From positions 32,001 through 96,000 of the IMG/VR virus record IMGVR_UViG_3300027969_002800: a stretch of 64,000 nucleotides of DNA. The stretch is one strand, 5' to 3'. Shown here piece by piece: positions 1-64,000 of the stretch. The position numbers were made by a program, and so were the translations under genes. The DNA comes from a virus. The notes under the pieces were generated by a model. The model searched no databases, was not told the DNA's origin, and worked only from the letters and a program-made list of their open reading frames with translations. Each line of letters opens with the position of its first letter. The first letter of the stretch is position 1.

Positions 1-2
1 AA

Positions 3-3000
3 AGGTTTACACAAGAGATAAATCAAAACCTTGATGGTAACTATTATGTATTAATTCCTGCAGATGGTTCTACTGAGTGGATGATGAATCTTGGTAACAC
101 TATAAAACTAAAAGAGATTGAGGGTGGAAGAGCTTGGAGTAAAATCAATAAGATATTTCAAGGATATTTAAAAGATGATATAGCTCTTGCTTTAGATGCT
201 GATAATAGAGAGAAGTTAAATAATATTGGAAACAAAGCTAAAGAACTAAGATTCTTCAAAGATATACTTTCTGAAAAAGCACTAGCTGATATAAATGAAC
301 TTATATCTGAGAATGCTACTATGGAATCATTTGAAACTTACATTAGTGAGAATGCAGAAGATATTAATAATTCTATAAAAGAATACATAGATTCAACTGT
401 TGTTGAGACAAGAGAAGTGCTTACAGAGAATAAACAAATTAGATTACTTAAAGAGGGTGTATACGCTTATAGTGGATTAATTGACACATTTGCAAAAAAT
501 GAAGCATTTGATAAGTTTGCTCTTTCTGATCAAACCATAAATGATATATTGACATTTGCTAATGTTAATTACATCATTAATAATATTGAATATCACAAAG
601 TTTTATTTGGAGATCCTTATCAGTTTGCTATTAAGAAAGATGGTTCATTAGATGAGACCAAACGTATCAAATCTTTCTTATCTCCTAGAAGAACTACATT
701 TGATACTCCTGAATTTAATACATTCTTGAATCAAAAGTTAAATAAAATTGGTGAGATTAATTTAAAACCTGGAGACCCTGGATACCAACAATTCAAAGCT
801 TATACTAACACTGTAACATTTAAAGATGTAACTATTGCAGGAAGTCTTAGTAATGCTATTTCTGCTTATAGTAAAACAAATGAAGCTGATGCAATGTCTT
901 GGTTAATGGATGGTACATATAGAGAGATTAAACTTAAGAATGGTCAATGGAGTGAAGAAGCTGAAGCTTGGCACCAATGGCAAATGGCTTATACAAGACA
1001 AAACTATCCAGGATATACATACACTAGTGATAACCTTAAAAGACATGATACTGCTTTAGTTAAAACTAAAGAGCCTAAACATGTATTGGAAGTATTAAAA
1101 CCTATTGTGTCTGGTAATAAATATGGTAAAAACAATTTAGATCTTGTTCTAGATAAGTTTTCACAAATGCCTGTATACTACAGTATGGTAAAAGGTACTA
1201 CACTGGAGAAACTTTATGTTAAGATGTTTGAGGCTGGTGTAGGATATGCTATTGTTGAATCTGGTAGAAAGGTTGGAGCTGAAGAGTTACATTCATTGTA
1301 TAATACAGATGGTTCATTTAATGATAATGCATTTAATAATAATATTCAAGTGCCTTGGAAAGCTTATGGTATCCAAGTAGAAACTGCAACAGAAGGAGTT
1401 AAACAACAAACAAGAGGATCTCAGCTTACTAAGTTATCAAGTATGGATTTATTTGATAATGGTCAGACTATTGGAGCTACACCTGAAAGACAAGAAGCTA
1501 TTAGAAATGAATACAATCGTAATGTAAAGATATTAAATGATTTACATCAACATGGATATAACACTCTATTAACTAGACTTGGTGTTGTAGATAATGGAAA
1601 CGGATTTACACTTAAAGATGGTAAAGCTGTATCTGAAACTCTTATGCGTGAATTGTTAAGAAGAGAAGCTTCTGATAATACAATAGATACATTACAGCTT
1701 GATAAAGAGACTAATCAATTCTTAATTCCATTTGAAGCATCTCCTTCTTATATTGAGATAAGAAATGTTCTTTACTCATTGATTGATAAATCTATCATCT
1801 CTCCTAAGATGAATGGTGGTGCTCATGTACAGGTGCCTGCAACAATGTTTGAACAAGCAACTAAAGGAAGAAGTCTTGCTATTAAAACAGCAGAAGGTTG
1901 GAAGAAAATATCTAAAGAAGCTTATAATGCTCTTTCTGATGCAGATAAAAAGAATGTAATGTTAACTGATGACACACTTAAGTTTTACACTAAAGCAGAT
2001 CCTTATTGTGAAATATTACTTCCTCATTGGTTAAAAGGTAAACTTGGTAAACATGCAGATAAATCTGATGAAGAACTAATAGAATATCTAAACAATACAC
2101 CTGATGGTAAAGCTTTGTTACAAGGTATTGGTTTCCGTATTCCTACACAAGCTCTATCCTCTGTAGAAGCAGTTAGAGTGAAAGGGTTTCTTCCACAATA
2201 CATGGGATCAACTGTTGTTGTTCCTTCAGAAATCACTACTAAAGCAGGATCGGATTTTGATATAGATAAGTTAAATATGTACCTTAAATCTACTTACCTA
2301 GATAAGAATGGAGATGTTAGACTAATCAAATACATGGGATCTGAAGAAGCTACTAAGGAGTTCTATGGTGATATGTTTGATAAAGGATTACTTCTTAGCA
2401 AAGAACAAACTAGACAACTAGAACAAGAGCTTGCTCTTGGTAAAGATGCTGAGTATGAAGATAGACTTGTTAAGAGTATGTTTGGTGATCTTGGTGTATT
2501 CTCTGATGAAGACATCATTGATGACTTTACTAAATCATTAACTGAACAAGGAGTCAAAGAAACTGTTGTAAATGAAATGTATAAGAAATCTTTAGAGAAT
2601 GAATACTATGACTCTCTTGAGAAACTTATAACATTACCAGAAAACTTTGAAAGACTTATATCTCCTATTGGTGATGCTGGACTTAAGGCATTATCTATCG
2701 AATTAGATAAGTTAAGAGGGTATGATGAGACAACTATTAAGAATAGAATGCTTGATAGAAACTATCTAACTACTCTTAGAAACTCATTTGTTACAGCTAA
2801 ACGTTGGGTAGGTATTGCAGCAGTTAATATTACAAATCTATCATTGAAACAAAAGAGTGAAGTGTATATCGATCCTTCTAAGTTCTCAGGATTATCTGAA
2901 CAAGATGAAAGATTCTTAGGTGATGGAGAGATTGCATTGAAGCATAACACAGTGATGATTGATGGACAGGAAAGAGTTTCTTTATCTGGAACAACAGTAA

Positions 3001-5750
3001 AAGATTCAACTGAACTTATATCTAATAGACTTTCTGGGTATGCAACATCTTTTGTGGATGTAGCTAAGGATGACTATATAACTAAGATTATACAATCAGA
3101 TCTTGTTATTGGTACATTTATGTTCCTTGAGAATATTGGAGCAGGTGAACAAGCAGCAATGTTCTTAAATCAACCAATCATTTCTGAATACTTAAAATAT
3201 TTAAATAGTGTAAGTGCTAAAGGATTATTTACTGGTAAAAATATTGGAGTTATAAAAGATAAATTTGTAACTACTAAAGATAATCTTGCATCTACAGAAT
3301 TAAATGTTACAAACTTAGATGGTAACATTGTAGATTATTATGCAGGCACTACATTCAATGCAACAAGAAATGCTGAACAACATAAGATACTTGATGAATT
3401 CTTGAAATATGCTAAGATGGCTGAGTATAATTTTAAATTTACACAAGCTACAAACTATGATACCACTAAACTAAGAAGTGCTGAAACACTTTCTAAGAAA
3501 CAATGGAGAACACAAACTGCATTAGATACAAACATAATAAGTTCTGTTGATAATATATTGAATTCTACATTCATTGGACCACAGTCTAAATTCTTAGATA
3601 AGTCTACAGAAGCAATGGGAGCTGTTCTTAAACTTGATCAACTTGAGTTTAAAGAAATAACTAACACTGTTCTTAAGAGCTTTGGTAACAATGAGTACTT
3701 GGCTAATGATAAGTTTGAGAAGATAGCAGTGGAGATCAAAGCTGCATTCATTGACTATGTTGTACAGAATGAAACTAAGTATAGTGACAGGATAAAAGAA
3801 TTGCTTATAGATGATAACACTTCTGTGGCAGTTAGAATGGAAATAGCTAAGCAGAACAATCCAAACCTACAAATTCTTAAAGAGTTGCAAGTTGAAACAG
3901 GAGAAAGACCTGATGGTGTAAAAACTATTAGATTAAAGGTGAGACCTGATAATGCTGCTGATAAGAATATGTACACAGGAATGATGAGAGAACTTAGAGA
4001 CACTCCTGCAACAAATCAATTATATAAAGACATTGTAGAACTATCTATATTACAAGGAACATATGCTTCTCCATTATCTATTAGAGAGATTATCCCAATA
4101 GAAGACTACAGTGCTATAGTTGAACCAATCATTTCTGGACTTGTAGCTAACAAAAGTCTTGATGAGTTTACTAAAGGATGGTATCAAAGAAACAATTTCA
4201 AAAACTCTGATGTATTTCCTACTGTAGAAAACATTAAGTTCTTTCAGTCATTCACAGAACAACCTATAAGAACACCAGAAGGAGATCTATATAAATACTT
4301 CTCTTATGCATTTCCATCAGCAGAAGGTCTTGGCATAAAAGATGAGGATAGAAAGATTTTATTCCTTAGTGAGAAATATAACTTTATGGATTTAAAACAT
4401 GACTATGTTAAAATTCCTAGAGTTGTAGGTGGTATAGATATGGTTAATGGTAGAGAAGTTAGTTCAGCTGATTATGCCAGAAGAAAAGCTAAAGGTGATT
4501 ACTCATTAAAAGATTACTTTGGATATGAAAAAGTTAAAGATGAGTATGGTCAACCATTAATTATATATAAAACAATTAAAGGAGAAATAATAGGTCATCA
4601 TGTATACAAACTTATCAATCTATATGGAGATGGTAATAGAGCTACAGAGAACTATGAATATTTCAAACCATCAGTGATTGATAATGGATCAATGAAAATT
4701 GATGCAGAGATTCCTAATGCTGACATTATTAATTATTATGGTGCTAGTTTAGAAAAAGAAGACTTATCTTTACCAACAGAAGAAGTTATAACTGAACCTA
4801 AACAAGTGACTGAAAAATCTAAAAATATAGAAGTGGTAGATAGATACTCTATTACAGATGTACAAGCTAACCCAAATAAGATTTATGTATTTGGAGATAA
4901 TACTAAACGAGTAGGAACTGGTGGGCAAGCTCAAATTAGAAACAATCCTAATGCTATGGGTATTGCTACAAAATTAGAACCATCTAATGAACCTAATGCA
5001 TTTATGTCAGATAAAGATTTAGCTAGTAATAAAGAGGTAATTGATGGTGATATAACTAAGATAAAAGCAACAGGAAAGGCTATTGTATTACCTAAAGATG
5101 GATTTGGTACAGGACTTGCTAAACTAAAAGAAAAAGCTCCACAAACTTATGCATATTTAAAACGAAGACTATTAGAAGAATTTGGATTTGATAATGATAA
5201 AGGAACTATAACTGAACAAGTTGAAAAAGCTAAGCAAAGAGAATTGTTTACCTTTGAAAAAGGTATAGCTCAGAAATCATTCAGAAACAAAACTCTTAAC
5301 TTTGTAGATAAAATTACTACTAAGAAAGATACAGTGGTAGGTATGCAGTTTAATAAACAAACAAAAATAATAAATGTTGATCAAAAGGCGATGGTTCAAA
5401 AGTTTGAAGAAAAAGCTTGGACAACTCCTTCTCAACAATTAGATGGATCCTTTGCTACAGCTCTTGATGCAAATGAATTCAAGTCTGCAGAAGAGTGGTT
5501 TACATTTGGATTACTACATGAAGTTAAGCATGATACTATATTTAAAGAAGAAGGTGAGACTACTGGTCAATATGAAGATAGAATCAATCAAGCTGCATTA
5601 GAAGATCTAAGAAAGAATTATAATATTGAAGAATCTACAGCTGAAGTTATGACAGATTTAGGAATGCCAATATCTTTGCTTGGAATTTCTCAAGAAGAAT
5701 GGAATAGTTTATCAGTAGAGGAAAAAGAACAAATAAAAAAATGTAATTAA
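3..5750 (+). CDS. Giant virion-associated RNA polymerase, crAss-like (5' truncated by the window edge)
   Basis: Frame is open from nt 3, upstream of the annotated Met at 81. Catalytic DxDxD motif in AGSDFDIDKLNMY, preceded by IGFRIPTQ as in crAss-like vRNAPs; more than 1900 aa. The C-terminal region adds a YVFGDN..G.GGQA domain and an LLHEVKH (HExxH) motif. Confidence 0.88.
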   Translation, partial: RFTQEINQNLDGNYYVLIPADGSTEWMMNLGNTIKLKEIEGGRAWSKINKIFQGYLKDDIALALDADNREKLNNIGNKAKELRFFKDILSEKALADINELISENATMESFETYISENAEDINNSIKEYIDSTVVETREVLTENKQIRLLKEGVYAYSGLIDTFAKNEAFDKFALSDQTINDILTFANVNYIINNIEYHKVLFGDPYQFAIKKDGSLDETKRIKSFLSPRRTTFDTPEFNTFLNQKLNKIGEINLKPGDPGYQQFKAYTNTVTFKDVTIAGSLSNAISAYSKTNEADAMSWLMDGTYREIKLKNGQWSEEAEAWHQWQMAYTRQNYPGYTYTSDNLKRHDTALVKTKEPKHVLEVLKPIVSGNKYGKNNLDLVLDKFSQMPVYYSMVKGTTLEKLYVKMFEAGVGYAIVESGRKVGAEELHSLYNTDGSFNDNAFNNNIQVPWKAYGIQVETATEGVKQQTRGSQLTKLSSMDLFDNGQTIGATPERQEAIRNEYNRNVKILNDLHQHGYNTLLTRLGVVDNGNGFTLKDGKAVSETLMRELLRREASDNTIDTLQLDKETNQFLIPFEASPSYIEIRNVLYSLIDKSIISPKMNGGAHVQVPATMFEQATKGRSLAIKTAEGWKKISKEAYNALSDADKKNVMLTDDTLKFYTKADPYCEILLPHWLKGKLGKHADKSDEELIEYLNNTPDGKALLQGIGFRIPTQALSSVEAVRVKGFLPQYMGSTVVVPSEITTKAGSDFDIDKLNMYLKSTYLDKNGDVRLIKYMGSEEATKEFYGDMFDKGLLLSKEQTRQLEQELALGKDAEYEDRLVKSMFGDLGVFSDEDIIDDFTKSLTEQGVKETVVNEMYKKSLENEYYDSLEKLITLPENFERLISPIGDAGLKALSIELDKLRGYDETTIKNRMLDRNYLTTLRNSFVTAKRWVGIAAVNITNLSLKQKSEVYIDPSKFSGLSEQDERFLGDGEIALKHNTVMIDGQERVSLSGTTVKDSTELISNRLSGYATSFVDVAKDDYITKIIQSDLVIGTFMFLENIGAGEQAAMFLNQPIISEYLKYLNSVSAKGLFTGKNIGVIKDKFVTTKDNLASTELNVTNLDGNIVDYYAGTTFNATRNAEQHKILDEFLKYAKMAEYNFKFTQATNYDTTKLRSAETLSKKQWRTQTALDTNIISSVDNILNSTFIGPQSKFLDKSTEAMGAVLKLDQLEFKEITNTVLKSFGNNEYLANDKFEKIAVEIKAAFIDYVVQNETKYSDRIKELLIDDNTSVAVRMEIAKQNNPNLQILKELQVETGERPDGVKTIRLKVRPDNAADKNMYTGMMRELRDTPATNQLYKDIVELSILQGTYASPLSIREIIPIEDYSAIVEPIISGLVANKSLDEFTKGWYQRNNFKNSDVFPTVENIKFFQSFTEQPIRTPEGDLYKYFSYAFPSAEGLGIKDEDRKILFLSEKYNFMDLKHDYVKIPRVVGGIDMVNGREVSSADYARRKAKGDYSLKDYFGYEKVKDEYGQPLIIYKTIKGEIIGHHVYKLINLYGDGNRATENYEYFKPSVIDNGSMKIDAEIPNADIINYYGASLEKEDLSLPTEEVITEPKQVTEKSKNIEVVDRYSITDVQANPNKIYVFGDNTKRVGTGGQAQIRNNPNAMGIATKLEPSNEPNAFMSDKDLASNKEVIDGDITKIKATGKAIVLPKDGFGTGLAKLKEKAPQTYAYLKRRLLEEFGFDNDKGTITEQVEKAKQRELFTFEKGIAQKSFRNKTLNFVDKITTKKDTVVGMQFNKQTKIINVDQKAMVQKFEEKAWTTPSQQLDGSFATALDANEFKSAEEWFTFGLLHEVKHDTIFKEEGETTGQYEDRINQAALEDLRKNYNIEESTAEVMTDLGMPISLLGISQEEWNSLSVEEKEQIKKCN

Positions 5751-8700
5751 ATGGCAAATTGTGTTAATATAAATTCCAAAGAATTTAAAGAATTAAAACG
5801 ACAAACTAATTTGTCTGAAAAAGTTCTACAGGCTAAAGTAGGTGTATGGCAAAATAAGAATGGAGAAGAAAATTTTCCTTCTAAAGAAGATATATATTCT
5901 GATATGTCTATTCCTAAAAGACTTGGAATTTTTAAAAAAGAAGTAAGTTACTCGCAATCTATAAATATAAATAAGAATGTAAGAATATATAATAAGAATA
6001 ATGATACTTCTTTATATGTAAACTTTAAAAAAGTTGGACAGGCAGATATCTATACATGGGATATTGTAGATAAAAGAAGCGGACAATCTATTTTTTTACA
6101 AAAAGAAGGAACAGAGATAAAATCTGCTGCTTCAAAAACCATTGCTGCATTAAAAGATTTCACTAAACGTATTGGTGTAGATATAAAAAATGTAAAAGAT
6201 ATAGTGGTAGATGGCGTTAGACAAGATGCTAATGGTGCTGCTATAATGATGCAAAGACTTATTGAAGTGGTAGAGGGTAAAGAAGCTCAAGCTCTTCCTG
6301 AAGAAGCTATGCACTTTGCTGTTGAGATAATTGAACAAAAAAATCCTAAACTATTCAATCAACTTCTTAAAGAGATCACTGATTATACTATTTATAATGA
6401 TGTACTTAGAGATTACTCAGATGATCCTAAATATCAAACCCCAGAAGGCAAACCAGACATCCGTAAGCTAAAGAAAGAAGCTATTGGTAAAGTGTTAGCT
6501 GAAGTGGTTATTAATCAATCTGAGGGCATCAGTGAGCATCCAGAGAAGATAGCTAAAGTTGAAACTTGGTGGTCTAAAATAATGAATAGTTTAAAAAACT
6601 TATTTACTACAAGTGGATTTGATCAAGCTTCTATGGATATACTTTCTGGTAAGAATATTGGTACAGCTGAAGATATAACAAGTACAGATGTTTATTTACA
6701 AAAGACTGAAGCATCTAAACAAGAACAAATTTATAATTCAATAAAAGAAATAGCTAGTAAGATAAAGAAAGAAGATGATGGCTATTCTATAGATGGTAAG
6801 AAGATAGGTAGAAGGGTTTCTGATATTGTATCAGACTGGTATAAAAGAAGACTGGGAGAAGGATCATTAACTAATGATGAGTTCACTAATACAGTTAATG
6901 ATCTTAAAGCAACCAAAGGTACAGCAGGACATGCTGATCTTGAACATGCATTTGAAATATTTGTTGATGAGAATGGAAAATTGAGAGATGAGATATTAAA
7001 TGATGATGGATATGTTTCTCAATTAAATCCTAATGATAGAACTATGTATGATATATTGAAGAAGAATCTTCAAGATAGACTTGCTACATTCCCTAAAGGA
7101 ACTATATTCATGTCTGAAGCTACATTATATGATGCTAAAAGAGATATGGCAGGTACTGTGGATTTCTTAGCTATTACACCAGAAGGAAAGGTGAACATCC
7201 TTGACTGGAAGTTCATGGATCTTAATACAGATAAGTATGAAGATATTCCTTGGTATAAAATCAATGCATGGAACATTCAGATGGAACAATATAAATACAT
7301 GATTAGTCGTGTATACAATGTTAAGAATGAAAACTTTGAACAAACAAGGATGATTCCTATAAAAGCTGTTTACTCAGAGGCTAATAGAAAGACAGGAGCA
7401 ATGCCTCAATTGCTAAGTATTAAGATTGGTGATGTAAATGTTAAAAATATACAAGAGGATTATTTAATTCCTGTAGGTCTTGAAGCTGAAAAGACTGGAA
7501 ACAAAAAGATTGATGGCTTATTAGAAAAACTAAATGGTATCTATAAAAAACTTTCTGCAGAGAAAGCTCTTCCTTCAGAAAAAATAAACAAGGCTGAGCA
7601 ATTGAATGCTTTGTTTTCTGCTATTAGACAATTGCAAATGAAACAAAACATTGCTCCATTATTATATCAAGCAAAAGTTTTGAATAAACAAATCGAAGCT
7701 ACAATAAATATATACAATACTAAATTCAAGGGTGAGGATAAATCTAAATTTACTGAAGTTGAAATTAGTGAGTTTGCTAACACATTAGAAGTTATACAAC
7801 AAGCTTTAGATTCTTATATGAATCTAGATACAGAATTAAAATTCTTATTTCAAGGTGAATTATCTGAAGAAGATAAGAAGTTAAAAGAAGAACTTAGAGA
7901 TACAGTTGATAATGCTAGAGAGTACAAGGACCAATTAAAAGATGTTGATATAGAATATATAGAAAACTTTGTTGGTGGTTCTGCTACTGCTGAGAAGATA
8001 GTGAAAGGACTAACCAAGTGGTTTGGTAACACTGCTACAATTCAATTAAAAGCATTAGAGGTGCTATTTAAAAAATCTAATAAAGCATATGCTTTAGCTG
8101 GAATGGATGTTCAAACAGAAGTTAAAAAACTAACTAATATAAAGAGTTCTTTTGAAAAGTGGGCATCAGCTAAAGGACTTAGTGTTAAAAATCAATTTGA
8201 TTTACTTAAGAAGAAAGAGTCTAATGAATTAATCGATGAGTTCGATCCTACGTTTTATTCTACATTAAAAGAAAAGATTAAAGATAAAGACATTAGTTGG
8301 ATCAAAGATAATGTAGATGTAGAAGCATATAGAAAATATCTTGAAGAAAAAAGAGAGGAAGAGTATCAAAGAATTGATGATAAAGCTGCGTACAGAGTAG
8401 GTAGCGAAGAACAAATTAATAAAGATATAGCTAGAGAGAAATCTAAAGTGAGTGATCTTTATAATATTCTATCAGATAAATCTGTAGGATGGTTACTTGA
8501 AAATGATATAAAGAAGTTTCCTAAAAGAGAAACTTGGGAATCTGCTGAATGGAAAGAATTAAATAAACCAGAGAATGCTCCAGCTAAAGAGTTCTATGAT
8601 TACATCAAAGAAAGAAATCAATATTACCAAAGTATAGGATATATAAATGCAGCTGATGCTAGAACGTTTCTTCCATGGGTTAGAAAAGGTTTTACAGAAA

Positions 8701-10661
8701 AACTTATATTTGGTGGGAATGTTACAATAGGAGAACAATTCTTAAGAAACATATCTGTTGATGAAGGAGATACAGGATATGGAGCAATTGACCCTAATAC
8801 AGGTAAACCAATTGACACTATACCTAGATACTTAACAGGTAAGATAGATGGAGAAGTATCTACAGATCTATTTAAAACTATGGCAATGTACAATGAGTTT
8901 GCTATCAAGTTTAAATACTTAACAGATATAGAAGCACAGGGTAGAGCTCTTGTTAGATTGGAAAGAAATAAAAAAGCTATTGCAACATCTTATTTTGGCA
9001 AGACTGAATATAAAGATGGTGTACTACAATACAATCCAGATAACACAGAGAATACTAAACTAGTTGAGGATATGGTAAAAGCTATTATCTATCAACAACA
9101 ATATATACAAAGTGATACATTTGATCAAGTGCTAGGAACATTTGGTAAGTTAGGTGAAAGAGTTAATAAAAAGTTAGGAATGAAAATACTTCCTGAAAAC
9201 TTAGAAGGAAGACAAGTTTCTGTAAACAAAGTGGTTACACAATTAAATAATTCATTCCAAGTGATGACATTAGGATTAAATCCTCTATCTTCTTTGTCGA
9301 ATTTATTTGGTGGTAAGACACAATCATTTATAAACTCAGGTAAGTATTTTACTAAAACAGATTTTGTAACTACAGAGATGTGGTTATTAGCAAATAAAAT
9401 GGGTGGACAAGATAAACAAAAAGCATTAGCTGCTTTAGATTATTTCATTCCATTCACAGAAAATTATAATAGACATGCTGCTAGAAAACTTTCTCTTAAT
9501 AAGTTGAATGATGAGGCTGTTCAAGATTTTCTTATGGTAATGATGAGAAGTGGTGAGGAGTCTGTACAGACTACTAACTTTTTTAGTTTCTTAAAGAATT
9601 CAATTGTATTAGATGGTCAAGTGGTTAACACTAGGGAGTATTTAAAATCAACTGATGAATATAAAGACTTCTATGCAGGAACACAAAGTGAAAGAGATGC
9701 TAGAGCTGCAAAGTTTGAAGAAGATGTAACAGCTCTTAATGAAGAGAAAGGTGTTTTACAATTAGGAAAAGTTGTTGATGGTGAGTTTGTAATTCCTGGT
9801 GTAGAAAGAAAGTCTGATTCTGTAATAGAACTTAGAAGAAAGGTGCAACAGTTCACTAGTGATGCATTAGGAAACTTAACAGAAGAGAACAAACGTTTAA
9901 TTAACTTAAATGTATATGGTAAATCATTCATGGTGTTTAAGAACTGGATTCCTAGACTTGTAGATGTACGTATGGGTAATGTTAAATATAATTCTGCTTC
10001 TGATGCATACGAATGGGGAAGAACTAGAATGTTTGTTAGAATGATATCTGAAGACTATATGAAATCTTTAGGAAATCTTATTAATACATTACAAGGAAAT
10101 GATAAAGGAATGGAATTTGTCAGAAAACTTTATGAAAAGAAGAAGGCTGATTATGAAACTGATACCAATAAAGAGTTTAAGATGACAGAAGCTGAGTTCA
10201 CCGATCTTGTTAAACAGAATTTAAAAAATCAAATTGTAGATTTCTTATTCTATGCAGGATTGTTTGCATTATACTTAGGAGTGAAAGCACTTGCTCCTGA
10301 TGATGATGAGGATCCTTTAGTTAAGAATCAACATAAATTTGCACTAAAAGCAATTGATAAACTTAGAGATGAGATTGGATATTTCTATGATCCAACTAGT
10401 CTTGGTACATTAGTATCAGGAGGAGTATTTCCATCAGTACAATTATTAACTAATTATAGAAAAGCATTAGGTAGTTTCTTAATTGAAAATTATGCAATTG
10501 CGACAGGAAATGAAAAGTTAGAAGAAAAGAATAAAGTGATTAAATATTGGATGAAATCTTTCAAGGTGACTAATCAAATGTCAGCTCTTCTACCATTGTT
10601 CTCTCCAGAGCTTGCAAAAGATCTTGACATTAGAATGCAATCAAAATTTGGAATTAGATAA
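5751..10661 (+). CDS. Giant virion/ejection protein with a PD-(D/E)XK nuclease-like domain
   Basis: 1636 aa, directly after the vRNAP. AGTVDFLAITPEGKVNILDWK is a PD-(D/E)XK-type motif; LPEEAMHF is a degenerate zincin-like motif; long helical C-terminal region. Confidence 0.7.
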   Translation: MANCVNINSKEFKELKRQTNLSEKVLQAKVGVWQNKNGEENFPSKEDIYSDMSIPKRLGIFKKEVSYSQSININKNVRIYNKNNDTSLYVNFKKVGQADIYTWDIVDKRSGQSIFLQKEGTEIKSAASKTIAALKDFTKRIGVDIKNVKDIVVDGVRQDANGAAIMMQRLIEVVEGKEAQALPEEAMHFAVEIIEQKNPKLFNQLLKEITDYTIYNDVLRDYSDDPKYQTPEGKPDIRKLKKEAIGKVLAEVVINQSEGISEHPEKIAKVETWWSKIMNSLKNLFTTSGFDQASMDILSGKNIGTAEDITSTDVYLQKTEASKQEQIYNSIKEIASKIKKEDDGYSIDGKKIGRRVSDIVSDWYKRRLGEGSLTNDEFTNTVNDLKATKGTAGHADLEHAFEIFVDENGKLRDEILNDDGYVSQLNPNDRTMYDILKKNLQDRLATFPKGTIFMSEATLYDAKRDMAGTVDFLAITPEGKVNILDWKFMDLNTDKYEDIPWYKINAWNIQMEQYKYMISRVYNVKNENFEQTRMIPIKAVYSEANRKTGAMPQLLSIKIGDVNVKNIQEDYLIPVGLEAEKTGNKKIDGLLEKLNGIYKKLSAEKALPSEKINKAEQLNALFSAIRQLQMKQNIAPLLYQAKVLNKQIEATINIYNTKFKGEDKSKFTEVEISEFANTLEVIQQALDSYMNLDTELKFLFQGELSEEDKKLKEELRDTVDNAREYKDQLKDVDIEYIENFVGGSATAEKIVKGLTKWFGNTATIQLKALEVLFKKSNKAYALAGMDVQTEVKKLTNIKSSFEKWASAKGLSVKNQFDLLKKKESNELIDEFDPTFYSTLKEKIKDKDISWIKDNVDVEAYRKYLEEKREEEYQRIDDKAAYRVGSEEQINKDIAREKSKVSDLYNILSDKSVGWLLENDIKKFPKRETWESAEWKELNKPENAPAKEFYDYIKERNQYYQSIGYINAADARTFLPWVRKGFTEKLIFGGNVTIGEQFLRNISVDEGDTGYGAIDPNTGKPIDTIPRYLTGKIDGEVSTDLFKTMAMYNEFAIKFKYLTDIEAQGRALVRLERNKKAIATSYFGKTEYKDGVLQYNPDNTENTKLVEDMVKAIIYQQQYIQSDTFDQVLGTFGKLGERVNKKLGMKILPENLEGRQVSVNKVVTQLNNSFQVMTLGLNPLSSLSNLFGGKTQSFINSGKYFTKTDFVTTEMWLLANKMGGQDKQKALAALDYFIPFTENYNRHAARKLSLNKLNDEAVQDFLMVMMRSGEESVQTTNFFSFLKNSIVLDGQVVNTREYLKSTDEYKDFYAGTQSERDARAAKFEEDVTALNEEKGVLQLGKVVDGEFVIPGVERKSDSVIELRRKVQQFTSDALGNLTEENKRLINLNVYGKSFMVFKNWIPRLVDVRMGNVKYNSASDAYEWGRTRMFVRMISEDYMKSLGNLINTLQGNDKGMEFVRKLYEKKKADYETDTNKEFKMTEAEFTDLVKQNLKNQIVDFLFYAGLFALYLGVKALAPDDDEDPLVKNQHKFALKAIDKLRDEIGYFYDPTSLGTLVSGGVFPSVQLLTNYRKALGSFLIENYAIATGNEKLEEKNKVIKYWMKSFKVTNQMSALLPLFSPELAKDLDIRMQSKFGIR

Positions 10662-10748
10662 TCAAACGCTATATTATACCTATCTATTTCATACAACACT
10701 TTGACCTTAAGTTTATAAACATTATTTTTACAGATTAATACACATATT

Positions 10749-13043
10749 ATGAATCAATTTTGCGAAGCTATTCCATGCCCTGTTATACTAAATGCTACTT
10801 GCGTATTCTACGAAGGAGCTAGTTTAGTATGTTCAGGAATCAACACTAATGATACCCTTGAAACTGTCATAGTTAAATTAAATCAAAAACTATGTAATGT
10901 TAGTGGAACATCTGGTACAAGCGGCACTAGTGGGACCAGTGGTACAACTGGTACATCAGGAAGTAGTGGATCTTCTGGCACTAGTGGTTCAAGTGGAACA
11001 TCTGCAACTAGTGGTACCACAGGTACTAGCGGAACTTCAGGGAGCTCAGGATCAACAGGTGATAGATATAAAACATCTTCTACAACAGATTTCACATTAG
11101 GATATGCAGGAACGCTCACCGTTGATACTGGATTAGCATATACAACAGGACAATCTATTATAATAGTTCATGATATTAATAACTATCAAGAATGTGTTAC
11201 TATTTCTTATGATACACTTACAGGTATATTAATATTTGATACACCAAATTTAACTATAGGTGGAGGAGCTTTTACATCATGGACTGTAAATCTTGATGGT
11301 GCTACAGGTGGTGATGGTTCTTCAGGCACATCGGGTACCACTGGTACATCTGGTACATCTGGCTCAACAGGTACAAATGGTACAAGTGGAACTACAGGAA
11401 CATCAGGTAGTACAGGCTCTAATGGTACATCTGGAACTACAGGTTCAAACGGAACAAGTGGCACAACTGGTACTTCTGGTAGTACAGGCACATCTGGTAC
11501 TAGTGGAAGTAATGGAAGCAATGGAACATCGGGCACCACAGGAACATCTGGTTCTAATGGATCTAATGGTACGTCAGGAATAAATGGTGTGAGTGGTACA
11601 TCTGGATCTAATGGAAGTAGCGGAACATCAGGATATGATGGAATAAATGGTACAAGCGGTACCACTGGAACTAGTGGTACAACTGGATCTAATGGAACTA
11701 GTGGTAACACTGGAAGTAGTGGAACTTCTGGTACGACAGGTACTAGTGGTTCATCATCAACTTCTGGTACATCAGGAACTACAGGAACTAGTGGTACTAG
11801 TGGAGTTAATGGTATATCATCAGGACAGGTTTATTATTTTAATGAATCTATCACTCAAACACCATATAAAGAATTTTCACCTATATCAACAAGTGGAATT
11901 CAACAAACTATAAGTGCTACTATTGCAAGTGGTATAACATCAACTATTCAATCATATTTAACACCTTCAACTTATCCAAATATTGCAGTAATACCATTAG
12001 GTGTATGGTCATTCTACTTACACGCATATAAACAAAACAGTAATGCAAGTTTTGATATATTCTGTGAAGTTTATAAAAGAACAACAGGAGGAGTTGAAAC
12101 TTTATTATTTTCAACTGACCCAGCACCTGTAACATCAAATTCACCAAATCCATCAATGATATTATCTGATGGGTTTCAGGGAGGATTTTCAATAAATACA
12201 ACAGATAGAATATTAATTAAAGTTAGAGCAACTAATACATCAAATCAATCACATACAATTACCTTTGTTACTGAAGGAACAACTCATTATTCTTTTGCTC
12301 AAACAACATTAGGTGTAGTTAATAGTTCATCTGGTACTAGTGGATCTTCAGGAACTTCTGGTGGAACTGGTTCGAGTGGAAGTGCTGGAACATCAGGTAC
12401 TAGTGGTAATACAGGATTACCTGGAACAAGTGGGACTTCAGGGAGTAATGGAAGCAACGGAACAAGTGGATTACTAGGATCATTAGCTGTTATAGGAAGT
12501 AGTTCTAACTCAAGTGGAGCTTCATTATCAGGAAATATATTAACTCTACAACCTGCTTCTGCTTTATTTGGAGGTGTTGTTACAACGGGTACACAAACAT
12601 TTGCAGGAGTTAAAACTTTTAGCTCTTCACCATTTGCTCCAACACCAACAATTGGATTAAATGATACTACATTAGCCACTACAGCTTTTGTTAATGCCAG
12701 TATTCCTGGAAATATAGTATATAATATATTAATTACTTCAACAGCAAACATAACTACACAGACAACTGGAACTTCTGGAGGATTATCTTATTTACAAAAC
12801 GGTAGGAATGTAATGATTAATAATAGTGCAACAGCAATTACTGTAGATACAACATCTGCAGTTACAGATTTTATTGCCAGTTATACTAAAGTAGGTACCG
12901 CAAATATAACATTTATTGGTACAGGGATAACATTTGTTAATGCAATTAATGGAGTTGTATTAAGTGGTCTTCCTGGGAGTACTGCTTTATTAGTAAAAAA
13001 TGCATCTAACGTATATTTATCAATTAATAACTTAGAAACATAA
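10749..13043 (+). CDS. Fibre/decoration protein with collagen-like Gly-Ser/Thr triplet repeats
   Basis: Three long G-T-S/G-S-S/G-T-T/G-S-N tracts. The TQTFAGVKTF and APTPT..NDTTLATTAFV motifs are typical of tail fibres. Cys-rich N-terminus. Confidence 0.7.
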   Translation: MNQFCEAIPCPVILNATCVFYEGASLVCSGINTNDTLETVIVKLNQKLCNVSGTSGTSGTSGTSGTTGTSGSSGSSGTSGSSGTSATSGTTGTSGTSGSSGSTGDRYKTSSTTDFTLGYAGTLTVDTGLAYTTGQSIIIVHDINNYQECVTISYDTLTGILIFDTPNLTIGGGAFTSWTVNLDGATGGDGSSGTSGTTGTSGTSGSTGTNGTSGTTGTSGSTGSNGTSGTTGSNGTSGTTGTSGSTGTSGTSGSNGSNGTSGTTGTSGSNGSNGTSGINGVSGTSGSNGSSGTSGYDGINGTSGTTGTSGTTGSNGTSGNTGSSGTSGTTGTSGSSSTSGTSGTTGTSGTSGVNGISSGQVYYFNESITQTPYKEFSPISTSGIQQTISATIASGITSTIQSYLTPSTYPNIAVIPLGVWSFYLHAYKQNSNASFDIFCEVYKRTTGGVETLLFSTDPAPVTSNSPNPSMILSDGFQGGFSINTTDRILIKVRATNTSNQSHTITFVTEGTTHYSFAQTTLGVVNSSSGTSGSSGTSGGTGSSGSAGTSGTSGNTGLPGTSGTSGSNGSNGTSGLLGSLAVIGSSSNSSGASLSGNILTLQPASALFGGVVTTGTQTFAGVKTFSSSPFAPTPTIGLNDTTLATTAFVNASIPGNIVYNILITSTANITTQTTGTSGGLSYLQNGRNVMINNSATAITVDTTSAVTDFIASYTKVGTANITFIGTGITFVNAINGVVLSGLPGSTALLVKNASNVYLSINNLET
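10903..12480 (+). repeat. Coding Gly-X-Y (Ser/Thr/Asn) low-complexity repeats
   Basis: Repeated ggtacatct/ggaactagt-type 9-mers in three tracts (about 10903-11060, 11305-11815 and 12325-12480). Confidence 0.85.
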
Positions 13044-15148
13044 TGAATCCAGCTATTTATTATTTATCAGGAGTGGAGGCTTATCCAGATTATATTCCAA
13101 CTGAAGTTTTTATTGGTGGACAGATATGGGATCAAAAAAACTTAAATACAGCTAGATATAGAGATGGAACTCCAATACCAACATCAACTGCATGGGTTGG
13201 AGCCACAACTGGTATATGGAGATATTATTCTAACCTGCGTACTAATGGTCCAATTTATGGAAGACTGTACAATTGGTATGCAGCTATGGGAATATGGGAT
13301 GCGGCATCATTAACAGATCCTTTATTAAGAAAAAATATAGCACCAACAGGATGGAGAGTAGCCACAGAAGCTGATTGGGCACAGTTAGCAAGTTATGTAA
13401 CATCTTTAACACCAACTGGTACTGTTGGTAATAAATTAAGAGAGATTGGTACATCATATTGGACATTTTTTAGTGGAGCATCGGGCACAGATCTGGTTTC
13501 GTTTAAAGCAAGGGGGTCAGGGCAAAAAGCTGCAAATGGAACTTTTAGTTCATTAACTCTAGGAGCAGCTTGGTGGACAGCAACTACATCAAATACAATT
13601 GCTAGATATATTGATTATAATAACACCGCATTACTTACGTCAACTGGGGTAAGTGCTAATGTAGGCTGGTCAATTAGATTAATCAAAGAAGATATTATAA
13701 TACCTGGATTTGACACAACAGCAGCAAGCAATATAGCTGTAACATCTGTAACTAGTGGAGCTACATTCTCAGATTTGCCATCAACACCAAGTTTATCTGA
13801 TAAGGGTATATGCTACGGAACTGAAAGTTTACCTAATGTAGTAACTAATTCTTTTATTTCTGCTGGTAGTGGTACCACACCAAATCCTTATATTATAGAT
13901 ATAACAGGGTTGACACCAAATGTAACTTATTATATCAGGGCTTATGCAACGCTAGCAGATGGTAGTGGGGTTGCATACTCTACTACTGTAGTTTCATTTA
14001 CAACACCAGATGGATTCCCAACAGTTACTACAGATGCTATTAGTGACAATACTACAGGTAGCACTGCAACAAGTGGGGGTAATGTAACAAGTGATGGGGG
14101 ATTTACATTATTCGCAAGAGGTGTATGTTGGAGTACTTCAGTTAATCCAACAATAGCAAATTCAAAAACTGTTGATGGTTCAACTACAGGAGCATTTACA
14201 AGCAGTATTACAGGTCTATCACCAGACATTGCTTATAATGTTAGAGCTTATGCAACTAATTTTGATGGGACAACATATAGAACAGCTTACGGAGCTAATG
14301 TTGCGTTTAGTACACCTTCTTTAACAGTATTGCTATACGCATACTCAATTAGAAGAGTTGTACCAGGATATACTGGACCACTAATAAGGGTTAGAAATGG
14401 GTCCTTAGCTGGATCTCCTCAGTTTGATATTCCACAAGATGGTAGCGGTAATTTAGATACTACATATTTAATATCTGTAATTAGTTTAGCAAACGTAGGG
14501 TATGTAACTACGTTTTATGATCAAACAGGTAGTGGTAAAAATATGATAACAGGAACTTCTGCTGGTAGAGAACCTATAATAGTTAATACAGGGAAAGTAT
14601 TAGTAACTAAAACAGGTCCAGATGGTATAACAGTAAGACCAGCTACTAGATGGGGACTTAATTTTTGCAACATGGCTATTACAGGTGTGTCTATTCAAGC
14701 AAATTATTCTTCAATATTTATTGTTTGTTCTAATAACACAAGTTCACTTACTCAACGTGGTATTAGCTTTGGAAGTAACTTTGTTACTAACTTTACAATT
14801 TTCCCTTATGTAGTTAGTGGGGTTTCTGACAGATTATTCTATAACAATGCAAGTAGAATAACCATGGGTACTACGTCTACTGCAAGCAAAATATATAGTA
14901 TGTTAGCTAAACCAACAGGGGTACAAGCTTGGAAAAATAATGTACAAATTGGGGGAGAAGTACTCATAACAAATCCATCAAATACTGCAACATCTGTTAT
15001 TATAGGTGCAAATATAAATACTGGTACTGAATTATTTAATGGTACAATACAAGAGATATTATTTTACGTAGGAGATTTATATCCAACTGGACCTACTAGT
15101 AGATCATCAATAACAGCAGACGCAATGACTTATTACGGAATAACATAA
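13043..15148 (+). CDS. FISUMP-domain + FN3-like + C-terminal lectin/LamG-like virion protein
   Basis: IGGQIWDQKNL..YGRLYNWYAA..APTGWRVATEADW matches the Fibrobacter major paralogous domain. Two FN3-like repeats end in TGLTPNVTYYIRAYATL and TGLSPDIAYNVRAYATN. C-terminal AYSIRRV..YDQTG..GTIQEILFY domain. Confidence 0.7.
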   Translation: MNPAIYYLSGVEAYPDYIPTEVFIGGQIWDQKNLNTARYRDGTPIPTSTAWVGATTGIWRYYSNLRTNGPIYGRLYNWYAAMGIWDAASLTDPLLRKNIAPTGWRVATEADWAQLASYVTSLTPTGTVGNKLREIGTSYWTFFSGASGTDLVSFKARGSGQKAANGTFSSLTLGAAWWTATTSNTIARYIDYNNTALLTSTGVSANVGWSIRLIKEDIIIPGFDTTAASNIAVTSVTSGATFSDLPSTPSLSDKGICYGTESLPNVVTNSFISAGSGTTPNPYIIDITGLTPNVTYYIRAYATLADGSGVAYSTTVVSFTTPDGFPTVTTDAISDNTTGSTATSGGNVTSDGGFTLFARGVCWSTSVNPTIANSKTVDGSTTGAFTSSITGLSPDIAYNVRAYATNFDGTTYRTAYGANVAFSTPSLTVLLYAYSIRRVVPGYTGPLIRVRNGSLAGSPQFDIPQDGSGNLDTTYLISVISLANVGYVTTFYDQTGSGKNMITGTSAGREPIIVNTGKVLVTKTGPDGITVRPATRWGLNFCNMAITGVSIQANYSSIFIVCSNNTSSLTQRGISFGSNFVTNFTIFPYVVSGVSDRLFYNNASRITMGTTSTASKIYSMLAKPTGVQAWKNNVQIGGEVLITNPSNTATSVIIGANINTGTELFNGTIQEILFYVGDLYPTGPTSRSSITADAMTYYGIT

Positions 15149-15157
15149 CATATATAT

Positions 15158-15517
15158 ATGATAACAATTAACACAAACAAAGAAATCGAAATACGTAATA
15201 TTACTTATGAAGTAATAGGAAGTAAAATAATTAGTCTATCAATTCAGAAGATTGAACAGGACAGAAATGGTGTAACAGCTACTGGATTTTATTATTATAC
15301 TGATGATGAAGGTATGGTGGTAAAGCTAAAGGATAACAGGACATATATGACCTGGGATCAGATAGCTGAAGTTGAGTTTAATAGCATGCCACCAATGACG
15401 GATGTAAACTACAAAGAAGCAAACTTCGAGAGATTGCGTGAGTTTACAATACTTAAGTTGACTCAGGAGTCTGGACAGAACTTTGGTATTAACATTGAGG
15501 ACTGGGATTTGTCATGA
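15158..15517 (+). CDS. Hypothetical protein (possible fibre-associated)
   Basis: 119-aa ORF in operon order after the fibre genes. Confidence 0.5.
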   Translation: MITINTNKEIEIRNITYEVIGSKIISLSIQKIEQDRNGVTATGFYYYTDDEGMVVKLKDNRTYMTWDQIAEVEFNSMPPMTDVNYKEANFERLREFTILKLTQESGQNFGINIEDWDLS

Positions 15518-15831
15518 TACTGTTTATACTAGCATATATACTTTACTTACCACTGAGTTTAGTCAACTGGTTATTTGTTAAGAACAAGTCTGGGTACTTT
15601 AAGAGCAGTGCTATTAACTTAGACAAGTTTGGAAATAGAGAGTTTAGAACTTTATTTAATAAGGTACTTGTTACTGGATATAAGTTTGGTAATATAAATG
15701 AAACTATATCCTCAGTGCTAGGTAAGAATCAATTGACAAACACCCTTACAAAAGGTGGTAAGATATTAGTTTGGATTTTAGATAAGATAGATAATAATCA
15801 CGTATTAAAATCAATAGATAAAAAATTATGA
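15514..15831 (+). CDS. Hypothetical phage membrane protein
   Basis: N-terminal hydrophobic helix; FGN.NETISSVLGKN motif common in phage ORFs; overlaps the previous stop. Confidence 0.55.
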   Translation: MILFILAYILYLPLSLVNWLFVKNKSGYFKSSAINLDKFGNREFRTLFNKVLVTGYKFGNINETISSVLGKNQLTNTLTKGGKILVWILDKIDNNHVLKSIDKKL

Positions 15832-15917
15832 CAAATCAAGACAAAAACTGGATCTTATTTTGGGTGTATGTTATTATAACAGCAACATCCGTTCTTTATT
15901 TAACTAATCAATTGTAA
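15828..15917 (+). CDS. Small membrane peptide (29 aa, MTNQDKNWILFWVYVIITATSVLYLTNQL)
   Basis: ATGA overlap with the previous stop; single hydrophobic stretch; not in the ORF track. Confidence 0.35.
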   Translation: MTNQDKNWILFWVYVIITATSVLYLTNQL

Positions 15918-15922
15918 ACCCT

Positions 15923-18013
15923 CTATATGAGGGTTTTTATTTCTGCTATTACCATCTCTGGAGTTATACTAGTCTGACATTCAAACTGTCTTTCTGTACC
16001 TTTATGGACAGGGCACCAATTCCAATCTCCTTTATCAAACTTATACTCTGCTTTATTCCAACATCCATGACATACATTTGTATTAACTGGTCTATGGCAT
16101 GAAAACTCATGATCTTTATCAGTGAAGTTAGATATCATAATCACTTCCTTATCAAGAGCCCAAGCTAACCAGCTTAAACCTGATGATAATCCTATAAAGA
16201 ATTTACTATCATTTATAACTTGTATAGTGTTTTCTATAGATTTATCATCTAATGGCATACAATGTTTAAAAGGATTATTTTCTAATGATACATTGATAAC
16301 ATTATATCCTACTGTATGTAAATAGTCTATTATAGATTGCCAGTTTTCTCTAGTCCAAAACTTACATCCAGCTGTACTATTAGTTGCTATACACACATAC
16401 CTACCTACTCTATAAGATTCATAATGTGTTATTCTAGGTCTAATTTCTATATACTCAAGACCTAAAATGTTTGTAGCTGTTTTCTGGAGAGGAATTGTAT
16501 TAGGAAGAACAGGTTCTTTATTATCATTATAGAACCAACCAAGTTTATACATTGCATACAGATCATTAACTACAGTGCCTGGTTCTACAAACTCAAGCTC
16601 TGTATAAACGTCAAGTATTTTGTTCCAAAAACTTGACACAATCACATGGCAATTGTGCTTCTTTTTAAACTCAAGAGCATAAGGTATCCAAGCTAATGTA
16701 TCTCCCAATGAAGAACTATCAAAAGCAATATACACTCTCTTATCTGTTAGATCTATTATCTTATTGTACACTTCTACACCATCCTTGTACACTATAGTTT
16801 GCCACATAGTGAAGTATTCTCTACTAAGTCTTATCCAATGGTTGCACTTTATTGTATCATAATGAACTAATAATTGTGTTTCAAAATCATGAAACTCTAC
16901 ATCAAATGTGCTATCACTGGTTCCTGTTATCTCAAGGAATGGTTGTCCAACAAAATTTTGTATGATATTATAATCATTTACAGGCTTTTTGTTTGGAATA
17001 ACGGACATTGCTTTCTCATATAATGATATGTGATGTTTAGCAAAATCATCAGTTGTATTATTAAATGGTGTGTCATATGTCCAACCATAGTTTAATATTG
17101 TTTCTAATTGAGTCTTTGGATCTTCATTAATTTTTGTTATATACCTAACAAACATATCCTTATATTGAGGAAGATTTCTAGCAAGGATAGGTAAGCCATA
17201 ACTAATAGCTTCTCTAAGTACAAGAGGATTACATTCCCATGTGCTGTTAAACATAAATGCATCTGCAGCTTTCATAAATCTATCTATGTCATCTCTTTCT
17301 CCCCATACAGTAACATTATCAGGAAGATTTTTCATTAGTGGTTTCCAATAGTCTTCAAAGTTCCCAGCTTGATTGCCTACAAAGTGAAACTCTACATATG
17401 GTAGAGATCTAGCTATCTCAATTCCCTCTCCTTGATTCTTTCCTTTGGTCCATAGTCCTACATTAACTACATGCTTTTTTCTACTATCCATTCCTAGATA
17501 TGCTTTACTAAACAGTTTGTCTTTTGGAGAAACAATCTGTTTGTCTATAGGGAACTCAATCACTTGTTTGTAACCATCTACATTAGCAAATGTATCTAAG
17601 TGATAGGGAGTACAGAAAGCATATGCATCAGGTGTAAATATCTTCTCATTAGGATTGAAAGAAACATCATGACAAGTCTCAACTATTCTATATTTCCTAT
17701 CAGGAGAGTAAAGTCTTCTTATCATCTTAGGATCTAGTCTTTCAGACATCTCATCTATGTGTATGATGTCTGGCTTAAACTCTTCTACAGCCTTAAAGAT
17801 TCTCATCTTATCTTCGTTCAGTGTATATAAGCCTGTAAGCTTTATAATTTCATCTCTCTGTACAACATAATCTTTGCTGTAACATTGATATTCCACCACT
17901 TGAATTGATACATTTGGCAGAGTTTGCAATGCTTGTATTCTCTTAAGAAGGAATGCTGGCATACCACCTGTTGAAGTGTGAGGAGCAAGGAATAGAATTT
18001 TTAGTTTAGACAT
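15923..18013 (-). CDS. Two-domain glycosyltransferase: GT4-like N-terminus + autotransporter O-heptosyltransferase (TibC/Aah-like) C-terminus
   Basis: N-terminal APHTSTGG..KNQ..ECNPLVLREA (GT4). C-terminal SSLGDTLAWIPY, FFIGLSSGLSWLAWA and the Cys cluster CHGCWN..WCPVH..FECQTSIT resemble the TibC/Aah iron-finger. Confidence 0.8.
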   Translation of the reverse strand: MSKLKILFLAPHTSTGGMPAFLLKRIQALQTLPNVSIQVVEYQCYSKDYVVQRDEIIKLTGLYTLNEDKMRIFKAVEEFKPDIIHIDEMSERLDPKMIRRLYSPDRKYRIVETCHDVSFNPNEKIFTPDAYAFCTPYHLDTFANVDGYKQVIEFPIDKQIVSPKDKLFSKAYLGMDSRKKHVVNVGLWTKGKNQGEGIEIARSLPYVEFHFVGNQAGNFEDYWKPLMKNLPDNVTVWGERDDIDRFMKAADAFMFNSTWECNPLVLREAISYGLPILARNLPQYKDMFVRYITKINEDPKTQLETILNYGWTYDTPFNNTTDDFAKHHISLYEKAMSVIPNKKPVNDYNIIQNFVGQPFLEITGTSDSTFDVEFHDFETQLLVHYDTIKCNHWIRLSREYFTMWQTIVYKDGVEVYNKIIDLTDKRVYIAFDSSSLGDTLAWIPYALEFKKKHNCHVIVSSFWNKILDVYTELEFVEPGTVVNDLYAMYKLGWFYNDNKEPVLPNTIPLQKTATNILGLEYIEIRPRITHYESYRVGRYVCIATNSTAGCKFWTRENWQSIIDYLHTVGYNVINVSLENNPFKHCMPLDDKSIENTIQVINDSKFFIGLSSGLSWLAWALDKEVIMISNFTDKDHEFSCHRPVNTNVCHGCWNKAEYKFDKGDWNWCPVHKGTERQFECQTSITPEMVIAEIKTLI

Positions 18014-18037
18014 TGTTTAGACATTAGTTTAGACATT
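18004..18037. repeat. Triple tandem copy of the glycosyltransferase start (GTTTAGACATT x3)
   Basis: Copies at 18004-18014, 18015-18025 and 18027-18037. Confidence 0.85.
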
Positions 18038-18050
18038 CGACTTTTAAAAA

Positions 18051-18058
18051 CAAAGATA
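18051..18058 (-). promoter_or_regulatory. Bacteroidota-type -7 promoter box (TATCTTTG)
   Basis: Matches TAnnTTTG just upstream of the glycosyltransferase. Confidence 0.6.
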
Positions 18059-18222
18059 TAAAAATATATTTAGTTTATGCTATATTATGAAGGAAATCTC
18101 CTCAGACCATTTTATTATATGGAATATATGATTTACATTTGTTATAAAATGTCATAATTATTATTTGCATACAATTACCTCTTCGAATTGTATATATGTT
18201 ATAACAATCCCGCCACTTTATT

Positions 18223-18546
18223 ATGGAAAAACTAGTTGAAAAACAAATAGAAAAAGAATTAAAAAGCATGGACCAACGCCTATATGATCTAGAGGAGAAG
18301 ATGACTTCTATAGATACAAAACTAACACAAGTTGTAGACGCAATATTAGGAAACGCATTAACAAAGACAGGGGGATTTGTTGCTGATATAACAGAGCTTA
18401 AAGCTAAAATAAAAACACTAGAAGCTAAACTGGAAAAACAAGAGAGCTTTAAGAATAAAGTGTTATGGACAGTAGGTGTAGTAGTGGCTATTGGTGTTAT
18501 ATTACAATACATAGCAAGTATATATTATAATCTAAAGCGAGCATGA
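18223..18546 (+). CDS. Coiled-coil protein with C-terminal TM helix (holin/lysis-associated)
   Basis: Heptad-rich N-terminus, VLWTVGVVVAIGVILQY TM segment; first gene of the lysis cluster. Confidence 0.5.
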   Translation: MEKLVEKQIEKELKSMDQRLYDLEEKMTSIDTKLTQVVDAILGNALTKTGGFVADITELKAKIKTLEAKLEKQESFKNKVLWTVGVVVAIGVILQYIASIYYNLKRA

Positions 18547-19154
18547 GTTTTATAAAAAAGAATTATATATTTTTGATTATAGCAATCTTAGTTTCTATAA
18601 TCTTATTACAGAGATGTGGAGCTGATAAACCTATTAAGCCTGTACCACCAACTGTAAAGATAGACACTGTGTGGGTTAAACACGACAGTGTAATATATTC
18701 TAAGCCTAAGATAGTAACAGTTATTAAAGGAGTTCCTCAGATACAATATGTACCAGATACATCTTATGCAAAGCTTGTTGTACAATACAAAAGTTTAGTT
18801 GATCTGTGTACAGCAAAGAATGTATACTCAGATACATTGAAAATAGATTCTATTGGATATATAAATGTTTTAGATACAATTTCAAAAAACAGAATACAAG
18901 GAAGAAGATTCAAGTATAACTTAAAATATCCAGTGGTCACTAAGACAATCACACTTCAAGCACCTCCTAAAACACAAGTGTATATAGGTGGAGGATTACA
19001 AGGAAACCAGTACAACATAGTAAATCAGTTTAATGCAGGATTATTGCTTAAGACTAAGAAAGATAAAATCTATGGGGTGTATACAGGTATAGATACAGAT
19101 GGTAGAATACAATATGGCTTACAAAGCTATTGGAAGATAAAATTAGGCAAGTGA
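18543..19154 (+). CDS. Membrane-anchored/lipoprotein, putative spanin-like lysis protein
   Basis: N-terminal hydrophobic segment ending LLQRC; DTVW..DS repeats typical of Bacteroidota-phage lysis lipoproteins. Confidence 0.5.
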   Translation: MSFIKKNYIFLIIAILVSIILLQRCGADKPIKPVPPTVKIDTVWVKHDSVIYSKPKIVTVIKGVPQIQYVPDTSYAKLVVQYKSLVDLCTAKNVYSDTLKIDSIGYINVLDTISKNRIQGRRFKYNLKYPVVTKTITLQAPPKTQVYIGGGLQGNQYNIVNQFNAGLLLKTKKDKIYGVYTGIDTDGRIQYGLQSYWKIKLGK

Positions 19155-19417
19155 CAATAAGACTATTTAAATACATAGAACCATTATGGTTAGGGACCAA
19201 CAGTAAGATATCTATACGCAAGATCTTATCGTTGGCTTTTTCTATTGATTTAATAAAGAACATATCATATACAATACATAGTTGGGAAACAGGTAAATCA
19301 TATTCTGATGTAGCTATGTTATTAGGACTAGAAGCTGCTCTTATAGCTGCTCTCCTATCACTCACCACATATTCAACTATGGTGGCAAATAAAAAATCAA
19401 ACACAGAAATAGACTAA
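19130..19417 (+). CDS. Putative holin
   Basis: Small, two hydrophobic segments, immediately upstream of the endolysin. Confidence 0.5.
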   Translation: MEDKIRQVTIRLFKYIEPLWLGTNSKISIRKILSLAFSIDLIKNISYTIHSWETGKSYSDVAMLLGLEAALIAALLSLTTYSTMVANKKSNTEID

Positions 19418-19836
19418 TGGTAACAAGTGCACAAGCTTTAAAGAAATACGGAGATCCAACTAAAGAATCTGGTATGACATTATGGGATGTACCAAAAGAA
19501 TTAGAAATAGGCGTTCTACCTAAGAGATTATATTGTAACAAAGATATGATCCTACCACTAACCAAAGCTTTTAAAAATCTTATATCTACAGGATGTGTTA
19601 AAGAATTAAAAACTTGGGATGGTTGTTTCAATATAAGAAAGAAAAGAGGACTCACATCAATGTCTTTACATTCATGGGGAATTGCTATTGATGTGAACGC
19701 TGCATGGAATGGATTAAATAAAGAGCCACAATTGAGTAAAGAGTTTGTGAACTGTTTTACAACAGCAGGATTTGAATGGGGAGGAACCTGGACTGGTAGG
19801 GTCGATGGTATGCACTTTCAATTAAGTAAAATATAA
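19417..19836 (+). CDS. Endolysin, M15 family peptidase
   Basis: SLHSWGIAIDVN and WGGTW...DGMHFQ zinc-peptidase motifs. Confidence 0.88.
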   Translation: MVTSAQALKKYGDPTKESGMTLWDVPKELEIGVLPKRLYCNKDMILPLTKAFKNLISTGCVKELKTWDGCFNIRKKRGLTSMSLHSWGIAIDVNAAWNGLNKEPQLSKEFVNCFTTAGFEWGGTWTGRVDGMHFQLSKI

Positions 19837-19839
19837 TAT

Positions 19840-20355
19840 ATGTGGAAAGATATTAAAGATTACGAAGGTTTATACTGGATAAATGAACTAGGTGAAGTTA
19901 AAAATAGATTTAATAAGATTAAGAAAACTGTAACATCTTTATATTGTAAGTATCCATCTATAATATTGGAAAAAAATAATGTAAAGAAAATATTTATGGT
20001 TCATAGATTAGTTGCAATTTATTTTATAGATAATCCTAATAATAAATCACAAGTAAATCATATTGATAAAGATAAATCTAATTACAAAAAAGATAATCTG
20101 GAATGGGTAACCCCAAAAGAAAATATGGAACATCATTATAAGAATGGCGGTGTTAAGAGAAATAATCAAACTTATAAGAATAAATTTGGTTCAGAGCATA
20201 ACAGAAGTATTAAAATAGAGAGTAATGGAATTGTGTACGAAGGTATATCAGATGCAAGTAGAAAATTAGGAATACCAATTTCAACTATTCATTATTCTTT
20301 AAGTAATAACAAATTAATGCGAAATGGAATGCATTTCCAATTGAAATCTATATAA
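19840..20355 (+). CDS. NUMOD4-HNH homing endonuclease
   Basis: MWKDIKDYEGLYWINELGEVK (NUMOD4); VHRLVA..VNHIDKDKSN..NLEWVT (HNH_3). Confidence 0.9.
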   Translation: MWKDIKDYEGLYWINELGEVKNRFNKIKKTVTSLYCKYPSIILEKNNVKKIFMVHRLVAIYFIDNPNNKSQVNHIDKDKSNYKKDNLEWVTPKENMEHHYKNGGVKRNNQTYKNKFGSEHNRSIKIESNGIVYEGISDASRKLGIPISTIHYSLSNNKLMRNGMHFQLKSI

Positions 20356-20483
20356 TGAGAAGATGTAATGATGTATATGAAATAGTAACTGTTTACTATC
20401 CCACTGGTTGTGTTAATACAACTAGAACCACTACATCTACATCTACTACATTAACACCAACTACTACTACAGCAGCACCATAA
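20355..20483 (+). CDS. Small Cys + Thr-rich peptide (42 aa)
   Basis: MRRCNDVYEIVTVYYPTGCVNTTRTTTSTSTTLTPTTTTAAP; TAATG overlap with the upstream stop; not in the ORF track. Confidence 0.6.
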   Translation: MRRCNDVYEIVTVYYPTGCVNTTRTTTSTSTTLTPTTTTAAP

Positions 20484-20493
20484 TAATATAAAA

Positions 20494-20868
20494 ATGGCTA
20501 TACCAAGTAAACAAATAGGTGGAAGTGTAAACTATAATCTTCTTTGGCAGATATCCAAGCAATTAGAACAATTGATTTGTATTAGGTCTGGAAATTGTAC
20601 TACCACTACCACTACAACAGCAGTGCCAGTTTATTCTTTTGAATTATCATATAATACCGATAGTAAAGGATTTGCATGTGCCAGTCCTTTTTTAAGTACT
20701 TATTACTCATCATCTACTTCACTAATTAATGGTGTAATTTTATACACTGATTATGCTTTAGGTATTGTTGCACCTAATGGATGGTATGCAAATGCAGATA
20801 CGAATGTTGCATATGAAATAACTAATGGTGAGGGTGTGATTACTACTGCAACATATTGTGAAGAATAA
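20494..20868 (+). CDS. Thr-tract protein (putative virion decoration)
   Basis: MAIPSKQIG..LLWQISKQLE N-terminus, CTTTTTTT linker, beta-rich C-terminal domain. Confidence 0.55.
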   Translation: MAIPSKQIGGSVNYNLLWQISKQLEQLICIRSGNCTTTTTTTAVPVYSFELSYNTDSKGFACASPFLSTYYSSSTSLINGVILYTDYALGIVAPNGWYANADTNVAYEITNGEGVITTATYCEE

Positions 20869-20888
20869 TAAATAAAAACCAACTACAT

Positions 20889-21905
20889 ATGAAAGATTTA
20901 AAATTTGTGCAAAGCTGCCCAAGTGATGTATATTACACATGGCAAGTACATTTATGGCTTGAGAGCTTAAGAAACATTGGACATAGTGATAAAGCTATAT
21001 CAGTGATATTCACACCCAAGGGGAGAGAGAATAGAGACAAATGGAAACAGATAGAAGACCTCTATCCAGAATCAGAGTTTCATTATTACAATGATGAAGA
21101 CAATTTAAATCAACTGTTAGGAATATATATTCCTGTACTAAGACCATATGTACTTTGGAAACATTTCAAAGCTAATCCAGAACTAAGTGAGAAAGCAATA
21201 TTCTATTGTGATTCAGATATTCTATTCACTAAAGATTTTAATGTAGATGAGTTCTTAGATGATAATGTTAACTACCTATCAGATACAAACAGCTACATCA
21301 ATGCTACATATTTTGATAGTAAAGAAAGAGATGTTCTCCCAGAGAAGCTAGAAGCATACAAAACAAGAGATGTTCTTGGAGAAATAGCTAGTGTTATTGG
21401 TATAGATAGAGCAACATGTGAAGCTAACAATCTACACTCAGGAGGAGCACAATATCTACTAAAGAATGTAGATGGTGAGTTCTGGAGTAAGGTGATGAAT
21501 GATTGCATTCTTATTAGAACATATTTACAGAATGTAAATAGAGAGTTCTTTAAAGATGAGAATACAGGTTATCAATCATGGTGTGCAGATATGTGGGCTG
21601 TTCTTTGGAACTTATGGTTTAGAGAACAAGAAACAAAAGTGGTTCCTGAACTAGCGTTCACCTGGGCAACAGACCCAATATCTAAACTAGAATCTCACAC
21701 AATCTTTCATAATGCAGGAATAACAGGAGTATCAATGAATGGATATCCTTGTTTCTACAAAGGAAAATATCATCAAGGAACTGATCCTACAAAAGATCCT
21801 CACTTAGATGATGTATTAAACAATATAGAATCACAGAAGTATTGTACATGGTTCTATGCAAACGAACTTAACAACATAAAGCAAAAATATAAACTTAATT
21901 ATTAA
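20889..21905 (+). CDS. GT-A fold glycosyltransferase resembling peptidyl-Ser/Hyp O-glycosyltransferases (SERGT/HPAT-like)
   Basis: YYTWQ..LRPY..FYCDSDILF (DxD)..SWCADMWA parallels the YFDWQ..NKP..LDADMI..WISEMY pattern recalled for the GT95/GT96 families. Confidence 0.6.
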   Translation: MKDLKFVQSCPSDVYYTWQVHLWLESLRNIGHSDKAISVIFTPKGRENRDKWKQIEDLYPESEFHYYNDEDNLNQLLGIYIPVLRPYVLWKHFKANPELSEKAIFYCDSDILFTKDFNVDEFLDDNVNYLSDTNSYINATYFDSKERDVLPEKLEAYKTRDVLGEIASVIGIDRATCEANNLHSGGAQYLLKNVDGEFWSKVMNDCILIRTYLQNVNREFFKDENTGYQSWCADMWAVLWNLWFREQETKVVPELAFTWATDPISKLESHTIFHNAGITGVSMNGYPCFYKGKYHQGTDPTKDPHLDDVLNNIESQKYCTWFYANELNNIKQKYKLNY

Positions 21906-21922
21906 TAACAAAAACAATTATC

Positions 21923-22156
21923 ATGAGTAACAAGAGAGACCTTAAGGCCTATGTAAGATTCGATGGATCTGGCAGAATTGTAGCAGGAAGTTTAGTCCTA
22001 AGAAGAAGTAAACCAAAGGTTGGTAAATGGCAAGAAATTACAGCATACGAATGTTGTAACTATATTCCTACTACTACCACAACAACAACAGCAGCACCTA
22101 CAACTAGTACAACTACTACAGCAGCTCCTACAACAACTACAACAACCACCGTTTAA
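21923..22156 (+). CDS. Small protein: conserved ~40-aa module + poly-Thr tail
   Basis: LKAYVRFDGSGRIVAGSLVLRRSKPKVGKWQE, then ECCNYIPTTTTTTTAAPTTSTTTTAAPTTTTTTTV. Confidence 0.65.
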   Translation: MSNKRDLKAYVRFDGSGRIVAGSLVLRRSKPKVGKWQEITAYECCNYIPTTTTTTTAAPTTSTTTTAAPTTTTTTTV

Positions 22157-22166
22157 TATTTAAACT

Positions 22167-22598
22167 ATGGCACTAAAATCACTATTTCCAGAAGAAATGA
22201 TGGAAGGTAAATCAGGAGGGGGTAGTGGGCTAACGCTAGAGACTATCGCTGGGAAGTTATCATACTTCTACGAACAATTACATTTGTTACATTTTCAAAC
22301 TACATCATTTGCTGAGCATGAAGCTTTAGGTAAGATATATGATAAGGTGGGAGATTTCCAAGATGAAATCATAGAGAAGATTATGGGATATTCAGGAAAG
22401 AGAGTTAGAGCATACAAGATTGATGCTTTAAAAGATTATTCAGGAGGTATGCCTAACACAGTGGTAAAAGAGTTAGTTACATTTGCTAAACAATTAGAAG
22501 AGTTTGGAGAAGCTAACAATATGCCAGACATAGAGAATGTTGCTCAATCATTAAGCGGAGAAGCAGCTCAAACTCTTTATAGATTAACCCTTTCATAA
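22167..22598 (+). CDS. Ferritin/Dps-like protein
   Basis: LHLLHFQTTSFAEHEALGKIYD..QDEIIEKIMG four-helix-bundle metal ligands; ends LYRLTLS. Confidence 0.75.
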   Translation: MALKSLFPEEMMEGKSGGGSGLTLETIAGKLSYFYEQLHLLHFQTTSFAEHEALGKIYDKVGDFQDEIIEKIMGYSGKRVRAYKIDALKDYSGGMPNTVVKELVTFAKQLEEFGEANNMPDIENVAQSLSGEAAQTLYRLTLS

Positions 22599-22886
22599 AT
22601 GGAGATTAACAGAAAACATTTTCCAAGTGTAATGCAAGATAATGATGAAATCTTTTTTGCACATTTCGAGGGGATTGTAAATTCTGTTGATGAGTTATGT
22701 AGTCTAGAGATAACTAAGTTATCAAATAGTTATAAATTTCGTATAGCTGCAAGTCTTCCTAAGTATAACAATATGCTTATAGAAGAAGTGCTAAAGTTTT
22801 GTAACATGTTCAACATTAGAGTGGATATGAGTAAGAGTATTAAAACAAGTTCAGTAATAACTTTTGAAATAAATTTGCAAGTGTAA
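22599..22886 (+). CDS. Hypothetical protein
   Basis: 95-aa ORF abutting the previous gene. Confidence 0.5.
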   Translation: MEINRKHFPSVMQDNDEIFFAHFEGIVNSVDELCSLEITKLSNSYKFRIAASLPKYNNMLIEEVLKFCNMFNIRVDMSKSIKTSSVITFEINLQV

Positions 22887-22910
22887 CAAATTCTTTCTAC
22901 ATTTGTTACA
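22882..22910 (+). promoter_or_regulatory. Inverted repeat TGTAACAAAT-N9-ATTTGTTACA overlapping a TACATTTG -7 box
   Basis: Perfect 10-bp arms; TAnnTTTG at 22898-22905. Confidence 0.55.
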
Positions 22911-22939
22911 ATTATAAACCAATTAAACATTTTTACATT

Positions 22940-23194
22940 ATGGCAGATTACAATCCTAATGCACGTTACACATGGACTCCTGAAGACAAGTTTGAATTAT
23001 CAGGACAAGAATTTGGTCTATTCCTTAACATGGTTAGATCTTATTTAGCATCAGAAGATGGCGCACGTTTTCAATTAATGTCTCAAGCTAATGAAGCAAT
23101 TGAGAAAATCATGAAAGCTGGTGTTGAAGCAGATGTTATCAAGGAAGTGTCAGACACTCCTACAGAAGCTCTAGAAGCTGAGGTTATGGAATAA
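22940..23194 (+). CDS. Hypothetical acidic protein
   Basis: 84 aa, downstream of the promoter box. Confidence 0.55.
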   Translation: MADYNPNARYTWTPEDKFELSGQEFGLFLNMVRSYLASEDGARFQLMSQANEAIEKIMKAGVEADVIKEVSDTPTEALEAEVME

Positions 23195-23251
23195 CACAAG
23201 AATGCTGTTGGGTGAAGAATAACAGCACATTTCTAAAAAAAGCACTTCTCT

Positions 23252-23452
23252 ATGAGAATATACGAACCAAAGAATAGAATAGATGTTACAACACCCAAGG
23301 GAGAGGGAATCATATGGTTAGTGACTGAACTAGGTCATGAAACTGATACCATCTATACAATTATAATAAACACTACAGGTGAGATGTGGCAATACACTCA
23401 CAAAGATATAATCGTTAAACCCAATATAACATTTAAACGCTATGGCAATTAA
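23252..23452 (+). CDS. Hypothetical protein
   Basis: 66 aa; VTTPKGEG..TGEMWQ motif seen in phage ORFs. Confidence 0.5.
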   Translation: MRIYEPKNRIDVTTPKGEGIIWLVTELGHETDTIYTIIINTTGEMWQYTHKDIIVKPNITFKRYGN

Positions 23453-23648
23453 AAAGAAAAATGGTGGAAGTCTAACTGGACTTAAAGCCTCCAACAAAAG
23501 AGTTGGTCCTGTAGATCCTAATGGAGCATACACAAAAGTTCAAAAGAAAACATTAGCTGGTGCTAAAGGAAAAGTTTCTCTTACCAAAGACAAACAACTT
23601 GGTGCTACAAAGATGGCTAAGTGTGGAGCTAAAATGTCTAAGAAATAA
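23442..23648 (+). CDS. Small Lys-rich basic protein
   Basis: Very basic; ends AKCGAKMSKK. Confidence 0.55.
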   Translation: MAIKKKNGGSLTGLKASNKRVGPVDPNGAYTKVQKKTLAGAKGKVSLTKDKQLGATKMAKCGAKMSKK

Positions 23649-23809
23649 TGGCTACTGATAAAAAGTGGATTCAATCTGCAACAGCCTCTATAAAAAAAAG
23701 AGGAACTGCTGGGAAATGCACACCCATCACAAAAAAGGGGTGTTCTGGAAAAGCTAAAACTTTAGCTCTTACATTCAAAAAAATTGCTAAATCTAACAAA
23801 AAGAAATAA
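23648..23809 (+). CDS. Small Lys-rich basic protein (53 aa, MATDKKWIQSA...LALTFKKIAKSNKKK)
   Basis: TAATG overlap; KWIQ..LA.TFKK pattern; not in the ORF track. Confidence 0.6.
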   Translation: MATDKKWIQSATASIKKRGTAGKCTPITKKGCSGKAKTLALTFKKIAKSNKKK

Positions 23810-23811
23810 TC

Positions 23812-24453
23812 ATGGCAATTACTAAAGTACCTAATGGTCCTCTTATTAAACCTAAAGGTCCATTTAAAGGAAGTACATTGAAAGCTGGTGGTAAGATAAT
23901 CAAGAAAGCTCAGAATGGTAAAACTTGGCAAAGTATGTCTCAACCTGAAAAGGCAAGTAAAATAGCTGAGTTAAAGCAAAAAGGAGGATTTGAGAACGTT
24001 AAGAGATATAAAGACTCAATAAGTACAGATGCTGAAAATAGACGTAATGCAGCATTTCAAAAAAATGCAGATGTTAGAGGACTAACTGTAGAACAGTTAA
24101 GACAAGCTAATAAAAAAGACGAACGTAAGCCTGACTTAACACCGAAGGGTGATTATAAAATGAGAGAAACCAAAAGTGCTAATACAGATGGCCCAAGTTT
24201 ATTAAGTAGATTAAATCCACTTGGAGACAAAGCTAGATGTATTTATACTAATAATCGTGGTAAGGCTGAAACAAAAGCTAATGGTGGAAAGGTTAAGAAA
24301 GCTAAAGCTGGAGCAATGATTAAACGTGCTGATGGTTCATTCTCTAAACCTGGTCTTTGGGATAATATCCGTAAGAATAAAGGATCTGGAAAGAAACCTA
24401 CTAAGCAAATGTTAGTGCAAGAAAAGAAAATAAAAGCTAAATCTAAAAAATAA
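23812..24453 (+). CDS. Lys-rich protein with repeated KxGG/AxxG motifs
   Basis: LKAGGKIIKKAQNGK, KANGGKVKKAKAGAM and GLWDNIRKNKGSG motifs. Confidence 0.6.
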   Translation: MAITKVPNGPLIKPKGPFKGSTLKAGGKIIKKAQNGKTWQSMSQPEKASKIAELKQKGGFENVKRYKDSISTDAENRRNAAFQKNADVRGLTVEQLRQANKKDERKPDLTPKGDYKMRETKSANTDGPSLLSRLNPLGDKARCIYTNNRGKAETKANGGKVKKAKAGAMIKRADGSFSKPGLWDNIRKNKGSGKKPTKQMLVQEKKIKAKSKK

Positions 24454-25463
24454 TGGCAAATTGTAAAAATTGTAATTCTAAGCTAAAAGCATATGCTAGA
24501 ATTGATGGAACAAACACACTTGTTTCAGGAAGTCTTGTTTTAAGATTAACAAAACCTAAAGTTGGAAACTGGAAAGAAGTACAACCTATAGAATATTTTA
24601 ATAAAACTTCTCAACATTATCTTGACATAGTACAAGCTACATATCCAGATGCTAAATTAGCTAACACTGTTGCTATTAAGTTAGAACAATTTCTTTCTGA
24701 TAGAGGAATTTATGCTAACAATACAGTTTTAAATTACACTTCATGTTCAGATGATGTTAATGCTCCTGAGTTTGCTAACATATTTAATATAGGTCAAACT
24801 CCTCCAGCATTAAATGAATTCCTTGGACCATTTATGGGTGGTGGTTTAGCAGGTTATCCTCATACAGGTGCTTTAGGATTACAAGCTTGGCAAAGTCATG
24901 CTACAACAGATACTCCTATTGATGGGCCTTTATTATTAATTAATATGCCTCACATAGGTGTTACACAACAAGCTGATCTTGTTGCTAGTAATGATAATGT
25001 GGGTAGAATGTTAAGAAGAGGAAAAACTTCTGCTACAGCAGATAATACATGTGGAGCTGTAGTTACAGCTGCTCAATGGGTTATGACTAATACAGCTAGT
25101 GGGCCTACTCCAGTGAGAGGTGCAGGTGTATTTGCTAATAATGACCAATACTTCACTCTTGCCACTATATTATGGGCAAATAGATCTACATTATGTAATT
25201 CTACTAATAACTTTGTACTAGATCCTACTAAATATAGTGCTGGTGTTAAATTAGCTACAGAATATATTAGAGCAAAAAGTTTTACTGATTTAAAAAATAC
25301 TTTAATACCTGTTCTTATAGGACAAAAGAATTTATATTTCCTAACTGCTACATTTATTAATACTGACGATGAGTGGGCTCCTTGTATTGATTTTAAAGAA
25401 TTATGGCTTTGGGATTCAGGAGCTTGGACAAATCTTACAACACAATTTAATACATATTTATAA
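24453..25463 (+). CDS. LCIB-family beta-carbonic-anhydrase-like protein with an N-terminal module shared with ORF 21923
   Basis: SCSDD, GGLAGYPHTG..A..SHA, PHIG, GRMLRRGK and TCGA reproduce the Cys/His/Cys zinc-ligand pattern recalled for LCIB/LCIC. Confidence 0.65.
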   Translation: MANCKNCNSKLKAYARIDGTNTLVSGSLVLRLTKPKVGNWKEVQPIEYFNKTSQHYLDIVQATYPDAKLANTVAIKLEQFLSDRGIYANNTVLNYTSCSDDVNAPEFANIFNIGQTPPALNEFLGPFMGGGLAGYPHTGALGLQAWQSHATTDTPIDGPLLLINMPHIGVTQQADLVASNDNVGRMLRRGKTSATADNTCGAVVTAAQWVMTNTASGPTPVRGAGVFANNDQYFTLATILWANRSTLCNSTNNFVLDPTKYSAGVKLATEYIRAKSFTDLKNTLIPVLIGQKNLYFLTATFINTDDEWAPCIDFKELWLWDSGAWTNLTTQFNTYL

Positions 25464-25741
25464 TGGCAACAGCAGCTTGGACACGTAAAGAAGGAAAGAA
25501 TCCTTCTGGTGGATTAAACGCTAAAGGAATAGCATCATATAGAGCGGCAAACCCAGGAAGCAAGCTCAAAAAAGCTGTTACGACTAAACCTTCCAAACTT
25601 AAAGCTGGAAGTAAAGATGCAAAGCGAAGAGCATCTTTTTGTAGTAGAATGTCTGGGATGAAGAAGAAAAATACATCTTCTAAGACAGCTAAAGATCCTA
25701 ATAGTAGAATCAATAAATCATTAAGAAAATGGAACTGTTAA
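25463..25741 (+). CDS. Small basic phage protein (DUF6321-like)
   Basis: AWTRKEGKNPSGGLNAKG..RRASFCSRM..SLRKWNC; family name recalled, not searched. Confidence 0.65.
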   Translation: MATAAWTRKEGKNPSGGLNAKGIASYRAANPGSKLKKAVTTKPSKLKAGSKDAKRRASFCSRMSGMKKKNTSSKTAKDPNSRINKSLRKWNC

Positions 25742-25806
25742 ACAAAAATGGGAAGCCTAGTCCTCCCCCTCCTCCTGGATTATAACAACTAAACAATAAA
25801 TATATT

Positions 25807-26328
25807 ATGTCACAACCTAAAAAACCTGCAAAAGCAGAAAGTACAGTCATAAAACCTATGGCTAAAAAAGATAGATTTAAAAATCTAGGTGGAGAAATTG
25901 GAAATCCTCCTTTCCCAAATGGAAGAAAAAATATGCCTTACGCACCTACCAAAATGGGTGGTGCTAAGAATGGTAAAACTATGAGCAAAGCTAAAGATGG
26001 TAAATCATTTCCTGATCTTAACAAAGATGGAAAGATTACTAAAGCAGACATCCTTAAAGGACGTGGTGTTATAGCTAAGAAAGGTGCTACAATTAAGAAA
26101 GCACAATCTGGTATTAATACATTATTACCTGGTGGATATGCTCCTAAATCAAGAGAAGAAAAATACAACAACTATCCTAGTTCTAAATCTGCACCTAAAG
26201 CTAAAGCTAAACCTAAATCATCTATACAAGAAGCTACTCCTCAAGAAGTAAAAAAATATGGAATGATGGGTTCACAACAGGCTAAATCAGGAGCTAAAAT
26301 GAAGAAATGCAAATACGGTTGTAACTAA
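25807..26328 (+). CDS. Lys-rich protein with an EF-hand/dockerin-like loop
   Basis: FPDLNKDGKITKADIL; repeated AK.G motifs. Confidence 0.6.
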   Translation: MSQPKKPAKAESTVIKPMAKKDRFKNLGGEIGNPPFPNGRKNMPYAPTKMGGAKNGKTMSKAKDGKSFPDLNKDGKITKADILKGRGVIAKKGATIKKAQSGINTLLPGGYAPKSREEKYNNYPSSKSAPKAKAKPKSSIQEATPQEVKKYGMMGSQQAKSGAKMKKCKYGCN

Positions 26329-26489
26329 TGACTTCTGGTAAAGCAAAGAAATCAGGAGCACCAAGAAAAGCTCCAAAGGTCTCTATTCCTAGAAAGGACA
26401 AACCTTTTTCAAAGACTAAGTCTATGGATGATAAAGCTATCAGAACTTCTCCTCAGCAACCAATGAAGCAAAAGAGATTATCAAAATAA
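26328..26489 (+). CDS. Small Lys-rich basic protein (53 aa)
   Basis: MTSGKAKKSGAPRKAPK...; TAATG overlap; not in the ORF track. Confidence 0.55.
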   Translation: MTSGKAKKSGAPRKAPKVSIPRKDKPFSKTKSMDDKAIRTSPQQPMKQKRLSK

Positions 26490-26545
26490 TTTAATGTGCC
26501 CCTCCTAATGTTAGTTCGTTAGGACCTAAGACTACTGATCTTATC

Positions 26546-26581
26546 AAAAAAGAAAGCCCTTATTTCAAGGGCTTTTTTTTA
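26546..26581. terminator. Bidirectional intrinsic terminator at the convergence of the + and - gene blocks
   Basis: AAAGCCCTT-ATTTC-AAGGGCTTT hairpin with an A-run before and a T-run after. Confidence 0.85.
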
Positions 26582-27226
26582 TGATCTATATTTATTATAA
26601 TAAACATTACCTTCTAATAATTTGTATCTTATACCAAACTTATGCAATAGATACGGAAGACTAAGTTGATCTTGAACAGACCATATGCAATTATGATAGA
26701 ACCACTCTTTCATTAAATTGTATTGTCTATTAGCTATAACATTCTTAGAATATATGAATGTACCACACTCAAATAGAATATTGTCTACCCACGTAACATC
26801 TTTAGAATAACTCTGCACCTGTTCTATCATTCTTTCTCCCTCATATCTATCAATAAGATATTGATTACCTGTATCAATTAAGCTAATAACATAATCTAGC
26901 TCTTGCTTAACAGAACTTCTTCCTGAATGTTTAAAGAAACATGCATCTGTGTCAATACATTCATCTACCATTCTTTCTATAGCCAATGGATCTGATATTG
27001 AGAAACCAGAATCTATCCATATATAATAGTCATAATCTGGATGATCTTCCCAAACTATCATTTTAGGTATTTTACCACGTAGTCTAGGTAACATAGCTTT
27101 TTGTCTAGGAGATTCTGTTTGATCATCTATTCTATTAAATACTATTTCATACTTATCAGATTTTTGATCTACCCATCTAGAATATAATCCACTTCCAAAT
27201 GAAGCTGTTGTTACTAGCACTCTCAT
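26579..27226 (-). CDS. Glycosyltransferase-like protein (DUF616/TOD1-MUCI70-like)
   Basis: KIPK..YDYYIWIDS..FFKHSGR..QDQLSLPY motifs. Confidence 0.65.
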   Translation of the reverse strand: MRVLVTTASFGSGLYSRWVDQKSDKYEIVFNRIDDQTESPRQKAMLPRLRGKIPKMIVWEDHPDYDYYIWIDSGFSISDPLAIERMVDECIDTDACFFKHSGRSSVKQELDYVISLIDTGNQYLIDRYEGERMIEQVQSYSKDVTWVDNILFECGTFIYSKNVIANRQYNLMKEWFYHNCIWSVQDQLSLPYLLHKFGIRYKLLEGNVYYNKYRS

Positions 27227-27975
27227 TGTTTATTTACAAAATCTTTTAACATTTGTGCATAATCTTTATTCCAATGAGGATTTAAATGAACATCTCCTGT
27301 AGGTATTAGATTTCTTTGTCTTAAGTTTTCTATATATTCACTATGTCTTTGTATGATGTTAGGCTTATCTGCAGTGTCTGTACCTTGTCCAGATTGATGA
27401 TATCCTCTACCACCCCACATATAAAACCAAGAAGCTTCTGAGTCAGGCATTTTTGCATCAATAACATATTCTTTACCAAAGGAATGTATTCTATTAACTA
27501 ATGTTGTATCTCCTCCAGCATTCTCTATAGGACTCTTACCAATTGCTTCCCAAACTTTTTTACTGTATACAATACCTGAGTTACCAATTCCCATTATCTT
27601 TGTTATACTAGGCTCATTGTAATACACACCTGTTTCCCAATGTAAGATGTTAGTATCTTCTTTCCAAAATTTAGCTATGTTGGATAAATGATTAGACAAA
27701 GCTACATCATCATCATCCCATACAGCTATTAGTTCTCCAGAACATCTTTCTATAGCATAGTTTTCTTTATCCCCAATTGTAGGGAATGTTTCATCTAGAT
27801 TATAGATTTTGATTTCTGGGTGATCGTATATTAACTTCTGAAGAGGGTAGTCATTAACTATGATTAGTTCTTTCTTACCTGGATACTCTTGTAGGAGGAA
27901 ACTTTGTATAGCTTCCTCCAGAGTATCTACTCTTCCATAAGTGATGCATTTAGCAGATATGAAAGGATATTGCAT
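27223..27975 (-). CDS. Glycosyltransferase family 2
   Basis: ISAKCITYGR..LEEAIQS..ELIIVND..IAVWDDDD. Confidence 0.85.
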   Translation of the reverse strand: MQYPFISAKCITYGRVDTLEEAIQSFLLQEYPGKKELIIVNDYPLQKLIYDHPEIKIYNLDETFPTIGDKENYAIERCSGELIAVWDDDDVALSNHLSNIAKFWKEDTNILHWETGVYYNEPSITKIMGIGNSGIVYSKKVWEAIGKSPIENAGGDTTLVNRIHSFGKEYVIDAKMPDSEASWFYMWGGRGYHQSGQGTDTADKPNIIQRHSEYIENLRQRNLIPTGDVHLNPHWNKDYAQMLKDFVNKQ

Positions 27976-27977
27976 AA

Positions 27978-28280
27978 TTACCAGATGTGAATTATACTAA
28001 AATAAGGAATCATAGCTACACTAAAATCTTCAAATTCAAAAGGAACTTCATATATTGTTGCTAATGCAGAAGGTTCTACCAGTACAAAACATCCTTCTAC
28101 TAAATCTGTATCTGTAATACCTGTACCTACAGAAAATACTTCCAGCTTAGGCATTTTTTTAATTAAAGCTTTCTCTAAAGCTTCTTTAGTATTTTCATCT
28201 ACTATAATTTTACCTTCAATTTTTTTAGGAATTTTAATATACACTCTTGTTCCTAATAATTTTTTAAATCCTTTTTCCAT
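27978..28280 (-). CDS. GroES-like co-chaperonin
   Basis: KKLLGTRVYI..IIV..EVFSVGTG..EGCFVLV pattern; about 100 aa. Confidence 0.5.
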   Translation of the reverse strand: MEKGFKKLLGTRVYIKIPKKIEGKIIVDENTKEALEKALIKKMPKLEVFSVGTGITDTDLVEGCFVLVEPSALATIYEVPFEFEDFSVAMIPYFSIIHIW

Positions 28281-28299
28281 AATTGTTTTGTTTTAATTG

Positions 28300-28482
28300 T
28301 TATACACTTACTACTAATGTCCAAACATTAGATATTGATGGTGGGAACTTTTCCCCTTTTGTCAAAGCTATAAATTCTTTGCCACTTCTGAACAATCCAC
28401 TAACTCTTGTTCTTTGTCCTGTTTTTGCACTGATGTTTTCACTGCTTAGCTCTAGTAGAGCTAATAATAATTGTTTAATCAT
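28300..28482 (-). CDS. Small protein, YjzC-like
   Basis: KTGQ..SG..IALTKGEKFPP..W motif; start probably at MIKQ. Confidence 0.45.
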   Translation of the reverse strand: MIKQLLLALLELSSENISAKTGQRTRVSGLFRSGKEFIALTKGEKFPPSISNVWTLVVSV

Positions 28483-28486
28483 AGTT

Positions 28487-28750
28487 TTAGTTATTAAGTT
28501 CTTTTGAATCATTTATCTCTGTAAGAATAGCTTTGTATTTATCTAATGGCATAGATCCAGACACTCTGTGCACCTCTTTACCATCTCTTAAGAAAACTAA
28601 TGTAGGAACACTACGTACATTGTACTTCATAGCTGTTTCCATATCTTTTTCAATATCTATGTTAGTTATACCAATTACATCCTTTAATGTAGATGCTAAC
28701 ACTTTACATGGTCCACATGTAACCATTGAAAATTTAAGTACTTCTATCAT
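28487..28750 (-). CDS. trxA: Thioredoxin
   Basis: CGPC active site; VRSVPTLVF. Confidence 0.88.
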   Translation of the reverse strand: MIEVLKFSMVTCGPCKVLASTLKDVIGITNIDIEKDMETAMKYNVRSVPTLVFLRDGKEVHRVSGSMPLDKYKAILTEINDSKELNN

Positions 28751-29460
28751 TTTTGTTTTTTCAATTTTTTAATACAATAGTTTTTATGTAAGTAATAAGA
28801 ATTAACATTAAGTGTGTCACATGCTTCTTTTACACTACCATAAATTACATTGTTTATTAATACTTTAGTTGCAAATCCATTATTGCTACCTTTTTGTTTA
28901 CCCTTTAAAGATTCTGATATAGCAGTAGCTCTTTTTGATCTATCTTCTTCAGACAAATTATCCCAATATGCTTTTACTGATGTTTTTCTTTTTGTTTTTT
29001 CTAAATCAGCAGTGTCACCATATTGTTCTTCATATGTTTTATATTCTCTATTTTCATTAATTGAACTTAACTTTTTCTTTGTTTGTTCACTATGAGTTTT
29101 TCCATAGAAAGGATTATTTTCTCCAATATAGGAATCTTTAATTTTATTTAATGTTTCTACATCTTTGATTGATTTTTTGTTTAAAATTCTTGCACTTCTT
29201 AGATTTACAATATGTTCACGTGTATCATTTTCATAACATTCAGCTATCATTAAATGTGCTTTGATATGATCTTCTACTGATAAATTTACAAAATTAGTTT
29301 TGTTATTTACTGATAAAGTATCATCTGTCCATAAATTTTTAGGAATGATATGATGTTTATGTAAAACTAATGTTTTATCATAAGATAAAGTTGAACAATT
29401 TTTTATAAAGTCCAAATAAGTATAAAAATTTTCAAGATCAAAATGTGTTGCAGATTTCAT
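28747..29460 (-). CDS. HNH/NUMOD3 homing endonuclease
   Basis: HKHHIIPK..NLSVEDHIKAH; NPFYGKTHSEQTK (NUMOD3); own TATATTTG box at 29465-29472. Confidence 0.85.
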   Translation of the reverse strand: MKSATHFDLENFYTYLDFIKNCSTLSYDKTLVLHKHHIIPKNLWTDDTLSVNNKTNFVNLSVEDHIKAHLMIAECYENDTREHIVNLRSARILNKKSIKDVETLNKIKDSYIGENNPFYGKTHSEQTKKKLSSINENREYKTYEEQYGDTADLEKTKRKTSVKAYWDNLSEEDRSKRATAISESLKGKQKGSNNGFATKVLINNVIYGSVKEACDTLNVNSYYLHKNYCIKKLKKQK

Positions 29461-29479
29461 AATACAAATATACTAATTA

Positions 29480-30133
29480 TTAATCTTTTCCATATTCTAA
29501 AGATAAAATTTTTCCAACAAGATCTGATCTATGGTTTTCTTTCAATTTGATCCATTCAATTCCTTCTATTTTTTTAGAAAGTTCAATTACATAAGATAAT
29601 CCAGTGTAACTATTTTTTGTATCATTTTGTTCTGAATCACCATTAATAATTATCTTACCTGTCTTACCAAGTCTTGTTAGTATAGCAAGCATTTCCCCTT
29701 TTGACAGGTTTTGCGCTTCCTCCACCACCAACACATCATCAATAGTTTTACCACGTATAAACTGAACAGGATAAGCAATAACCCTCTTGTTCTTAACCAG
29801 TTCTTGAATCTTAAGTTTATCATAACACTTTTCAAGGTTTTCCTGAAATGCTTCTAGGTAAGGATTGAACTTCTCTTCAAGATCTCCTGGAAGAAACCCT
29901 AGTGATCCACCCACTTCAATTGTTGCTCTTGTAACATAAATGTGATTACATTGTTTCTTCATTAAGAAATCTAAAGCAGCTTGGGCACATACTAGAGACT
30001 TACCACTTCCAGCTCTACCAGTAACAATAACTATTTGGTTATCTATTATTAACTGTTTAGCAAGCTTCTGTTCTTCGTTGAGGGTAACAGCATATTTGAT
30101 ATCACTTTTACGTTCCCTGTTAGGTTCTTTCAT
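29480..30133 (-). CDS. phoH: PhoH-family ATPase
   Basis: GRAGSGKS, LGFLPGDLEEK, RGKT, EEAQN, LTRLG and HRS motifs. Confidence 0.93.
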   Translation of the reverse strand: MKEPNRERKSDIKYAVTLNEEQKLAKQLIIDNQIVIVTGRAGSGKSLVCAQAALDFLMKKQCNHIYVTRATIEVGGSLGFLPGDLEEKFNPYLEAFQENLEKCYDKLKIQELVKNKRVIAYPVQFIRGKTIDDVLVVEEAQNLSKGEMLAILTRLGKTGKIIINGDSEQNDTKNSYTGLSYVIELSKKIEGIEWIKLKENHRSDLVGKILSLEYGKD

Positions 30134-30572
30134 ATTTTAGTTTTAATTGGTTACGTCTATTATTAACCTCCTCATACTTATACATGTCATTTTCAACATT
30201 AGAATGCTCCTCAAGGGTCAAAAGTATAATATTTTCTTCATCTAAACAAGCTTCTGGATACTTTTCTTTTGGTAAAATGTGATGGAAATATGTACTCATT
30301 GCTTCTTTACCAAGATAGGCATCACTTATTTCTGACCTATGTGGTCTTTTCTTCCATATACACAAGAAGAACTGTCTCATTTCCAAGAACTTACTAGGAG
30401 ATTTGTCCAGTTTTTGTGATAATAAACTGGACTTTTGCAAAGATTTACCATCACTAACCCCTTTTTTAGGGGTTAATGTTGGCTTTAACCTACTTTGAGC
30501 TAAAGGTTTTCTTTGTTTATGCTGAAAGCAATATTCTCCATCAGAATTCTTTCCACATGTTTTACACTTCAT
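30120..30572 (-). CDS. HNH-like nuclease (likely start MKCKTCG)
   Basis: CxxC..C..H zinc motif; FHHILPK..NIILLTLEEH. Confidence 0.55.
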   Translation of the reverse strand: MKCKTCGKNSDGEYCFQHKQRKPLAQSRLKPTLTPKKGVSDGKSLQKSSLLSQKLDKSPSKFLEMRQFFLCIWKKRPHRSEISDAYLGKEAMSTYFHHILPKEKYPEACLDEENIILLTLEEHSNVENDMYKYEEVNNRRNQLKLKYERT

Positions 30573-30867
30573 CTTCTTTAGTAAAGTAATGATTGAAAGG
30601 ATTAGGTCCTGATGTGTATGGTTGTGTACTACCAGATGTAGGACCATTAATACCTCCAGTTATTGGTAAAGTTCCAAATGGTGTAGGTGTGCAATCACAA
30701 CTTCCTTTCCATGGAGCATTTATCTTTCCACATCTATGACATTCCCATGATAAAGAAACTTTAGGACATGTGCACATTTGTGGTTGTCCTGTACTACTCC
30801 AAGTAAGAGGCATAGTTTTATATCCTCTACAAGTTGTACATATCTGAGGGAAATCAAAATTAGTCAT
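30562..30867 (-). CDS. Cys-rich zinc-finger hypothetical protein
   Basis: [20 protein letters not shown]. Confidence 0.5.
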
Positions 30868-31102
30868 TGTCTTCTACTTTTTCATACGTTAATTCAAATA
30901 TATCTGGTTTACATGGATAAAATTCTCCTTGTACTCCTTTTATGATATAATCACCTTTAGAAGCATGCATCTGTCCTTCTAAGGTTTGAATGTACAATTC
31001 TCCATCTCTAAATTCAACGCCTCTTAAAAAATCATATATTTCTTCTTGATTTCCATTCCATTGAATTGCTTCAATTACAACTGGTTTTTTTCTGTATTTC
31101 AT
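30860..31102 (-). CDS. Conserved phage hypothetical protein
   Basis: [38 protein letters not shown]. Confidence 0.7.
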
Positions 31103-31734
31103 AATTTATTTATTTTTTTATGTTTAACATTAATTGGTGTATTTACTATTTTCTCTATAGACCATCCTCTAAGAACTCTATTATTAAATGTTGAAGTTGA
31201 AATATTTAATTTTTCACACCATTCAGACATACATAAAGTTTCTTCTAAGTAAGTATATACTTTATTATTAGTTCTATTTCTAGCTTGAATCATTGGTGTA
31301 GCCCATCTACAATTACTAGGTTCATAATTTCCATTCACGTCTATTCTATCTATAGTTAAATCTTTTGATTCTCCCATATCTAAATAAAAATTAATAAATG
31401 AATCTTTCCATTTATCACATATAATAATTCCTCTTCCTCCATAGTTTTTATAACGAGGATTATTAGAATTATAACATCTGTCTTTCATAGACTGCCATAT
31501 TGAAAATTCTCTAGACTTCCACATACCATGTGATCCTGTTAGAAGTGAACATTTATTACAACTTCTAGATGCACCACTTCTCAATGATGCACCTAAAACT
31601 TGTTTTTCTTTTCCACAATCACATTTTACATTATATAATATGTGACCATTTTTGTTTCTGGTTTCAATTTCAGATATAACTGTTAGTATACCATATTTTT
31701 TACCAATCATACATTGTTTATTTGTTTTTCCCAT
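31099..31734 (-). CDS. HNH homing endonuclease
   Basis: [36 protein letters not shown]; own TATATTTG box at 31757-31764. Confidence 0.88.
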
Positions 31735-31784
31735 AATTTAAATATTTAAGATTTTACAAATATACAATATTTATTAAACAAAAA

Positions 31785-32090
31785 CTAATTATCCTTACAA
31801 AACTGTCCATTTCTCATAACTCCACTACGTTTAGCTATTACATTGTATGCACTCTCTAAACATTCTGTCAAACTCACTCCTTGCAGTTCTGCTTGGATGA
31901 TGATTGTAACTAGGATGTCACCTAGTGCATCAATTATCTCTTCTTTGTTGTTATCAAAGATAGCATCTGCTAGTTCTTCCACTTCTTCCAATGTTTTATC
32001 ACATTGTCTACCTGGTGTTCCATTCTCTAGAATACCTTTTTGTTCTGCCCATGCTAATACAAGAGCTTCTAATTCATTGTAACTTTTCAT
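31785..32090 (-). CDS. MazG-like nucleotide pyrophosphohydrolase
   Basis: KTLEEVEEL..IIDALGDILVT. Confidence 0.85.
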   Translation of the reverse strand: MKSYNELEALVLAWAEQKGILENGTPGRQCDKTLEEVEELADAIFDNNKEEIIDALGDILVTIIIQAELQGVSLTECLESAYNVIAKRSGVMRNGQFCKDN

Positions 32091-32728
32091 ATTATTTTTT
32101 CTGTTATTAATATTTGTCTAACTTTTTCTATTAGATCTTTTATAGATCCATCATTAATGATTTCATAATCAAACTCTGCTTTATCAAGACTTGTCTCACT
32201 AGGATGTAATCTTACAGGTGTTTTACTTTTCTCAACTGGTCTAACCACTTTAATTGTAAGTCCTTTGACATCCTCTACAGCTTCTAATTCATTAGGAAAC
32301 CTAACATCTGTAATAATCCAATTGCTTGGGTTGTACTCACTCATCTTTGGTCTCTTGTATTCACACATTAATGCGTTCACCCAAGCGTTAGGATGTAATC
32401 CATCACGTATAGCTTCTGTACCAAGCTTCTGAAGAAGTTCTCTTACAGACATTAATGCATTAAACTGTATGTCAGCAAATGGTGGTATTGAGTTAAGTGG
32501 TACTTGTTGCACTGTTCCCCATTCATATCCAAGATATGACTTCTTGAATTCTTGATCTTCAAAATCCTCTACAGGAATACCAGTTAACAAGGAAGCTATT
32601 TGTTTTAGCTTCCCTGCAAACTTCTTAACTTCAAACACTGGCCCATGATTACTAAGACATACCTCTTGTATAATTTCTCCAACAGTGTCTTTACCACTTC
32701 CTATTCTACCTGCTATACCTATTATCAT
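32087..32728 (-). CDS. Deoxynucleoside monophosphate kinase
   Basis: GRIGSGKDT, RELLQKLGTE, ITDVRFPNE, HPSE. Confidence 0.9.
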   Translation of the reverse strand: MIIGIAGRIGSGKDTVGEIIQEVCLSNHGPVFEVKKFAGKLKQIASLLTGIPVEDFEDQEFKKSYLGYEWGTVQQVPLNSIPPFADIQFNALMSVRELLQKLGTEAIRDGLHPNAWVNALMCEYKRPKMSEYNPSNWIITDVRFPNELEAVEDVKGLTIKVVRPVEKSKTPVRLHPSETSLDKAEFDYEIINDGSIKDLIEKVRQILITEKII

Positions 32729-33783
32729 AATGCATCTGGTTCAGGACATACATCTTCTTCCACTTCCACTTCTTCAATAGGAAGATCAGTTTGGTTGATT
32801 GCAGCTACAATCTTCTCTTTAAGCTCATCATAGAACTCTGGGTTATCAACTACCAACTGTTTGAATTCTTCTAAGTCATACTTAGTTCCATCTACTGTCA
32901 TAGTTTTACCATACTTACGTCCTAGCTCAAACTCATTAAGAAGAGTCATCATCTCATCAAGAATGTCAATACCTTTACCATACACAATCTCAAACTCTGA
33001 TTTTCTATATGGAGGAGACATTTTATTCTTGACAGCTTTCAGCTTAGTAATGTTACCATAGTTTACATCACCATCTTTGGCTAAAGTTCTAGACACTTCT
33101 ATTCTTACATCACTGTAGAATTTAAGAGCATGACCACCTTGAGTTGTTGTAGGATTACCAAACATAACACCAATCTTCTCTCTATATTGGGATATTACGA
33201 TAACACATACATTATGCTGTGATAGAGCCCCTTTAAGCTTTGGATAAGCATTACTGTTCAATAAAGCTTTTCTACCGATTGTAGAGTCTCCTACATCACC
33301 ATCAAGCATCTTCTTAGGAATAAGCGATGAATCTGAATCGATAATTACTAGATCAATCTCTCCAGTGTTAATCATTTCCATAGCAATATTGAAACCCTCC
33401 TCACCACAAGATGGTTGAGAAATCAATAGCTTAGTTGTATCAACACCTAGTTTCTTGAAATAGTTCTTGTCAACAGCATGCTCACCATCTATATATAGAA
33501 CAGTTCCTCCTGCTTTTTGACATTCAGCTGCAGCATGTCCACATATTGTAGATTTACCTGTGCCCTCCCAGCCCATAAGTTCATAGAGTTTCCCCTTTAC
33601 AAATCCTCCTACACCAAGTGTGATGTGATCAAAACCAATACTCCCTGTACTGATTACATCATAATCACCTCCTGCTTTAGAGTCTAACGCTAATATTGAA
33701 CCAACCCCATATTTTTTATTAAGGTTGTCAACTGCTTCTTGAAACTTGTTATTAGTTTCTTTTACTACTTTTTTTCCTGCCAT
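32725..33783 (-). CDS. recA: RecA/UvsX recombinase
   Basis: GWEGTGKST, IDGEHA, SQP..GEE, IGVMFGNPTTTQGGHALKFY. Confidence 0.95.
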   Translation of the reverse strand: MAGKKVVKETNNKFQEAVDNLNKKYGVGSILALDSKAGGDYDVISTGSIGFDHITLGVGGFVKGKLYELMGWEGTGKSTICGHAAAECQKAGGTVLYIDGEHAVDKNYFKKLGVDTTKLLISQPSCGEEGFNIAMEMINTGEIDLVIIDSDSSLIPKKMLDGDVGDSTIGRKALLNSNAYPKLKGALSQHNVCVIVISQYREKIGVMFGNPTTTQGGHALKFYSDVRIEVSRTLAKDGDVNYGNITKLKAVKNKMSPPYRKSEFEIVYGKGIDILDEMMTLLNEFELGRKYGKTMTVDGTKYDLEEFKQLVVDNPEFYDELKEKIVAAINQTDLPIEEVEVEEDVCPEPDAL

Positions 33784-34030
33784 TATTTAGTTGTTTTAAT
33801 TGTTTTTTAGTTATTTTTTAGTTGTTTTAACTGTTTAAAGATAATAAATTTTTGTGTTATTTCCTAACCTTTTGTAGTAAGATAGACCCCATAAATTAGG
33901 GTTTATCTATCCACGATTGGTCCCATAAATCTTAGAAATTTGGGACGAAATAGTTATTCTTGGTGAAAAATAGGTATTTCTGATATGTTCTGGTGAAAAG
34001 TAGGTTTGACTATTAATAGTCAATAGTCAA

Positions 34031-34058
34031 AAAAACCCTAAATTTCTTTAGGGCTCTT
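34031..34058 (-). terminator. Intrinsic terminator-like hairpin
   Basis: CCCTAAA-TTTC-TTTAGGG stem, followed on the - strand by a T-run. Confidence 0.55.
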
Positions 34059-34096
34059 TCTTCACAATTTAAAAAAAACATAACAGAACAGAACTT

Positions 34097-34276
34097 TTAT
34101 TCACTTGTTCTAAGTGATGTATTACCTTTTTCACATTTATCAAAAGGACAATGTCTGCATTCATTACCACAGCATTGTTTCTTTGTTTTTAATAGATACT
34201 CCTTAGTGAAATGAATTCTTCCATCCTCTAAGTAATAGTCTCTAAACTCTATGAATTCTTTTTTATCTTCACTCAT
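34097..34276 (-). CDS. Small Cys-rich protein (DUF5522-like)
   Basis: DYYLEDGRIHFTKEYL..CCGNECRHCPF; not in the ORF track; family name recalled. Confidence 0.65.
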   Translation of the reverse strand: MSEDKKEFIEFRDYYLEDGRIHFTKEYLLKTKKQCCGNECRHCPFDKCEKGNTSLRTSE

Positions 34277-34452
34277 TTTCTATTCATTTTAGAAGGAACT
34301 ATTATATATTCCTCATCGAATAACTGATGCACTCTCTTTGGATCTAAACTGAATATATCAATTAGTTCTTCTGGAGATAATGCTGGATATCTTTCTTTGA
34401 ACTCAAATATAAGAAGTTTAGTTTTTAGAGCTAGTTTTCTTGTATTCCCCAT
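34273..34452 (-). CDS. Hypothetical protein (59 aa)
   Basis: MGNTRKLALK...; overlaps neighbours in operon fashion. Confidence 0.45.
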   Translation of the reverse strand: MGNTRKLALKTKLLIFEFKERYPALSPEELIDIFSLDPKRVHQLFDEEYIIVPSKMNRK

Positions 34453-34675
34453 CTTGAGATTGTTTTATAAGTTCTCTTTCATCTTCGAATGCATATCGAT
34501 ACTTAGCATCTTTATATTCCTCCATGATGATTGGATTATGCATTTTTCTGAAGAAGTCTTTGCTGGTGCTCTCTATAGCTAGAATGATGTGACTATCATT
34601 ATATCCACATACATATCCCTTATACTTAGGATGCACTATCAACATATTCTTATACTGGTTGAATACTTTTTCCAT
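34418..34675 (-). CDS. Hypothetical protein
   Basis: ORF in a tightly packed - strand operon. Confidence 0.5.
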   Translation of the reverse strand: MEKVFNQYKNMLIVHPKYKGYVCGYNDSHIILAIESTSKDFFRKMHNPIIMEEYKDAKYRYAFEDERELIKQSQDGEYKKTSSKN

Positions 34676-34988
34676 CTTTGTCTAGGTTTAAACTTGCTAA
34701 TCTATTTTCTAACTCATATTCCACCTTTAGAATGAAGTTGATCTTGTCTTCGAGTTCTTGATCAACAATTCTACCTACAAAAGGCATTAGTTCATAAAGA
34801 TTTGTATACACCCTAGCTAATCCATATTTAGTTTTTATTTGACTAAATTGAAATCCAGGAATCTTTATAAGATCATTAAATATTTGGTCTACATAAGTTA
34901 ATACAGAAGGTTCATCAATAGACATTCCATAATGCCCTTCTTCTAAATAAGCTGCATACTTATCATTAAATTCTTTATACGTTCTCAT
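34650..34988 (-). CDS. Hypothetical protein
   Basis: QIKTKYG..RVY motif; operon packing. Confidence 0.55.
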   Translation of the reverse strand: MRTYKEFNDKYAAYLEEGHYGMSIDEPSVLTYVDQIFNDLIKIPGFQFSQIKTKYGLARVYTNLYELMPFVGRIVDQELEDKINFILKVEYELENRLASLNLDKDGKSIQPV

Positions 34989-35382
34989 TTGTTTCTTCTT
35001 TAGGGGTTAATTTGTTTTCTAATATTTCAAATGCTGCTTCTATAGCAAACAATTCTGCTTCTTTTCTAGTTTTTTTAATATCTGGACTGATATTACCAAT
35101 TTTATATGAAAAATAATTACTAGGATATATAGATCCTTCATTTAGTGGTCTAAAAATCTCTATTAATATATGATTCTCATCAAATACATCTAATAACATT
35201 CTAGGATTGGCATCAATCATAATTGCTAGTTTGTCATCTTCTATACCTGTTTCTCTCATCATGTCTTTGAATTCATCTGGAACATCTGCTGTTTGCAATG
35301 ATTCAATCATCTTTTCTAAAAACCATGCTCTAATAACAACAGCTGATGCTGTATGTTTTTGTAATAAATCTATTCCTTTCAT
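34975..35382 (-). CDS. Hypothetical protein
   Basis: Operon packing. Confidence 0.55.
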   Translation of the reverse strand: MKGIDLLQKHTASAVVIRAWFLEKMIESLQTADVPDEFKDMMRETGIEDDKLAIMIDANPRMLLDVFDENHILIEIFRPLNEGSIYPSNYFSYKIGNISPDIKKTRKEAELFAIEAAFEILENKLTPKEETNENV

Positions 35383-35383
35383 A

Positions 35384-35587
35384 TTATTGTTCTATTGGTT
35401 GTTCATGTAATACTAGAGAGGCTTCTATCCACCATACTCTTTCAAAATCAAACTCAGTTAACGGTTCCTTTTCTTTGCATGCTTTATATTTGATGTCATA
35501 CATCATAGCAGCCATCTCACAGAATGTAGCAGTCTTTTCTGTTCCATACTCTTCTATCAGTGATTCTAATATTTGTCTATTAAACAT
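35384..35587 (-). CDS. Hypothetical protein
   Basis: Operon packing. Confidence 0.5.
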   Translation of the reverse strand: MFNRQILESLIEEYGTEKTATFCEMAAMMYDIKYKACKEKEPLTEFDFERVWWIEASLVLHEQPIEQ

Positions 35588-36131
35588 GTTCTTTTAGTTT
35601 ATCAATTATTAATACTTCTTTTTCTTCATCCCAACCTTCCCACACTTCAAACTCATCTTCAAATGTAATACCTATTTTATCTTCCCAGAACTCTACAAGA
35701 TCTGCGCTCTTCTTAAATATTCTCAATTGAAGACTTATCTCATCTTTGCTTAGTCCTGATTTGATAATCTTAACAGACTTAGGGAATTCACTCTGGAAGG
35801 CTTTTGATGTTTTAGAATACTTACCTTGTTTAACAAGTTCAAAGTCTTGCTTGAATCTTTCATTGAGTTGATATACAACAACAACAAACCCATCTTCATA
35901 ATCATAATCTTCTATTATAGATTTTGTTCTTTCATATTCTCCATCTAAGAACTCCCTAAACTTATCCAAATTATCAGGCTTAAATAACAGATATATAGAA
36001 TCTTTATAATCATGTTGCATTTTTTCATCTTTAATGTATCCATTTATAAATCCATTTGAGCGTAAAGCATCCTTTGGCACCCGAAGAGTGGGCACCATAA
36101 AGATACTAGTTATATTCTTTTTTACTTCCAT
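35580..36131 (-). CDS. Conserved hypothetical protein
   Basis: 183 aa; F..GKYSK motif; adjacent to the exonuclease. Confidence 0.6.
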   Translation of the reverse strand: MEVKKNITSIFMVPTLRVPKDALRSNGFINGYIKDEKMQHDYKDSIYLLFKPDNLDKFREFLDGEYERTKSIIEDYDYEDGFVVVVYQLNERFKQDFELVKQGKYSKTSKAFQSEFPKSVKIIKSGLSKDEISLQLRIFKKSADLVEFWEDKIGITFEDEFEVWEGWDEEKEVLIIDKLKEHV

Positions 36132-36132
36132 G

Positions 36133-37185
36133 TTATCCCTTAATGTTAACTATTCCATTAGATAAATAGTTTTTGTGGCTTATGTTCCACGTTCCTGTTT
36201 CTTTACACCATATAAGTGCTTTAACAATATCTTCTACACCAGGATATGTTCTTCCTTTGTGTACAAATCCATCATGAGCATCTCCCATATCATCAATATC
36301 TAGTGTATAAATCAATGGCTGATAGTAGTTGGTTGAATCACATACAATAAACTTTAGATATTCCACTGTATATTCATAATATTCACTCTCTGGATCATCT
36401 ACTAGTTTTAACATTGCATGAAAATACAAATAAGCTTGGATGTATGCTCTTCTGTAAAGATAGTATTCTTCATAGAAATTCTCTACACTCCATGTACATT
36501 TTAAATCATATGGCTGTATGACTCTTTCATCATGATCAATGATCACTTTATCAAGCATACTCTTAAGAGGAAGACCATCTAGGTCATATCCTTCTACCTG
36601 CATTTGATCTATCACTGTATACCTAGAGCTGTTCACTAGATTAACAATTGGTGCTGTTGTACTATTAGTCTTTAACTGCTCAACAATCTTTTCAGCAATA
36701 GATACTTCCATTGTATTGATAACAGTTAGATTCTTAGTTCTAACCATTCGTATTTCATTATAATAGATCTCAGCATCAGATCCAAAGAACTTACCTATCA
36801 CAGCCTCGTATTTAATCTTAAATCCTGATATAACATAAGCTTCTTGTGATATGTCTGTAAAATCTTTTGTCACTACACCATTTTCATCTGTACAATCTCT
36901 TGTTACACGATATAATGCTTCAACAAAGTCTAACATTAATCCTGTTGGTGTAGAAGCACAAGATGACATATAGAACTTTTCATCAAATAAATGAGGTTCC
37001 ATTAAAATACACTCAACCAACTTACCCATGTTAATAGATGTATTGTCTTTATCTTCTACAGATTCATTTAAATAATATTTTTTATAATATTTTCTTCTAT
37101 TTTCAGAAAACATTTTTAAAGATGAGGAACTATCCATAACTACTTTCCTATAATCTTCTTCTGTTCTTTTTTTACTTGTTATCAT
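36133..37185 (-). CDS. PD-(D/E)XK exonuclease (RecE/Cas4-like)
   Basis: SSSSLK..MGKLVE; KSMLDKVIID..PYDLK; YIQAYLY. Confidence 0.75.
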   Translation of the reverse strand: MITSKKRTEEDYRKVVMDSSSSLKMFSENRRKYYKKYYLNESVEDKDNTSINMGKLVECILMEPHLFDEKFYMSSCASTPTGLMLDFVEALYRVTRDCTDENGVVTKDFTDISQEAYVISGFKIKYEAVIGKFFGSDAEIYYNEIRMVRTKNLTVINTMEVSIAEKIVEQLKTNSTTAPIVNLVNSSRYTVIDQMQVEGYDLDGLPLKSMLDKVIIDHDERVIQPYDLKCTWSVENFYEEYYLYRRAYIQAYLYFHAMLKLVDDPESEYYEYTVEYLKFIVCDSTNYYQPLIYTLDIDDMGDAHDGFVHKGRTYPGVEDIVKALIWCKETGTWNISHKNYLSNGIVNIKG

Positions 37186-37199
37186 ATTTTTAATTTGTG

Positions 37200-37856
37200 T
37201 TATGTTAAATATTTAAACGGTTTACATTTTTCAGGAGAATTATTTAATCTTCTTCTAAGTGTTTCTATAGGTATATTAAAAAGTTTAGCAACCATAGACA
37301 TAGATTTATATATCTCATTAGTTTCAGTATTAATAACTTTTTTTCCTTTTTTGTATAACGCTTTGTTTTTATTGTTCAATAAACCTTTTGAAATCTTAAG
37401 TTTATGCTCATTAGAAAGTTTCTTTCCTAAATTTGCAATTCTATTAGCTTGTCTAGTTTTTGAAGATCTTTTTTTACCTAAATTAGAAATTCTTAATTTC
37501 TCTTTAGTTTCTTCAGAAACTTTATGACCAAGCATTTTTTGTCTTCTTTTTTCAATAGATTCTTTTGATTGTTTATGCCCTGCACTTCCTCTACCTCCTG
37601 CATCAATATTTACTAGCGGTCCTTTGTTTAAAGTTCTTCTACCTATTGATTCTATTAAAGAAATTTCTATTAATAAAGCTTCTTCGTAAGTTATATCATT
37701 ATGTAGAATTTCAACTTTATAAGATGTTTTATCTGTAATTGCTTTCCAAAAAGAATTTCTGCAGTTTTTAGAATAAGCTCTTTTTAAAGTTGCACCAACA
37801 CCAATGTAAAATATTTCATTTTTGTCTAATCTGATGTGTTGATAAACTATTGCCAT
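37200..37856 (-). CDS. GIY-YIG-like/NUMOD3 homing endonuclease
   Basis: IVYQH..IFYIGVG..RA; NUMOD3 repeats; C-terminal NUMOD1-like HTH. Confidence 0.85.
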   Translation of the reverse strand: MAIVYQHIRLDKNEIFYIGVGATLKRAYSKNCRNSFWKAITDKTSYKVEILHNDITYEEALLIEISLIESIGRRTLNKGPLVNIDAGGRGSAGHKQSKESIEKRRQKMLGHKVSEETKEKLRISNLGKKRSSKTRQANRIANLGKKLSNEHKLKISKGLLNNKNKALYKKGKKVINTETNEIYKSMSMVAKLFNIPIETLRRRLNNSPEKCKPFKYLT

Positions 37857-37990
37857 TACATTAATAAGTCTTGAATAATTATTAATCTAATGTATGCTGA
37901 TAGGCTAAGTCCTAATGATTCAGCTTTTTTAACTAATTTTTCTTTTACTTCTCCATTTATACGAAGTAAAATAGTTTCTTGATTTTTCAT
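37856..37990 (-). CDS. Ribbon-helix-helix (CopG/Arc-like) protein, 44 aa
   Basis: MKNQETILLRINGEVKEKLVKKAESLGLSLSAYIRLIIIQDLLM; TAATG-coupled to the endonuclease; TACGTTTG box at 38011-38018. Confidence 0.7.
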   Translation of the reverse strand: MKNQETILLRINGEVKEKLVKKAESLGLSLSAYIRLIIIQDLLM

Positions 37991-38046
37991 TTGTATATAT
38001 TTTTGTTATACAAACGTAATACAAATATTTTAATCTACCAAATTTT

Positions 38047-38109
38047 TTATAACATTTTTTTAAACATTACTGCTCTGTATTGAGCTTCTGTTTTTGTTCC
38101 TTTTATCAT
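38047..38109 (-). pseudogene. Orphaned original 5' end of the exonuclease gene (MIKGTKTEAQYRAVMFKKML*)
   Basis: Aligns to the exonuclease N-terminus MITSKKRTEEDYRKVVM; its ATG sits 2 nt after the upstream gene's stop. Confidence 0.65.
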
Positions 38110-38111
38110 AA

Positions 38112-38279
38112 TTATTTGTATATTAATATTGCTGATTGTAATGCTCGTTCACCTCTTATAGCATTGATAGATGTCATAACTAATGATACAACAGTCTTCA
38201 ATTCTTTATTCTCTATCATCAATTGAAGATCTCTCTGGATGATATATACATTCTCACTCTCCCAATATCTTGTTTTCAT
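38112..38279 (-). CDS. Hypothetical protein (55 aa)
   Basis: MKTRYWESENVYIIQRDL...; not in the ORF track. Confidence 0.5.
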   Translation of the reverse strand: MKTRYWESENVYIIQRDLQLMIENKELKTVVSLVMTSINAIRGERALQSAILIYK

Positions 38280-38634
38280 CTTCTTTGATTTTTAAAATTT
38301 GATTAGTTAAATATTCTAATGAATAAGCATAAGCTTCTTCTGATTCATATGCAAACTCTATACCTATCTTTTCAAATAGATATACAATAGCATGAAAAGC
38401 TTCATGAGCTACAATGCCTGGGTTATCTATATCATCTTTAAACCTTATAAGAATACATCCAGTCTTAAGTTTAAATGTAGTGGCTATAGCTTTTTGATTA
38501 GTCATTCTTTTATCAAACTTCTTCTTAGATATGTTCTCTTTGATTTCTTCGTACAGATCATCATCTGATTGTCCTATAGACACAACTACATCATGTCCAT
38601 ATACATCTATTGGTATCACTTTAAATATGTTCAT
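38254..38634 (-). CDS. Zincin-like hypothetical protein
   Basis: VAHEAFH..EEAYAY (HExxH). Confidence 0.6.
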   Translation of the reverse strand: MNIFKVIPIDVYGHDVVVSIGQSDDDLYEEIKENISKKKFDKRMTNQKAIATTFKLKTGCILIRFKDDIDNPGIVAHEAFHAIVYLFEKIGIEFAYESEEAYAYSLEYLTNQILKIKEDENKILGE

Positions 38635-38861
38635 AGTGTTTGTTTAAATGCTTCTATAATTTGTGGATACAAAGCTCGTATCTCCCTTGGTACTCTACTG
38701 AAGAACCATCTCACCTCTAGTTCATATTGCTCACCCTTGTCATCTAATCCTTGTGGATGTATTAACCAGAAATAATGATATTTACCATTGTTCTCTACGT
38801 GTCCTTCATGCCACACTTCATTAAAAGCAGGTTCTTTGTTTATTGTTATTGCGTTAGTCAT
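38631..38861 (-). CDS. Hypothetical protein
   Basis: Operon packing. Confidence 0.5.
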   Translation of the reverse strand: MTNAITINKEPAFNEVWHEGHVENNGKYHYFWLIHPQGLDDKGEQYELEVRWFFSRVPREIRALYPQIIEAFKQTL

Positions 38862-39261
38862 CTATTGTAATGTTATTAGTTATACGATGTTCTATTTCCT
38901 TCTTCATTATTTCTTCCATCCATGGAGCTATTTTACCTCCCATATCTTTAATGATATTATTGATATGATCATTTGACATATCTGCTACTGATTTATATGA
39001 TAGAGGACTTCTACCATCTTTACCTCTATTGCCCCAATGTGCAGCACTTCTATTCATCTGATGATCATCTGATAGATATATAGTGGAACGTGCATCAACT
39101 AATGAAAGATCTTTACCTCCATAGCGTTGATAATCTGTACCACCATCTACCATTGTTTCATTCCAACAATTACATGTTTTGTAATCATGTCTGTTATATG
39201 ATGTAAGCACTTCTCCACATTCTCTACATTGTACTCTATTGAGTATTATCTGTTTCTCCAT
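38854..39261 (-). CDS. Zinc-binding conserved phage protein
   Basis: CRECGEVLTS..RHDYKTCNC..MVDGG. Confidence 0.65.
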   Translation of the reverse strand: MEKQIILNRVQCRECGEVLTSYNRHDYKTCNCWNETMVDGGTDYQRYGGKDLSLVDARSTIYLSDDHQMNRSAAHWGNRGKDGRSPLSYKSVADMSNDHINNIIKDMGGKIAPWMEEIMKKEIEHRITNNITIDD

Positions 39262-39266
39262 AATGA

Positions 39267-39689
39267 TTATCTATCACATTCAACAAATGATTCTGGGTAC
39301 TCTTTTAATGCTTTAAGATATTCTTCTATCCAAGGAACAAAATTATGATACATTCCCCAACCATTTGGGCTATTGAATGTTTCATAATGTTTTGGTCTAG
39401 CTTTCATATCTGATAAACCTTTTTCTATAATAGGAATTATCTCATAAGCTTGTACAGGATTAGCCTCTTCAAACTTATATTGAGCATCATAATCATTTTC
39501 AGGAATATCATACCCTGGTTTCAATTGATAAGGTCTCCATAGTGCTTCATACAATCCAGCAGCGTCAGCCATCTTTCCTAGATTATGTGTAATGTTTGCA
39601 TTATACAAAGATTCTCTTTGTGGTTCTAATGTTTTACCTTCGTCATAAGTGACATGGTAATTTCTATATAATGTTACGTCTAAACTCAT
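39267..39689 (-). CDS. Conserved hypothetical phage protein
   Basis: MSLDV..NITHNLGKMA..NGWGMY. Confidence 0.6.
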   Translation of the reverse strand: MSLDVTLYRNYHVTYDEGKTLEPQRESLYNANITHNLGKMADAAGLYEALWRPYQLKPGYDIPENDYDAQYKFEEANPVQAYEIIPIIEKGLSDMKARPKHYETFNSPNGWGMYHNFVPWIEEYLKALKEYPESFVECDR

Positions 39690-39780
39690 TTGTTTTGTTT
39701 ATTACAGGTTTTACATTTTAGTGTCTCTGGATCAAAGTTTCTCTCTGTCTTACACTTGTCACAATATTGATATAATGTTA

Positions 39781-40164
39781 TCATTTCTTTTTAACTTGTT
39801 TCTCTTTTAATGTTTTCTTATCATGGCATGTTGTACACAAAATCTGTAGATTATCTTGTTCACAGAACAATCTTTCTACAAATCCTGGTAAATCATCTGC
39901 ACAATTAAGACTCCCAGCAGGTAACACGTGATCAACATTAACTTGTTTCTCAGGATACCACTTCTTACACTTCTTACACTGATATTCATACTTCTGGCGT
40001 TTACTAACACCTTTATAATCTCTACGTGCATTTAATTTACATACTGATATAGGCTTCCACCATCTACTCTTTTGTCTCAAAGCACTTCTTATGAAGCTCC
40101 AGAAGGCTGCCTCACTCATTGTACCACTGCATCTTGTCTTTGGGACTAACACTCTCTTCGCCAT
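39781..40164 (-). CDS. HNH endonuclease
   Basis: CKKC..VDHVLP..NLQILCTTCHDKKT. Confidence 0.8.
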   Translation of the reverse strand: MAKRVLVPKTRCSGTMSEAAFWSFIRSALRQKSRWWKPISVCKLNARRDYKGVSKRQKYEYQCKKCKKWYPEKQVNVDHVLPAGSLNCADDLPGFVERLFCEQDNLQILCTTCHDKKTLKEKQVKKK

Positions 40165-40182
40165 ATTATTATAATTAAGTTA

Positions 40183-40211
40183 TGTCGCAAATATAGGATA
40201 AATTTGCGACA
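40183..40211 (-). promoter_or_regulatory. Inverted repeat TGTCGCAAAT-N9-ATTTGCGACA overlapping a TATATTTG -7 box
   Basis: Perfect 10-bp arms; TAnnTTTG on the - strand at 40188-40195. Confidence 0.55.
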
Positions 40212-40229
40212 CAACTGTAATTAATTTTA

Positions 40230-41744
40230 CTACTTAATCGTGTTCACACGATTGGTAATCTTAGCTTTCATTTCACTAAGATTCAATACAATAGCATTGA
40301 TCTCTGCTGCTGATATAGAAGGCATGTTGAACTCATGTTTCTTAGCTTCAGTTGCAAATCCTTCTTTCGCTTTTTCAGCTAAGCTTTCCAATTCACGAAT
40401 AGCATATTGCTCATCCAATTGTAAGAAATCAAAGCTTCTATCATTCATGATTTGATCTGCTTCAGCAACAGTGGTTAACATGAATGGAAGATATTCCCAA
40501 CATCTACCTTTCTCTGTACCAATACCAACCACTTTCATAGGATTATGAAGAGTCATAACTGTAGTATCACCACAAAGAACATAAGGAGCTGTGTATCCTG
40601 CAAAGTGAAGACCTGCTGTAGCACAATCTTGTGTACTCCAGTTACATTCTTCTTTAGGCATGCTTACAACTTGTCCTACACGAATGTCAAATGTTTGAGT
40701 CCAGTTATCAGTGAATCTATTCTCTTCTCTATTAGGAAGATCTAGATAGATTTCTGTAAGTGTACCAATTCTTTGTCCATGGTCTATAGGCCATTCTTCA
40801 TCATAAGTATATTCTTCCACCTCACCTGTTCCATCACATCTTTCACACTCTACCCATTCTCCATCTTCCCAAGATTCTTCATCTTCCCATCCACCATCAC
40901 CTAAACAATCAGGACATGTTGTAGATGTATGAGTTTCTGTTTTAGTTAGGTTGTCTTTATGTACAAGTTTGTATTCTCCTTCTTCTAAGAAGATTGTATA
41001 ATCATCTGGGTTCTTCTTCCACACAGCTTTCACTTTGTTGTAAGCATTACTTACAAAGTATACAAGCTCTGGAGAACCATGGAGTGTTACAACATTTCTA
41101 AGAGCTACAAAGAATCCTTGTTTAGTGATTTTGAAACTATTATCTGTTAAGAATCTGTATAGTTCATTAGCAACCTCAGCTCTTGGATTAAGACAACACC
41201 ACATAAAGAAGTTTTTATGGGCCATGTAATCATCATCATTGTTAAGAGCTTCTTGAATGTCTCCAAATCCTGTATAATAACTCACTCTATCAACTATCTC
41301 AATGAATTTCTCCACAAGCAATTGAGGCATACTTCTAGATGTTCCTGTTAGATAAACAGAATTACCTTCTACAATGAAATCAGGAAGACTAGCAAGTGAT
41401 TCTATTCCTTTCTGTAGAGCTTTGATTCTAGCTGCTTCAGCTTTTGCTTTCTCTACATCAGCTGCAACATCTCTAGAACCTATGATAGCATGTATTTCAT
41501 ATGCATCTTTAGCTTCTATAACAGCATAGTAATCTTCTTCTGTTGCTCCAGGCTTACTTAATACACTTCCATCAACAAGGACCACTGTAAGTGTGTCATT
41601 AGCTATTTGAACTCTAAGATAGGGAGTCACCTTTGGTGTTTCCTCTTCCTGCATTAATTGTTCTAACTTCTCAGCTACCACTTTAGTAATTGCAGATTCT
41701 GCTGTTTGCTTGAACCAGTCAAGACTTAAAAATTTGTTTTCCAT
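40230..41744 (-). CDS. rIIB: rIIB-like protein with an inserted CxxCxGxG zinc finger
   Basis: LNP..ELYRFL..ITKQGFFVA; VGQVVSMP..C..GLH; downstream of rIIA. Confidence 0.75.
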   Translation of the reverse strand: MENKFLSLDWFKQTAESAITKVVAEKLEQLMQEEETPKVTPYLRVQIANDTLTVVLVDGSVLSKPGATEEDYYAVIEAKDAYEIHAIIGSRDVAADVEKAKAEAARIKALQKGIESLASLPDFIVEGNSVYLTGTSRSMPQLLVEKFIEIVDRVSYYTGFGDIQEALNNDDDYMAHKNFFMWCCLNPRAEVANELYRFLTDNSFKITKQGFFVALRNVVTLHGSPELVYFVSNAYNKVKAVWKKNPDDYTIFLEEGEYKLVHKDNLTKTETHTSTTCPDCLGDGGWEDEESWEDGEWVECERCDGTGEVEEYTYDEEWPIDHGQRIGTLTEIYLDLPNREENRFTDNWTQTFDIRVGQVVSMPKEECNWSTQDCATAGLHFAGYTAPYVLCGDTTVMTLHNPMKVVGIGTEKGRCWEYLPFMLTTVAEADQIMNDRSFDFLQLDEQYAIRELESLAEKAKEGFATEAKKHEFNMPSISAAEINAIVLNLSEMKAKITNRVNTIK

Positions 41745-41805
41745 TTTATTTATTTATTTAATTGTTACTTGTTAAAGAGAGGGACACGAATGTCCCTCTG
41801 TTAAA

Positions 41806-44103
41806 TTATACTAATTCTTCTAAACTAGCTTCTGTTAATACTTCATCATTTATTCTAATTTTATAATGCTCAAGATTCACTCTATGTTTGTGATATTTGA
41901 ACAAGTCAGTCATCAAGTTGCACAATGGATCTTCTGCATTATAATAACCCATTCTTGAACACAAAGGATTCAAGAAATACAATTTATCAAGCAAAGCTTT
42001 CATCTCTAGATACTCTGTGTATATTAATGGATCAAACAGATTGTGTTGTTCTGCTACAGATAACATTGATTTAACTAATGCTGGATCACTTGTTACATAA
42101 TTCAAACGCTTATATTGAACTAGCTTCTCTAGTTTATCACCTAAATCTTTAGAAGTGTAAGCAATCATTTTTGCTTTATCAAATACATATCTATTTTTCT
42201 CAATTAGTTCATATACTAGCACTGATGTAATCATTCTTTTGAATGGTGCATTCTTTCCTTCCATAAATTTATCATATGATATTAAATTGTGTATCTCTAG
42301 TTGATTAACTATCTTTAGTTCTCTGTCTGAAAATGTAACCACTTCCATCACTTGCTTTTGCATCATTGCATAAAGAGCATCGAGTTTCAATGAATCTTCA
42401 TGTTTAGCATACACAATCACTTCTTTACGTTTATGTAACTCTTCCAGTTTATACAATTGAGAATCAAACTTACAGTTTCTACCATTGCTATATCTAGCTA
42501 ATGGAACACCTTTCTTACATACAATCTCTCCTTGAATCTTAAGTCTTTTACCACTAGCTACACCAGCTGTACTAACCTTCACTTTCTTTCTACTATCAAT
42601 AAATGATTGTGTTACATAAATTGAATCTAGATCAATGAAGTTTGCTTCAATAAGAGATAGAACATATTGATATTCCTTAATCACTTGTCTCCACTCATGT
42701 CTTTTATACTGATGCAATTGTAATCTGTGGTAGTAGGTATCTGAATCATAGTTGCTAGGTTTACCTAGCTTCATAGGTTTATTTCGTTTAACAAAACATT
42801 GTTGAACATCTGTTCTGCATATAGATTTCATATAGTCTTTCTTCAATTGAGAAATTCTATCTTCATATAAATACACATTAACCTTACCATTACATATGTT
42901 CTCTATGTTATATCCCCAAACATAATGCTTAGTGGCATCCTTCATCTTCTTATCCTTCAATGTGAATTTAAGGACATATGCACTATCTATCATGTGTGAC
43001 TTAGTTCTACCATATACAGAAGGGAAATCTAGTAGAGTTACACCTTTTAGTTCTGGGACAGCTGCTTTAATAGTGGCATATTTAATCAAAGGACTAATAC
43101 TAAGTGTTCTATTATTTACCATTTCAACAAAATGTCCACTCTTTTCCAAGTAATTAATCATAGATTTGATATCATCACTCTTGATTACAGTTTCATTATA
43201 CTTACCAATAAAATAATCTGCTACCTCTGCAAGTTTCTTCTTGATGATGTCTTTAGCTTCCTGTGTATATCTTAATGATTCTCTGTTTGGTGTAGGGAAT
43301 AACCCATCACTTAGTGAAAATCTAAGAGCTATAGGAAACTCAAGTCTGTCTATTCCAAGTTTTTCAAAGTCAAGTGGATAATATACATTGTCCAAACAGA
43401 TGTGTAACTTGTTATCTGTATTCATTTCAGAGAATTGAAAGTGTGTGTGTCTACTAATAACAAAATCATTAGTGATGCTTGAATCTTCTGGTACATCAAA
43501 ATACACACTCTCGAAATAACACAATTGTTCTTTAATCTTTCTTTGGAAGTTATACTTATCACCATACTTAACAGGAATAATAATCTTTACACCATTAGCT
43601 TCTGTTGTTTCTGTTTCATATAAAAGATCAATAGTGTTAGTATCTTCTCCTTCATACATCATATACTTACGTTCCATACCATCTTTTCTACATACAAAAT
43701 AGAAACTACTAGAATATGCTAGAGGGGCCTTGAAACCAAGACCCATCATACCTAATTCTGTAGCACTATTTCTCTTAGTAGACTTACCATACTTACTAAT
43801 GATGTTACGTACATCATCAGCATCTAGGCCTATACCAAAATCTTCTACACAAAACTCATAATTGTTATATGATGCAGCTTTTAGTGAAACTATAATTGGT
43901 GTGTCTACACCAGCTCTTCTATGACTATCTAGAGCATTACTTGCGCATTCTCTAATAGCTGAGCCTATATCATCAGAATATAAATTCTTACTTAACATCT
44001 GCATCAATATCTGTGCAGAATCTAAGTCTAAAGACATACCAATACTTTCTTGTGTTTGTCCTTCTGTTAGGACGTGTGCTTCTGTCTGTTTTTCTAATAT
44101 CAT
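41806..44103 (-). CDS. rIIA: rIIA-like protein (GHKL ATPase N-terminus)
   Basis: LYSD..AIRECASNALDSH, EDFGIG, YGKSTK, GMMGLGFK, PNRESL. Confidence 0.85.
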   Translation of the reverse strand: MILEKQTEAHVLTEGQTQESIGMSLDLDSAQILMQMLSKNLYSDDIGSAIRECASNALDSHRRAGVDTPIIVSLKAASYNNYEFCVEDFGIGLDADDVRNIISKYGKSTKRNSATELGMMGLGFKAPLAYSSSFYFVCRKDGMERKYMMYEGEDTNTIDLLYETETTEANGVKIIIPVKYGDKYNFQRKIKEQLCYFESVYFDVPEDSSITNDFVISRHTHFQFSEMNTDNKLHICLDNVYYPLDFEKLGIDRLEFPIALRFSLSDGLFPTPNRESLRYTQEAKDIIKKKLAEVADYFIGKYNETVIKSDDIKSMINYLEKSGHFVEMVNNRTLSISPLIKYATIKAAVPELKGVTLLDFPSVYGRTKSHMIDSAYVLKFTLKDKKMKDATKHYVWGYNIENICNGKVNVYLYEDRISQLKKDYMKSICRTDVQQCFVKRNKPMKLGKPSNYDSDTYYHRLQLHQYKRHEWRQVIKEYQYVLSLIEANFIDLDSIYVTQSFIDSRKKVKVSTAGVASGKRLKIQGEIVCKKGVPLARYSNGRNCKFDSQLYKLEELHKRKEVIVYAKHEDSLKLDALYAMMQKQVMEVVTFSDRELKIVNQLEIHNLISYDKFMEGKNAPFKRMITSVLVYELIEKNRYVFDKAKMIAYTSKDLGDKLEKLVQYKRLNYVTSDPALVKSMLSVAEQHNLFDPLIYTEYLEMKALLDKLYFLNPLCSRMGYYNAEDPLCNLMTDLFKYHKHRVNLEHYKIRINDEVLTEASLEELV

Positions 44104-44104
44104 G

Positions 44105-44470
44105 TTATATAAATTTAATTTGTTCTAAAATTTGTCTTGATTCTATATATCTATTTAAGTCTTCTGGTTCTGTAAATAAACTTTCTGGGTTTTCTATTTT
44201 CATCACTCTCCATTTCCAATCCATTATATATGATTTTGCTATCCAGCTTTTATCAAACTCTTCTGAATTAGCTTTATCATGATCTCTATATGCTGCATCA
44301 GCTTTTACTCTGTTATACTGATCTAAAGATGACGCAGGCCAATGTGTTTCATAAAATTGTAATGTATTAGTACCTTCTCCACAATACCAACCAAGTGTAA
44401 ATCCACTTGAATAACTAATAGCTATAAAGTCTCCTATTTGGAGATCACCTCCATAATTTACTGTTCTCAT
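44105..44470 (-). CDS. Hypothetical protein
   Basis: Operon packing. Confidence 0.5.
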   Translation of the reverse strand: MRTVNYGGDLQIGDFIAISYSSGFTLGWYCGEGTNTLQFYETHWPASSLDQYNRVKADAAYRDHDKANSEEFDKSWIAKSYIMDWKWRVMKIENPESLFTEPEDLNRYIESRQILEQIKFI

Positions 44471-44811
44471 ATTGTTTCTCTTTTTACTAACCAGATTTGT
44501 TTGAAGTTTAAATCAAACTTCTCAATAGGACTATCCTGTTCAGGAGCTTCTATTTTATATTTTTTAATATCATATGTATAAGGAACACTCCGTTGTAATA
44601 TATGATCAAATTTAGAAGCACTTCTTTGTGTAATATCTACATTAACTTTACATTTTACATTTATGTATCTATCTACAAGTGGTTGCCATTGATAGACTGT
44701 TTTACTTCTTCTAGGAACTTCCACCAATTTTAAATACTTAGGCTGTTGCGTAAGTGTTAAGATTTCATCTCCTATTTCAAGCTCTTCTATGTTTATTAAT
44801 TGATTTTCCAT
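44467..44811 (-). CDS. Hypothetical protein
   Basis: Operon packing. Confidence 0.5.
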   Translation of the reverse strand: MENQLINIEELEIGDEILTLTQQPKYLKLVEVPRRSKTVYQWQPLVDRYINVKCKVNVDITQRSASKFDHILQRSVPYTYDIKKYKIEAPEQDSPIEKFDLNFKQIWLVKRETI

Positions 44812-44814
44812 AAT

Positions 44815-45033
44815 CTATAATGAGTTAAGTAATTCTTCTTTTGTTTTAAATATTTCTCTTTCGTAAAATGTAGGACTGTTCCCATTATACCCTTCAATGG
44901 TATATCTGTCTTGATAAGTCATAATTTTCATTATTTTACCTGGATCAACTTCATAAATAACACATTCTTTTGGTCTATTACCAATCATTATCCATACTGT
45001 ATCTCCTGGATCATATTTTGTTTCTATTTTCAT
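44815..45033 (-). CDS. Hypothetical protein
   Basis: MKIETKYDPGDTVW..IFKTKEELL, a common Bacteroidota-phage ORF type. Confidence 0.55.
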   Translation of the reverse strand: MKIETKYDPGDTVWIMIGNRPKECVIYEVDPGKIMKIMTYQDRYTIEGYNGNSPTFYEREIFKTKEELLNSL

Positions 45034-45042
45034 ATTGTTAAA

Positions 45043-46620
45043 TTAAAAGGGCACATCTATTGGCACCCATTGTACACTAAATCCATTGTTTTCTTCTAAT
45101 AGCACATCCACTTTACTGAACACACCTTCTGTATCCCATTCAGAATGTTTATATGCAGCACTGGCTGGATGACTAAGCTCAAACACATGAGTAAATATCC
45201 CTGTGTATTTTTTATATCTAGCTGCATCCTTACCAAGAAACACAATTGGCACTCCTAAGTGATTTATTATTTCCTCAAACAGATATTTAACAAGTGGTTC
45301 CCATGCATCTAGATGACTTCCTGCTTTGTTAATCTCTGTTGTTAGAGCTGCATTGAACATAAGAACACCCTGATGAGCCAAATGACTAACATCTGGATCT
45401 TTAATAATATCAAAGTTCAATCCATTATAATATTCTCTCTCTATGCCCATATAGAAATGTTCTAATGTAGGCTGTAATTGTTCTGTAATAGAACATCCCA
45501 TTAATACATTTGTTAACTCTAAAGCTCTTTATCCTTAGATTCTGCATCTTTTTTTTTTAGATTATACATGCAGTTCAGACTATATCATCAATTTCTACTC
45601 AATCAGAGGAAATTGTCCTGCGCTCGTGGTGTTTTACCATCTTCAGCATTACCTGTTAAGACTCCTTACACTAGTCGTTGAACCTTCTAATTATTTCTAA
45701 CTAGCTTGGCTGCTGATTGTCTATCTCTAGATTTTCCAGCAATTCACAGGATTTATCATGGACTATTAAATAATTATAAGCTGCTAGTAAAATTTCTTTA
45801 TTGTCTTTAAGGAATCCTAATCCTCTGTTACAGCTATTACATAATAAACCTCTAACCTTGTTTGTTGAATGATCGTGATCTATGCATAAAGTTGTAGCTC
45901 TCATTTTTTCTGTATCAGATATTTTTAATGATTTTTTACATATAGCACAACTTTTATTTTGATTTTCAAACATTTTCATAAATGTTTTTTTATCTAAACC
46001 ATAACTTTTTATTCTAGAAAGTCTAGATTTAGATTTATTACATTTTTTACAAGAGTAATTATTACCTGCACAACTAAACGTAGAAACACAATTATTAAAG
46101 TTAGATAAAGGAAGTTCTAATTTGCAAGTTGGACATATAAAATTACCATTACTAATAGCAATTTTTCTCTTATCTCTAAATAATTCCACTTCAGATTTTT
46201 CTCCCTTACTTACTCTAATATTTCTAGTTATTGATGCTTTTCTACAAGAAATACATGTAGTATAACATTTGTTTTTTATTTTTCCTAAAAACAATTTATT
46301 TTCTTTTTCTACTTTACAACGTGTACATTTTTTCATATACAAATATAATCATTTTAACTGGTTAATCCATCTGCAACAGGCGCATCATTCTTAAGTGTGT
46401 GATATGGACATAAGCCTACCATCACAACCTTTAGTTCATCTAATGGTGTCTCTAAGAAACATCTCCAAACATGCATAGAGAGAGGAGCAACTCGCTTGCC
46501 CCTCTTACTCTCTGCTTTTAGGAATGCATATATCTTATCACACTGCTCACTCTCTATAAATGGACGCATTTTAGCATGCCATGATGGGTGAAACTGATGT
46601 TTAAAATTGCTCCAATTCAT
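45043..46620 (-). CDS. ung: Uracil-DNA glycosylase, intron-split (exon 1 46620-46365, exon 2 45506-45043; 239 aa)
   Basis: Spliced product reads ...LKVVMVGLCPYH..VADG-LLMGCS..QGVLMFNAALT..SH..W..VFLGKDA..HPAS, the family-1 UDG motif order. Exon lengths sum to 720 nt. Confidence 0.85.
45507..46364 (-). mobile_element. Group I intron (858 nt) in the UDG gene, encoding an endonuclease
   Basis: Exon ends in U and intron ends in G. Core sequences TGAATTGCTGGAAA, AATCAGCAGCCAAG, GGTTCAACGACTA and GATATAGTCTG (P7 GACTA/TAGTC) are present. Removal restores the frame. Confidence 0.92.
45701..46342 (-). CDS. Intron-encoded endonuclease VII-type HNH homing endonuclease
   Basis: CAICKK..CIDHDHSTNKVRGLLCNSCNRGLG; C-terminus runs into the intron core; TATATTTG box at 46340-46347. 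Confidence 0.9.
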   Translation of the reverse strand: MYMKKCTRCKVEKENKLFLGKIKNKCYTTCISCRKASITRNIRVSKGEKSEVELFRDKRKIAISNGNFICPTCKLELPLSNFNNCVSTFSCAGNNYSCKKCNKSKSRLSRIKSYGLDKKTFMKMFENQNKSCAICKKSLKISDTEKMRATTLCIDHDHSTNKVRGLLCNSCNRGLGFLKDNKEILLAAYNYLIVHDKSCELLENLEIDNQQPS

Positions 46621-46789
46621 CTTCTTCTATTAATTGTCTAATTGATTCTTTACATAGTTCTATTTCATGTGTAGGAGAACCTCCTTCTTCTATTTCATCT
46701 TGACACAAAGAAACAAAGTCCCATATTTCATCAAACTTATTTGGGTGCTCATTCTTTAATGATCTAGCCCATTGTACTAGCTCTTCCAT
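46601..46789 (-). CDS. Hypothetical protein
   Basis: 62 aa; EIEEGGS motif. Confidence 0.5.
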   Translation of the reverse strand: MEELVQWARSLKNEHPNKFDEIWDFVSLCQDEIEEGGSPTHEIELCKESIRQLIEEDELEQF

Positions 46790-47556
46790 TACGCTACAAA
46801 TAATTCTAATTGGTTACCAGCTGGTATAACTAATTCTTGTTTAGATGTAATAATATCTGCTGCTCCTGTAAAGAAACTATGAGCATCAATATGATTGTTC
46901 ATCCATAAGCTTGGGTGCACTTGTTTCATACTAAATGTTGTAAACTGATAAAGCTCCCATAATGAATTGCTAGCATTGTAATCATGAGTTGGTTTATCCA
47001 ATTCTCTCTTAATGATGTTCAATTGTGTTGATTCAATGAATTGCTCTTCAATGTACATTCTACCAATCAATTCAGCTTGTGCTCTTTTATCAAGATCAAT
47101 AGATTTCATAGCTTCTCTCTCCACTTGCATCTTTATAAATGCTTCTCCTGCTCTCTTGATATATTCTACAATAGCTTGTGGTGTGAATGTTTGTATTTCT
47201 CCTTGGTGTTTCTTTTTGAATGCACCATAATCACCACTAACACATCCATTCTCACAAATGAATATTCTTGTACCAATAGCAAACTTCAGTGATAGAGATT
47301 TATCATAGCTATTCTGCCATCCTATTTGTAATTGCATTTCACTATCTGCCACATTTTTAATTGTGAACTTACCATTAGCAACCCTACCCTCTTTTGCAGA
47401 GGTGTATAGTTCTTGGTCTAGAACAAATCCTGATTGATGTATACTCTCAAGTGTGAGGTCCATCAGTTGTTCATGTGAAACTGGTTTGTAAGTTTTAGTC
47501 TGTTGAGGGATTGGTGCTGCTAGCAACATTCCTCTTGCTGTGTTGTAATTTTCCAT
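46789..47556 (-). CDS. DUF932-like protein
   Basis: YKPVSH..NSYDKS..RIFICENG..H; SLWELYQ. Confidence 0.7.
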   Translation of the reverse strand: MENYNTARGMLLAAPIPQQTKTYKPVSHEQLMDLTLESIHQSGFVLDQELYTSAKEGRVANGKFTIKNVADSEMQLQIGWQNSYDKSLSLKFAIGTRIFICENGCVSGDYGAFKKKHQGEIQTFTPQAIVEYIKRAGEAFIKMQVEREAMKSIDLDKRAQAELIGRMYIEEQFIESTQLNIIKRELDKPTHDYNASNSLWELYQFTTFSMKQVHPSLWMNNHIDAHSFFTGAADIITSKQELVIPAGNQLELFVA

Positions 47557-47738
47557 GTTATTTTATCCTAATGTTAATGATACGTTCCTATGAAAGAACC
47601 TTGTTAATATTCCTTCTAAATTCTCTATTCCTATACATTCCACTGTTCCTAATGTTTCACCATCTTCTGTAGTGGATAACCATTCAATATTCTCTTTAAT
47701 CTCTTCTTCGAGTATTTCTAACTCGTCATCTGTTACTC

Positions 47739-47960
47739 TCATAATGTTTGTTTATAAATTTCTAATAGTTCTTTTCTGTTTCTATACTTATACTTATTAT
47801 ACTCTTTGCCTTCTGATTCAATACACCACTCTGCAAATCCAATAGCAAATTCATCTGCTATTTCTACCATTTTATCTACTGATTCAGAAACTTCTTCTGC
47901 CTCTACTATAGGTTCAGTAGTCCAAATGTACTCATTATATAATTTTTCTTTTAGTGTCAT
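47739..47960 (-). CDS. Hypothetical protein
   Basis: IADEFAIGFAEW..KELLEIYK, a Flavobacterium-phage-type ORF. Confidence 0.55.
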   Translation of the reverse strand: MTLKEKLYNEYIWTTEPIVEAEEVSESVDKMVEIADEFAIGFAEWCIESEGKEYNKYKYRNRKELLEIYKQTL

Positions 47961-47963
47961 AAT

Positions 47964-48362
47964 TTAATATTCTAAAATTCCTGAATCTCTAATTGCTTCA
48001 TAAAGCTCTTTCTTCTGTGGAGGGAATAACACTGTAGCATCAATCAGAGCTTCTAAATATCTCTTTCTGGATGATATATCTAATATGTTATTCACCTTAA
48101 GTGCACTATCTATTCTATTTGATAGTTCCATTATCACTGTAGCTCCTCTTTTGAAATGTTCTGCATCTTCCTCATCTCTCACTTCAATAAGTTTACCTAC
48201 ATAGCCTTCAATGTGTGGAATAGTTTGTTTAAGAGACTGTTTAGCTCTATGTGTAAACAAATTATTCTCATTCATTGTTTCAAATCTCTCTAATAATGCA
48301 ACAGAGAGGGATAAGCTCTCTATCACTATATCATTTAGTTCATCTGATGTTAATTTGCTCAT
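47964..48362 (-). CDS. Hypothetical protein
   Basis: Operon packing. Confidence 0.5.
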   Translation of the reverse strand: MSKLTSDELNDIVIESLSLSVALLERFETMNENNLFTHRAKQSLKQTIPHIEGYVGKLIEVRDEEDAEHFKRGATVIMELSNRIDSALKVNNILDISSRKRYLEALIDATVLFPPQKKELYEAIRDSGILEY

Positions 48363-48577
48363 AATATTTGATATTGTTTAGCAAAATAATCTACAACTTC
48401 TGGTATATGTTTTTTGTAATAAGGTTGATTATCCATACAAAATTCTTTAAGTTGTTGTTTATTAGTTATAGTCTTAAAATGGCTTTCACCACTTACTGCA
48501 ATACTTACTAAATCATCTAATTCGTTTATAAAATCTTTTACTAACCAACCTTCCCAAATGTGTTTTTCTAAATTCAT
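48359..48577 (-). CDS. Hypothetical protein
   Basis: Operon packing. Confidence 0.5.
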   Translation of the reverse strand: MNLEKHIWEGWLVKDFINELDDLVSIAVSGESHFKTITNKQQLKEFCMDNQPYYKKHIPEVVDYFAKQYQIL

Positions 48578-49578
48578 ATTATTTCTCTTTGTGTTAAATA
48601 TCTCTCAATTGTCTTTAATCCATGTGTTCTGGCAAGGTCTGCCCAATCTTTTATTCCTTCTTCTAGATAAATCTTTGGTACATTACAATACTCAAACCCA
48701 AACTTTTCTGTTATGAGTTGAGAATTCTTTACACCAGCTTCATCACTGTCAAAGGATAAGATTTGTGTGTCAGAGTTTTCTTTGATGTATTCTACATTCT
48801 CTTCAGAGAAACATCCTAAGCCTTCATTCTGTACAGCACAACAACATGGCACAACCTTCTTCATCACCATATAATCCTTCTTACTCTTATTGATGAATGC
48901 AACATCACAATCTTTTATATCTTGTAATCCATCCATCATTGTAATAGGAACATTGTTAGGCATCCATTTATTCTTCTTATCTGCAAATGGTCTGTAGATT
49001 TTCCAATAGCCCTCATATAGATAACCAAATCTAAGCTCAGTGTCCTTTAGAGGGAACTTCTGTTTGTTTAGATAGAGAGTGTCTATTGAATACACATTGT
49101 TAGCTCTAAGATCATCTATGTCCTGATAATATTCATTCCAATATGCTAGCTCTTCGTGTGTGAACTTTCTTGACTTCACTTGAATAAAGAATTCACGTTT
49201 GCTTAATAATGGTGGTTGCGTATATTCAGAAACAATTCTCTCATAGTTTTTTGTAGAAGAAGAATTAACAATACCAAGATCAAAATCTCTATCAATCATA
49301 AACAATGCTTCACTTAATGATGATAGATTGAATAGCATTACCACAAAATTAAAACATCCACCTCTTCTAGTAGAATCTGAAAAATCATGAAATGTTAATG
49401 CTTTTCCTTTATATCCTATAATGAATGAAGGATTCTTCTCGTTTCTAAATGGTGAATAAGTAACAACATTTATCTTCCAGTTATCGTGAGGCATATACAT
49501 TCTGTATATATCATATTCAGATATCCTGCTCAGTATATTCTCACATGTTAGTTTTACTCTTCTTGTTCCTTTTATCAT
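48574..49578 (-). CDS. DNA primase (crAss-like)
   Basis: SPFRNEKNPSF; KIYRP; TOPRIM-like KS.KD..FDSDEAG..KDWAD. Confidence 0.8.
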   Translation of the reverse strand: MIKGTRRVKLTCENILSRISEYDIYRMYMPHDNWKINVVTYSPFRNEKNPSFIIGYKGKALTFHDFSDSTRRGGCFNFVVMLFNLSSLSEALFMIDRDFDLGIVNSSSTKNYERIVSEYTQPPLLSKREFFIQVKSRKFTHEELAYWNEYYQDIDDLRANNVYSIDTLYLNKQKFPLKDTELRFGYLYEGYWKIYRPFADKKNKWMPNNVPITMMDGLQDIKDCDVAFINKSKKDYMVMKKVVPCCCAVQNEGLGCFSEENVEYIKENSDTQILSFDSDEAGVKNSQLITEKFGFEYCNVPKIYLEEGIKDWADLARTHGLKTIERYLTQREII

Positions 49579-49642
49579 AGCTCTAAATGTAAATTATTGC
49601 TATTAGTACCAATTATTGGTACTTTTCGCAAACTATTACTAA

Positions 49643-49677
49643 TAAAAAACCCTCTCCAAATTAATGAAGAGGGCTCT
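49643..49677 (-). terminator. Intrinsic terminator-like hairpin
   Basis: CCCTCT...AGAGGG stem with a T-run on the - strand. Confidence 0.5.
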
Positions 49678-49694
49678 TACTAACAATAAATCAA

Positions 49695-50567
49695 TTAATA
49701 ATCATCTCCATCTTCAGATATAAACGCATCAGAAGCAACTAAGTTATCATCTGTGTTATAATCTTGTAAATCTTTCAGGATGTAATAGTCTTTACAACCA
49801 TATTCTCCAACAACATTCACTACGAATTTCTCATGTGCTTTCAATTCTTTTGGTTTCTTATTCTTAAGATTATCTATTGTTTTTCTGTTTCCATAATCAA
49901 CAAGTCTAAATTGTTTAAGACCACCTCCATAAAGAAAAGCTTTGTTGTAGATTCCTTGATACTCTTTAGACTCACCATCACGTTCTTTAACTATGACAGT
50001 AGCTAATGCACCCACTGGACCACACCATTCACCATTGATTTCATCTTTAAGTTGTTTCACATTACCTTTCATCAACTTCTTCCATTCTATTTCTAATGTT
50101 GTAGTTGCTTTACGATAATCTAATTCACACAACCATGTGCGTAAGAAGTTATAAAAATCTTCTTCACCTACATATGCAATTCTATAATCTCTATCTTTCT
50201 TAAACCAATCAGCTAGATCATTCTCATCAGCTGCCCAAGAACACATACCAACATTATTGACATATTGATTCTTAGTACCATCTTTATTCTCACGTTCTTT
50301 ATCTTCTAAGAAGAAGCTCACTTTGAACTTATCTTTATTTTTAAGTTCTTCTAACCATATATCAACACGAAGATAGTTATTACCATCTTTGGTCTCACCT
50401 AAGTACTCAGCAGCTTTGCTGTCTTCTTTAAGTTCCATACCAAGTATGTCTTTAAACTCTTCGATTGTTGGATTAATAGCTACTACGTTTGCTTCAAACA
50501 AACCAACTTTTTTTCCGAAATCTCCACTTCCTGTGTTTTCTCTTTTACTTCCGCCAATTCCTGCCAT
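49695..50567 (-). CDS. Putative single-stranded DNA-binding protein
   Basis: Between primase and AAA ATPase; acidic C-terminal tail (SEDGDDY). Confidence 0.5.
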   Translation of the reverse strand: MAGIGGSKRENTGSGDFGKKVGLFEANVVAINPTIEEFKDILGMELKEDSKAAEYLGETKDGNNYLRVDIWLEELKNKDKFKVSFFLEDKERENKDGTKNQYVNNVGMCSWAADENDLADWFKKDRDYRIAYVGEEDFYNFLRTWLCELDYRKATTTLEIEWKKLMKGNVKQLKDEINGEWCGPVGALATVIVKERDGESKEYQGIYNKAFLYGGGLKQFRLVDYGNRKTIDNLKNKKPKELKAHEKFVVNVVGEYGCKDYYILKDLQDYNTDDNLVASDAFISEDGDDY

Positions 50568-50595
50568 AATTTTGATTTTTAATTTATTTATTTAG

Positions 50596-51270
50596 TTATG
50601 CATTATAATAATTAGTTAAACTGTCTGCTACTAATTGCAGATTGTTTGGTATTTTAAGCTCTTGGAACATTCCATCAGGGCTTTTAGCTGGTATCTTTCT
50701 ATAACGATTAGTTATTAGTTGATAGTTAACTGTTCCATCTTTGTTCTCTTCTACACTAGTGTATAGACAAACAGTCAACAGTCCTTCAAGTAAGACTTGA
50801 TTGTCAATTAATTTACCTGCTGTTTTGATTTTATATCCTATGATATCTTGTCCATCCATTATTTCTTCTGGATGTGTTAGATAGAACACAGTGATATCAT
50901 TTCTTAACTGTCTAGCAGTTCTAAATAGATCTACCATGTCTTTAGCCATAACACTAAATTTGGTAAATCCTGTCTCTGTAGCTTTACTCACCATATTGAA
51001 TCCCATAATATAATTAGAGTCTTCAATGATGATGTTCTTAACATGTGGAGCTTTTTCAGAAATAGTCTTTAATAAACGAGTGATCTCGTTAGCATCATCT
51101 ACTTCCTTGTAATTCTTCTTTTCTAGATTGTAAAGTTTCTCACTCCCTTTGAATGGAAGTTCTTTCTTTGCAACATTGATAATGTACGTTTCTTCTGGAT
51201 TTAAATGCTTTATTGCTGTACTTTTTCCTGTACCAGTTGCACCTACAATCCCTACTAATTTACTTGCCAT
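50596..51270 (-). CDS. AAA ATPase (Sak4/AAA_24-like)
   Basis: GATGTGKST; IIIED; KTAGK; AKSP. Confidence 0.8.
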   Translation of the reverse strand: MASKLVGIVGATGTGKSTAIKHLNPEETYIINVAKKELPFKGSEKLYNLEKKNYKEVDDANEITRLLKTISEKAPHVKNIIIEDSNYIMGFNMVSKATETGFTKFSVMAKDMVDLFRTARQLRNDITVFYLTHPEEIMDGQDIIGYKIKTAGKLIDNQVLLEGLLTVCLYTSVEENKDGTVNYQLITNRYRKIPAKSPDGMFQELKIPNNLQLVADSLTNYYNA

Positions 51271-51331
51271 TGATTTTAATTTATTTAGTTATTTAATTTT
51301 CATTATATAAAGATAAGAATAATTTTTTTAA

Positions 51332-51883
51332 TTATATCTTTTTATTCCAAGGTATTTTACCAAATCTAGGATTTTTGTCTCCTTTTTTAGCTTCTGATAT
51401 TCTTTGTTTATGTTCTTCAGATTTTTTAACACCTTTATTGGCTTGAGACATTTTTAATTTTGTTTCATCTGATAATTTTCTATCTTGTTTTGCTAAAGAT
51501 AGCTTTAATCTGTGCTCTGGAGATAATTTCTTACCAGTTAAGGCTTTTTTGGTTTTCTCAATTGCTTCTACACTATTTCCAGCTTTATTTAATGGATGTG
51601 TAGGTTTCATATTGTAGCCTTTATTATAGTTAAATGCATCTAACATATTACACCAATAATGCTCTTGTGAATATAAATATTCTTCATCACATTCTTCAAG
51701 AATTTCAAAATCAAATGATTTTTCACCATACTTATTAAAAGCACGTTGAAGATGTTCATTTATATGAATATTGTTTCTTAAAGTATATTTATGTTTGGAA
51801 ATTCTATTTAAAAAATTAATAGTTTTTCCTACATAAAGTTTATTATTTACTTTATTGGTGATTGTGTAGATGCATGAAGTCAT
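51332..51883 (-). CDS. GIY-YIG homing endonuclease with NUMOD3 repeats
   Basis: CIYTITN..LYVGKT..R..H; GYN; NPRFGK. Confidence 0.9.
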   Translation of the reverse strand: MTSCIYTITNKVNNKLYVGKTINFLNRISKHKYTLRNNIHINEHLQRAFNKYGEKSFDFEILEECDEEYLYSQEHYWCNMLDAFNYNKGYNMKPTHPLNKAGNSVEAIEKTKKALTGKKLSPEHRLKLSLAKQDRKLSDETKLKMSQANKGVKKSEEHKQRISEAKKGDKNPRFGKIPWNKKI

Positions 51884-52959
51884 AAGTAAAATATTTTATC
51901 TTTGTCAAACAGATCTAAGGCTCTTGAAAGCCATGTTAATTCGATAGGTTCTGTTGTACTAACAATACAAATATACGCTTTTTTTTCTAAATTATCATAA
52001 TCCATTGCCATACATCTAAATATTTTTTGTGTAAGATTTTCAGGATTTGAATCAAAAGAATTTATTATAACTCTATTTAACTTTGAAAATGTCACTCCTG
52101 TATTACCAATCTTTACAACAGCTAAATGTTTTCCTTCTCCTTCAGCAAAGTCTTCAAAAATACTTTTTTCTTTAGACTTATTATGATAGGATGGAATACC
52201 AAGATTATCTGCAACAGCAGTGGTACCGCAGAATACTAAGACCCTCTCATTTTTATGTGCAGCCAAAAGTGCCTTTGTAGCTATAGATTTGGCTAGGGAT
52301 GATTGAATCAAACGCATTCTAGCTAGACGTAAAAACATTGTATCTGTACCACTATTCTGTAGTTTGTTAATCACCCAGGATATGCCATCATAATGCTTCT
52401 TCTCAGTCTTGAGCTTACCCTTGTAATCATTGTACACAGTGTTATCTAAAGGCACTCTTATTACATGTATTTCATAATCTACAATAACACCTTCTTCAAT
52501 TGCTTTTTCAATTGGATATGTAGCTATTACATGTATGTCAAGTTCTTCTTCTAATGTTCGTTCTGTATCACTGGCTAATGTACCAGTGAGACCAAGAATC
52601 TGTTTGTTGTTATCAAACAAATCCTTACACACTTCTATCTGAGCTTCACTCAGTAGATGTATCTCATCTATAATAACAAGATCATACTTCTTATCACTAT
52701 ATTTCTTTAGTGATAGGTGAGTTGTATATGTTACATTAGCATCGAGATATCCTCTATCAGCAAAATCAGCTTGCCAAGAGTCTTTAATCTTATTATCTGG
52801 ATAAGCAATAAGCACGCTCTTAAGTTTTGGTTTAAAATGTTCTAGTATATTAATACTAGTTCTTATCTTACCAAACCTAGGACATAAGTTTAATATGCCA
52901 TGCTTCTTTTTTAACCATACATCAGCAAATTCTCTTTGCCTTTTATCACGTATTGTCAT
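51880..52959 (-). CDS. SF2 (DEAD/DEAH-like) helicase
   Basis: PRFGK, IIDEIH, LGLTGT. Confidence 0.82.
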   Translation of the reverse strand: MTIRDKRQREFADVWLKKKHGILNLCPRFGKIRTSINILEHFKPKLKSVLIAYPDNKIKDSWQADFADRGYLDANVTYTTHLSLKKYSDKKYDLVIIDEIHLLSEAQIEVCKDLFDNNKQILGLTGTLASDTERTLEEELDIHVIATYPIEKAIEEGVIVDYEIHVIRVPLDNTVYNDYKGKLKTEKKHYDGISWVINKLQNSGTDTMFLRLARMRLIQSSLAKSIATKALLAAHKNERVLVFCGTTAVADNLGIPSYHNKSKEKSIFEDFAEGEGKHLAVVKIGNTGVTFSKLNRVIINSFDSNPENLTQKIFRCMAMDYDNLEKKAYICIVSTTEPIELTWLSRALDLFDKDKIFYL

Positions 52960-54023
52960 TCTCTTAGGAAATATGATTTATTTGTTACGCTCTGATAGTC
53001 ATCATCAGTGATGTCTTTTTTTCTAGGCAATTCCTTGAATAGGCCCAATTCACCCAAGAATGCAAGTCCTATTCTTAAATCGTCTGCACCATAGCTATTT
53101 TTAATAAGTCTAACACTTCTAAAATACTTAGCACCATATTCATCTTTTAGTTTATCTAAGTCATAACCACTAGGGTCTGCCACTTTGTATCTCATAGGAT
53201 CAAATAATGCCATAACAACATCAGCATCATTCTGTGTTGCTGAGCTGTCTGCAAAATCCTCTAGTTGAGGTTCTACATCACCATTCTTTATTCTAGAAGG
53301 ATTAGAAATGTCACGATTGAACTGACTAACCACCACTGGTGAATATCCATAGAAATCTCTAGCATATCTAAGTTCATCAGACATCTTATCAATAGCTTGT
53401 TTCTTTGTAGGTTGATCTTTAGTTAGCTTAAGCAAACCAATGTGATCTATTACCACCATAGTGATTTGACTTGGGTCATTAGGAATATATATTTTATTCC
53501 ATTTATCCAATTGTTCTATTGTACCATTCTCTAGCGCATAATCTTTTAGCTCTTTTGCTATACCTACAGGATTTTCTGGTCCATCAATGATAGTAACAAT
53601 TTCACACAGCTTATCTACATAATCTTTGTAATGTAAGAACAGATCATGTTCATCTTTAGTCAGCTTCTCAGTCCAACCAAGAAGCTTACCTACAGGAATA
53701 ATGATTCCCTGGTCTAGAAATATTTTACGAGATACCCATTTGGCAATCTTATAAGTTCTACTTCTCTCCATGGACCTATACCACACCTTCACTTTGATAC
53801 CTGAAGCAATTCCTTCTTTAGACATAGCCCAATCAACAGGATTAAGAACAAATGCATCATCAATGAAAGATGTTTTACCACTACCAGTTAGACCACCTAC
53901 AAGATAATACATACTCTTACGAATACCTACATATCTAGTCAAGCGATCAAATCCCATAGGGATTCCTTTGTTGAGATCATTCATCCCTTTCTCAACTTCT
54001 GCATTTAATAGTTCAAAACTCAT
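52956..54023 (-). CDS. dnaB: DnaB-like replicative helicase
   Basis: GLTGSGKT, SME, VIDHIG, SQFNR, QNDADVV. Confidence 0.85.
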   Translation of the reverse strand: MSFELLNAEVEKGMNDLNKGIPMGFDRLTRYVGIRKSMYYLVGGLTGSGKTSFIDDAFVLNPVDWAMSKEGIASGIKVKVWYRSMERSRTYKIAKWVSRKIFLDQGIIIPVGKLLGWTEKLTKDEHDLFLHYKDYVDKLCEIVTIIDGPENPVGIAKELKDYALENGTIEQLDKWNKIYIPNDPSQITMVVIDHIGLLKLTKDQPTKKQAIDKMSDELRYARDFYGYSPVVVSQFNRDISNPSRIKNGDVEPQLEDFADSSATQNDADVVMALFDPMRYKVADPSGYDLDKLKDEYGAKYFRSVRLIKNSYGADDLRIGLAFLGELGLFKELPRKKDITDDDYQSVTNKSYFLRE

Positions 54024-54231
54024 GTTTTATGTTTTTAGATGGATATCTACTTATTCTTGACCTAGGATTTTCTTTCATTGCATGCTTTAATGAATCATAC
54101 TCAGTAAAAACTCCTTCTGGCTTATATCCACATTCATTTTCATAAATGTAAATATCTGGAGCATCTTTTAATTCTAATTCATTATATAGCTCAACTGTTC
54201 TATCATCAAATGTAACTACTCTTTGTTTCAT
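54013..54231 (-). CDS. Hypothetical protein
   Basis: Operon packing. Confidence 0.45.
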   Translation of the reverse strand: MKQRVVTFDDRTVELYNELELKDAPDIYIYENECGYKPEGVFTEYDSLKHAMKENPRSRISRYPSKNIKHEF

Positions 54232-54422
54232 AATAGCTCTATTTCTTGTTTAACTTCTAACCAAAATGGTTTCATCACTTGATAACAGTGTTCTAATATC
54301 TCATCAACTGCTATTAATGCACAATTCTTAGCTCTTTGTAAACAATCTTCTTGTCCAAGTTTCCATTGAACATTAGGATAGAACTTCTGAATTAATTCTT
54401 TAGCCTTTTCTTTTGGTGTCAT
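54228..54422 (-). CDS. Hypothetical protein
   Basis: MTPKEKAKEL..AKNCALIAVDEI..EVKQEIE, a Flavobacterium-phage-type ORF. Confidence 0.6.
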   Translation of the reverse strand: MTPKEKAKELIQKFYPNVQWKLGQEDCLQRAKNCALIAVDEILEHCYQVMKPFWLEVKQEIELL

Positions 54423-55051
54423 TAGATATCTGTACCTCCTGTTGGTTTTAGTTTAGCTTCAGTGATTGTTCCACCATCTTTAATTAGTTCAATGAAAGGC
54501 TCAAATGCTCTTTGATTCAGATATACAGAGGATCCTTGCATAAACTTAAGTCTATTGGCATTCTCTGTAATGGATGTTTCTTTCTTTTGATTCACCTCGA
54601 AGTTGAGAGCAGCTATAAGTTGTTCAGCTGTATATTCTCCTTCTAAGAGTATTTTATCAAATTTCAATCTACAATCATCTTTATGTAATCTAAGTGCTCT
54701 AGTGCCCTTGAATGTCTTACCCTTGTGTTCAAATGAATCTGTACCTGGGTAAGTCTTCCACCACTCTTCAAAATCTGTTGTGGCAGGTCTTCTTCTTACA
54801 ATCTTAGTGTTCATCTTAGTGTCCATAAACACTAACAAATCTCTACCTAGCACTGTGAGTTTCTCATCATCTTTTGTTATCAATGCCTTTCTTATTAAAG
54901 ACTGATAGACAGAAGCAATCTTCATACTCCCCTCACATAGAGGAGAGACATCATACTGTTCGTCTATCAGCTTCAGTAGAAATATAACATCAAGGTTGTG
55001 ACCTCTTTTGATGAGCTCCTCGTATTGTTGAGGGCTTATTGTCAATTTCAT
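54422..55051 (-). CDS. Hypothetical replication-associated protein
   Basis: FEEWWKTYP..YLNQ pattern resembles initiator C-terminal domains; upstream of dnaB. Confidence 0.5.
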   Translation of the reverse strand: MKLTISPQQYEELIKRGHNLDVIFLLKLIDEQYDVSPLCEGSMKIASVYQSLIRKALITKDDEKLTVLGRDLLVFMDTKMNTKIVRRRPATTDFEEWWKTYPGTDSFEHKGKTFKGTRALRLHKDDCRLKFDKILLEGEYTAEQLIAALNFEVNQKKETSITENANRLKFMQGSSVYLNQRAFEPFIELIKDGGTITEAKLKPTGGTDI

Positions 55052-55199
55052 GTTTTACTATTTTAATTTTTGCAGGTTTTCTTTTCTTATTCTCCTGTTC
55101 ATCTTCCCATTTATGCCATGCTGCTTCAATCTCTTTTTGTCTCTCAACAGCATAGATTTCATCATTGGTGTATTCCCAATCTTGTAACAGCCAGTCCAT
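54990..55199 (-). CDS. Hypothetical protein
   Basis: Operon packing. Confidence 0.4.
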   Translation of the reverse strand: MDWLLQDWEYTNDEIYAVERQKEIEAAWHKWEDEQENKKRKPAKIKIVKHEIDNKPSTIRGAHQKRSQP

Positions 55200-55201
55200 A
55201 A

Positions 55202-55465
55202 TTATTTAGCTTTTCTAGGTCTCCCAATTTGCTTCTTAGCACCTGTTGTAGTTTTGATAACGTTAGCCTTAGGAGTTCTCTTTGTGTATTTTCTCTTTGG
55301 CTTAACTTCTAGCTCTACTACATCATCACTTTTGATTGGGTAATCATCATCGTTCTCCATTTTAATTGTAACTGTTAAGTCTCTAGATGATCTAAATAAA
55401 CCTAATATCACTGCTGTAGCAACAGCAACAATTCCTGTAATAATAATAACTGAATTTGTTTCCAT
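55202..55465 (-). CDS. Membrane-anchored protein with a basic AT-hook-like tail
   Basis: N-terminal TM helix; ends GRPRKAK. Confidence 0.5.
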   Translation of the reverse strand: METNSVIIITGIVAVATAVILGLFRSSRDLTVTIKMENDDDYPIKSDDVVELEVKPKRKYTKRTPKANVIKTTTGAKKQIGRPRKAK

Positions 55466-55476
55466 GTTTTCTTTCT

Positions 55477-55737
55477 TTAATTGTTAATGATTTTTAATCC
55501 AAACTGTAGGTCAAACCATCCGAAGGTTGACTCAGCTTTACTTTTGTTAAACTTAAATATTTTTTTTAGTAATGGAATAGCATAACGCTTGAATTCCTCA
55601 TGTTGTTCTTCTGTCATGGTATTATTACTATACCACAATTCATCTTCTTTAATATCATCAACAGTCTTACCAACCATTTTTAATTGGTATTCTATTAGAT
55701 GATCCGTAATGTTTGTACGGTTTACTTTTGCTTTCAT
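55477..55737 (-). CDS. Hypothetical protein
   Basis: Ends WFDLQFGLKI. Confidence 0.55.
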   Translation of the reverse strand: MKAKVNRTNITDHLIEYQLKMVGKTVDDIKEDELWYSNNTMTEEQHEEFKRYAIPLLKKIFKFNKSKAESTFGWFDLQFGLKIINN

Positions 55738-57695
55738 TCAAATAAATTTAATTGGTTAGGTATGTACACTGTTTTGATTCTTCTGCCTTCATTGTTAATC
55801 TTGGTGACTAGTCTGTTTGCTTTCTCTATGTAATAATCATAGTTTACATTATCAGTTTTACTGCGTTTTGGTAAGTAATTACAAACTTTACATACCCATT
55901 CGCCTGCTTCTATCTGACTGATTGCAGCAGCTCTAGTTTGACATTCAGGATTCTTCACCTTAAATATCTTATCACCATCGTTTGATACATAGTAACGTAT
56001 CAACTTGTTGTACACAGTAGTTTCTCCTGTAGTTCTATTCGTTCCTTCATAATGAAAACTTCTAGTTGCTTTCTGTCTTAAACAAAAATCATATAGATTA
56101 GTATGATGTATAATCGTAGTATCCACAGGAGTGCCATAAACAAAATAACGCTCAAGAGCAATGGGAACAATTCTAGCTGACTTGTTCTTGTGCAATTCAA
56201 AATCAGTAAGGAAATCACCTTTTTTCTTAATCTCTCCATTTGTCATAATTGCTAAATAATCATTCACTGTACTAAAAATAATCTTGGAATAGTCAGTCCT
56301 CTCTAATTCATATTGTGTTAGGTCCATCCAGTCCTTGTTGATCTCATGCATCAAAGGAAGTAATTCTTTCTTAATCTTGATAGTTACACCATCTGTGTTG
56401 GCAGAAATCACATGTATATCATTTAACTCGTATTGTTCAATAAGCATCATCAATGATAGTTCACCAGTTATAGTGGTGAACATAGTGAGTTGCCTATCAT
56501 ATATCCAGTTTTGCATATCTGATGATTTACCATATACAGAGTTAACAGCAAGTTTAAGTGCTCCAACAATTCCTTTAATCTTCTTATTACTCTTAGCAAG
56601 AGGTTTAAGCTCTAATCTTTTATCAAACATCTGTTTGTATCCTCTAAGGAATTCTTTTCCTAAATGAGCAGGAAACTTACCGTTGTTGATAATGATTGCT
56701 GGGTAATAAGAACTAACATCCCAATCGATTATCTCATAGTCTTCATCAGCTTCAAATATCTTAGGACTATTCTCTGTGTGAAGACCACCTTTCATAAAAG
56801 AATATACATTTCCATAGAAATCTATATGCTCTTTGAAATCATCTTGCAGACCAAGCTGCATTTTCTTTATCTTAGTTAAGAATGTCTTAAGCTGTGGTGT
56901 TTGAAATTCAACATACCTAGCAATACAATTCTTAACATCAATTGTCTTTCTAAAATATCCCTTCTTAGGAAGCTCTGTATATTTTATACCTTTCTCTTGA
57001 CAATAATACTTCTTAATCATCTCATCACCAATTTTACTATCAGAATAGTTTAGACAAGGGATACCAAACTCTTGTTCGATATCCTGTCTAAGCTCTATTT
57101 GATTGTTTCCTTTGTATAAGGGATGATCTGTATCACCAAGTGTTATCTTATAGAATTCATACGTAGCATCAACATCATTGTGACAATAGTCAATAGTCAT
57201 TGCTACCTCTTCTTTTGTCATATCAACCTTAGTGTGATGTATAGGCATCTCTTCTATATTCTCAAGATCCATCTCAAACTCTAGTCTTTTTAGACTCACC
57301 ATTCGATTCTTATTATCGTAGTGGTGTATCTTGAACAGATCTAATTGTTTGAGGCTTAATTCATGCTCTCTGTACTCAGGAAACACATCATAATTAGCAT
57401 CATGTATAACATCAGCAGCCTTCTGTGCTATTCTTGCACATATTTCTAGGTTTGTTAACTCATGCCAATTCTCATAGTTTCTCAAGATCCATTCAACCAC
57501 TTGACTATCGAAGCGTAGATTATTATATCCCACCCAATAAGCATCACTATTAGCTTCTGTATATCTAACGAAAGCATCAAGTTGATTCTTCCATTTAGAT
57601 ACTTGAAAGCTTTTACCAGCTTTACCAGGCACCATACAAACAACACAAAACAGTTCTTGCATTGTCTCTATGTCGAAAATGATTACTTCTTTCAT
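55734..57695 (-). CDS. polB: DNA polymerase family B
   Basis: Exonuclease FDIET, GYNNLRFD and YCHNDV; polymerase DVSSYYP, KLAVNSVYGK and ANTDG. Confidence 0.93.
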   Translation of the reverse strand: MKEVIIFDIETMQELFCVVCMVPGKAGKSFQVSKWKNQLDAFVRYTEANSDAYWVGYNNLRFDSQVVEWILRNYENWHELTNLEICARIAQKAADVIHDANYDVFPEYREHELSLKQLDLFKIHHYDNKNRMVSLKRLEFEMDLENIEEMPIHHTKVDMTKEEVAMTIDYCHNDVDATYEFYKITLGDTDHPLYKGNNQIELRQDIEQEFGIPCLNYSDSKIGDEMIKKYYCQEKGIKYTELPKKGYFRKTIDVKNCIARYVEFQTPQLKTFLTKIKKMQLGLQDDFKEHIDFYGNVYSFMKGGLHTENSPKIFEADEDYEIIDWDVSSYYPAIIINNGKFPAHLGKEFLRGYKQMFDKRLELKPLAKSNKKIKGIVGALKLAVNSVYGKSSDMQNWIYDRQLTMFTTITGELSLMMLIEQYELNDIHVISANTDGVTIKIKKELLPLMHEINKDWMDLTQYELERTDYSKIIFSTVNDYLAIMTNGEIKKKGDFLTDFELHKNKSARIVPIALERYFVYGTPVDTTIIHHTNLYDFCLRQKATRSFHYEGTNRTTGETTVYNKLIRYYVSNDGDKIFKVKNPECQTRAAAISQIEAGEWVCKVCNYLPKRSKTDNVNYDYYIEKANRLVTKINNEGRRIKTVYIPNQLNLFE

Positions 57696-57886
57696 AGTTT
57701 TGTTTTTTTATGATCTGTCCAATCTAACCAAAATCCTATAGCTACAATAATGTTCATACTAAATGATGCTAATATTTCTACTATGTCCTTATATACATTA
57801 ATAGAAAGATGGATATGTCCTACTACCCAGAAGGGCATAGCAAGATTATTTGATATCCATCTAACTAAATAATTTATAAATTTCAT
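57692..57886 (-). CDS. Small membrane protein
   Basis: Two hydrophobic segments; TATCTTTG box at 57893-57900. Confidence 0.5.
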   Translation of the reverse strand: MKFINYLVRWISNNLAMPFWVVGHIHLSINVYKDIVEILASFSMNIIVAIGFWLDWTDHKKTKL

Positions 57887-57910
57887 AGCCTACAAAGATA
57901 ATGAAAAATA

Positions 57911-58357
57911 TTAGTTATTATAATAATATCTTACGTGATCAGAATATATTACCACTCTACTTGGTATACCATTGAATGATATATTAGTTGGAGGAACTTC
58001 AATACCTATTTCTGCAGGCTGTTGTTTAATCTCAGACTTCTCTACAATCTCTTCACATATCTCTTTTAATATTACTTCTGATTTACTATCAGTTACATCT
58101 AATAGAGAACCTGGCATAAGATCAAAGTCTATTGATTGTTGTACAATAGTTGGTCTAAGTTTTGTTTTCTTAGTTGGTCCATTCCAAGTGTTAGTAATCT
58201 TTCTAGTGTTTCTAGCTAATGCTACAGCTTTGCTATAAATACCTGATGATGGTCTTTCCCATTCTATAGCTAAATCTTCTGCTATAATAGGAAGAGGTTT
58301 ACCTGTTCTAATTTGTTGTTTAATCTCATTTACTTGCTTCGGTGTGTAATGTTTCAT
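57911..58357 (-). CDS. Hypothetical protein
   Basis: Possible N-terminal HTH. Confidence 0.5.
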   Translation of the reverse strand: MKHYTPKQVNEIKQQIRTGKPLPIIAEDLAIEWERPSSGIYSKAVALARNTRKITNTWNGPTKKTKLRPTIVQQSIDFDLMPGSLLDVTDSKSEVILKEICEEIVEKSEIKQQPAEIGIEVPPTNISFNGIPSRVVIYSDHVRYYYNN

Positions 58358-58602
58358 ACTGGTTTTAATTTACGGTTTATAAATTCTCTTACAATCATTC
58401 TATTCTTATGTGGTAACTCTCTAGTCTCAAACTCAACTTGTATGATGTTCTCATACACTTTTCTTGATATCATGTATTTAACACCATTCTTGTGAGTTGG
58501 ATCATTTGATTCTAATGTAGCAGCTGTATTCTTTAGCTTGTTAGCTATTGATTCAGCTATCTTTCTTTCTTTTGTATGCTTATCTGATGATAATATATTC
58601 AT
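58354..58602 (-). CDS. Hypothetical protein
   Basis: Operon packing. Confidence 0.45.
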   Translation of the reverse strand: MNILSSDKHTKERKIAESIANKLKNTAATLESNDPTHKNGVKYMISRKVYENIIQVEFETRELPHKNRMIVREFINRKLKPV

Positions 58603-58604
58603 AT

Positions 58605-59057
58605 TTATTCTTCTTCTAATCCATCATTTAATGTTTCATCCCAATCATCATCTGATTCAGGAACTCTTAATATCACTCTATCTTCAAATAATATAACACC
58701 TGGATGTTCAGTTTCATCACTTATCTCTATATCTATATATCCATCACACTCTCGTAATATGAAATTGATATCATCTAATGATACTTCTCTAAGTTCATCT
58801 GTGTGTTGTCCTTCATCCCACCAACCAAGTTCTTCTTCAGTTGCTAATAGTTCTTCATCATCATCTATGATGAATAGTTCAACAGGCGCACCATTAGCAG
58901 CCATAAATGCATCAGCATCTTCAGGAACTTCTTCTAGTGCCCATAGTTCTACATATGGCTCCATTATGCCAACAGATATTCTGTTGACAAAGAGCATACC
59001 CTCCTCTAATGTAAAAGGAAGGTAACTCTTTAATACTATTTCTCCTGTATACCACAT
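58605..59057 (-). CDS. Highly acidic hypothetical protein
   Basis: Very D/E-rich, 150 aa. Confidence 0.55.
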   Translation of the reverse strand: MWYTGEIVLKSYLPFTLEEGMLFVNRISVGIMEPYVELWALEEVPEDADAFMAANGAPVELFIIDDDEELLATEEELGWWDEGQHTDELREVSLDDINFILRECDGYIDIEISDETEHPGVILFEDRVILRVPESDDDWDETLNDGLEEE

Positions 59058-59350
59058 TAGAACCCTGTTTTAATTGGTTGTGGTGATATTTCATATGTAC
59101 ATTCTTGACTATATAGTCTTAGAATGATGTGAAGCTGTTCTATTCTTAAATAGTTTTCTTCTTCATCTAATGCTAGTCCTTTTATCTGTACGCCATTACC
59201 ATTATCAATTAGTTCAATAGCTTTTGTTCCTACAAGACTACTGTTCCATTCAAGGTGATCACTGTAATATAATGTGTGTATCATTGAGCCTTCTGTGTTT
59301 GTTTTTAGATAGTCATACTCATGTATACCATCTATGTAAATCTCTTCCAT
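59057..59350 (-). CDS. Hypothetical protein
   Basis: Operon packing. Confidence 0.5.
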   Translation of the reverse strand: MEEIYIDGIHEYDYLKTNTEGSMIHTLYYSDHLEWNSSLVGTKAIELIDNGNGVQIKGLALDEEENYLRIEQLHIILRLYSQECTYEISPQPIKTGF

Positions 59351-59354
59351 GTTA

Positions 59355-59768
59355 TTAGGGGGTTTTAATTATTTCTATTAATTTTTTAAGACATTCAAGT
59401 TCTGCTTCTTCGTAGGTATAGTTTTTGCGTTCAGACTCAAAATCATCTAAATTATAATCTTGAATTACAATTTCAAATCTGTAACTAATTACTTCACCTG
59501 ATGAATCGCAATAAGGTATTATTAAAGAATGCTCATTATACTTCTCTCTAAACCATCTAAATGCTTGTTGGCATAATGGTGCTGAACATATAATATCTTC
59601 TGTTTGGTTTGTGATTAAACCATCAGTATCAAAAAGCAAAGCTCCACAGCCATATAAAGTTGGTATTCTTTCTTTTGTTTTATAAGTCCAAGATGATAAA
59701 CAAGGTTCATCAAATCCTAATTCTTTTAAAGCCAATGCTTGTTCGTAGGGAATAAACTCTTTTTCCAT
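59355..59768 (-). CDS. Hypothetical protein
   Basis: EKEFIPYEQALALKELGFDEPC..APLCQQAFRWFREKY..TYEEAELECLKKLIEI, a common phage ORF type. Confidence 0.65.
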   Translation of the reverse strand: MEKEFIPYEQALALKELGFDEPCLSSWTYKTKERIPTLYGCGALLFDTDGLITNQTEDIICSAPLCQQAFRWFREKYNEHSLIIPYCDSSGEVISYRFEIVIQDYNLDDFESERKNYTYEEAELECLKKLIEIIKTP

Positions 59769-59770
59769 AG

Positions 59771-60004
59771 CTAATATCCTGCTAGTTTTGCCATTAATCC
59801 ATCTTGACTTAATATATAAGCAAGATCATCTTCTTGTTTTGGTGTAAGAGATTTAATAGCAGAAACAAGATTGATTCTACTATATGTTATATCTTCTCCA
59901 TACATCTTCTTTACATTCTCTCCTATTTCTAAGAGCTCTGATACATTAAAATTGTCTACAGGATTGTTATTATCATCAACCCATCTTCCGTTAATAATAC
60001 GCAT
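59771..60004 (-). CDS. Hypothetical protein
   Basis: Operon packing. Confidence 0.5.
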   Translation of the reverse strand: MRIINGRWVDDNNNPVDNFNVSELLEIGENVKKMYGEDITYSRINLVSAIKSLTPKQEDDLAYILSQDGLMAKLAGY

Positions 60005-60009
60005 AATTA

Positions 60010-60246
60010 TTAATTTAATTGGTTATCTATTACTTTCTCTATTATTTCATTGTATACATCATCACTAAGTAAATCAGTGATAACTATTCCTTCTAACTTA
60101 ACTGATGTTATTTCAAACTCAGCAGAACATCCTGGATGTCCAGATCCATCTGGATAATACATAACCATTGGTTCTGGTGGAGAATAATACCCATGTACAT
60201 CTAAACGTACATCATATACATTTACTTCTGTTTCTATTTCTTTCAT
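60010..60246 (-). CDS. Hypothetical protein
   Basis: YYPDGSGHPG motif. Confidence 0.55.
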   Translation of the reverse strand: MKEIETEVNVYDVRLDVHGYYSPPEPMVMYYPDGSGHPGCSAEFEITSVKLEGIVITDLLSDDVYNEIIEKVIDNQLN

Positions 60247-60660
60247 ATCTTATTTCTTTTTAAATTGTTTAATAAATTGTTTAATAACATCTATTGATGA
60301 TTCAAAAGCTATTAAACTACCTTCTACTAAATGAATACTCATTTTATCTTGATTCTTTTCGATATTTTCTCTTATAATTCCTATTTCTGAAATAATATCA
60401 TTTAAAAAAGACTTAACTTTTTTCTCACTATAACTTCTTTCTTGTTGCCATTTAGCACCTGCAATAAAAGAATTTCTTATGTCATAATTTTTATCATACC
60501 AATCCATATAATCATTTGTTTCTATAATTGGATATAATCTTTCAGCAACTTCTTCAAAAACTTTATCTTTTTGTAATTCTAAAGGCAGTTCTGATAATTT
60601 AATTACGGATTTTGTTATTTTTTTCATCTTATTTGTTTTTAAATTGTTTAATAAATTGTT
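60247..60660. repeat. 35-bp direct repeat pair (60247-60281 and 60626-60660)
   Basis: ATCTTATTT(C/G)TTTTTAAATTGTTTAATAAATTGTT, 34/35 identical. Confidence 0.8.
60250..60627 (-). CDS. Hypothetical protein (likely start MKKITK)
   Basis: FIAGAKWQQERSYSE motif; ends KQFKKK. Confidence 0.55.
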   Translation of the reverse strand: MKKITKSVIKLSELPLELQKDKVFEEVAERLYPIIETNDYMDWYDKNYDIRNSFIAGAKWQQERSYSEKKVKSFLNDIISEIGIIRENIEKNQDKMSIHLVEGSLIAFESSIDVIKQFIKQFKKK

Positions 60661-60699
60661 CAAGGTTTTTTCCATTATTAGATTCACAGTTTATTCCAG

Positions 60700-61365
60700 C
60701 TATACTTGTTTTCCAAAATATTCTTTTGGAACTTTAAAAGCATTTAATGAATATTCAATAGCATCTTGTTTAAATTCTTCTTTTAGTTTGCTTTCCCAAT
60801 ATTTACAATTAGCGTAAAAGTAATTATCAAAATCTCCATCTTCTGAATATTCTAAACAATCATTATCAAATTTTTCAAGTAATTCTTTAGAAGCAATTTT
60901 TCTAAATTCTTCAAAACTTAATGGTTCTTCTTTTGGAATGATGATTTTGTATTCAGACCAATTTCTAATAGGTTTACCAGTAACAGTGTCTATAAAAGTT
61001 CTTTTAACCTCAACCTCCTCACAACTTGGATTCTTAACAAACCATTCTAAAAATTCATCATCAATAGCTTTTACACCATCTTTGATTAAGTCTTGGTATG
61101 TTGTTAGAATTATTTTTTTGCAACTTGGAGCATCATTAGCTAATTCAAACATTTCTCCATTAGAAATGGTATTGTTATCAACATTTAGCCAATAATCATT
61201 AAGTTTAATTTCTTCATCATTAGTGATGTATATGTGTTGCGGAGTAATAGAGGCTACTCTATTATCATACATTCCAGCTTCTTTTTTACATAAGGCTAGT
61301 CCTGTTCTAATAGATTTAGACAACCTACTTAGTTTATCTGTTGATAATACGTGTATGTTTTTCAT
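60700..61365 (-). CDS. Hypothetical protein
   Basis: MKNIHVL..HIYITNDEEIK..CKKIILTT..IDDEFLEWFVKNPSCE, a Flavobacterium-phage-type ORF. Confidence 0.6.
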   Translation of the reverse strand: MKNIHVLSTDKLSRLSKSIRTGLALCKKEAGMYDNRVASITPQHIYITNDEEIKLNDYWLNVDNNTISNGEMFELANDAPSCKKIILTTYQDLIKDGVKAIDDEFLEWFVKNPSCEEVEVKRTFIDTVTGKPIRNWSEYKIIIPKEEPLSFEEFRKIASKELLEKFDNDCLEYSEDGDFDNYFYANCKYWESKLKEEFKQDAIEYSLNAFKVPKEYFGKQV

Positions 61366-61663
61366 ATTATAATGTGTTTTTATAGTTAAATTGTAAGTTT
61401 TAAACTGACTAGAGTGATATAAATCATAATATAATGTGATTTATAAAAGAATAAGGGCTCCACTACAGAGCCCTTGAATTCTCCTCCCTAATAACCCAAC
61501 TTATGCAGTTGGTCTATGTTGGCTTCTACAATATACACACCATGTGTTATTGTACATGAGAATGCTATACACATAGCAAACGCTAATTGTCTGAATTGCC
61601 AAAACTCTGTTGGCTGTAATCTAATTGTCTTCATTTCTATTGTTATTAAGGATTAATACATAA

Positions 61664-61694
61664 TAAGAAAAGCCCCTAGTTTCCTAGAGGCTTT
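61664..61694 (-). terminator. Intrinsic terminator closing the RNA-gene cluster
   Basis: AAGCCTCTAG-GAAA-CTAGGGGCTT followed by TTCTT on the - strand. Confidence 0.7.
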
Positions 61695-61862
61695 AATAGG
61701 ACCTTCTCCCTTGAGAGATGTCAATTGTTGAGGTTAGGAACTTTGGATACCCTGCTTCTCTATGAGTACTCAACACCTTCTCTGCGTGGATAGGACTCAA
61801 CATTCGTGGCATGCAAACTACCCAATGTCTGTTACTGTGCTATTTGCGTCAAGTAACTGCTG

Positions 61863-61958
61863 TGATTGAGACAGGACTTGAACCTGTATGTGTACCGAGT
61901 TTATTTGGATTATGAGTACACTTAACCCAATTAGCGTCTACCATTTCGCCACTCAATC
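61863..61958 (-). tRNA. tRNA-like element (Leu-type D arm, aberrant anticodon region)
   Basis: Acceptor GATTGAG/CTCAATC+A; D arm TGGCGAAATGGTAGACGC; T arm ACAGG-TTCAAGT-CCTGT; no canonical 5-bp/7-nt anticodon arm. Confidence 0.6.
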
Positions 61959-61975
61959 ATTTAATAATAGATAAA

Positions 61976-62479
61976 CTACATTTTATTTATATAAGATCTA
62001 TTTGCAGATATATCACGTATTGTTGCATAAGGTATATCATACTCTATAGATAAATATTTCAAATCTAACTTTTCTTTATTAGTTCTTCTTAATGAGATTA
62101 TATTATATATCTGAGTAACTAAAGTAATATCAAATTGTCTATTAGGTGGTACATGTCCTTTTTGAAACTTTTTACCCTCATCTACTACTAATCTACCTTT
62201 AGCTTTACAATCTTGCATATTATCTTTCTGTGTACCTAAAAATAAATGATTAGGATTTACACATTTTCTGTTATCACATGTATGACAAACTTTTAATGTA
62301 TTATCTGTGATATTACCGTAAATTAGCTCATATGATAATCTATGAGAACCATGTGTCTTATCTTTTGTTTTAAATGCACCGTATCCATTTGATCTACATG
62401 ATGCTGTCCATTCCCAACAATCATTCTCTGATTTGATACTTACTTTATCCCAGAATCTTTTAATTTGTTCTTCAGTCAT
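61976..62479 (-). CDS. HNH homing endonuclease
   Basis: RFWDKV..CWEW..GYG..HRLSY..VCHTCDNRKCVNPNHLFLGTQKDNMQD. Confidence 0.9.
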   Translation of the reverse strand: MTEEQIKRFWDKVSIKSENDCWEWTASCRSNGYGAFKTKDKTHGSHRLSYELIYGNITDNTLKVCHTCDNRKCVNPNHLFLGTQKDNMQDCKAKGRLVVDEGKKFQKGHVPPNRQFDITLVTQIYNIISLRRTNKEKLDLKYLSIEYDIPYATIRDISANRSYINKM

Positions 62480-62494
62480 AATATAATTATTTTG

Positions 62495-62543
62495 CCACAG
62501 GGATAAGAATTGAACTTACATTTACATACCATTATGCCCTGTG
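62495..62543 (-). ncRNA. Mini tRNA-like element lacking an anticodon arm
   Basis: CACAGGG/CCCTGTG acceptor; CATA-ATGG-TATG D-like arm; 5-nt linker; GTAAG-TTCAATT-CTTAT T arm. Confidence 0.65.
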
Positions 62544-62875
62544 TGGTGGAGGTGGCGGCATACGATAGCCGCGTCCAAATTACGTTCATCAATACAATTT
62601 ATACAGCTTATTTAGGGTCAAGCTCAGCTTAACGATCCACCACTCTGTTTAATCTAACAGAGAAATCTTCATTAATTTAGGCTGCTACACCAAGATCAGT
62701 ATCTACATTCAATAATGAGAACACTTTGTTCATGTTAGCTTCGATTTGTGCGTTTGCTCCTAGAGCCACTACACGAGAATTGTTTTTGCCATTTAATTAA
62801 ATTCACCTTAGTTTACAGTTATCTCTCTGGCTGATTGTATTAATTATTGGTAACCTGTCAAATCCAGTCACCCCC
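62544..62875 (-). ncRNA. ssrA: tmRNA
   Basis: 5' GGGGGTGACTGGATTTGACAG and 3' CACCTCCACCA form an acceptor stem with G3:U70 and encoded CCA. Tag ORF 62790-62677 ends ..GVAA*. 332 nt. Confidence 0.93.
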
Positions 62876-62879
62876 AAAA

Positions 62880-63312
62880 TTGTAGGATATCGCTTAACCT
62901 ACGAAGTTGATCACACTTCTTTTCTATACGAACGATTTTTTTTAGCACCCAGTTTATATAGCTTGAATCTCTCAAGCACCATGCCTTATTAGGGTCTCTA
63001 TATAAACTTAGGGTCACGTAGTAAGAGATGCTCTAAATGTTTTTTACAGATAGACTGGGACACATTACTACTTGCTGAGAACTCATTTGTGTTGTATATG
63101 CAGAAATTCTCATATCTTCATCTCATTATCTTTCTCAAGGATAACAACACATTCTACATCTCTGTAGACATCTTTATGTAAACACACTACTATAGCCAAG
63201 TCTTTTAACGCAGACCTCATTAAGGCAGGCTTTTTGTTTACAAAGGTATTCAATGTTTAACCTATAGCTTCTAACAGATTATAAGTTCTGACGCTTTACA
63301 CAGCTTAGCTAT
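62880..63312 (-). ncRNA. Candidate large structured non-coding RNA
   Basis: About 430 nt with no ORF in the track; many hairpins, three capped by GAGA loops; long-range complementary segments; lies between a TATATTTG box and the tmRNA. Confidence 0.5.
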
Positions 63313-63320
63313 TTATTATG

Positions 63321-63328
63321 CAAATATA
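63321..63328 (-). promoter_or_regulatory. Bacteroidota-type -7 box (TATATTTG) heading the RNA cluster
   Basis: TAnnTTTG consensus. Confidence 0.6.
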
Positions 63329-63493
63329 ATAAATTATTATTGATTAAGTGTATGTCTTACATCAATTGTTCTTTGTCTTATAATTCCTCTCTTGAAATTA
63401 TATATCACTTCTACTATTAGTCTCTTAGACAATGTATGTCTGTAGGTATTAGTTGAACCAACTAATGTTCCTTTACTAATTCTAGGTCTCATG

Positions 63494-63724
63494 TTACAGC
63501 GTAGCAATGAACATAGTTATTGATGCTGTAGCTAATATAGCACACACCCAGCATAATATATTGAAATCACGCTTATATATAGCTTTCTGTTTCTCTAGCA
63601 CATCTATTATCTGATCTTTGATCTCTAATGCTCTTTCTGCTTTATTCTGATATTCATGTACATCAGCTTTAATAAGCTGTATTTGATTCAATAGTTGATC
63701 TATTGTCTTTAAATCTTTCTTCAT
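63494..63724 (-). CDS. Coiled-coil protein with C-terminal TM helix
   Basis: 76 aa. Confidence 0.5.
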   Translation of the reverse strand: MKKDLKTIDQLLNQIQLIKADVHEYQNKAERALEIKDQIIDVLEKQKAIYKRDFNILCWVCAILATASITMFIATL

Positions 63725-64000
63725 TGTTATTTGATTGTTTAATTATTTCTTACCTAATATCATACCAATAAGAATTGGTAGTATGATTGGACTAAATATA
63801 AATGATGCGAAAGCATAAGCCTTCACATCATCTAATCTATCATAAGTCTCTATGAACACACCTAGCATAACTAAGTATGATGCAATGATGTATATAAATA
63901 TCATAAGCCAATAAGTTCATCAAAACAGCTCTCTAACAAATATGTTAAATCACGTCTCTCGTGTAACAATACATCAACTTGTTCTTCAATGATATGAATA

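Follow-up and report, generated by a model that had tools for sequence, protein, structure and literature searches.

Comparative sequence analysis makes it likely that an uncultured crAss-like phage encodes a system for the O-glycosylation of its virion, in which a glycosyltransferase of a new family would act on Thr-tagged late proteins. The DNA analysed here (the window) is a stretch of 64 kb belonging to a genome of 117 kb. The preliminary description had placed a putative glycosyltransferase gene amid three Thr-rich ORFs; the ORF listing confirmed all four ORFs and their positions, each on the + strand (Table 1). A blastn search with the region 20355-22156 found no relatives at the DNA level in the phage collection.

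Table 1. Positions in the window of the predicted enzyme, its candidate acceptors and two further genes of interest
Feature	Coordinates	Strand	Length	Basis or remark
Predicted enzyme, soluble GT-A (GT8-like, DxD) glycosyltransferase of an unnamed family, PHROG 4417	20889..21905	+	338 aa	
Predicted acceptor, 77-aa protein	21923..22156	+	77 aa	ORF listing, homologues in related loci
Predicted acceptor, 124-aa protein	20494..20868	+	124 aa	ORF listing, homologues in related loci
Predicted acceptor, ORF with a Thr/Ser-rich tail	20355..20483	+	42 aa	Least conserved of the three flanking ORFs
Protein with the N-terminal module of the 77-aa ORF and an LCIB_C_CA (beta-carbonic-anhydrase-like) domain, no Thr run	24453..25463	+	336 aa	phmmer, HMM, Pfam
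GT1/GT4-type and GT9 (heptosyltransferase-like) fusion	15923..18013	-	696 aa	Pfam

The enzyme matched no Pfam family at E <= 0.1 and no PDB chain, either by phmmer or by profile; its sole family match, PHROG 4417, is annotated "unknown function". Clustered at 50% identity, the family forms 762 clusters; clustering at 90% gives 2,733 relatives, of which the best 120 all lack a name or are annotated as hypothetical. Neither Pfam, the PDB sequence and profile searches nor the source names of the homologues supplied a family name. Some relatives are fused to GT2, GT6 or methyltransferase domains. A literature search at the level of abstracts (the full text and supplements of Freeman et al. 2023 lay outside it) found no paper that deals with this family of enzymes or with poly-Thr tags on structural proteins of phages.

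The motif order W-Q / RP / DxD / W..[DE]M, to which the preliminary description had drawn attention, is readable in the enzyme as W18-Q19, R85-P86, D108-S-D110 and W231..D234-M235. D108 and D110 are invariant in the family alignment (68/68 sequences), in which R85 and D234 are conserved in at least 90%. The structure model has a Rossmann-like GT-A fold, with D108-S-D110 after the predicted strand 103-107, in keeping with a metal/diphosphate-binding DxD. The nearest solved folds are those of retaining enzymes of GT8, GT24 and GT6, with glycogenin tied for the best match. The enzyme probably works with retention of configuration as these do. GT8 enzymes have a third metal ligand, His, and a diphosphate-binding Lys in a C-terminal H..G..K motif; H274, G277 (at least 90%) and K291 are conserved in the family alignment, with a spacing that departs from that motif.

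Despite this likeness of fold, there is no relation at the sequence level to GT8 (glycogenin, LgtC, pneumococcal GlyE), the enzyme having no Pfam GT8 or PDB match and only 8-12% identity in the structural alignments, and GT8 does not appear among the 25 families listed (of 28) that the 68 relatives matched at E <= 1. The substrates of the GlyE pathway are Ser-rich repeats, whereas here they would be phage proteins with Thr runs. The kinship with plant GT95/GT96 suggested earlier is at most tentative. The plant and algal HPAT enzymes (CAZy GT95; PF23452) glycosylate repetitive peptides rich in hydroxy amino acids, which resembles the role predicted here, and PF23452 occurs on 10% of the members of a language-model (Atlas) neighbour cluster of the enzyme. 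HPAT matches were found in 2 of the 68 family members, the best with an E of 0.012, below the Pfam cut-off. The enzyme itself had no HPAT match in hmmscan, and the genome had none at E <= 10, though that search found none in the control genomes either. No solved HPAT structure is among the fold matches. At the sequence level the plant link is sub-threshold, and a distant kinship may exist.

The three flanking ORFs differ in architecture. The 77-aa ORF consists of a 49-aa N-terminal module with a predicted docking function, a Cys-Cys pair and three 7-residue Thr/Ser runs (TTTTTTT, TTSTTTT and TTTTTTT, with AAP between runs), its C-terminal order being ...YECCNYIP, the 28-residue PTTTTTTTAAPTTSTTTTAAPTTTTTTT and then V. 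In the 124-aa ORF, a 35-aa N-terminal part ending in ...GNC is joined by a T7 linker to an 80-aa C-terminal domain. The 42-aa ORF contains Cys4 and Cys19, followed by TTRTTTSTSTTLTPTTTTAAP. The N-terminal module of the 77-aa ORF was recovered in the 336-aa protein (phmmer E 5.2e-12; HMM E 1.8e-19), and we take it to be a swappable head, since the larger protein carries it without a Thr run and with an LCIB_C_CA domain (Pfam E 2e-17) instead.

A six-frame scan of the window found five Thr-rich tracts. Four of them lie inside the three flanking ORFs, and the fifth, ATTTPT, is weak and lies in an antisense frame; the clustering around the enzyme is not due to chance. Since the Thr codons (ACT, ACA, ACC and ACG) are mixed within them, the tracts do not amount to a simple repeat at the DNA level. 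Across the whole 117-kb genome there are 15 Thr tracts in nine late proteins on the + strand, and none of the 15 falls in the early block on the - strand. The three mini-proteins proposed earlier as mucin-like substrates all bear tracts, but the tags extend genome-wide and are found also on the crAss muzzle protein, on two fibre-like proteins of modular build, on a 121-aa protein and on a head-module protein of 396 aa that is highly conserved. The Crass_capsid protein of this phage has no Thr tail. The 396-aa protein ends in a tail of the form C-[IV]-T5...T5...IP, a feature shared by 117 of 120 homologues and found on 79 of the 80 contigs; one of the three homologues without a Thr tail was located in IMG/VR, on a 19-kb fragment that does not reach the enzyme region. 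The structure model of the 396-aa protein was unusable (pLDDT 46.3; the alignment of 38 sequences at 76-90% identity was too shallow), and neither it nor the Crass_capsid protein had a PDB match by sequence.

Starting from a 12-sequence alignment, we found 80 related IMG/VR loci with enzymes 62-99% identical, close relatives that are not independent samples. A Thr-run ORF lies less than 1 kb upstream of the enzyme in 65 of 74 loci and less than 1 kb downstream in 70 of 75; among the 69 loci with both flanks, such ORFs occur within 1 kb on both sides in 56 and on at least one side in all 69. Thr runs are about 100 times denser near the enzyme (294 in 155 kb, 1.89 per kb) than more than 3 kb away from it (14 in 732 kb, 0.019 per kb). 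The lengths of the [TS] runs peak sharply at seven residues (221 runs, against 6 of length six and 74 of length eight). That a Cys precedes the Thr tract, as remarked earlier, is true outside the window as well: a Cys stands at most 10 residues upstream of 6 of the 10 tract clusters in this genome (background 0.19) and in 130 of 183 distinct poly-Thr ORFs of the 80 loci (background 0.20), and in the family of the 77-aa ORF an upstream Cys is present in 92 of 97, mostly at 3 or 5 residues.

The neighbouring ORFs are conserved to different degrees. A homologue of the 77-aa ORF follows the enzyme directly in 78 of the 80 loci, and its module family extends to 142 ORFs from 78 loci, of which 112 ORFs contain poly-Thr. 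The HMM of this module had no match in Chryseobacterium phage MA9V-3 or in the loci of the Gram-positive phages, and the docking module is lineage-specific. Homologues of the 124-aa ORF are present in 63/80 loci, mostly upstream of the enzyme, and sequence homologues of the 42-aa ORF in only 3/80. Most of the relatives have an ORF of ~44-58 aa that ends in T7-8 and starts ~160-205 nt upstream of the enzyme, as read from the listing without a count. The GT1+GT9 fusion (Glycos_transf_1, E 1.7e-12; Glyco_transf_9, E 7.1e-06; Pfam) is found in 26 of the 55 loci with at least 5.2 kb of upstream DNA, so its linkage to the enzyme is not tight; it is possibly an accessory enzyme that extends the glycan.

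Co-occurrence of the enzyme with Thr-rich ORFs in relatives, on which the preliminary description had let its reading depend, came out mostly in favour, the exceptions belonging to a distant subfamily, for which a search with P0130 gave 51 loci. There, a strict Thr run was found within 1.5 kb upstream in only 28 of the 47 loci with enough upstream DNA, and 12 of the 51 had no strict run anywhere in the fetched stretch. The upstream gene contains an interrupted Thr-rich segment in four of those 12, which leaves 8/51 loci with no convincing tract in the fetched DNA, some of them with little flank. The association between enzyme and tract is not absolute.

Among 50,697 phage records, a tblastn search with the enzyme matched 77, and the hosts of enzyme-bearing phages span Bacteroidota, Bacillota and Actinomycetota. 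We examined 11 enzyme-bearing phages, several of whose lineages have structural modules in common. All 11 have, immediately upstream of the enzyme, a gene with a Thr-rich tract inside it or at its end; besides this phage, they are Chryseobacterium MA9V-3, Enterococcus phiFL1A, VPE25, Lacticaseibacillus R3.3, Lactobacillus iLp84, Lactococcus 1706, Clostridium phiCTP1, Staphylococcus PMBT8, Arcanobacterium TPWB06 and Levilactobacillus ENFP1. The Thr-tagged proteins of the Gram-positive siphoviruses include annotated major capsid and major tail proteins, with C-terminal Thr tails on annotated capsid or tail tube proteins of phiFL1A, R3.3, iLp84, 1706, phiCTP1, PMBT8 and TPWB06. As controls we used five phages that have a homologous major tail protein and lack the enzyme (Javan47, Javan505, phiJL-1, ATCC8014 and phiLpTT2, the last three belonging to Coetzeevirus, the same genus as R3.3); none of the five has a Thr tail on a structural protein. 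The enzyme gene is embedded among head and tail morphogenesis genes and comes right behind those for capsid or tail tube, in virulent and temperate phages alike, including temperate siphoviruses of 36-40 kb. In five small enzyme-bearing genomes no GT1 or GT2 family gene was found, which makes the enzyme their only recognisable transferase. The enzyme-plus-substrate cassette proposed earlier is supported by the fold, by conserved synteny and by presence or absence across unrelated phages, while the glycosylation itself is a prediction from sequence and model.

In the mechanism that we infer, from acceptor, donor and stereochemistry to location on the virion and benefit to the phage, the product of 20889-21905 would be a soluble, cytoplasmic, metal-dependent (DxD) GT-A glycosyltransferase. 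Late in infection it would take a nucleotide-sugar of the host and O-glycosylate the Thr hydroxyls in short runs, typically of the form P-T7-(AAP) and often 3-5 residues past a Cys, with which the phage would equip its own late proteins, as tails at the C-terminus or as linkers between domains. Further transferases may extend the glycan, namely the GT1+GT9 fusion here and the GT2, GT6 and methyltransferase domains fused to relatives. The outcome would be a hydrophilic glycan brush over parts of the virion, which might shield it against proteases, aggregation or recognition, or might be adhesive.

It is unlikely, though worth serious consideration, that the enzyme does not initiate glycosylation and that a host or other phage transferase, e.g. 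the GT1+GT9 fusion, primes the Thr for the enzyme to add the next sugar. Since the nearest folds include LgtC, WbbM and XXYLT1, which act on sugars and not on peptides, the enzyme could extend a sugar placed by something else, and GlyE and other GT8 enzymes act in this way on serine-rich-repeat adhesins. However, glycogenin, with its share of the top fold match, glycosylates protein directly, and the fusion gene is missing from more than half of the relatives with enough upstream DNA. The five small genomes without GT1 or GT2 also speak against priming, because a host enzyme would there have to prime tags that are found only with the phage enzyme. We consider it distinctly improbable that the acceptor is a non-protein component of the host (cell-wall polysaccharide, teichoic acid, LPS or capsule), whose modification by the enzyme could serve superinfection exclusion or release, and that the Thr runs are unmodified flexible linkers co-occurring in late modules. 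Phages are well known to encode transferases that change the surface glycans of their hosts (mentioned in PMC12619734), poly-Thr linkers without glycosylation occur in some proteins, and the eight distant loci with an enzyme and no detectable tract nearby would fit such a role. Against this reading stand the predicted solubility of the enzyme, the position of its gene within head and tail modules right after capsid or tail tube genes, in virulent and temperate phages, and, among matched relatives, the restriction of Thr tails on capsid and tail tube proteins to phages with the enzyme (11/11 versus 0/5); moreover, a mere spacer needs no length quantised at seven.

Glycosylation of phage DNA to evade restriction (hydroxymethyl-pyrimidine glucosylation of the T4 type) would be a familiar task, as many phage GT-A and GT-B enzymes glycosylate DNA, but here it is very improbable. 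The 117-kb genome has no thymidylate-synthase/hydroxymethylase-like gene in a search that was positive in 10 of 14 control genomes, the family sits in the structural module of 36-40-kb temperate siphoviruses, and the co-variation with Thr tails would be left unexplained. DNA glycosylation by phage transferases is treated in bioRxiv 10.1101/2023.12.21.572611.

Glycosylation of Thr-tagged late proteins, the reading that we prefer, has partial parallels among known systems. A64R of chlorovirus PBCV-1 is a virus-encoded GT-A enzyme that glycosylates the major capsid protein; it is a weaker fold match than GT8, and PBCV-1, unlike this phage, is a eukaryotic giant virus, whose capsid glycans are N-linked at non-canonical sites and not on Thr runs. 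Virion O-glycosylation in mycobacteriophages (Che8, Rita and others) was described by Freeman et al. 2023 Cell Host Microbe, as related in passages of PMC11256854 and PMC12619734, which report the glycans at the C-terminal ends of the subunits of capsid and tail tube and mention a proposed glycan shield; going by these passages, virion glycosylation of phages has been measured only in mycobacteriophages. As far as these accounts go, both systems have a phage-encoded glycosyltransferase with the phage's own structural proteins as targets, here predicted ones. The C-terminal tails on capsid and tail tube proteins of the isolates recall those sites, whereas the crAss-like phage tags its muzzle, modular and 396-aa proteins. 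The enzyme family differs, with no Mycobacterium phage among the 77 records matched by tblastn, and so does the predicted acceptor, a homopolymeric Thr tag, with the enzyme gene directly after the presumed substrate gene. Furthermore, the hosts here span three phyla, and the glycans of mycobacteriophages were measured, while the present system is known from comparison.

More tentatively, and with some doubt on our part, the P-T7 run, together with the upstream Cys in the crAss-like lineage, may be a portable glyco-tag of quantised length that a single dedicated, soluble transferase reads. Phages of three or more bacterial phyla would use it to lay a mucin-like glycan brush on their capsids, tail tubes and muzzles and on swappable proteins that combine anchor, tag and lectin. 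A number of phages with the enzyme have been cultured, and within one genus, Coetzeevirus, enzyme-less relatives offer natural controls. The pair of enzyme and tag, if it works as proposed, would be a minimal one for cytoplasmic glycoengineering. If Thr-tagged late proteins are glycosylated as we infer, one unnamed enzyme family would mark a second and far more widespread virion glycosylation system, with substrates legible as Thr runs, and models of capsid, tail tube and fibre surfaces would change with respect to cryo-EM, antigenicity, stability and adhesion to mucus or polysaccharide, including for phages of Enterococcus and of dairy research. Under the glyco-tag reading, virion O-glycosylation would be a common trait of phages, predictable from genes, rather than a mycobacteriophage curiosity, and would cover abundant environmental crAss-like phages as well as model Enterococcus and Lactococcus phages.

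The window spans bases 32001-96000 of a virus record of 116,993 bp that is rated complete, and its G+C content runs at ~31-35% (2-kb windows). Its marker proteins make the genome crAss-like: they match Pfam Crass_capsid (517 aa, E 9e-28), a portal PHROG (861 aa, E 1.6e-99) and the Crassvirus muzzle protein (1,748 aa, E 1.9e-37). The predicted glycosyltransferase (the enzyme) and its three flanking poly-Thr ORFs form a cassette inside a long + strand late block, downstream of large tail-like ORFs; the ORF listing returned all four genes on the + strand, with the coordinates and sequences of the preliminary description. Because the HNH/NUMOD4 endonuclease beside the cassette has a homologue in just 8 of 80 related loci, at varying positions, it resembles a mobile insertion. 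In 68 of the 80 relatives, a DUF5856 protein (PHROG 'starvation-inducible regulator', Dps/ferritin-like) is encoded on the 3' side of the poly-Thr ORF, its median start falling ~600 nt past the enzyme end, and a homologue of the GT1+GT9 fusion was found in 26 of the 55 relatives with enough upstream DNA.

Coordinates of the cassette, of other features of the genome and of overlapping poly-Thr frames in two isolated phages
Feature	Coordinates	Strand	Remarks
Giant late protein	window 3-5750 (genome 24779-37747)		the open frame at the window's left edge belongs to a 4,323-codon stop-free frame of the genome
GT1/GT4-type + GT9 heptosyltransferase-like fusion	window 15923-18013	-	696 aa; opposite strand inside the + strand late block
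M15 endolysin	window 19417-19836		upstream of the cassette, after the tail-like ORFs
HNH/NUMOD4 homing endonuclease	window 19840-20355	+	1-base overlap with the start of the 42-aa ORF
42-aa ORF	window 20355-20483	+	Cys4 and Cys19, then a Thr/Ser-rich tail
124-aa ORF	window 20494-20868	+	...GNC, then T7
Enzyme ORF	window 20889-21905	+	338 aa
77-aa ORF	window 21923-22156	+	...YECCNYIP, then the 28-residue tract PTTTTTTTAAPTTSTTTTAAPTTTTTTT
DUF5856 protein	window 22167-22598	+	3' of the poly-Thr ORF
336-aa ORF	window 24453-25463	+	49-aa module + LCIB_C_CA (limiting-CO2-inducible beta-carbonic-anhydrase-like), Pfam E 2e-17; long, no Thr run
Three tandem paralogues	genome 3298-4518, 4535-5869, 5886-7553		outside the window; 75-aa N-terminal module in common
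396-aa head-module protein	genome 110428-111618		
Poly-Thr frame, VPE25	locus L004 5725-5880		overlaps the 3' end of the capsid gene
Poly-Thr frame, TPWB06	locus L099 18921-19187		overlaps the 3' end of the tail tube gene

Scanned in six frames, the 64-kb window shows five Thr-rich tracts, four within the three flanking ORFs and the fifth a weak ATTTPT in an antisense frame. The Thr codons are mixed (ACT, ACA, ACC and ACG), so slippage of a DNA repeat does not account for the tracts. In the whole-genome scan, 15 Thr runs were spread across 9 + strand proteins and none fell in the - strand early block. Besides the three flanking ORFs, such tracts occur in the muzzle protein (three runs close to the C-terminus), a 406-aa protein (a Thr/Ser tract of 58 residues) and a 444-aa protein (two Thr tracts and a C-terminal Fib_succ_major domain), and as C-terminal tails in a 121-aa protein and a 396-aa head-module protein. 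The Thr-tract observation is real and strongly non-random.

We scanned 80 IMG/VR loci whose enzyme is 62-99% identical, counting those with enough flanking DNA. A Thr-run ORF lay within 1 kb upstream of the enzyme in 65 of 74 loci and within 1 kb downstream in 70 of 75; both sides carried one in 56 of 69 loci, and at least one side did in all 69. Run density was 1.89 per kb (294 runs in 155 kb) up to 1 kb from the enzyme and 0.019 per kb (14 runs in 732 kb) beyond 3 kb. Homologues of the 77-aa, 124-aa and 42-aa ORFs were present in 78, 63 and 3 of the 80 loci, respectively, and most relatives appear from the ORF listing to have a different ORF of ~44-58 aa that ends in T7-8, its start lying ~160-205 nt ahead of the enzyme.

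The 77-aa ORF shares its 49-aa N-terminal module with a family that totals 142 ORFs over 78 loci, comprising 76 short ORFs with Thr runs, 36 long ones with Thr runs and a further domain, and 30 with no run (23 long, 7 short). By this arrangement, the proteins look like a docking head with a Thr stalk and an optional tip. The LCIB_C_CA domain of the 336-aa member is odd for a phage late protein. Outside the window, two of the three tandem paralogues continue from their shared module into Thr/Ser tracts as long as 58 residues, and a Fib_succ_major domain closes one of the three; judged by architecture, they make up another anchor-stalk-tip family of this phage.

By tblastn, the enzyme was also found in 77 isolated phage records (26-35% identity among the 40 matches listed), with hosts in Lactobacillus, Enterococcus, Staphylococcus, Lactococcus, Clostridium, Arcanobacterium and Chryseobacterium. 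All 11 lineages examined, this phage included, have a Thr-rich tract in, or ending, the gene or frame directly upstream of the enzyme. The major tail protein of phiFL1A ends TTTTTSTTTTTTSSTTTTTTT..., and Thr runs also end its capsid protein; R3.3 and iLp84 have Thr tails on both capsid and tail tube proteins, iLp84 adding a 129-aa poly-Thr protein, and structural proteins are likewise Thr-tailed in phiCTP1 and TPWB06. A tail tube protein with T10 was found in VPE25, a tail protein with T16 in PMBT8, T9-HHD and T10-HHD tails in 1706, poly-Thr proteins in MA9V-3, and in ENFP1 a (TTVAP)n tail that escapes the strict run criterion. The overlapping poly-Thr frames of VPE25 and TPWB06 use another frame than the structural gene, just ahead of the enzyme gene, and may be programmed-frameshift extensions that would put a long Thr tail on a fraction of the subunits.

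As matched controls, we used five phages with a phiFL1A-type major tail protein and no enzyme (Javan47, Javan505, phiJL-1, ATCC8014 and phiLpTT2). None had Thr tails on its structural proteins, and the lone run, TSTTTSTS, starts a non-structural ORF of Javan47; phiJL-1, ATCC8014 and phiLpTT2 belong to Coetzeevirus, the genus of the enzyme-bearing, Thr-tailed R3.3. For 11/11 versus 0/5 the hypergeometric probability is 1 in 4,368, with lineages that are not fully independent. A second scan, queried with a distant member of the enzyme family (P0130), covered 51 loci from other phage types. Here, a strict run was found within 1.5 kb upstream in 28 of the 47 loci with enough upstream DNA and anywhere in the fetched stretch in 39 of 51, at a density of 1.48 per kb near the enzyme versus 0.12 per kb far from it. 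In four of the 12 loci lacking a strict run, the upstream gene contains a Thr-rich segment with interruptions, and 8 of the 51 showed nothing convincing in the fetched stretch, some of them having almost no flank.

Run length is sharply quantised at seven. Across the 80 loci, whose relatedness keeps the counts from being independent, there were 6, 221, 74 and 13 [TS] runs of 6, 7, 8 and 9 residues, and 21, 216 and 33 pure T runs of 6, 7 and 8 residues; there and in this genome the usual tag unit is P-T7-AAP. The length of seven might reflect an acceptor-groove ruler. The preliminary description had each Thr tract following a Cys, a rule borne out widely in this lineage, where 130 of 183 distinct Thr-run ORFs have a Cys no more than 10 residues ahead of the run (background 0.20), as do 92 of 97 members of the 77-aa ORF family. 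The Thr tails of Gram-positive phages have no Cys, so the enzyme family in general does not require one.

Identity to the 396-aa protein is 76-93% over its 120 best homologues, 117 of which keep its tail, C-[IV]-T5..AAP..T5..IP, as do 79 of 80 viral contigs. In a 38-sequence alignment, the Cys three residues ahead of the run never varies; the other three homologues (P0359, P0361 and P0362) end in C-x-IIPPSGNVP or similar, without Thr runs. As judged from this conservation, the Thr tail is a tag under selection.

The motif order previously read in the enzyme (W18-Q19, R85-P86, D108-S-D110, W231..D234-M235) is present. We found no Pfam match for it at E ≤ 0.1 and no PDB match by sequence or by family profile; its sole match was PHROG 4417 ("unknown function", E 2.4e-54). 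The family counts 762 representatives at 50% clustering (E ≤ 0.001) and 2,733 proteins at 90% clustering (E ≤ 1e-5), and the best 120 of the latter are all unnamed or "hypothetical", without a Pfam domain. Of 10 longer relatives scanned, five have additional domains (methyltransferase, GT2, DXD-sugar-binding or GT6), as would be expected of an enzyme that builds glycans. Structural matches (scores in brackets) were glycogenin (14.3), Skp1 alpha-galactosyltransferase (14.3), LgtC (14.2), WbbM (13.5), the UGGT catalytic domain (13.3), GlyE of the pneumococcal serine-rich-repeat pathway (13.2), LARGE1 (12.7) and the PBCV-1 capsid-glycosylating A64R (10.9). D108 and D110 of the DxD motif, Y80, Y136, Q229, F257, H274, K291 and Y323 are invariant in the family alignment, and no hydrophobic segment was found in the enzyme. 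The proposed kinship with plant hydroxyproline O-arabinosyltransferase (HPAT, GT95) drew faint support, with PF23452 on 10% of the members of an Atlas neighbour cluster and HPAT matches in 2 of 68 relatives (best E 0.012); the enzyme itself gave no HPAT match.

That the enzyme targets a host surface glycan appears improbable, since this would leave its placement inside morphogenesis modules, its soluble nature and the matched presence and absence unexplained. Glycosylation of DNA is also unlikely: a search that matched 10 of 14 control genomes found no thymidylate-synthase/hydroxymethylase-like gene in this genome, and the occurrence of the family in 36-40-kb temperate siphoviruses speaks against it as well. 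Given the GT8-like neighbours of the enzyme, it is a real possibility that it extends an existing sugar rather than initiating the chain. Five small enzyme-bearing genomes contain no GT1 or GT2 gene. With no other recognisable transferase there, the enzyme is favoured as the initiator.

Our survey of literature listings and abstracts returned no description of the enzyme family or of phage structural proteins with poly-Thr tags. In mycobacteriophages, glycans are reported on the C-terminal ends of capsid and tail tube subunits, with a proposed role in shielding the particle, as summarised in PMC11256854 and PMC12619734 (primary paper, Freeman et al. 2023). This virion glycosylation is the functional analogue of the proposed Thr-tag system; at tblastn sensitivity, the enzyme is not homologous to the mycobacteriophage glycosylation enzymes. 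We consider it likely that the enzyme, as a member of a new GT-A family, and the Thr tracts together form an O-glycosylation system that the phage encodes for its Thr-tagged virion proteins.

Follow-up and report, generated by a model that had tools for sequence, protein, structure and literature searches.

The window analysed here is a stretch of 64,000 nucleotides from a 116,993-bp virus record that is rated complete and holds one tmRNA. A one-piece tmRNA gene lies on the minus strand and is accompanied by a free-standing HNH endonuclease gene, an aberrant tRNA-like gene, a conserved noncoding element and a short conserved open reading frame (Table 1). The gene matches Rfam family RF00023 over the full model (1–374) with 72.8 bits (E 2e-26; gathering score 47), which upholds the phage tmRNA proposed in a first-pass annotation made from the letters alone. 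That annotation had named ARAGORN and RF00023 among the checks on its claim; Rfam gave the answer just cited, but ARAGORN called no tmRNA at 62544–62875.

Table 1. Features of the tmRNA locus (window coordinates)
Feature	Position	Strand	Basis
One-piece tmRNA gene, 332 nt including encoded CCA	62544..62875	-	Rfam RF00023; aligns with 26 relatives
5' acceptor strand GGGGGTG, pairing with CACCTCC (62548-62554)	62869..62875	-	sequence; G3:U70
Pseudoknot-1 (PK1) region motif AGAGAGATAACTG..ACTAAGGTGAA, lineage signature	62802..62828	-	exact pattern in at least 118 IMG/VR contigs
Tag frame: resume codon GGC 62790-62788, 37 sense codons, stop TAA 62679-62677	62677..62790	-	sequence, relatives
Variant T-arm GCGGC-UAUCGUAU-GCCGC: 5-bp stem, U1-A7 and A2-U6 pairs, UCG triloop, bulged U8	62555..62572	-	covariation
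3' acceptor strand CACCTCC, discriminator A, encoded CCA	62544..62554	-	sequence
Free-standing HNH endonuclease gene, start 64 nt beyond the tmRNA 3' end	61976..62479	-	Pfam HNH_3 PF13392, E 3e-8, 33.6 bits (cut-off 24.8)
Aberrant 96-97-nt tRNA-like gene	61863..61958	-	Rfam tRNA 37.9 bits, 32-nt insertion in anticodon region
Conserved noncoding element, ~200 nt, terminator-like hairpin at its end	61655..61862	-	blastn, alignment
Conserved 48-aa ORF (MKTIRLQPTEFW...VEANIDQLHKLGY), downstream of the tmRNA, same strand	61488..61634	-	tblastn

The ends of the RNA pair in a 7-bp acceptor stem, GGGGGTG/CACCTCC, with G3:U70, followed by discriminator A and a 3' CCA. In an alignment of the window tmRNA with 26 relatives, G3:U70, the alanine identity pair, is kept in 27 of 27 sequences, acceptor pairs 4–6 covary, and compensatory changes are found in the acceptor, helix 2 and the T stem. 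The PK1 region is aligned by the Rfam model and is followed by a U-A context and then by an open frame that ends like a degron; the PK1 pairs themselves are invariant across the aligned relatives and so give no covariation signal. A Logan contig of run X1 reproduces positions 62400–62831 with 0 differences, the 8-nt loop described below included, which rules out an assembler artefact, and since X1 may be the source sample this evidence is non-independent. The read-set comparison covered runs other than X20–X24, whose word shares were small, and the parts with cover. One metatranscriptome contig (X19), from a relative and with 19 differences, shows presence and is no proof of transcription. It is confirmed that the locus encodes a genuine phage-borne tmRNA.

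No gene of the SmpB, ClpP or PolyA_pol (CCA-adding enzyme) families was found in the 117-kb phage record. Among isolate phages, a megablast search with 14 kb of the window gave nothing beyond one 51-nt match, and the window DNA polymerase is at most ~33% identical to those of isolate phages; the window phage therefore has no close cultured relative.

Several neighbours of the tmRNA recur in other members of the phage lineage described below. A homologue of the HNH endonuclease, 68% identical, lies directly 3' of the tmRNA in L045 and L093, in both cases beside a canonical T-loop. ARAGORN calls the tRNA-like gene a 97-nt 'tRNA-Thr(agt)', and L037 has a 69-nt version of it, while the noncoding element follows directly after the tmRNA 3' end in relatives. 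No Rfam family besides tmRNA and tRNA was found in the noncoding stretch 61300–63400 (E up to 1). With tblastn the 48-aa ORF was recovered at 27 of 121 loci, each time 300–2065 nt past PK1 and on the same strand as the tmRNA; neither it nor the neighbouring ORFs in L164 and L161 has a Pfam family.

A long tag frame shared by a lineage of phages

tmRNA tags are short degrons of about 10 residues. On the minus strand of the window, TTAAAT is followed by GGC at 62790, and the frame from there reads GKNNSRVVALGANAQIEANMNKVFSLLNVDTDLGVAA, ending in VAA before TAA, so that the 37-codon frame initially proposed is confirmed. For the window by itself an open frame of 111 nt is mildly unlikely (P = 0.073, 20,000 shuffles), and the significance of the frame comes from its relatives.

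We defined membership of the lineage by the PK1 signature, AGAGAGATAACTG-N(1-9)-ACTAAGGTGAA, together with a tag of at least 24 codons carrying a Q-x-x-A-N-M core. The window belongs to it, with a match to the PK1 motif and NAQIEANM in its tag, and this tag is near-identical to those of L079, L006, L108 and L107. Among 185,579 species genomes (one genome per species) the PK1 motif was found in a single contig, which is 4.9 kb long and phage-like. When the gene was compared by blastn with isolate phages, the 5' half of the tmRNA matched 40 records, 29 of them from Flavobacterium psychrophilum phages of the FpV4 type and 9 from Cellulophaga phages. The isolate matches are Cellulophaga phi38:1, phi40:1 and Calle, the crAss-like phi14:2 and the FpV4-like phages, and only the Calle records among the 40 have a tmRNA annotated at the matching site. 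From the resume position the frame is open for 35 codons in FpV4, 30 in Calle_1 and 38 in phi14:2. The tmRNAs of FpV4 and Calle are confirmed by Rfam and those of Calle and phi14:2 by ARAGORN, which misses that of FpV4.

The frame is complete in 118 of 122 lineage sequences examined, representing 84 unique nucleotide and 81 unique peptide sequences, and it is open in every one of the 118 loci with a complete region. It closes with TAA in 67 and TAG in 17 of the unique nucleotide sequences. The 81 peptides span 24–49 codons, with a mode of 35 residues (26 peptides) and 37 as the second commonest length (9 peptides); 80 of them have the ANM core and 75 end in AA. In 28 of 30 host Flavobacteriales loci the tag has 9–10 residues and is of the GENNYALAA type. 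This agrees with the earlier remark that the phage tag starts like Bacteroidota tags and ends in AA. The description of the tag as exceptionally long holds against these host tags of 9–10 residues, but within the lineage a tag of 37 codons is ordinary. The long tag is a trait of the whole lineage and no isolated oddity, and the lineage is a large, apparently undescribed one with known hosts in Flavobacteriia.

A bulged hairpin in place of the T-loop

The T-loop is among the most conserved RNA motifs. At its place the window has GCGGC / TATCGTAT / GCCGC (62572–62555), preceded by GGAC and followed by CACCTCC, A and CCA. A canonical T-arm has a G53:C61 closing pair and a 7-nt TTCRANY loop with T54 and A58; here a C:G pair closes an 8-nt loop. 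Of the 109 arms in the lineage, 106 carry a 7-nt loop of the TTCRANY type and 100 are closed by G:C; the window alone of the 109 has the variant arm. Near relatives, at ~88% identity, depart from the window mainly in the T-arm.

Outside the lineage the arm is recurrent. A search pattern with a fixed loop and generic flanks only returned 75 other viral contigs with the same loop, all 75 with perfect 5-bp stems. Rfam recognises tmRNAs at 15 of 17 sampled variant-arm loci and at a further four of four in another sample; the two loci of the 17 with no Rfam tmRNA match belong to a group with CTA tails. A looser pattern, with six loop positions free, recovered TATCGTAT, TCTCGGAT, TTTCGAAT and position-8 variants, and none of 401 sampled Bacteroidota genomes had a match to the variant-arm pattern. 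On this basis we define the class as a 5-bp stem closed by C:G (or U:A), with a loop U-N-U-C-G-N'-A-N in which N and N' are complementary, directly before the 3' acceptor strand, and GCGGC-TATCGTAT-GCCGC of the window belongs to it.

The class contains at least 12 different, fully compensated stems. Across 27 distinct arms, whose stems were pre-filtered as perfect while their loop pairs were not, loop positions 2 and 6 are AU in 12, CG in 7 and UA in 5, positions 1 and 7 are UA in 24, and 98.9% of cells pair, a score reached in 0 of 500 shuffles. The covariation at 2-6, taken with the pairing at 1-7, indicates that the arm is not a T-loop but forms a stem of 7 bp in which one base is bulged and a UCG triloop caps the end; nearest-neighbour folding left the 8-nt loop open, so the extra pairs are drawn from covariation alone. 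The non-canonical T loop of the first-pass annotation therefore stands as to its 8 nt and its departure from TTCRANY, but what it described is a bulged stem with a triloop rather than a variant of the T-loop. Rfam scores 18 of 20 variant-arm loci as positive, whereas ARAGORN calls a tmRNA in just 1 of the 20. The arm is independent of the long tag, since the tmRNA called by ARAGORN, that of L238, has a tag of 9 residues.

The arm appears to have travelled as part of a 3' module. Exact 18–21-mers of it occur in permuted and one-piece tmRNAs of unrelated phages (L160–L164, L166 and L167), and a second contig in run X1 has in common with the window just a 38-nt segment holding the arm. The permuted tmRNA in L161 has exactly the same 35-nt 3' module, TTGGAC...CCA, as the window, so that the window gene looks like a chimera of a long-tag body and an imported 3' module. 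We conclude that the variant arm, a UCG-triloop module, was probably brought into the window tmRNA by recombination together with the encoded CCA, which the window is likewise alone in having among 109 lineage members. Because long-tag body and variant arm meet once in 109 arms, the chimera could be recent and unproven by selection. The tails of the 75 variant-arm contigs read CCA in 46 and CTA in 26, and those of 36 contexts with a recognisable 5' partner read CCA in 31, CTA in 3, CCT in 1 and CAT in 1. The proposition that the variant arm forces an encoded CCA is, given the CTA tails, upheld only in part, and the lineage comparison (1 of 109) is confounded by ancestry.

The loss of G53:C61, of A58 and of the 7-nt loop all at once, the failure of ARAGORN and the rarity of the arm in the lineage are what one might see if the window copy were decaying or inactive, its tRNA-like domain disabled by T-loop loss. 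One precise structure would not, however, recur through decay, and this one is kept in a further 75 viral contigs, where the stems are compensated and the loop pairs covary; moreover, most sampled variant-arm loci are full Rfam tmRNAs, and the remainder of the window tmRNA is intact, tag frame included. We consider decay an unlikely explanation.

Mobile elements are found in and beside this part of the gene. Group I introns scoring 94–96 bits are inserted after T-loop nucleotide 2 in the lineage members L040, L037 and L098, and the T-loop intron of relatives carries a LAGLIDADG ORF. The same intron arrangement was seen by eye in L103 and L115. The available text of PMC11915505 describes homing endonucleases as well as group I introns at this loop, whose DNA is a hot spot for mobile elements; 'position 3' introns are reported there for class Bacteroidia, and the insertion site in L040, L037 and L098 matches that position. 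The window tmRNA, in contrast to those intron loci, is uninterrupted by an intron; its arm is replaced, and the HNH gene beside it is free-standing. SegE-like and other GIY-YIG genes end ~40–46 nt before the arm in L160 and in 6 of 53 variant contexts. Endonuclease homologues were found in 6 of 53 variant-arm neighbourhoods and 1 of 78 canonical ones, a comparison biased by the three seed proteins having been taken from variant loci; this, and the HNH gene next to a canonical T-loop in L045 and L093, make the link between variant arm and endonucleases a weak one. The T-loop introns and abutting endonuclease genes suggest that the T-arm DNA is under attack in this lineage, and the variant arm may persist as a changed DNA target for endonucleases while the RNA still works. 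A role of this kind as escape from mobile elements goes unmentioned in the portion of PMC11915505 available to us.

Selection on the tag peptide

Some 25 residues separate the two tag ends, and this insert has Q-[IV]-x-A-N-M-x-x-V-[FH]-[SN]-[LI]-[LI] as its conserved core. The insert had been described as helix-like, a description we do not retain since a hydrophobic-moment scan gave nothing distinctive. A comparison of dN/dS on the tag frame in related phages was suggested in the same place; the median pairwise value is 0.45 and 92% of 2,502 pairs lie below 1. Entropy by codon position in well-occupied columns is 24.5/23.0/37.2, with third positions the most variable. The invariant residues Q, A, N and V are spelled with two to four codons each (N as AAC in 51 and AAT in 32 sequences, A with four codons, V with three), and the hydrophobic columns keep L/I by way of 8 codons. 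Peptide constraint is weak in the N-terminal third of the tag, where a 17-codon subfamily has entropies of 6.65/7.63/9.70 and, over these first 17 codons, 54 synonymous against 191 nonsynonymous codon differences. As judged from these codon patterns, the peptide core is under purifying selection, which speaks for a function of some kind at the level of the peptide.

Part of the nucleotide conservation in the tag core may be exerted on the RNA, since in RNAalifold the GCUA of the A-N codons pairs, with two compensatory changes, with UAGC in the V-A codons close to where the frame ends, and a hairpin within the tag ORF lies between the two. This pairing and hairpin in the 3' half of the ORF, together with the reduction of pseudoknots 2–4 in short lineage members, would fit a frame maintained for the sake of the RNA, for instance its spacing or the architecture of helix 5, the peptide sequence being irrelevant. 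A version of this in which the long frame compensates in length for lost pseudoknots is rejected, tag length being uncorrelated with the length of the remaining RNA (Spearman -0.04, p 0.72, n 78). Nor would RNA constraint account for the synonymous codons at invariant residues, the variable third positions, the low dN/dS or the retention of L/I through so many codons, and we think it improbable that the RNA alone is under selection.

Alternatively, the RNA might serve chiefly to block trans-translation in the host, or as a decoy for it, and not to tag, by titrating SmpB in the way reported for the TLD-only RNA of mycobacteriophage DS6A. A DS6A-like TLD molecule is reported to inhibit tmRNA strongly (Hudson et al. 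2014, available text of PMC4131195), there is no SmpB in the phage, and the variant arm might be able to bind SmpB but not to function on the ribosome. A decoy would, however, have no need for a conserved, selected open frame of 24–49 codons that ends like a degron, and conservation extends to PK1 and the resume context; this reading strikes us as quite unlikely.

Whether the whole frame is translated turns on the resume codon. ARAGORN starts the Calle tag further downstream, at AQIEANM..., and that of phi14:2 at GSSVQKLAMVA, which, with the weak constraint on the N-terminal codons, would suit an ordinary short tag in which just the last 10–22 residues are added and the open frame upstream is incidental. 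We located the resume codon by a rule blind to the downstream frame. Across 85 unique contexts it lies 9–12 nt past the PK1 motif, with A at -4 in every context and U at -5 in all but one (84), and Rfam aligns the proposed codon to the consensus resume codon; the position taken from context in the first-pass annotation is thus confirmed. Furthermore, the sequences fall into eight N-terminal length classes, with 5–17 codons before ANM, all in frame and free of stops, whereas frames +1 and +2 hold stops in 84 of 84 unique sequences, and the tag start, G/D-K/N-N, resembles that of host tags. A short tag is accordingly very unlikely. Finally, the ATG of ANM is invariant in all 84 unique sequences and could be imagined as a conventional start codon, the 3' half of the frame being a small independent gene, but an invariant Met, which has a single codon, accounts for it, and the conservation of N-A-Q-[IV]-x-A-N upstream in the same frame with synonymous variation makes this the most far-fetched of the alternatives.

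Known systems and a proposed mechanism

The phage RNA resembles the chromosomal tmRNAs of Flavobacteriales in its G3:U70 pair, the D-loop GG...GAC motif, PK1 and the Gly/Asp resume codon after a U-A-rich context, and its tags resemble the host tags in their G/D-x-N start and non-polar-AA end. The host tmRNAs score 118–181 bits, and 56 of 61 genomes lie above threshold, one of these being a phage-like contig. The two differ in that the host RNA is ~395–410 nt long with a tag of 9–10 residues, against 332 nt and 37 residues in the window, and the window RNA has fewer pseudoknots past the frame and no T-loop.

Mycoplasma tags are about 27 residues long. As in the phage lineage, the tags of Mycoplasma and Mesoplasma are far longer than 10 residues, which is the commonest tmRNA tag length overall according to the available text of PMC11915505. 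These extended ssrA tags are recognised by Lon, their internal parts are thought to be recognised too, and they end in AFA in organisms from which ClpXP, ClpAP and Tsp are absent (Himeno 2014, available text of PMC3985003). The phage tags, in contrast, end in AA in 75 of 81 peptides, and there is no evident sequence resemblance; the VAA end of the window tag sets it apart from a Mycoplasma-type Lon tag, with its AFA-type end in an organism lacking ClpXP.

Phage-borne ssrA without phage smpB is known from mycobacteriophages (Bxz1-like), Bacillus phage G, DS6A (TLD only) and the two-piece tmRNA of OM43 phage Melnitz, a feature the window phage has in common with them. For such phages, the available parts of PMC4131195 and PMC9004378 propose upkeep of the hijacked translation machinery or tagging for recycling, and these same parts mention neither long tags nor a non-T-loop arm. 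The Flavobacteriia-phage lineage itself is in print as a count only, 'one tmRNA gene' in Calle (PMC8776804). In the full-text literature, as far as main texts go, we found no discussion of long phage tags or of a non-T-loop tmRNA arm, and the database tables of PMC11915505 may list such sequences uncommented.

The best explanation of these observations, to which we give a probability of roughly 0.7, is a genuine phage one-piece tmRNA with two separate departures, the body of a long-tag lineage and a non-T-loop arm. Since SmpB, ClpP and a CCA-adding enzyme are all missing from the phage, the RNA would have to rely on the SmpB, AlaRS, EF-Tu and proteases of the host. After alanine transfer the ribosome would resume at the Gly/Asp codon past PK1 and translate the 24–49 codons of the frame (37 in the window), giving a tag with a host-like start (G-K/N-N...) and a host-like non-polar-AA end that is presumably a degron of the ClpX/ClpA type. 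Most likely, the phage tmRNA would thereby raise ribosome-rescue capacity in infection and mark rescued proteins with an extended degron.

By analogy with the SspB-binding residues and with the Lon tag of Mycoplasma (available text of PMC3985003), the conserved insert could offer an adaptor or another protease a second element to recognise. Redirection of rescued proteins to such a protease or adaptor, as first suggested from the letters alone, is plausible on that analogy. In the arm, 7 bp stacked on the 7-bp acceptor would make 14 helical layers, equal to the 12 bp plus two tertiary layers of a normal tRNA elbow, and judging from tRNA geometry the hairpin may mimic the length of the elbow without D-loop contacts.

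A reading that joins both departures is possible, and we offer it tentatively: the insert would be a phage-specific fate signal, acting through an adaptor, another protease or a peptide activity of its own, and the arm would be a ribosome-competent plain hairpin that spreads as a 3' module immune to the introns and endonucleases of the T-arm. If this joint reading is true, the T-loop/D-loop elbow is dispensable for trans-translation. The T-loop-less arm, if functional, would show what the ribosome, EF-Tu, SmpB and the processing enzymes truly need from a tRNA-like domain. ARAGORN missed the tmRNAs of the window, of FpV4 and of 19 of 20 variant-arm loci, and phage annotation based on it therefore probably under-counts such genes. 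In the lineage, which has cultured members among Cellulophaga and Flavobacterium phages, the tag is three to four times longer than usual and holds an internal motif under selection, and these cultured phage-host pairs make phage reprogramming of trans-translation directly testable.

Sequences downstream of the tmRNA

Three features follow the tmRNA gene of the window on the same strand (see table). The tRNA-like gene carries a 32-nt insertion in its anticodon region while its acceptor, D and T arms are of normal appearance, and in the related viral contig L037 the corresponding position is taken by a shorter gene of this type, 69 nt long, whose anticodon arm is stunted. The noncoding element begins directly at the tmRNA 3′ end in three other contigs (L094, L040 and L057); it matches no Rfam family and may represent either a co-transcribed trailer or a new small RNA. 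The 48-aa ORF lies 3′ of the tmRNA, and on its strand, in 27 of 121 loci. Its C-terminal VEANIDQL resembles the tag core IEANMNKV, a likeness that may be due to chance and that we regard only as a lead.

Coordinates of features in the window and in related viral contigs
Feature	Location	Strand	Remarks
Conserved 48-aa ORF	window 61488-61634	-	hydrophobic middle; 27/121 loci
Conserved noncoding element, ~200 nt	window 61655-61862	-	hairpins, terminator-like end
Aberrant tRNA-like gene, 96-97 nt	window 61863-61958	-	Rfam 37.9 bits; ARAGORN 'Thr(agt)'
Group I intron	L040:2766-2989	-	Rfam
Group I intron	L037:3998-4221	-	Rfam
Group I intron	L098:1524-1739	+	Rfam
Intron ORF, LAGLIDADG endonuclease	L040:2362-2781	+	Pfam 33 bits
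GOLLD RNA	L168:6914-7296	+	Rfam 280 bits
GOLLD RNA	L110:6195-6708	+	Rfam 176 bits

Associated RNAs and annotation in other phages

GOLLD RNA lies at most a few kb from the tmRNA gene in L168, whose tmRNA has the variant hairpin in place of the T-arm, and within a few kb of a match to the pseudoknot-1 motif in L110; at this match neither a tag nor a T-arm could be called and Rfam found no tmRNA. In L320, L324 and some 15 other IMG/VR contigs like them the variant arm is followed by acceptor-like sequence and then CTA, with no Rfam tmRNA and no 5′ partner nearby; the same loci contain matches to RAGATH-9, RAGATH-22 and the Hatchet ribozyme. Among deposited isolate genomes the tmRNA is annotated only in the Calle records; in KC821612/KC821614 (phi40:1, phi38:1), KC821624 (phi14:2) and the FpV4-type records the region either bears no annotation or has short ORFs labelled 'hypothetical protein' laid across it.

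Group I introns within the tmRNA gene

In three relatives (L040, L037 and L098) of the window's tmRNA, a group I intron scoring 94-96 bits with Rfam interrupts the gene after nucleotide 2 of the T-loop; the intron in turn encodes a LAGLIDADG endonuclease on the strand opposite to its own. These introns are phage cases of the 'position 3' tmRNA introns reported from Bacteroidia (PMC11915505).

What the first reader, a model, noticed from the sequence alone, without database searches (positions are those of the whole stretch)
62880..63312. Unrecognised ~430-nt ornate RNA upstream of the tmRNA
Seen (coordinates on +): an 11-bp perfect stem 62951-62961/62998-63008 enclosing a GCTTGA-GAGA(T)-TCAAGC hairpin. 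Further GAGA-capped hairpins lie at 63126-63144 and 63153-63168. Long-range pairs occur at 63088-63095/63144-63151 and 63018-63024/63065-63071. A crossing pair at 63076-63083/63106-63112 suggests a pseudoknot. There is no ORF in the track and a promoter box sits directly upstream. I see no RNase P or intron core motifs. Inference: a large structured RNA in the style of the tRNA-linked phage RNAs (ROOL/GOLLD class), or a new class.
Basis: partly seen in the sequence, partly recalled or inferred. Interest (0 to 1): 0.75.

Follow-up and report, generated by a model that had tools for sequence, protein, structure and literature searches.

The report
New structured RNA family in phages
The stretch upstream of the phage tmRNA encodes a roughly 320-nucleotide folded non-coding RNA that belongs to a previously unnamed family found in hundreds of environmental phage sequences, and its relative in the model crAss-like phage phi14:2 lies in a region reported as one of that phage's most abundant transcripts, of unknown function.

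Summary
The core runs from 63263 to 62942. A promoter-like box and a 49-nt leader hairpin lie upstream. The tmRNA (62875-62544) lies 66 nt downstream.

It is not a chance fold. An 18-mer from the RNA occurs exactly in 103 IMG/VR stretches and at least 119 metagenome contigs. It occurs in only 6 stretches from 185,579 bacterial and archaeal species, and 2 of those are real copies.

Conserved blocks and eight helices recur. Two covariance models hit every family locus. All 16 pairs of P3, P4 and P5 carry compensatory changes: 95.8% of cells pair against 76.2% when shuffled. P1, P2, P7 and P8 also covary.

No frame is open in any of 68 members. No Rfam family matches.

About a third of the loci have tRNA or tmRNA genes nearby, always on the same strand.

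The only cultured carrier is Cellulophaga phage phi14:2. There the homologue fills an intergenic region that a preprint reports as highly transcribed.

Function is unknown. My best guess is a stable trans-acting RNA matured with the tRNA and tmRNA genes.

The parts
62942..63263 (-). Conserved core of the structured RNA (P1 to the 3' tail GCUAA), about 322 nt
   Evidence: Covariance model R1 scores 107 bits on 63062-63188. Model R2 scores 94.7 bits on 62937-63097.
63321..63328 (-). Promoter-like box TATATTTG, fitting the Bacteroidetes -7 type. A start site about 63313 is inferred.
   Evidence: Sequence. The consensus is recalled, not tested. Among family loci 15 of 79 have such a box within 140 nt upstream, against 8.6% of control windows.
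63264..63312 (-). Leader hairpin: a 6-bp closing stem around two small hairpins. It is not part of the family core.
   Evidence: It is 80% identical over 63265-63332 to the DNA just upstream of tRNA-Ala in Flavobacterium phage elemoA. It is present upstream of the RNA in 10 of 93 family loci.
63244..63263 (-). P1 hairpin: AGGU/ACCU with the conserved 12-nt loop UAAACAUUGAAU
   Evidence: The loop core AAACAUUGA is invariant in alignments A2 and A3. The stem shows compensatory types. Mean consecutive pairs are 4.97 against 4.17 +/- 0.14 with shuffled partners.
63178..63241 (-). P2: GUAAAC at 63236-63241 pairs with GUUUAC at 63178-63183, with a variable cap between. P2 is absent in compact members.
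   Evidence: Cognate duplex energy is -5.14 against -3.84 +/- 0.24 kcal/mol for shuffled partners. Compensatory types are listed in the same output (sequences).
63153..63168 (-). P3 hairpin (UCUAC-AGAGAU-GUAGA)
   Evidence: 5 of 5 pairs have changes on both sides across 94 sequences.
63145..63151 (-). P4, 5' strand (UGUGUUG)
   Evidence: It pairs with 63088-63094. 7 of 7 pairs have changes on both sides, and 98.9% of cells pair.
63126..63144 (-). P5 hairpin with the conserved loop CUUGAGAAA
   Evidence: 4 of 4 stem pairs have changes on both sides, while the loop is nearly invariant.
63096..63115 (-). P6 variable hairpin.
   Evidence: This region is variable in length and sequence across the family. 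The hairpin appears in the fold.
63088..63094 (-). P4, 3' strand (CAACACA)
63072..63087 (-). Junction J4/7 (AAUGAGUUCUCAGCAA), the most conserved stretch. UUCUCA is the candidate pseudoknot partner of the P5 loop.
   Evidence: It is exact in 103 IMG/VR stretches and at least 119 metagenome stretches. It is nearly unchanged in 25 loci collected through a different block. The pseudoknot pairs never covary.
63018..63071 (-). P7: GUAGUAA at 63065-63071 pairs with UUACUAC at 63018-63024, with a variable cap between
   Evidence: Compensatory variants and clean P7-less variants appear in independently collected loci.
62942..63014 (-). P8 and the 3' tail. ACCC/GGGU is 63011-63014 with 62947-62950. The 11-bp stem is 62998-63008 with 62951-62961. 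The inner hairpin is 62961-62977. The tail GCUAA is 62942-62946.
   Evidence: Coordinates. In P8, 11 of 12 modelled pairs have changes on both sides, but the layout differs between members.
62876..62941 (-). Spacer between the RNA and the tmRNA, with no predicted terminator
   Evidence: The scan lists no terminator-like site here.
62544..62875 (-). Phage tmRNA, the downstream neighbour and not part of the new RNA
   Evidence: Rfam tmRNA model, 72.8 bits against a gathering score of 47.

Best explanation
The minus strand of 63263-62942 encodes a member of an unnamed family of structured non-coding RNAs. Members range from about 270 to 520 nt and are carried by phages, probably of Bacteroidota hosts.

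The fold has eight helices. P1 is a hairpin with an invariant loop. P2 is optional. P3 is a hairpin. P4 is a long-range helix that encloses the P5 hairpin and a variable P6. A 16-nt invariant junction follows, then P7 and P8 with variable caps and a GCUAA tail. The P5 loop may pair with the junction to form a pseudoknot.

What is shown: the family exists, its helices covary, it is on this strand, it is non-coding, and it is essentially confined to phage sequences. A published RNA-seq study reports the intergenic region that holds its relative in phage phi14:2 as abundantly transcribed.

What is inferred for the window:
- It is transcribed from a promoter near 63321-63328 as one precursor with the tmRNA, an HNH gene and tRNA-Thr.
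- The precursor ends at the terminator-like hairpin 61694-61669.
- The RNA is released by the enzymes that trim tRNA and tmRNA ends.

What is a guess (about 0.3): the released RNA is stable and acts in trans. It would serve as a scaffold or decoy for a host or phage factor of the translation or RNA-processing machinery.
For: Family:
- An 18-mer from J4/7 is exact in 103 IMG/VR stretches, and 102 of them carry the flanking blocks.
- It is exact in at least 119 metagenome stretches. Of these, 115 carry the blocks and 95 are new distinct cores.
- Model R1 matched all 92 non-redundant sources. Model R2 matched 92 of 94, the two misses being L002 and L003, the two loci not expected to hold the RNA.
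- Four stretches that hold the 18-mer by chance scored only 24-28 bits and a fifth gave no match. Real copies with a complete core scored 48 bits or more.

Structure:
- P3, P4 and P5 pair in 95.8% of cells against 76.2 +/- 0.6% in shuffles. All 16 of their pairs have changes on both sides. The covariation score is 0.470 against 0.108 (0 of 500 shuffles reach it), and sliding the partners leaves at most 50.8% paired.
- P7 and P8 pair in 89.3% against 84.2%. Fourteen pairs change on both sides against 8.6 +/- 1.3 expected.
- P1 and P2 pass partner-shuffling tests.
- Loci collected through a different block show P7 compensations and clean P7 deletions.

Strand:
- Many G-U pairs exist only on this strand. 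One P3 pair alone has 36 U-G and 9 G-U cells.
- Every tRNA or tmRNA gene within 1.5 kb is on the same strand.

Non-coding: no frame is fully open in any of 68 members.

Phage-specific:
- Only 2 of the 6 stretches found across 185,579 species are real copies. Both lie on low-GC contigs of metagenome-assembled genomes.

Expression:
- A preprint (10.1101/2020.03.07.982082, passages read) reports the g004-g005 junction of phi14:2 as transcribed rightward above most protein genes, from the earliest time point and without later decline.
- The homologue lies at about 2903-3364 on that strand. That is just after g004 (2194-2904) and before g006.
- Contigs from RNA libraries of related phages bridge the tmRNA and the RNA.

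Processing:
- In L047 and L093 a tRNA-Met 3' end abuts P1.
- In L036, L070 and L031 the tmRNA starts a few nucleotides after the 3' tail.
Against: - No function or partner was found.
- Neighbouring proteins are mostly of no known family.
- Sites complementary to the P1 loop are not enriched in the window: 44 found against 48 expected.
- The pseudoknot has no covariation. Four types of change in its 3' strand are not compensated (L116, L129/L135, L139, L122).
- Only 35 of 104 loci have a tRNA or tmRNA gene within 1.5 kb, and 20 of 118 have a tmRNA downstream. Processing by tRNA enzymes therefore cannot be the general route.
- Only 15 of 79 loci have the promoter-like box upstream.
- The window's own transcript was not observed. 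The RNA-library contigs come from relatives, are contigs rather than reads, and could include DNA.
- The gene g005 is not in the RefSeq table I saw. Placing the homologue in the 'g004-g005 junction' rests on g004 and g006 alone.
- The family was collected through exact words, and the alignments were fitted to my models. Both inflate apparent conservation and pairing.
Confidence: 0.8

Rival explanations
1. It is a ribozyme. For example, it might cut itself out of the precursor, or act on tRNA or tmRNA precursors or on a host RNA. The invariant junction and the pseudoknot would form the catalytic core.
For: The unpaired stretches are extremely conserved: the J4/7 junction and the loops of P1 and P5. 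The fold is modular and large. The RNA sits directly against tRNA or tmRNA genes in some loci.
Against: It matches no known ribozyme family in Rfam. No conserved flanking sequence suggests a cleavage site, and the flanks differ from locus to locus. Nothing here tests catalysis.
Confidence: 0.12
2. It assembles into a homo-oligomeric RNA particle, as reported for ROOL and GOLLD, and works as a container or a multivalent scaffold.
For: The setting is the same as described for ROOL and GOLLD: phage-borne and close to tRNA genes. I saw only the abstract of 10.1101/2024.12.08.627333 in the listing, and the tRNA link is partly recalled. The RNA is large and ornate with variable peripheral caps, and the region holding its phi14:2 homologue is abundantly transcribed.
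Against: It has no sequence or model similarity to either family. It is smaller. Nothing here speaks to oligomeric state.
Confidence: 0.1
3. It is a cis-acting 5' leader of the tmRNA precursor that controls the processing or level of the tmRNA.
For: In the window it lies 66 nt upstream of the tmRNA with no terminator between. A tmRNA follows it in 20 of 118 loci. RNA-library contigs bridge the two.
Against: Most loci have no tmRNA downstream. In phi14:2 about 670 nt, including a former ORF call, separate the two. Some loci have tRNAs or protein genes downstream instead. Two loci carry second copies of the 5' part.
Confidence: 0.04
4. It is not an RNA gene. It would instead be small protein genes, a DNA-level element such as an origin or a promoter array, or a decayed tRNA, tmRNA or intron remnant.
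For: There are two short ORFs on the minus strand, of 49 and 47 aa. Homing-endonuclease genes are common nearby.
Against: No frame is open in any of 68 members. Compensatory changes and strand-specific G-U pairs point to selection on an RNA. ARAGORN finds no tRNA-like gene in the stretch, and Rfam finds no intron, tRNA or tmRNA match there. Alternative genetic codes do not give a credible gene.
Confidence: 0.02

Closest known systems
The 'long non-coding RNA' of the g004-g005 junction of Cellulophaga phage phi14:2 (Drobysheva et al., bioRxiv 10.1101/2020.03.07.982082; passages read)
   Same: It is the same family. The phi14:2 locus scores 99.7 bits with R1 and 97.9 bits with R2. It shares the 30-nt junction block exactly. 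It lies upstream of that phage's tmRNA on the same strand.
   Different: The preprint reports only transcription of the intergenic region, and states that the function remains to be determined. The passages I read describe no fold, family or homologues. The phi14:2 copy is longer (about 460 nt), has a branched P3, and lies about 670 nt from the tmRNA.
ROOL and GOLLD RNAs (Rfam families; large phage- or prophage-borne RNAs of unknown function)
   Same: They are large, ornate, non-coding and carried by phages. They are often close to tRNA genes (partly recalled; abstract seen). Their function is unknown.
   Different: Neither covariance model matches. The helices and conserved motifs differ. This RNA is smaller. 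Carriers appear to be phages of Bacteroidota in water and soil metagenomes, not of Lactobacillales or rumen bacteria (recalled).
Phage tmRNA
   Same: It is a neighbour on the same strand, probably on the same precursor. Both are stable structured RNAs carried next to phage tRNA genes.
   Different: The new RNA has no tRNA-like domain and no tag reading frame. The Rfam tmRNA model matches only 62544-62875.
Candidate structured RNAs predicted from IMG/VR (Fremin et al. 2023, PMC10690425; passages read)
   Same: That study mined the same collection for covarying motifs and found many near tRNAs. This family or parts of it may be among its 8,495 IMG/VR candidates.
   Different: The passages I read name no such motif.
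HDV-like theta ribozymes next to tRNAs in gut phages (PMC10879173; only the listing and start of the abstract seen)
   Same: They are phage RNAs physically linked to tRNA genes.
   Different: They are small self-cleaving ribozymes of a known fold (recalled). No Rfam ribozyme model matches this RNA.

Membership tests
ROOL RNA (Rfam) | Match to the family's covariance model | tested here: not met
   There is no match in the window at gathering score, or in 62400-63500 at E up to 10. There is none in 15 other family loci at E up to 1.
ROOL RNA (Rfam) | Phage or prophage setting close to tRNA genes (property recalled) | tested here: met
   tRNA or tmRNA genes lie within 1.5 kb in 35 of 104 loci, all on the same strand.
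GOLLD RNA (Rfam) | Match to the family's covariance model | tested here: not met
   no match.
tmRNA | tRNA-like domain and tag reading frame; match to the Rfam tmRNA models | tested here: not met
   The tmRNA models match only 62544-62875 and 62400-62608, not 62876-63336. ARAGORN finds nothing there.
RNase P RNA | Match to the Rfam RNase P models | tested here: not met
   There is no RNase P match at E up to 10 in the window stretch, or at E up to 1 in 15 loci.
Group I or group II intron | Match to the Rfam intron models, and a host gene interrupted at a conserved site | tested here: not met
   There is no intron model match. The flanks differ between loci and show no split gene.
tRNA or tRNA-like gene | Cloverleaf detected by ARAGORN or the Rfam tRNA model | tested here: not met
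   The only tRNA in the window is at 61862-61958. T-loop-like hairpins occur in 6 of 89 P7 caps, and not in the window's cap.
The new family described here (unnamed) | Core of P3, P4 and P5 plus the invariant junction AAUGAGUUCUCAGC | tested here: met
   The window scores 107 bits with R1, and all pairs are present.
The new family described here (unnamed) | 3' domain: P7, the GUGA junction, P8 closed by ACCC/GGGU, and the tail GCUAA | tested here: met
   The window scores 94.7 bits with R2.
The new family described here (unnamed) | P1 hairpin with the loop core AAACAUUGA | tested here: met
   It lies at window 63244-63263. The loop core is invariant in 22 of 22 aligned members.
The new family described here (unnamed) | Pseudoknot between the P5 loop and the junction | tested here: inconclusive
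   The 6 pairs are possible in the window and in at least 87 of 94 sequences, but none covaries. Independent loci show both wobble-compatible and uncompensated changes.

The most novel reading that the evidence does not exclude
This is a new class of large functional RNA specific to phages. It would be a ribozyme, a self-assembling particle or the RNA core of a ribonucleoprotein. It would belong to a portable module of translation RNAs, together with tmRNA and tRNAs, that phages of Bacteroidota express from the first minutes of infection to take over or protect the host's translation or RNA-repair machinery. In the crAss-like model phage phi14:2 the region that holds it is among the most abundantly transcribed.
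Probability: 0.25. Interest if true: 0.9.

Novelty: categorically new. Interest (0 to 1): 0.8.

Why it matters
Few large structured RNAs of unknown function are known in bacteria and phages. Each one studied so far has shown something new about what RNA can do.

This family is large: more than 200 distinct sequences. Its helices are well supported by covariation, and it is essentially confined to phages.

It also has a cultured, tractable carrier. Phage phi14:2 is the model crAss-like phage, and published RNA-seq already shows heavy transcription of the region that holds the homologue. The function can therefore be tested directly by deletion, pull-down and structure determination.

It also accounts for a run of small 'hypothetical protein' calls in the original phi14:2 annotation, and probably for similar calls in many metagenomic phage genomes.

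Tried and rejected
- **Rfam.** Searches at gathering score and at permissive E-values, on the window and on 15 other loci, found only tRNA and tmRNA.
- **Single-sequence folding.** The z-scores are weak and favour the wrong strand, so I did not use them as evidence.
- **Alternative genetic codes.** TAG=Q and table 4 give no credible gene. The 126-aa open stretch on the plus strand under TAG=Q runs over the tmRNA and against the direction of the neighbouring ORFs I take to be genes.
- **A 5'-3' closing helix.** RNAalifold suggested GGU with GCU. I set it aside because those 5' bases form the P1 hairpin, which has compensatory changes.
- **A 4-bp helix between AGCA of the junction and UGCU of the tail.** I considered it by eye. 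Three loci show wobble-compatible changes and three types show mismatches, so I do not claim it.
- **Antisense targets of the P1 loop in the window.** There is no enrichment.
- **Neighbouring proteins.** Most have no family. SPFH/Band_7 genes lie upstream in 9 of about 45 loci, and homing endonucleases recur. Neither suggests a mechanism. phi14:2 g004 gave no Pfam match.
- **Flavobacterium phages FpV4 (L002) and elemoA (L003).** Neither model finds a copy.
- **The sigma-70 promoter scan.** It found fewer sites than in shuffles, and the consensus does not suit Bacteroidota.
- **RNA-library runs.** Parts of the stretch without cover are not evidence of anything. Habitat labels of runs that hold only a small share of the words were not used.
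- **A third covariance model for P1 and P2.** I did not build it. MAFFT placed the 3' strand of P1 inconsistently, so I tested P1 and P2 by scripts instead.
Full report
**1. Setting**

The window is positions 32001-96000 of a 116,993-bp IMG/VR virus record that CheckV rates as complete. Around the finding the ORFs that I take to be genes lie on the minus strand.

Rfam places a tmRNA at 62544-62875 on the minus strand, at 72.8 bits against a gathering score of 47. ARAGORN places a tRNA-Thr at 61862-61958 on the same strand. An HNH endonuclease ORF (61976-62479) lies between them.

The nearest deposited phages by DNA are Cellulophaga phage phi14:2 (Crassvirales) and FpV4-like Flavobacterium phages. 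The window also encodes rIIA/rIIB-like proteins, a DNA polymerase and two very large proteins. The finding is therefore upstream of the tmRNA in the direction of transcription and must be read on the minus strand.

**2. The observation**

In my naming:
- 62951-62961 / 62998-63008 is the inner part of P8, with its enclosed hairpin at 62961-62977.
- 63126-63144 is P5.
- 63153-63168 is P3.
- 63088-63095 / 63144-63151 is P4.
- 63018-63024 / 63065-63071 is P7.

The 'crossing pair' is complementary in the window. However, it uses the loop of a variable hairpin (P6). The conserved candidate partner of the same junction bases is the P5 loop.

No ORF above 49 aa lies in 62876-63336. Reading TAG or TGA as sense gives nothing credible.

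The folding energy of the single sequence is unremarkable: z is -1.61 on the minus strand and -3.28 on the plus strand. On its own the observation could not be told from chance.

**3. Homologues**

A distant BLAST found collinear blocks in phi14:2, including a perfect 30-nt block. An 18-mer from that block gave these exact matches:

| Collection | Stretches with an exact match | Real family copies |
|---|---|---|
| IMG/VR viral contigs | 103 | 102 carry the flanking blocks; L033 looks like a chance hit inside a gene |
| One genome for each of 185,579 bacterial and archaeal species | 6 | 2, both on low-GC contigs of metagenome-assembled genomes, one of them 100 kb |

A second scan used a 19-mer from P3-P4. 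It gave 52 stretches, 25 of them new loci that lack the exact 18-mer.

Among 50,697 deposited phage records only phi14:2 matches, both with the window copy and with a consensus-like copy. The own genome holds one copy.

**4. Architecture**

Conserved blocks keep the same order in all members, while the spacing varies. Lengths from P1 to the tail range from 273 to 516 nt.

The order, 5' to 3', is:
- P1, a hairpin whose loop core AAACAUUGA is invariant.
- P2, which is optional and has a variable cap.
- A conserved junction.
- P3, a simple hairpin with loop AGUAAU in one subtype. In another subtype, which includes phi14:2, it is the closing stem of a branched insert.
- The 5' strand of P4.
- P5, a hairpin with loop CUUGAGAAA.
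- P6, a variable hairpin.
- The 3' strand of P4.
- The junction AAUGAGUUCUCAGCA.
- P7, with a variable cap.
- The short junction GUGA.
- P8, closed by ACCC/GGGU, with a variable cap.
- The tail GCUAA.

**5. Covariation**

Model R1 covers P3, P4 and P5. It has 127 positions and was built from 30 sequences. It matched all 92 non-redundant sources, with 94 matches including second copies in L035 and L104.

Four stretches that merely hold the 18-mer scored 24-28 bits and a fifth gave no match. Real copies with a complete core scored 48 bits or more.

| Measure on the R1 alignment | Observed | Control |
|---|---|---|
| Cells forming a standard pair | 95.8% | 76.2 +/- 0.6% (shuffles) |
| Pairs of P3, P4, P5 with changes on both sides | 16 of 16 | not separately controlled |
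| Cells with double changes | 314 | 68 |
| Covariation score | 0.470 | 0.108 (0 of 500 shuffles reach it) |
| Cells paired after sliding partners by 1-3 columns | n/a | at most 50.8% |

Model R2 covers P7 and P8 and has 145 positions. It matched 92 of 94 sources. The two misses are the FpV4 and elemoA loci, which were not expected to hold the RNA.

| Measure on the R2 alignment | Observed | Control |
|---|---|---|
| Cells forming a standard pair | 89.3% | 84.2 +/- 0.4% |
| Pairs with changes on both sides | 14 | 8.6 +/- 1.3 (0 of 500) |
| Covariation score | 0.150 | 0.085 |

P7 is nearly invariant in that set, partly because its 5' strand lies inside the search word. The 25 independently collected loci fill this gap:
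- They show compensated P7 variants: GUGCUUC with GAAGUAC, GUGGU with ACCAC, and GACUA with UAGUC.
- In seven loci P7 is cleanly absent, and the junction runs straight into the P8 strand.

P1 averages 4.97 consecutive pairs against 4.17 +/- 0.14 with shuffled partners (maximum 4.66 in 300 shuffles), with about ten different stem types. The P2 duplex energy is -5.14 against -3.84 +/- 0.24 kcal/mol.

Caveats:
- Members were collected through exact words.
- The alignments are fitted to my structures.
- The sequences are related to one another.
- Calibration of the models was shortened.
- P8 has more than one layout, so its inner pairs fit the consensus poorly. The inner five pairs pair in 75.9% of cells.

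**6. The pseudoknot**

UGAGAA of the P5 loop can pair with UUCUCA of the junction in at least 87 of 94 sequences, but none of the six pairs covaries.

In the independent loci, three carry an A-to-G change that keeps a wobble pair. Four types of change are not compensated. The pseudoknot is a reasonable candidate and no more than that.

**7. RNA, and on this strand**

- No frame is open through the element in any of 68 members. The median longest open stretch is 25-45 codons, depending on the frame.
- G-U pairs, which would be A-C mismatches on the other strand, are frequent.
- Every tRNA or tmRNA gene within 1.5 kb is on the same strand.
- In phi14:2 the element lies on the strand that the preprint calls rightward.

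**8. Context**

ARAGORN finds a tRNA or tmRNA gene within 1.5 kb in 35 of 104 loci. A BLAST with phage tmRNAs finds a tmRNA 5' end 153-448 nt downstream of the anchor in 20 of 118 loci, or 17 of the 107 loci with enough sequence. This is a lower bound.

In some loci the neighbours abut the RNA. A tRNA-Met ends right at P1 in L047 and L093. A tmRNA starts a few nucleotides after the tail in L036, L070 and L031. Those ends could be made by the tRNA-processing enzymes. This is an inference, and it cannot hold for the majority of loci, which have protein genes as neighbours.

Neighbouring proteins are mostly of no known family. SPFH/Band_7 genes lie upstream in 9 of about 45 loci examined. HNH, GIY-YIG and LAGLIDADG endonuclease genes recur, and one locus has an RNA ligase.

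In the window, a promoter-like box (63321-63328) and a 49-nt leader hairpin precede P1. That leader is shared at 80% identity with the DNA upstream of a tRNA-Ala in Flavobacterium phage elemoA, and with 10 of 93 family loci.

No terminator-like site lies between the RNA and the tmRNA. The next such sites on the minus strand are at 61694-61669 and 61475-61453, after the tRNA-Thr.

**9. Expression**

In the passages I read, the phi14:2 preprint states the following:
[quoted passage not shown] In the RefSeq record g004 is 2194-2904 and g006 is 4602-4901. g005 does not appear in the table I obtained. The family member lies at about 2903-3364 and the tmRNA at about 4031-4500, both on the plus strand. 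I infer that the first junction holds this family's RNA and the second holds the tmRNA.

For the window itself I have only indirect data. Contigs assembled from four freshwater RNA libraries carry relatives of the region.
- One contig of 576 nt (word depth 146) spans the tmRNA and the RNA's P8 region.
- One contig of 938 nt (word depth 294) joins the tmRNA to the junction block, across a 3' domain of different length.

These are contigs, may include DNA, and come from relatives, so they are only a weak hint.

**10. What it is not**

No Rfam family matches the window copy at E up to 10, or 15 other copies at E up to 1, apart from tRNA and tmRNA. That excludes membership of ROOL, GOLLD, RNase P RNA, the intron families, and the known ribozymes and riboswitches as Rfam models them.

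Full-text searches found no description other than the phi14:2 remark. They found no paper that prints the signature motifs, apart from unrelated matches.

A survey of IMG/VR predicted 8,495 candidate structured RNAs (PMC10690425, passages read). Its lists are in supplements I could not open, so this family may be among them unnamed.

**11. Reading**

Shown:
- A phage-specific, widespread, covarying RNA family of about 270-520 nt.
- A modular build, since P2, P7 and the caps can be dispensed with.
- Published heavy transcription of the region that holds the homologue in phi14:2.

Inferred:
- Co-transcription with the tmRNA and tRNA-Thr in the window.
- Release by tRNA-processing enzymes where the RNA abuts such genes.

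Guessed: a stable trans-acting RNA that binds a factor of translation or RNA processing (about 0.3). Ribozyme and self-assembling particle are the live rivals.

The invariant loops and junction are where a partner, ligand or active site should be sought.

Noticed in passing
window 63264-63332 (-); L003 2501-2570: The promoter-like box and the 49-nt leader hairpin are 80% identical to the DNA directly upstream of tRNA-Ala in Flavobacterium phage elemoA, which has no copy of the RNA. The same leader precedes the RNA in 10 of 93 family loci. It may be a portable promoter-and-leader cassette for stable-RNA genes.
   Followed up: partly
L035 4422-4537; L104 1240-1369; L113 1461-1593; L115 about 3650-3800: There are second copies, or copies that hold only the 5' part. 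They keep P3 to P5 and the junction up to ...GAGUUCUCAGC but lack P7. In L115 the RNA stops inside the junction and runs into a terminator-like hairpin. The 5' domain may be able to work alone.
   Followed up: partly
L116, L118, L126, L127, L128, L134, L138: In these variants P7 is cleanly missing. The junction ...CAGC is followed by UU and then the P8 strand GACCC.
   Followed up: partly
window 61862-61958 (-): The tRNA-Thr (anticodon AGU) is called at 97 nt, which is long for a tRNA-Thr. It may hold an insert or an unusual arm.
   Followed up: no
window 61976-62479 (-): An HNH homing-endonuclease ORF (Pfam HNH_3, E 2.9e-8) sits between the tmRNA and tRNA-Thr. HNH, GIY-YIG and LAGLIDADG endonuclease genes recur next to the RNA in other loci.
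   Followed up: partly
L002 about 1730-4058 (Flavobacterium phage FpV4): FpV4 has a 2.3-kb stretch without annotated genes. It holds an unannotated tmRNA (Rfam, 58.2 bits at 2238-2652) but no copy of the new RNA. What fills the rest was not examined.
   Followed up: no
L001 / L108 (phi14:2 record 3100-4520): The original phi14:2 annotation had eight ORF calls of 33-42 aa (some of these lengths were recalculated after the session from the coordinates) over the new RNA and the tmRNA. RefSeq later removed them, but the table I saw annotates neither RNA.
   Followed up: yes
L013, L014, L025, L028, L029, L046, L049, L054, L055: A gene for an SPFH/Band_7-domain protein of about 270 aa lies upstream of the RNA on the same strand in 9 of about 45 loci examined. 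It is directly adjacent in L046 and L049.
   Followed up: no
P7 caps of L013, L059, L070, L073, L079 (and L005): In 6 of 89 members the variable cap of P7 holds a hairpin whose loop resembles a tRNA T-loop. The L005 match looks weaker than the others.
   Followed up: no
window 63096-63115 (-) and the P6 region of other members: The variable region after P5 often holds a second GAGA-rich motif. The window has UGAGAAUU, and L102, L016, L030 and L036 have similar ones. It could compete with the P5 loop for the junction.
   Followed up: no
contig lengths: Carrier contigs range from about 20 kb up to 270-373 kb. The RNA therefore occurs in phages of very different genome sizes, which suggests exchange between lineages.
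   Followed up: no
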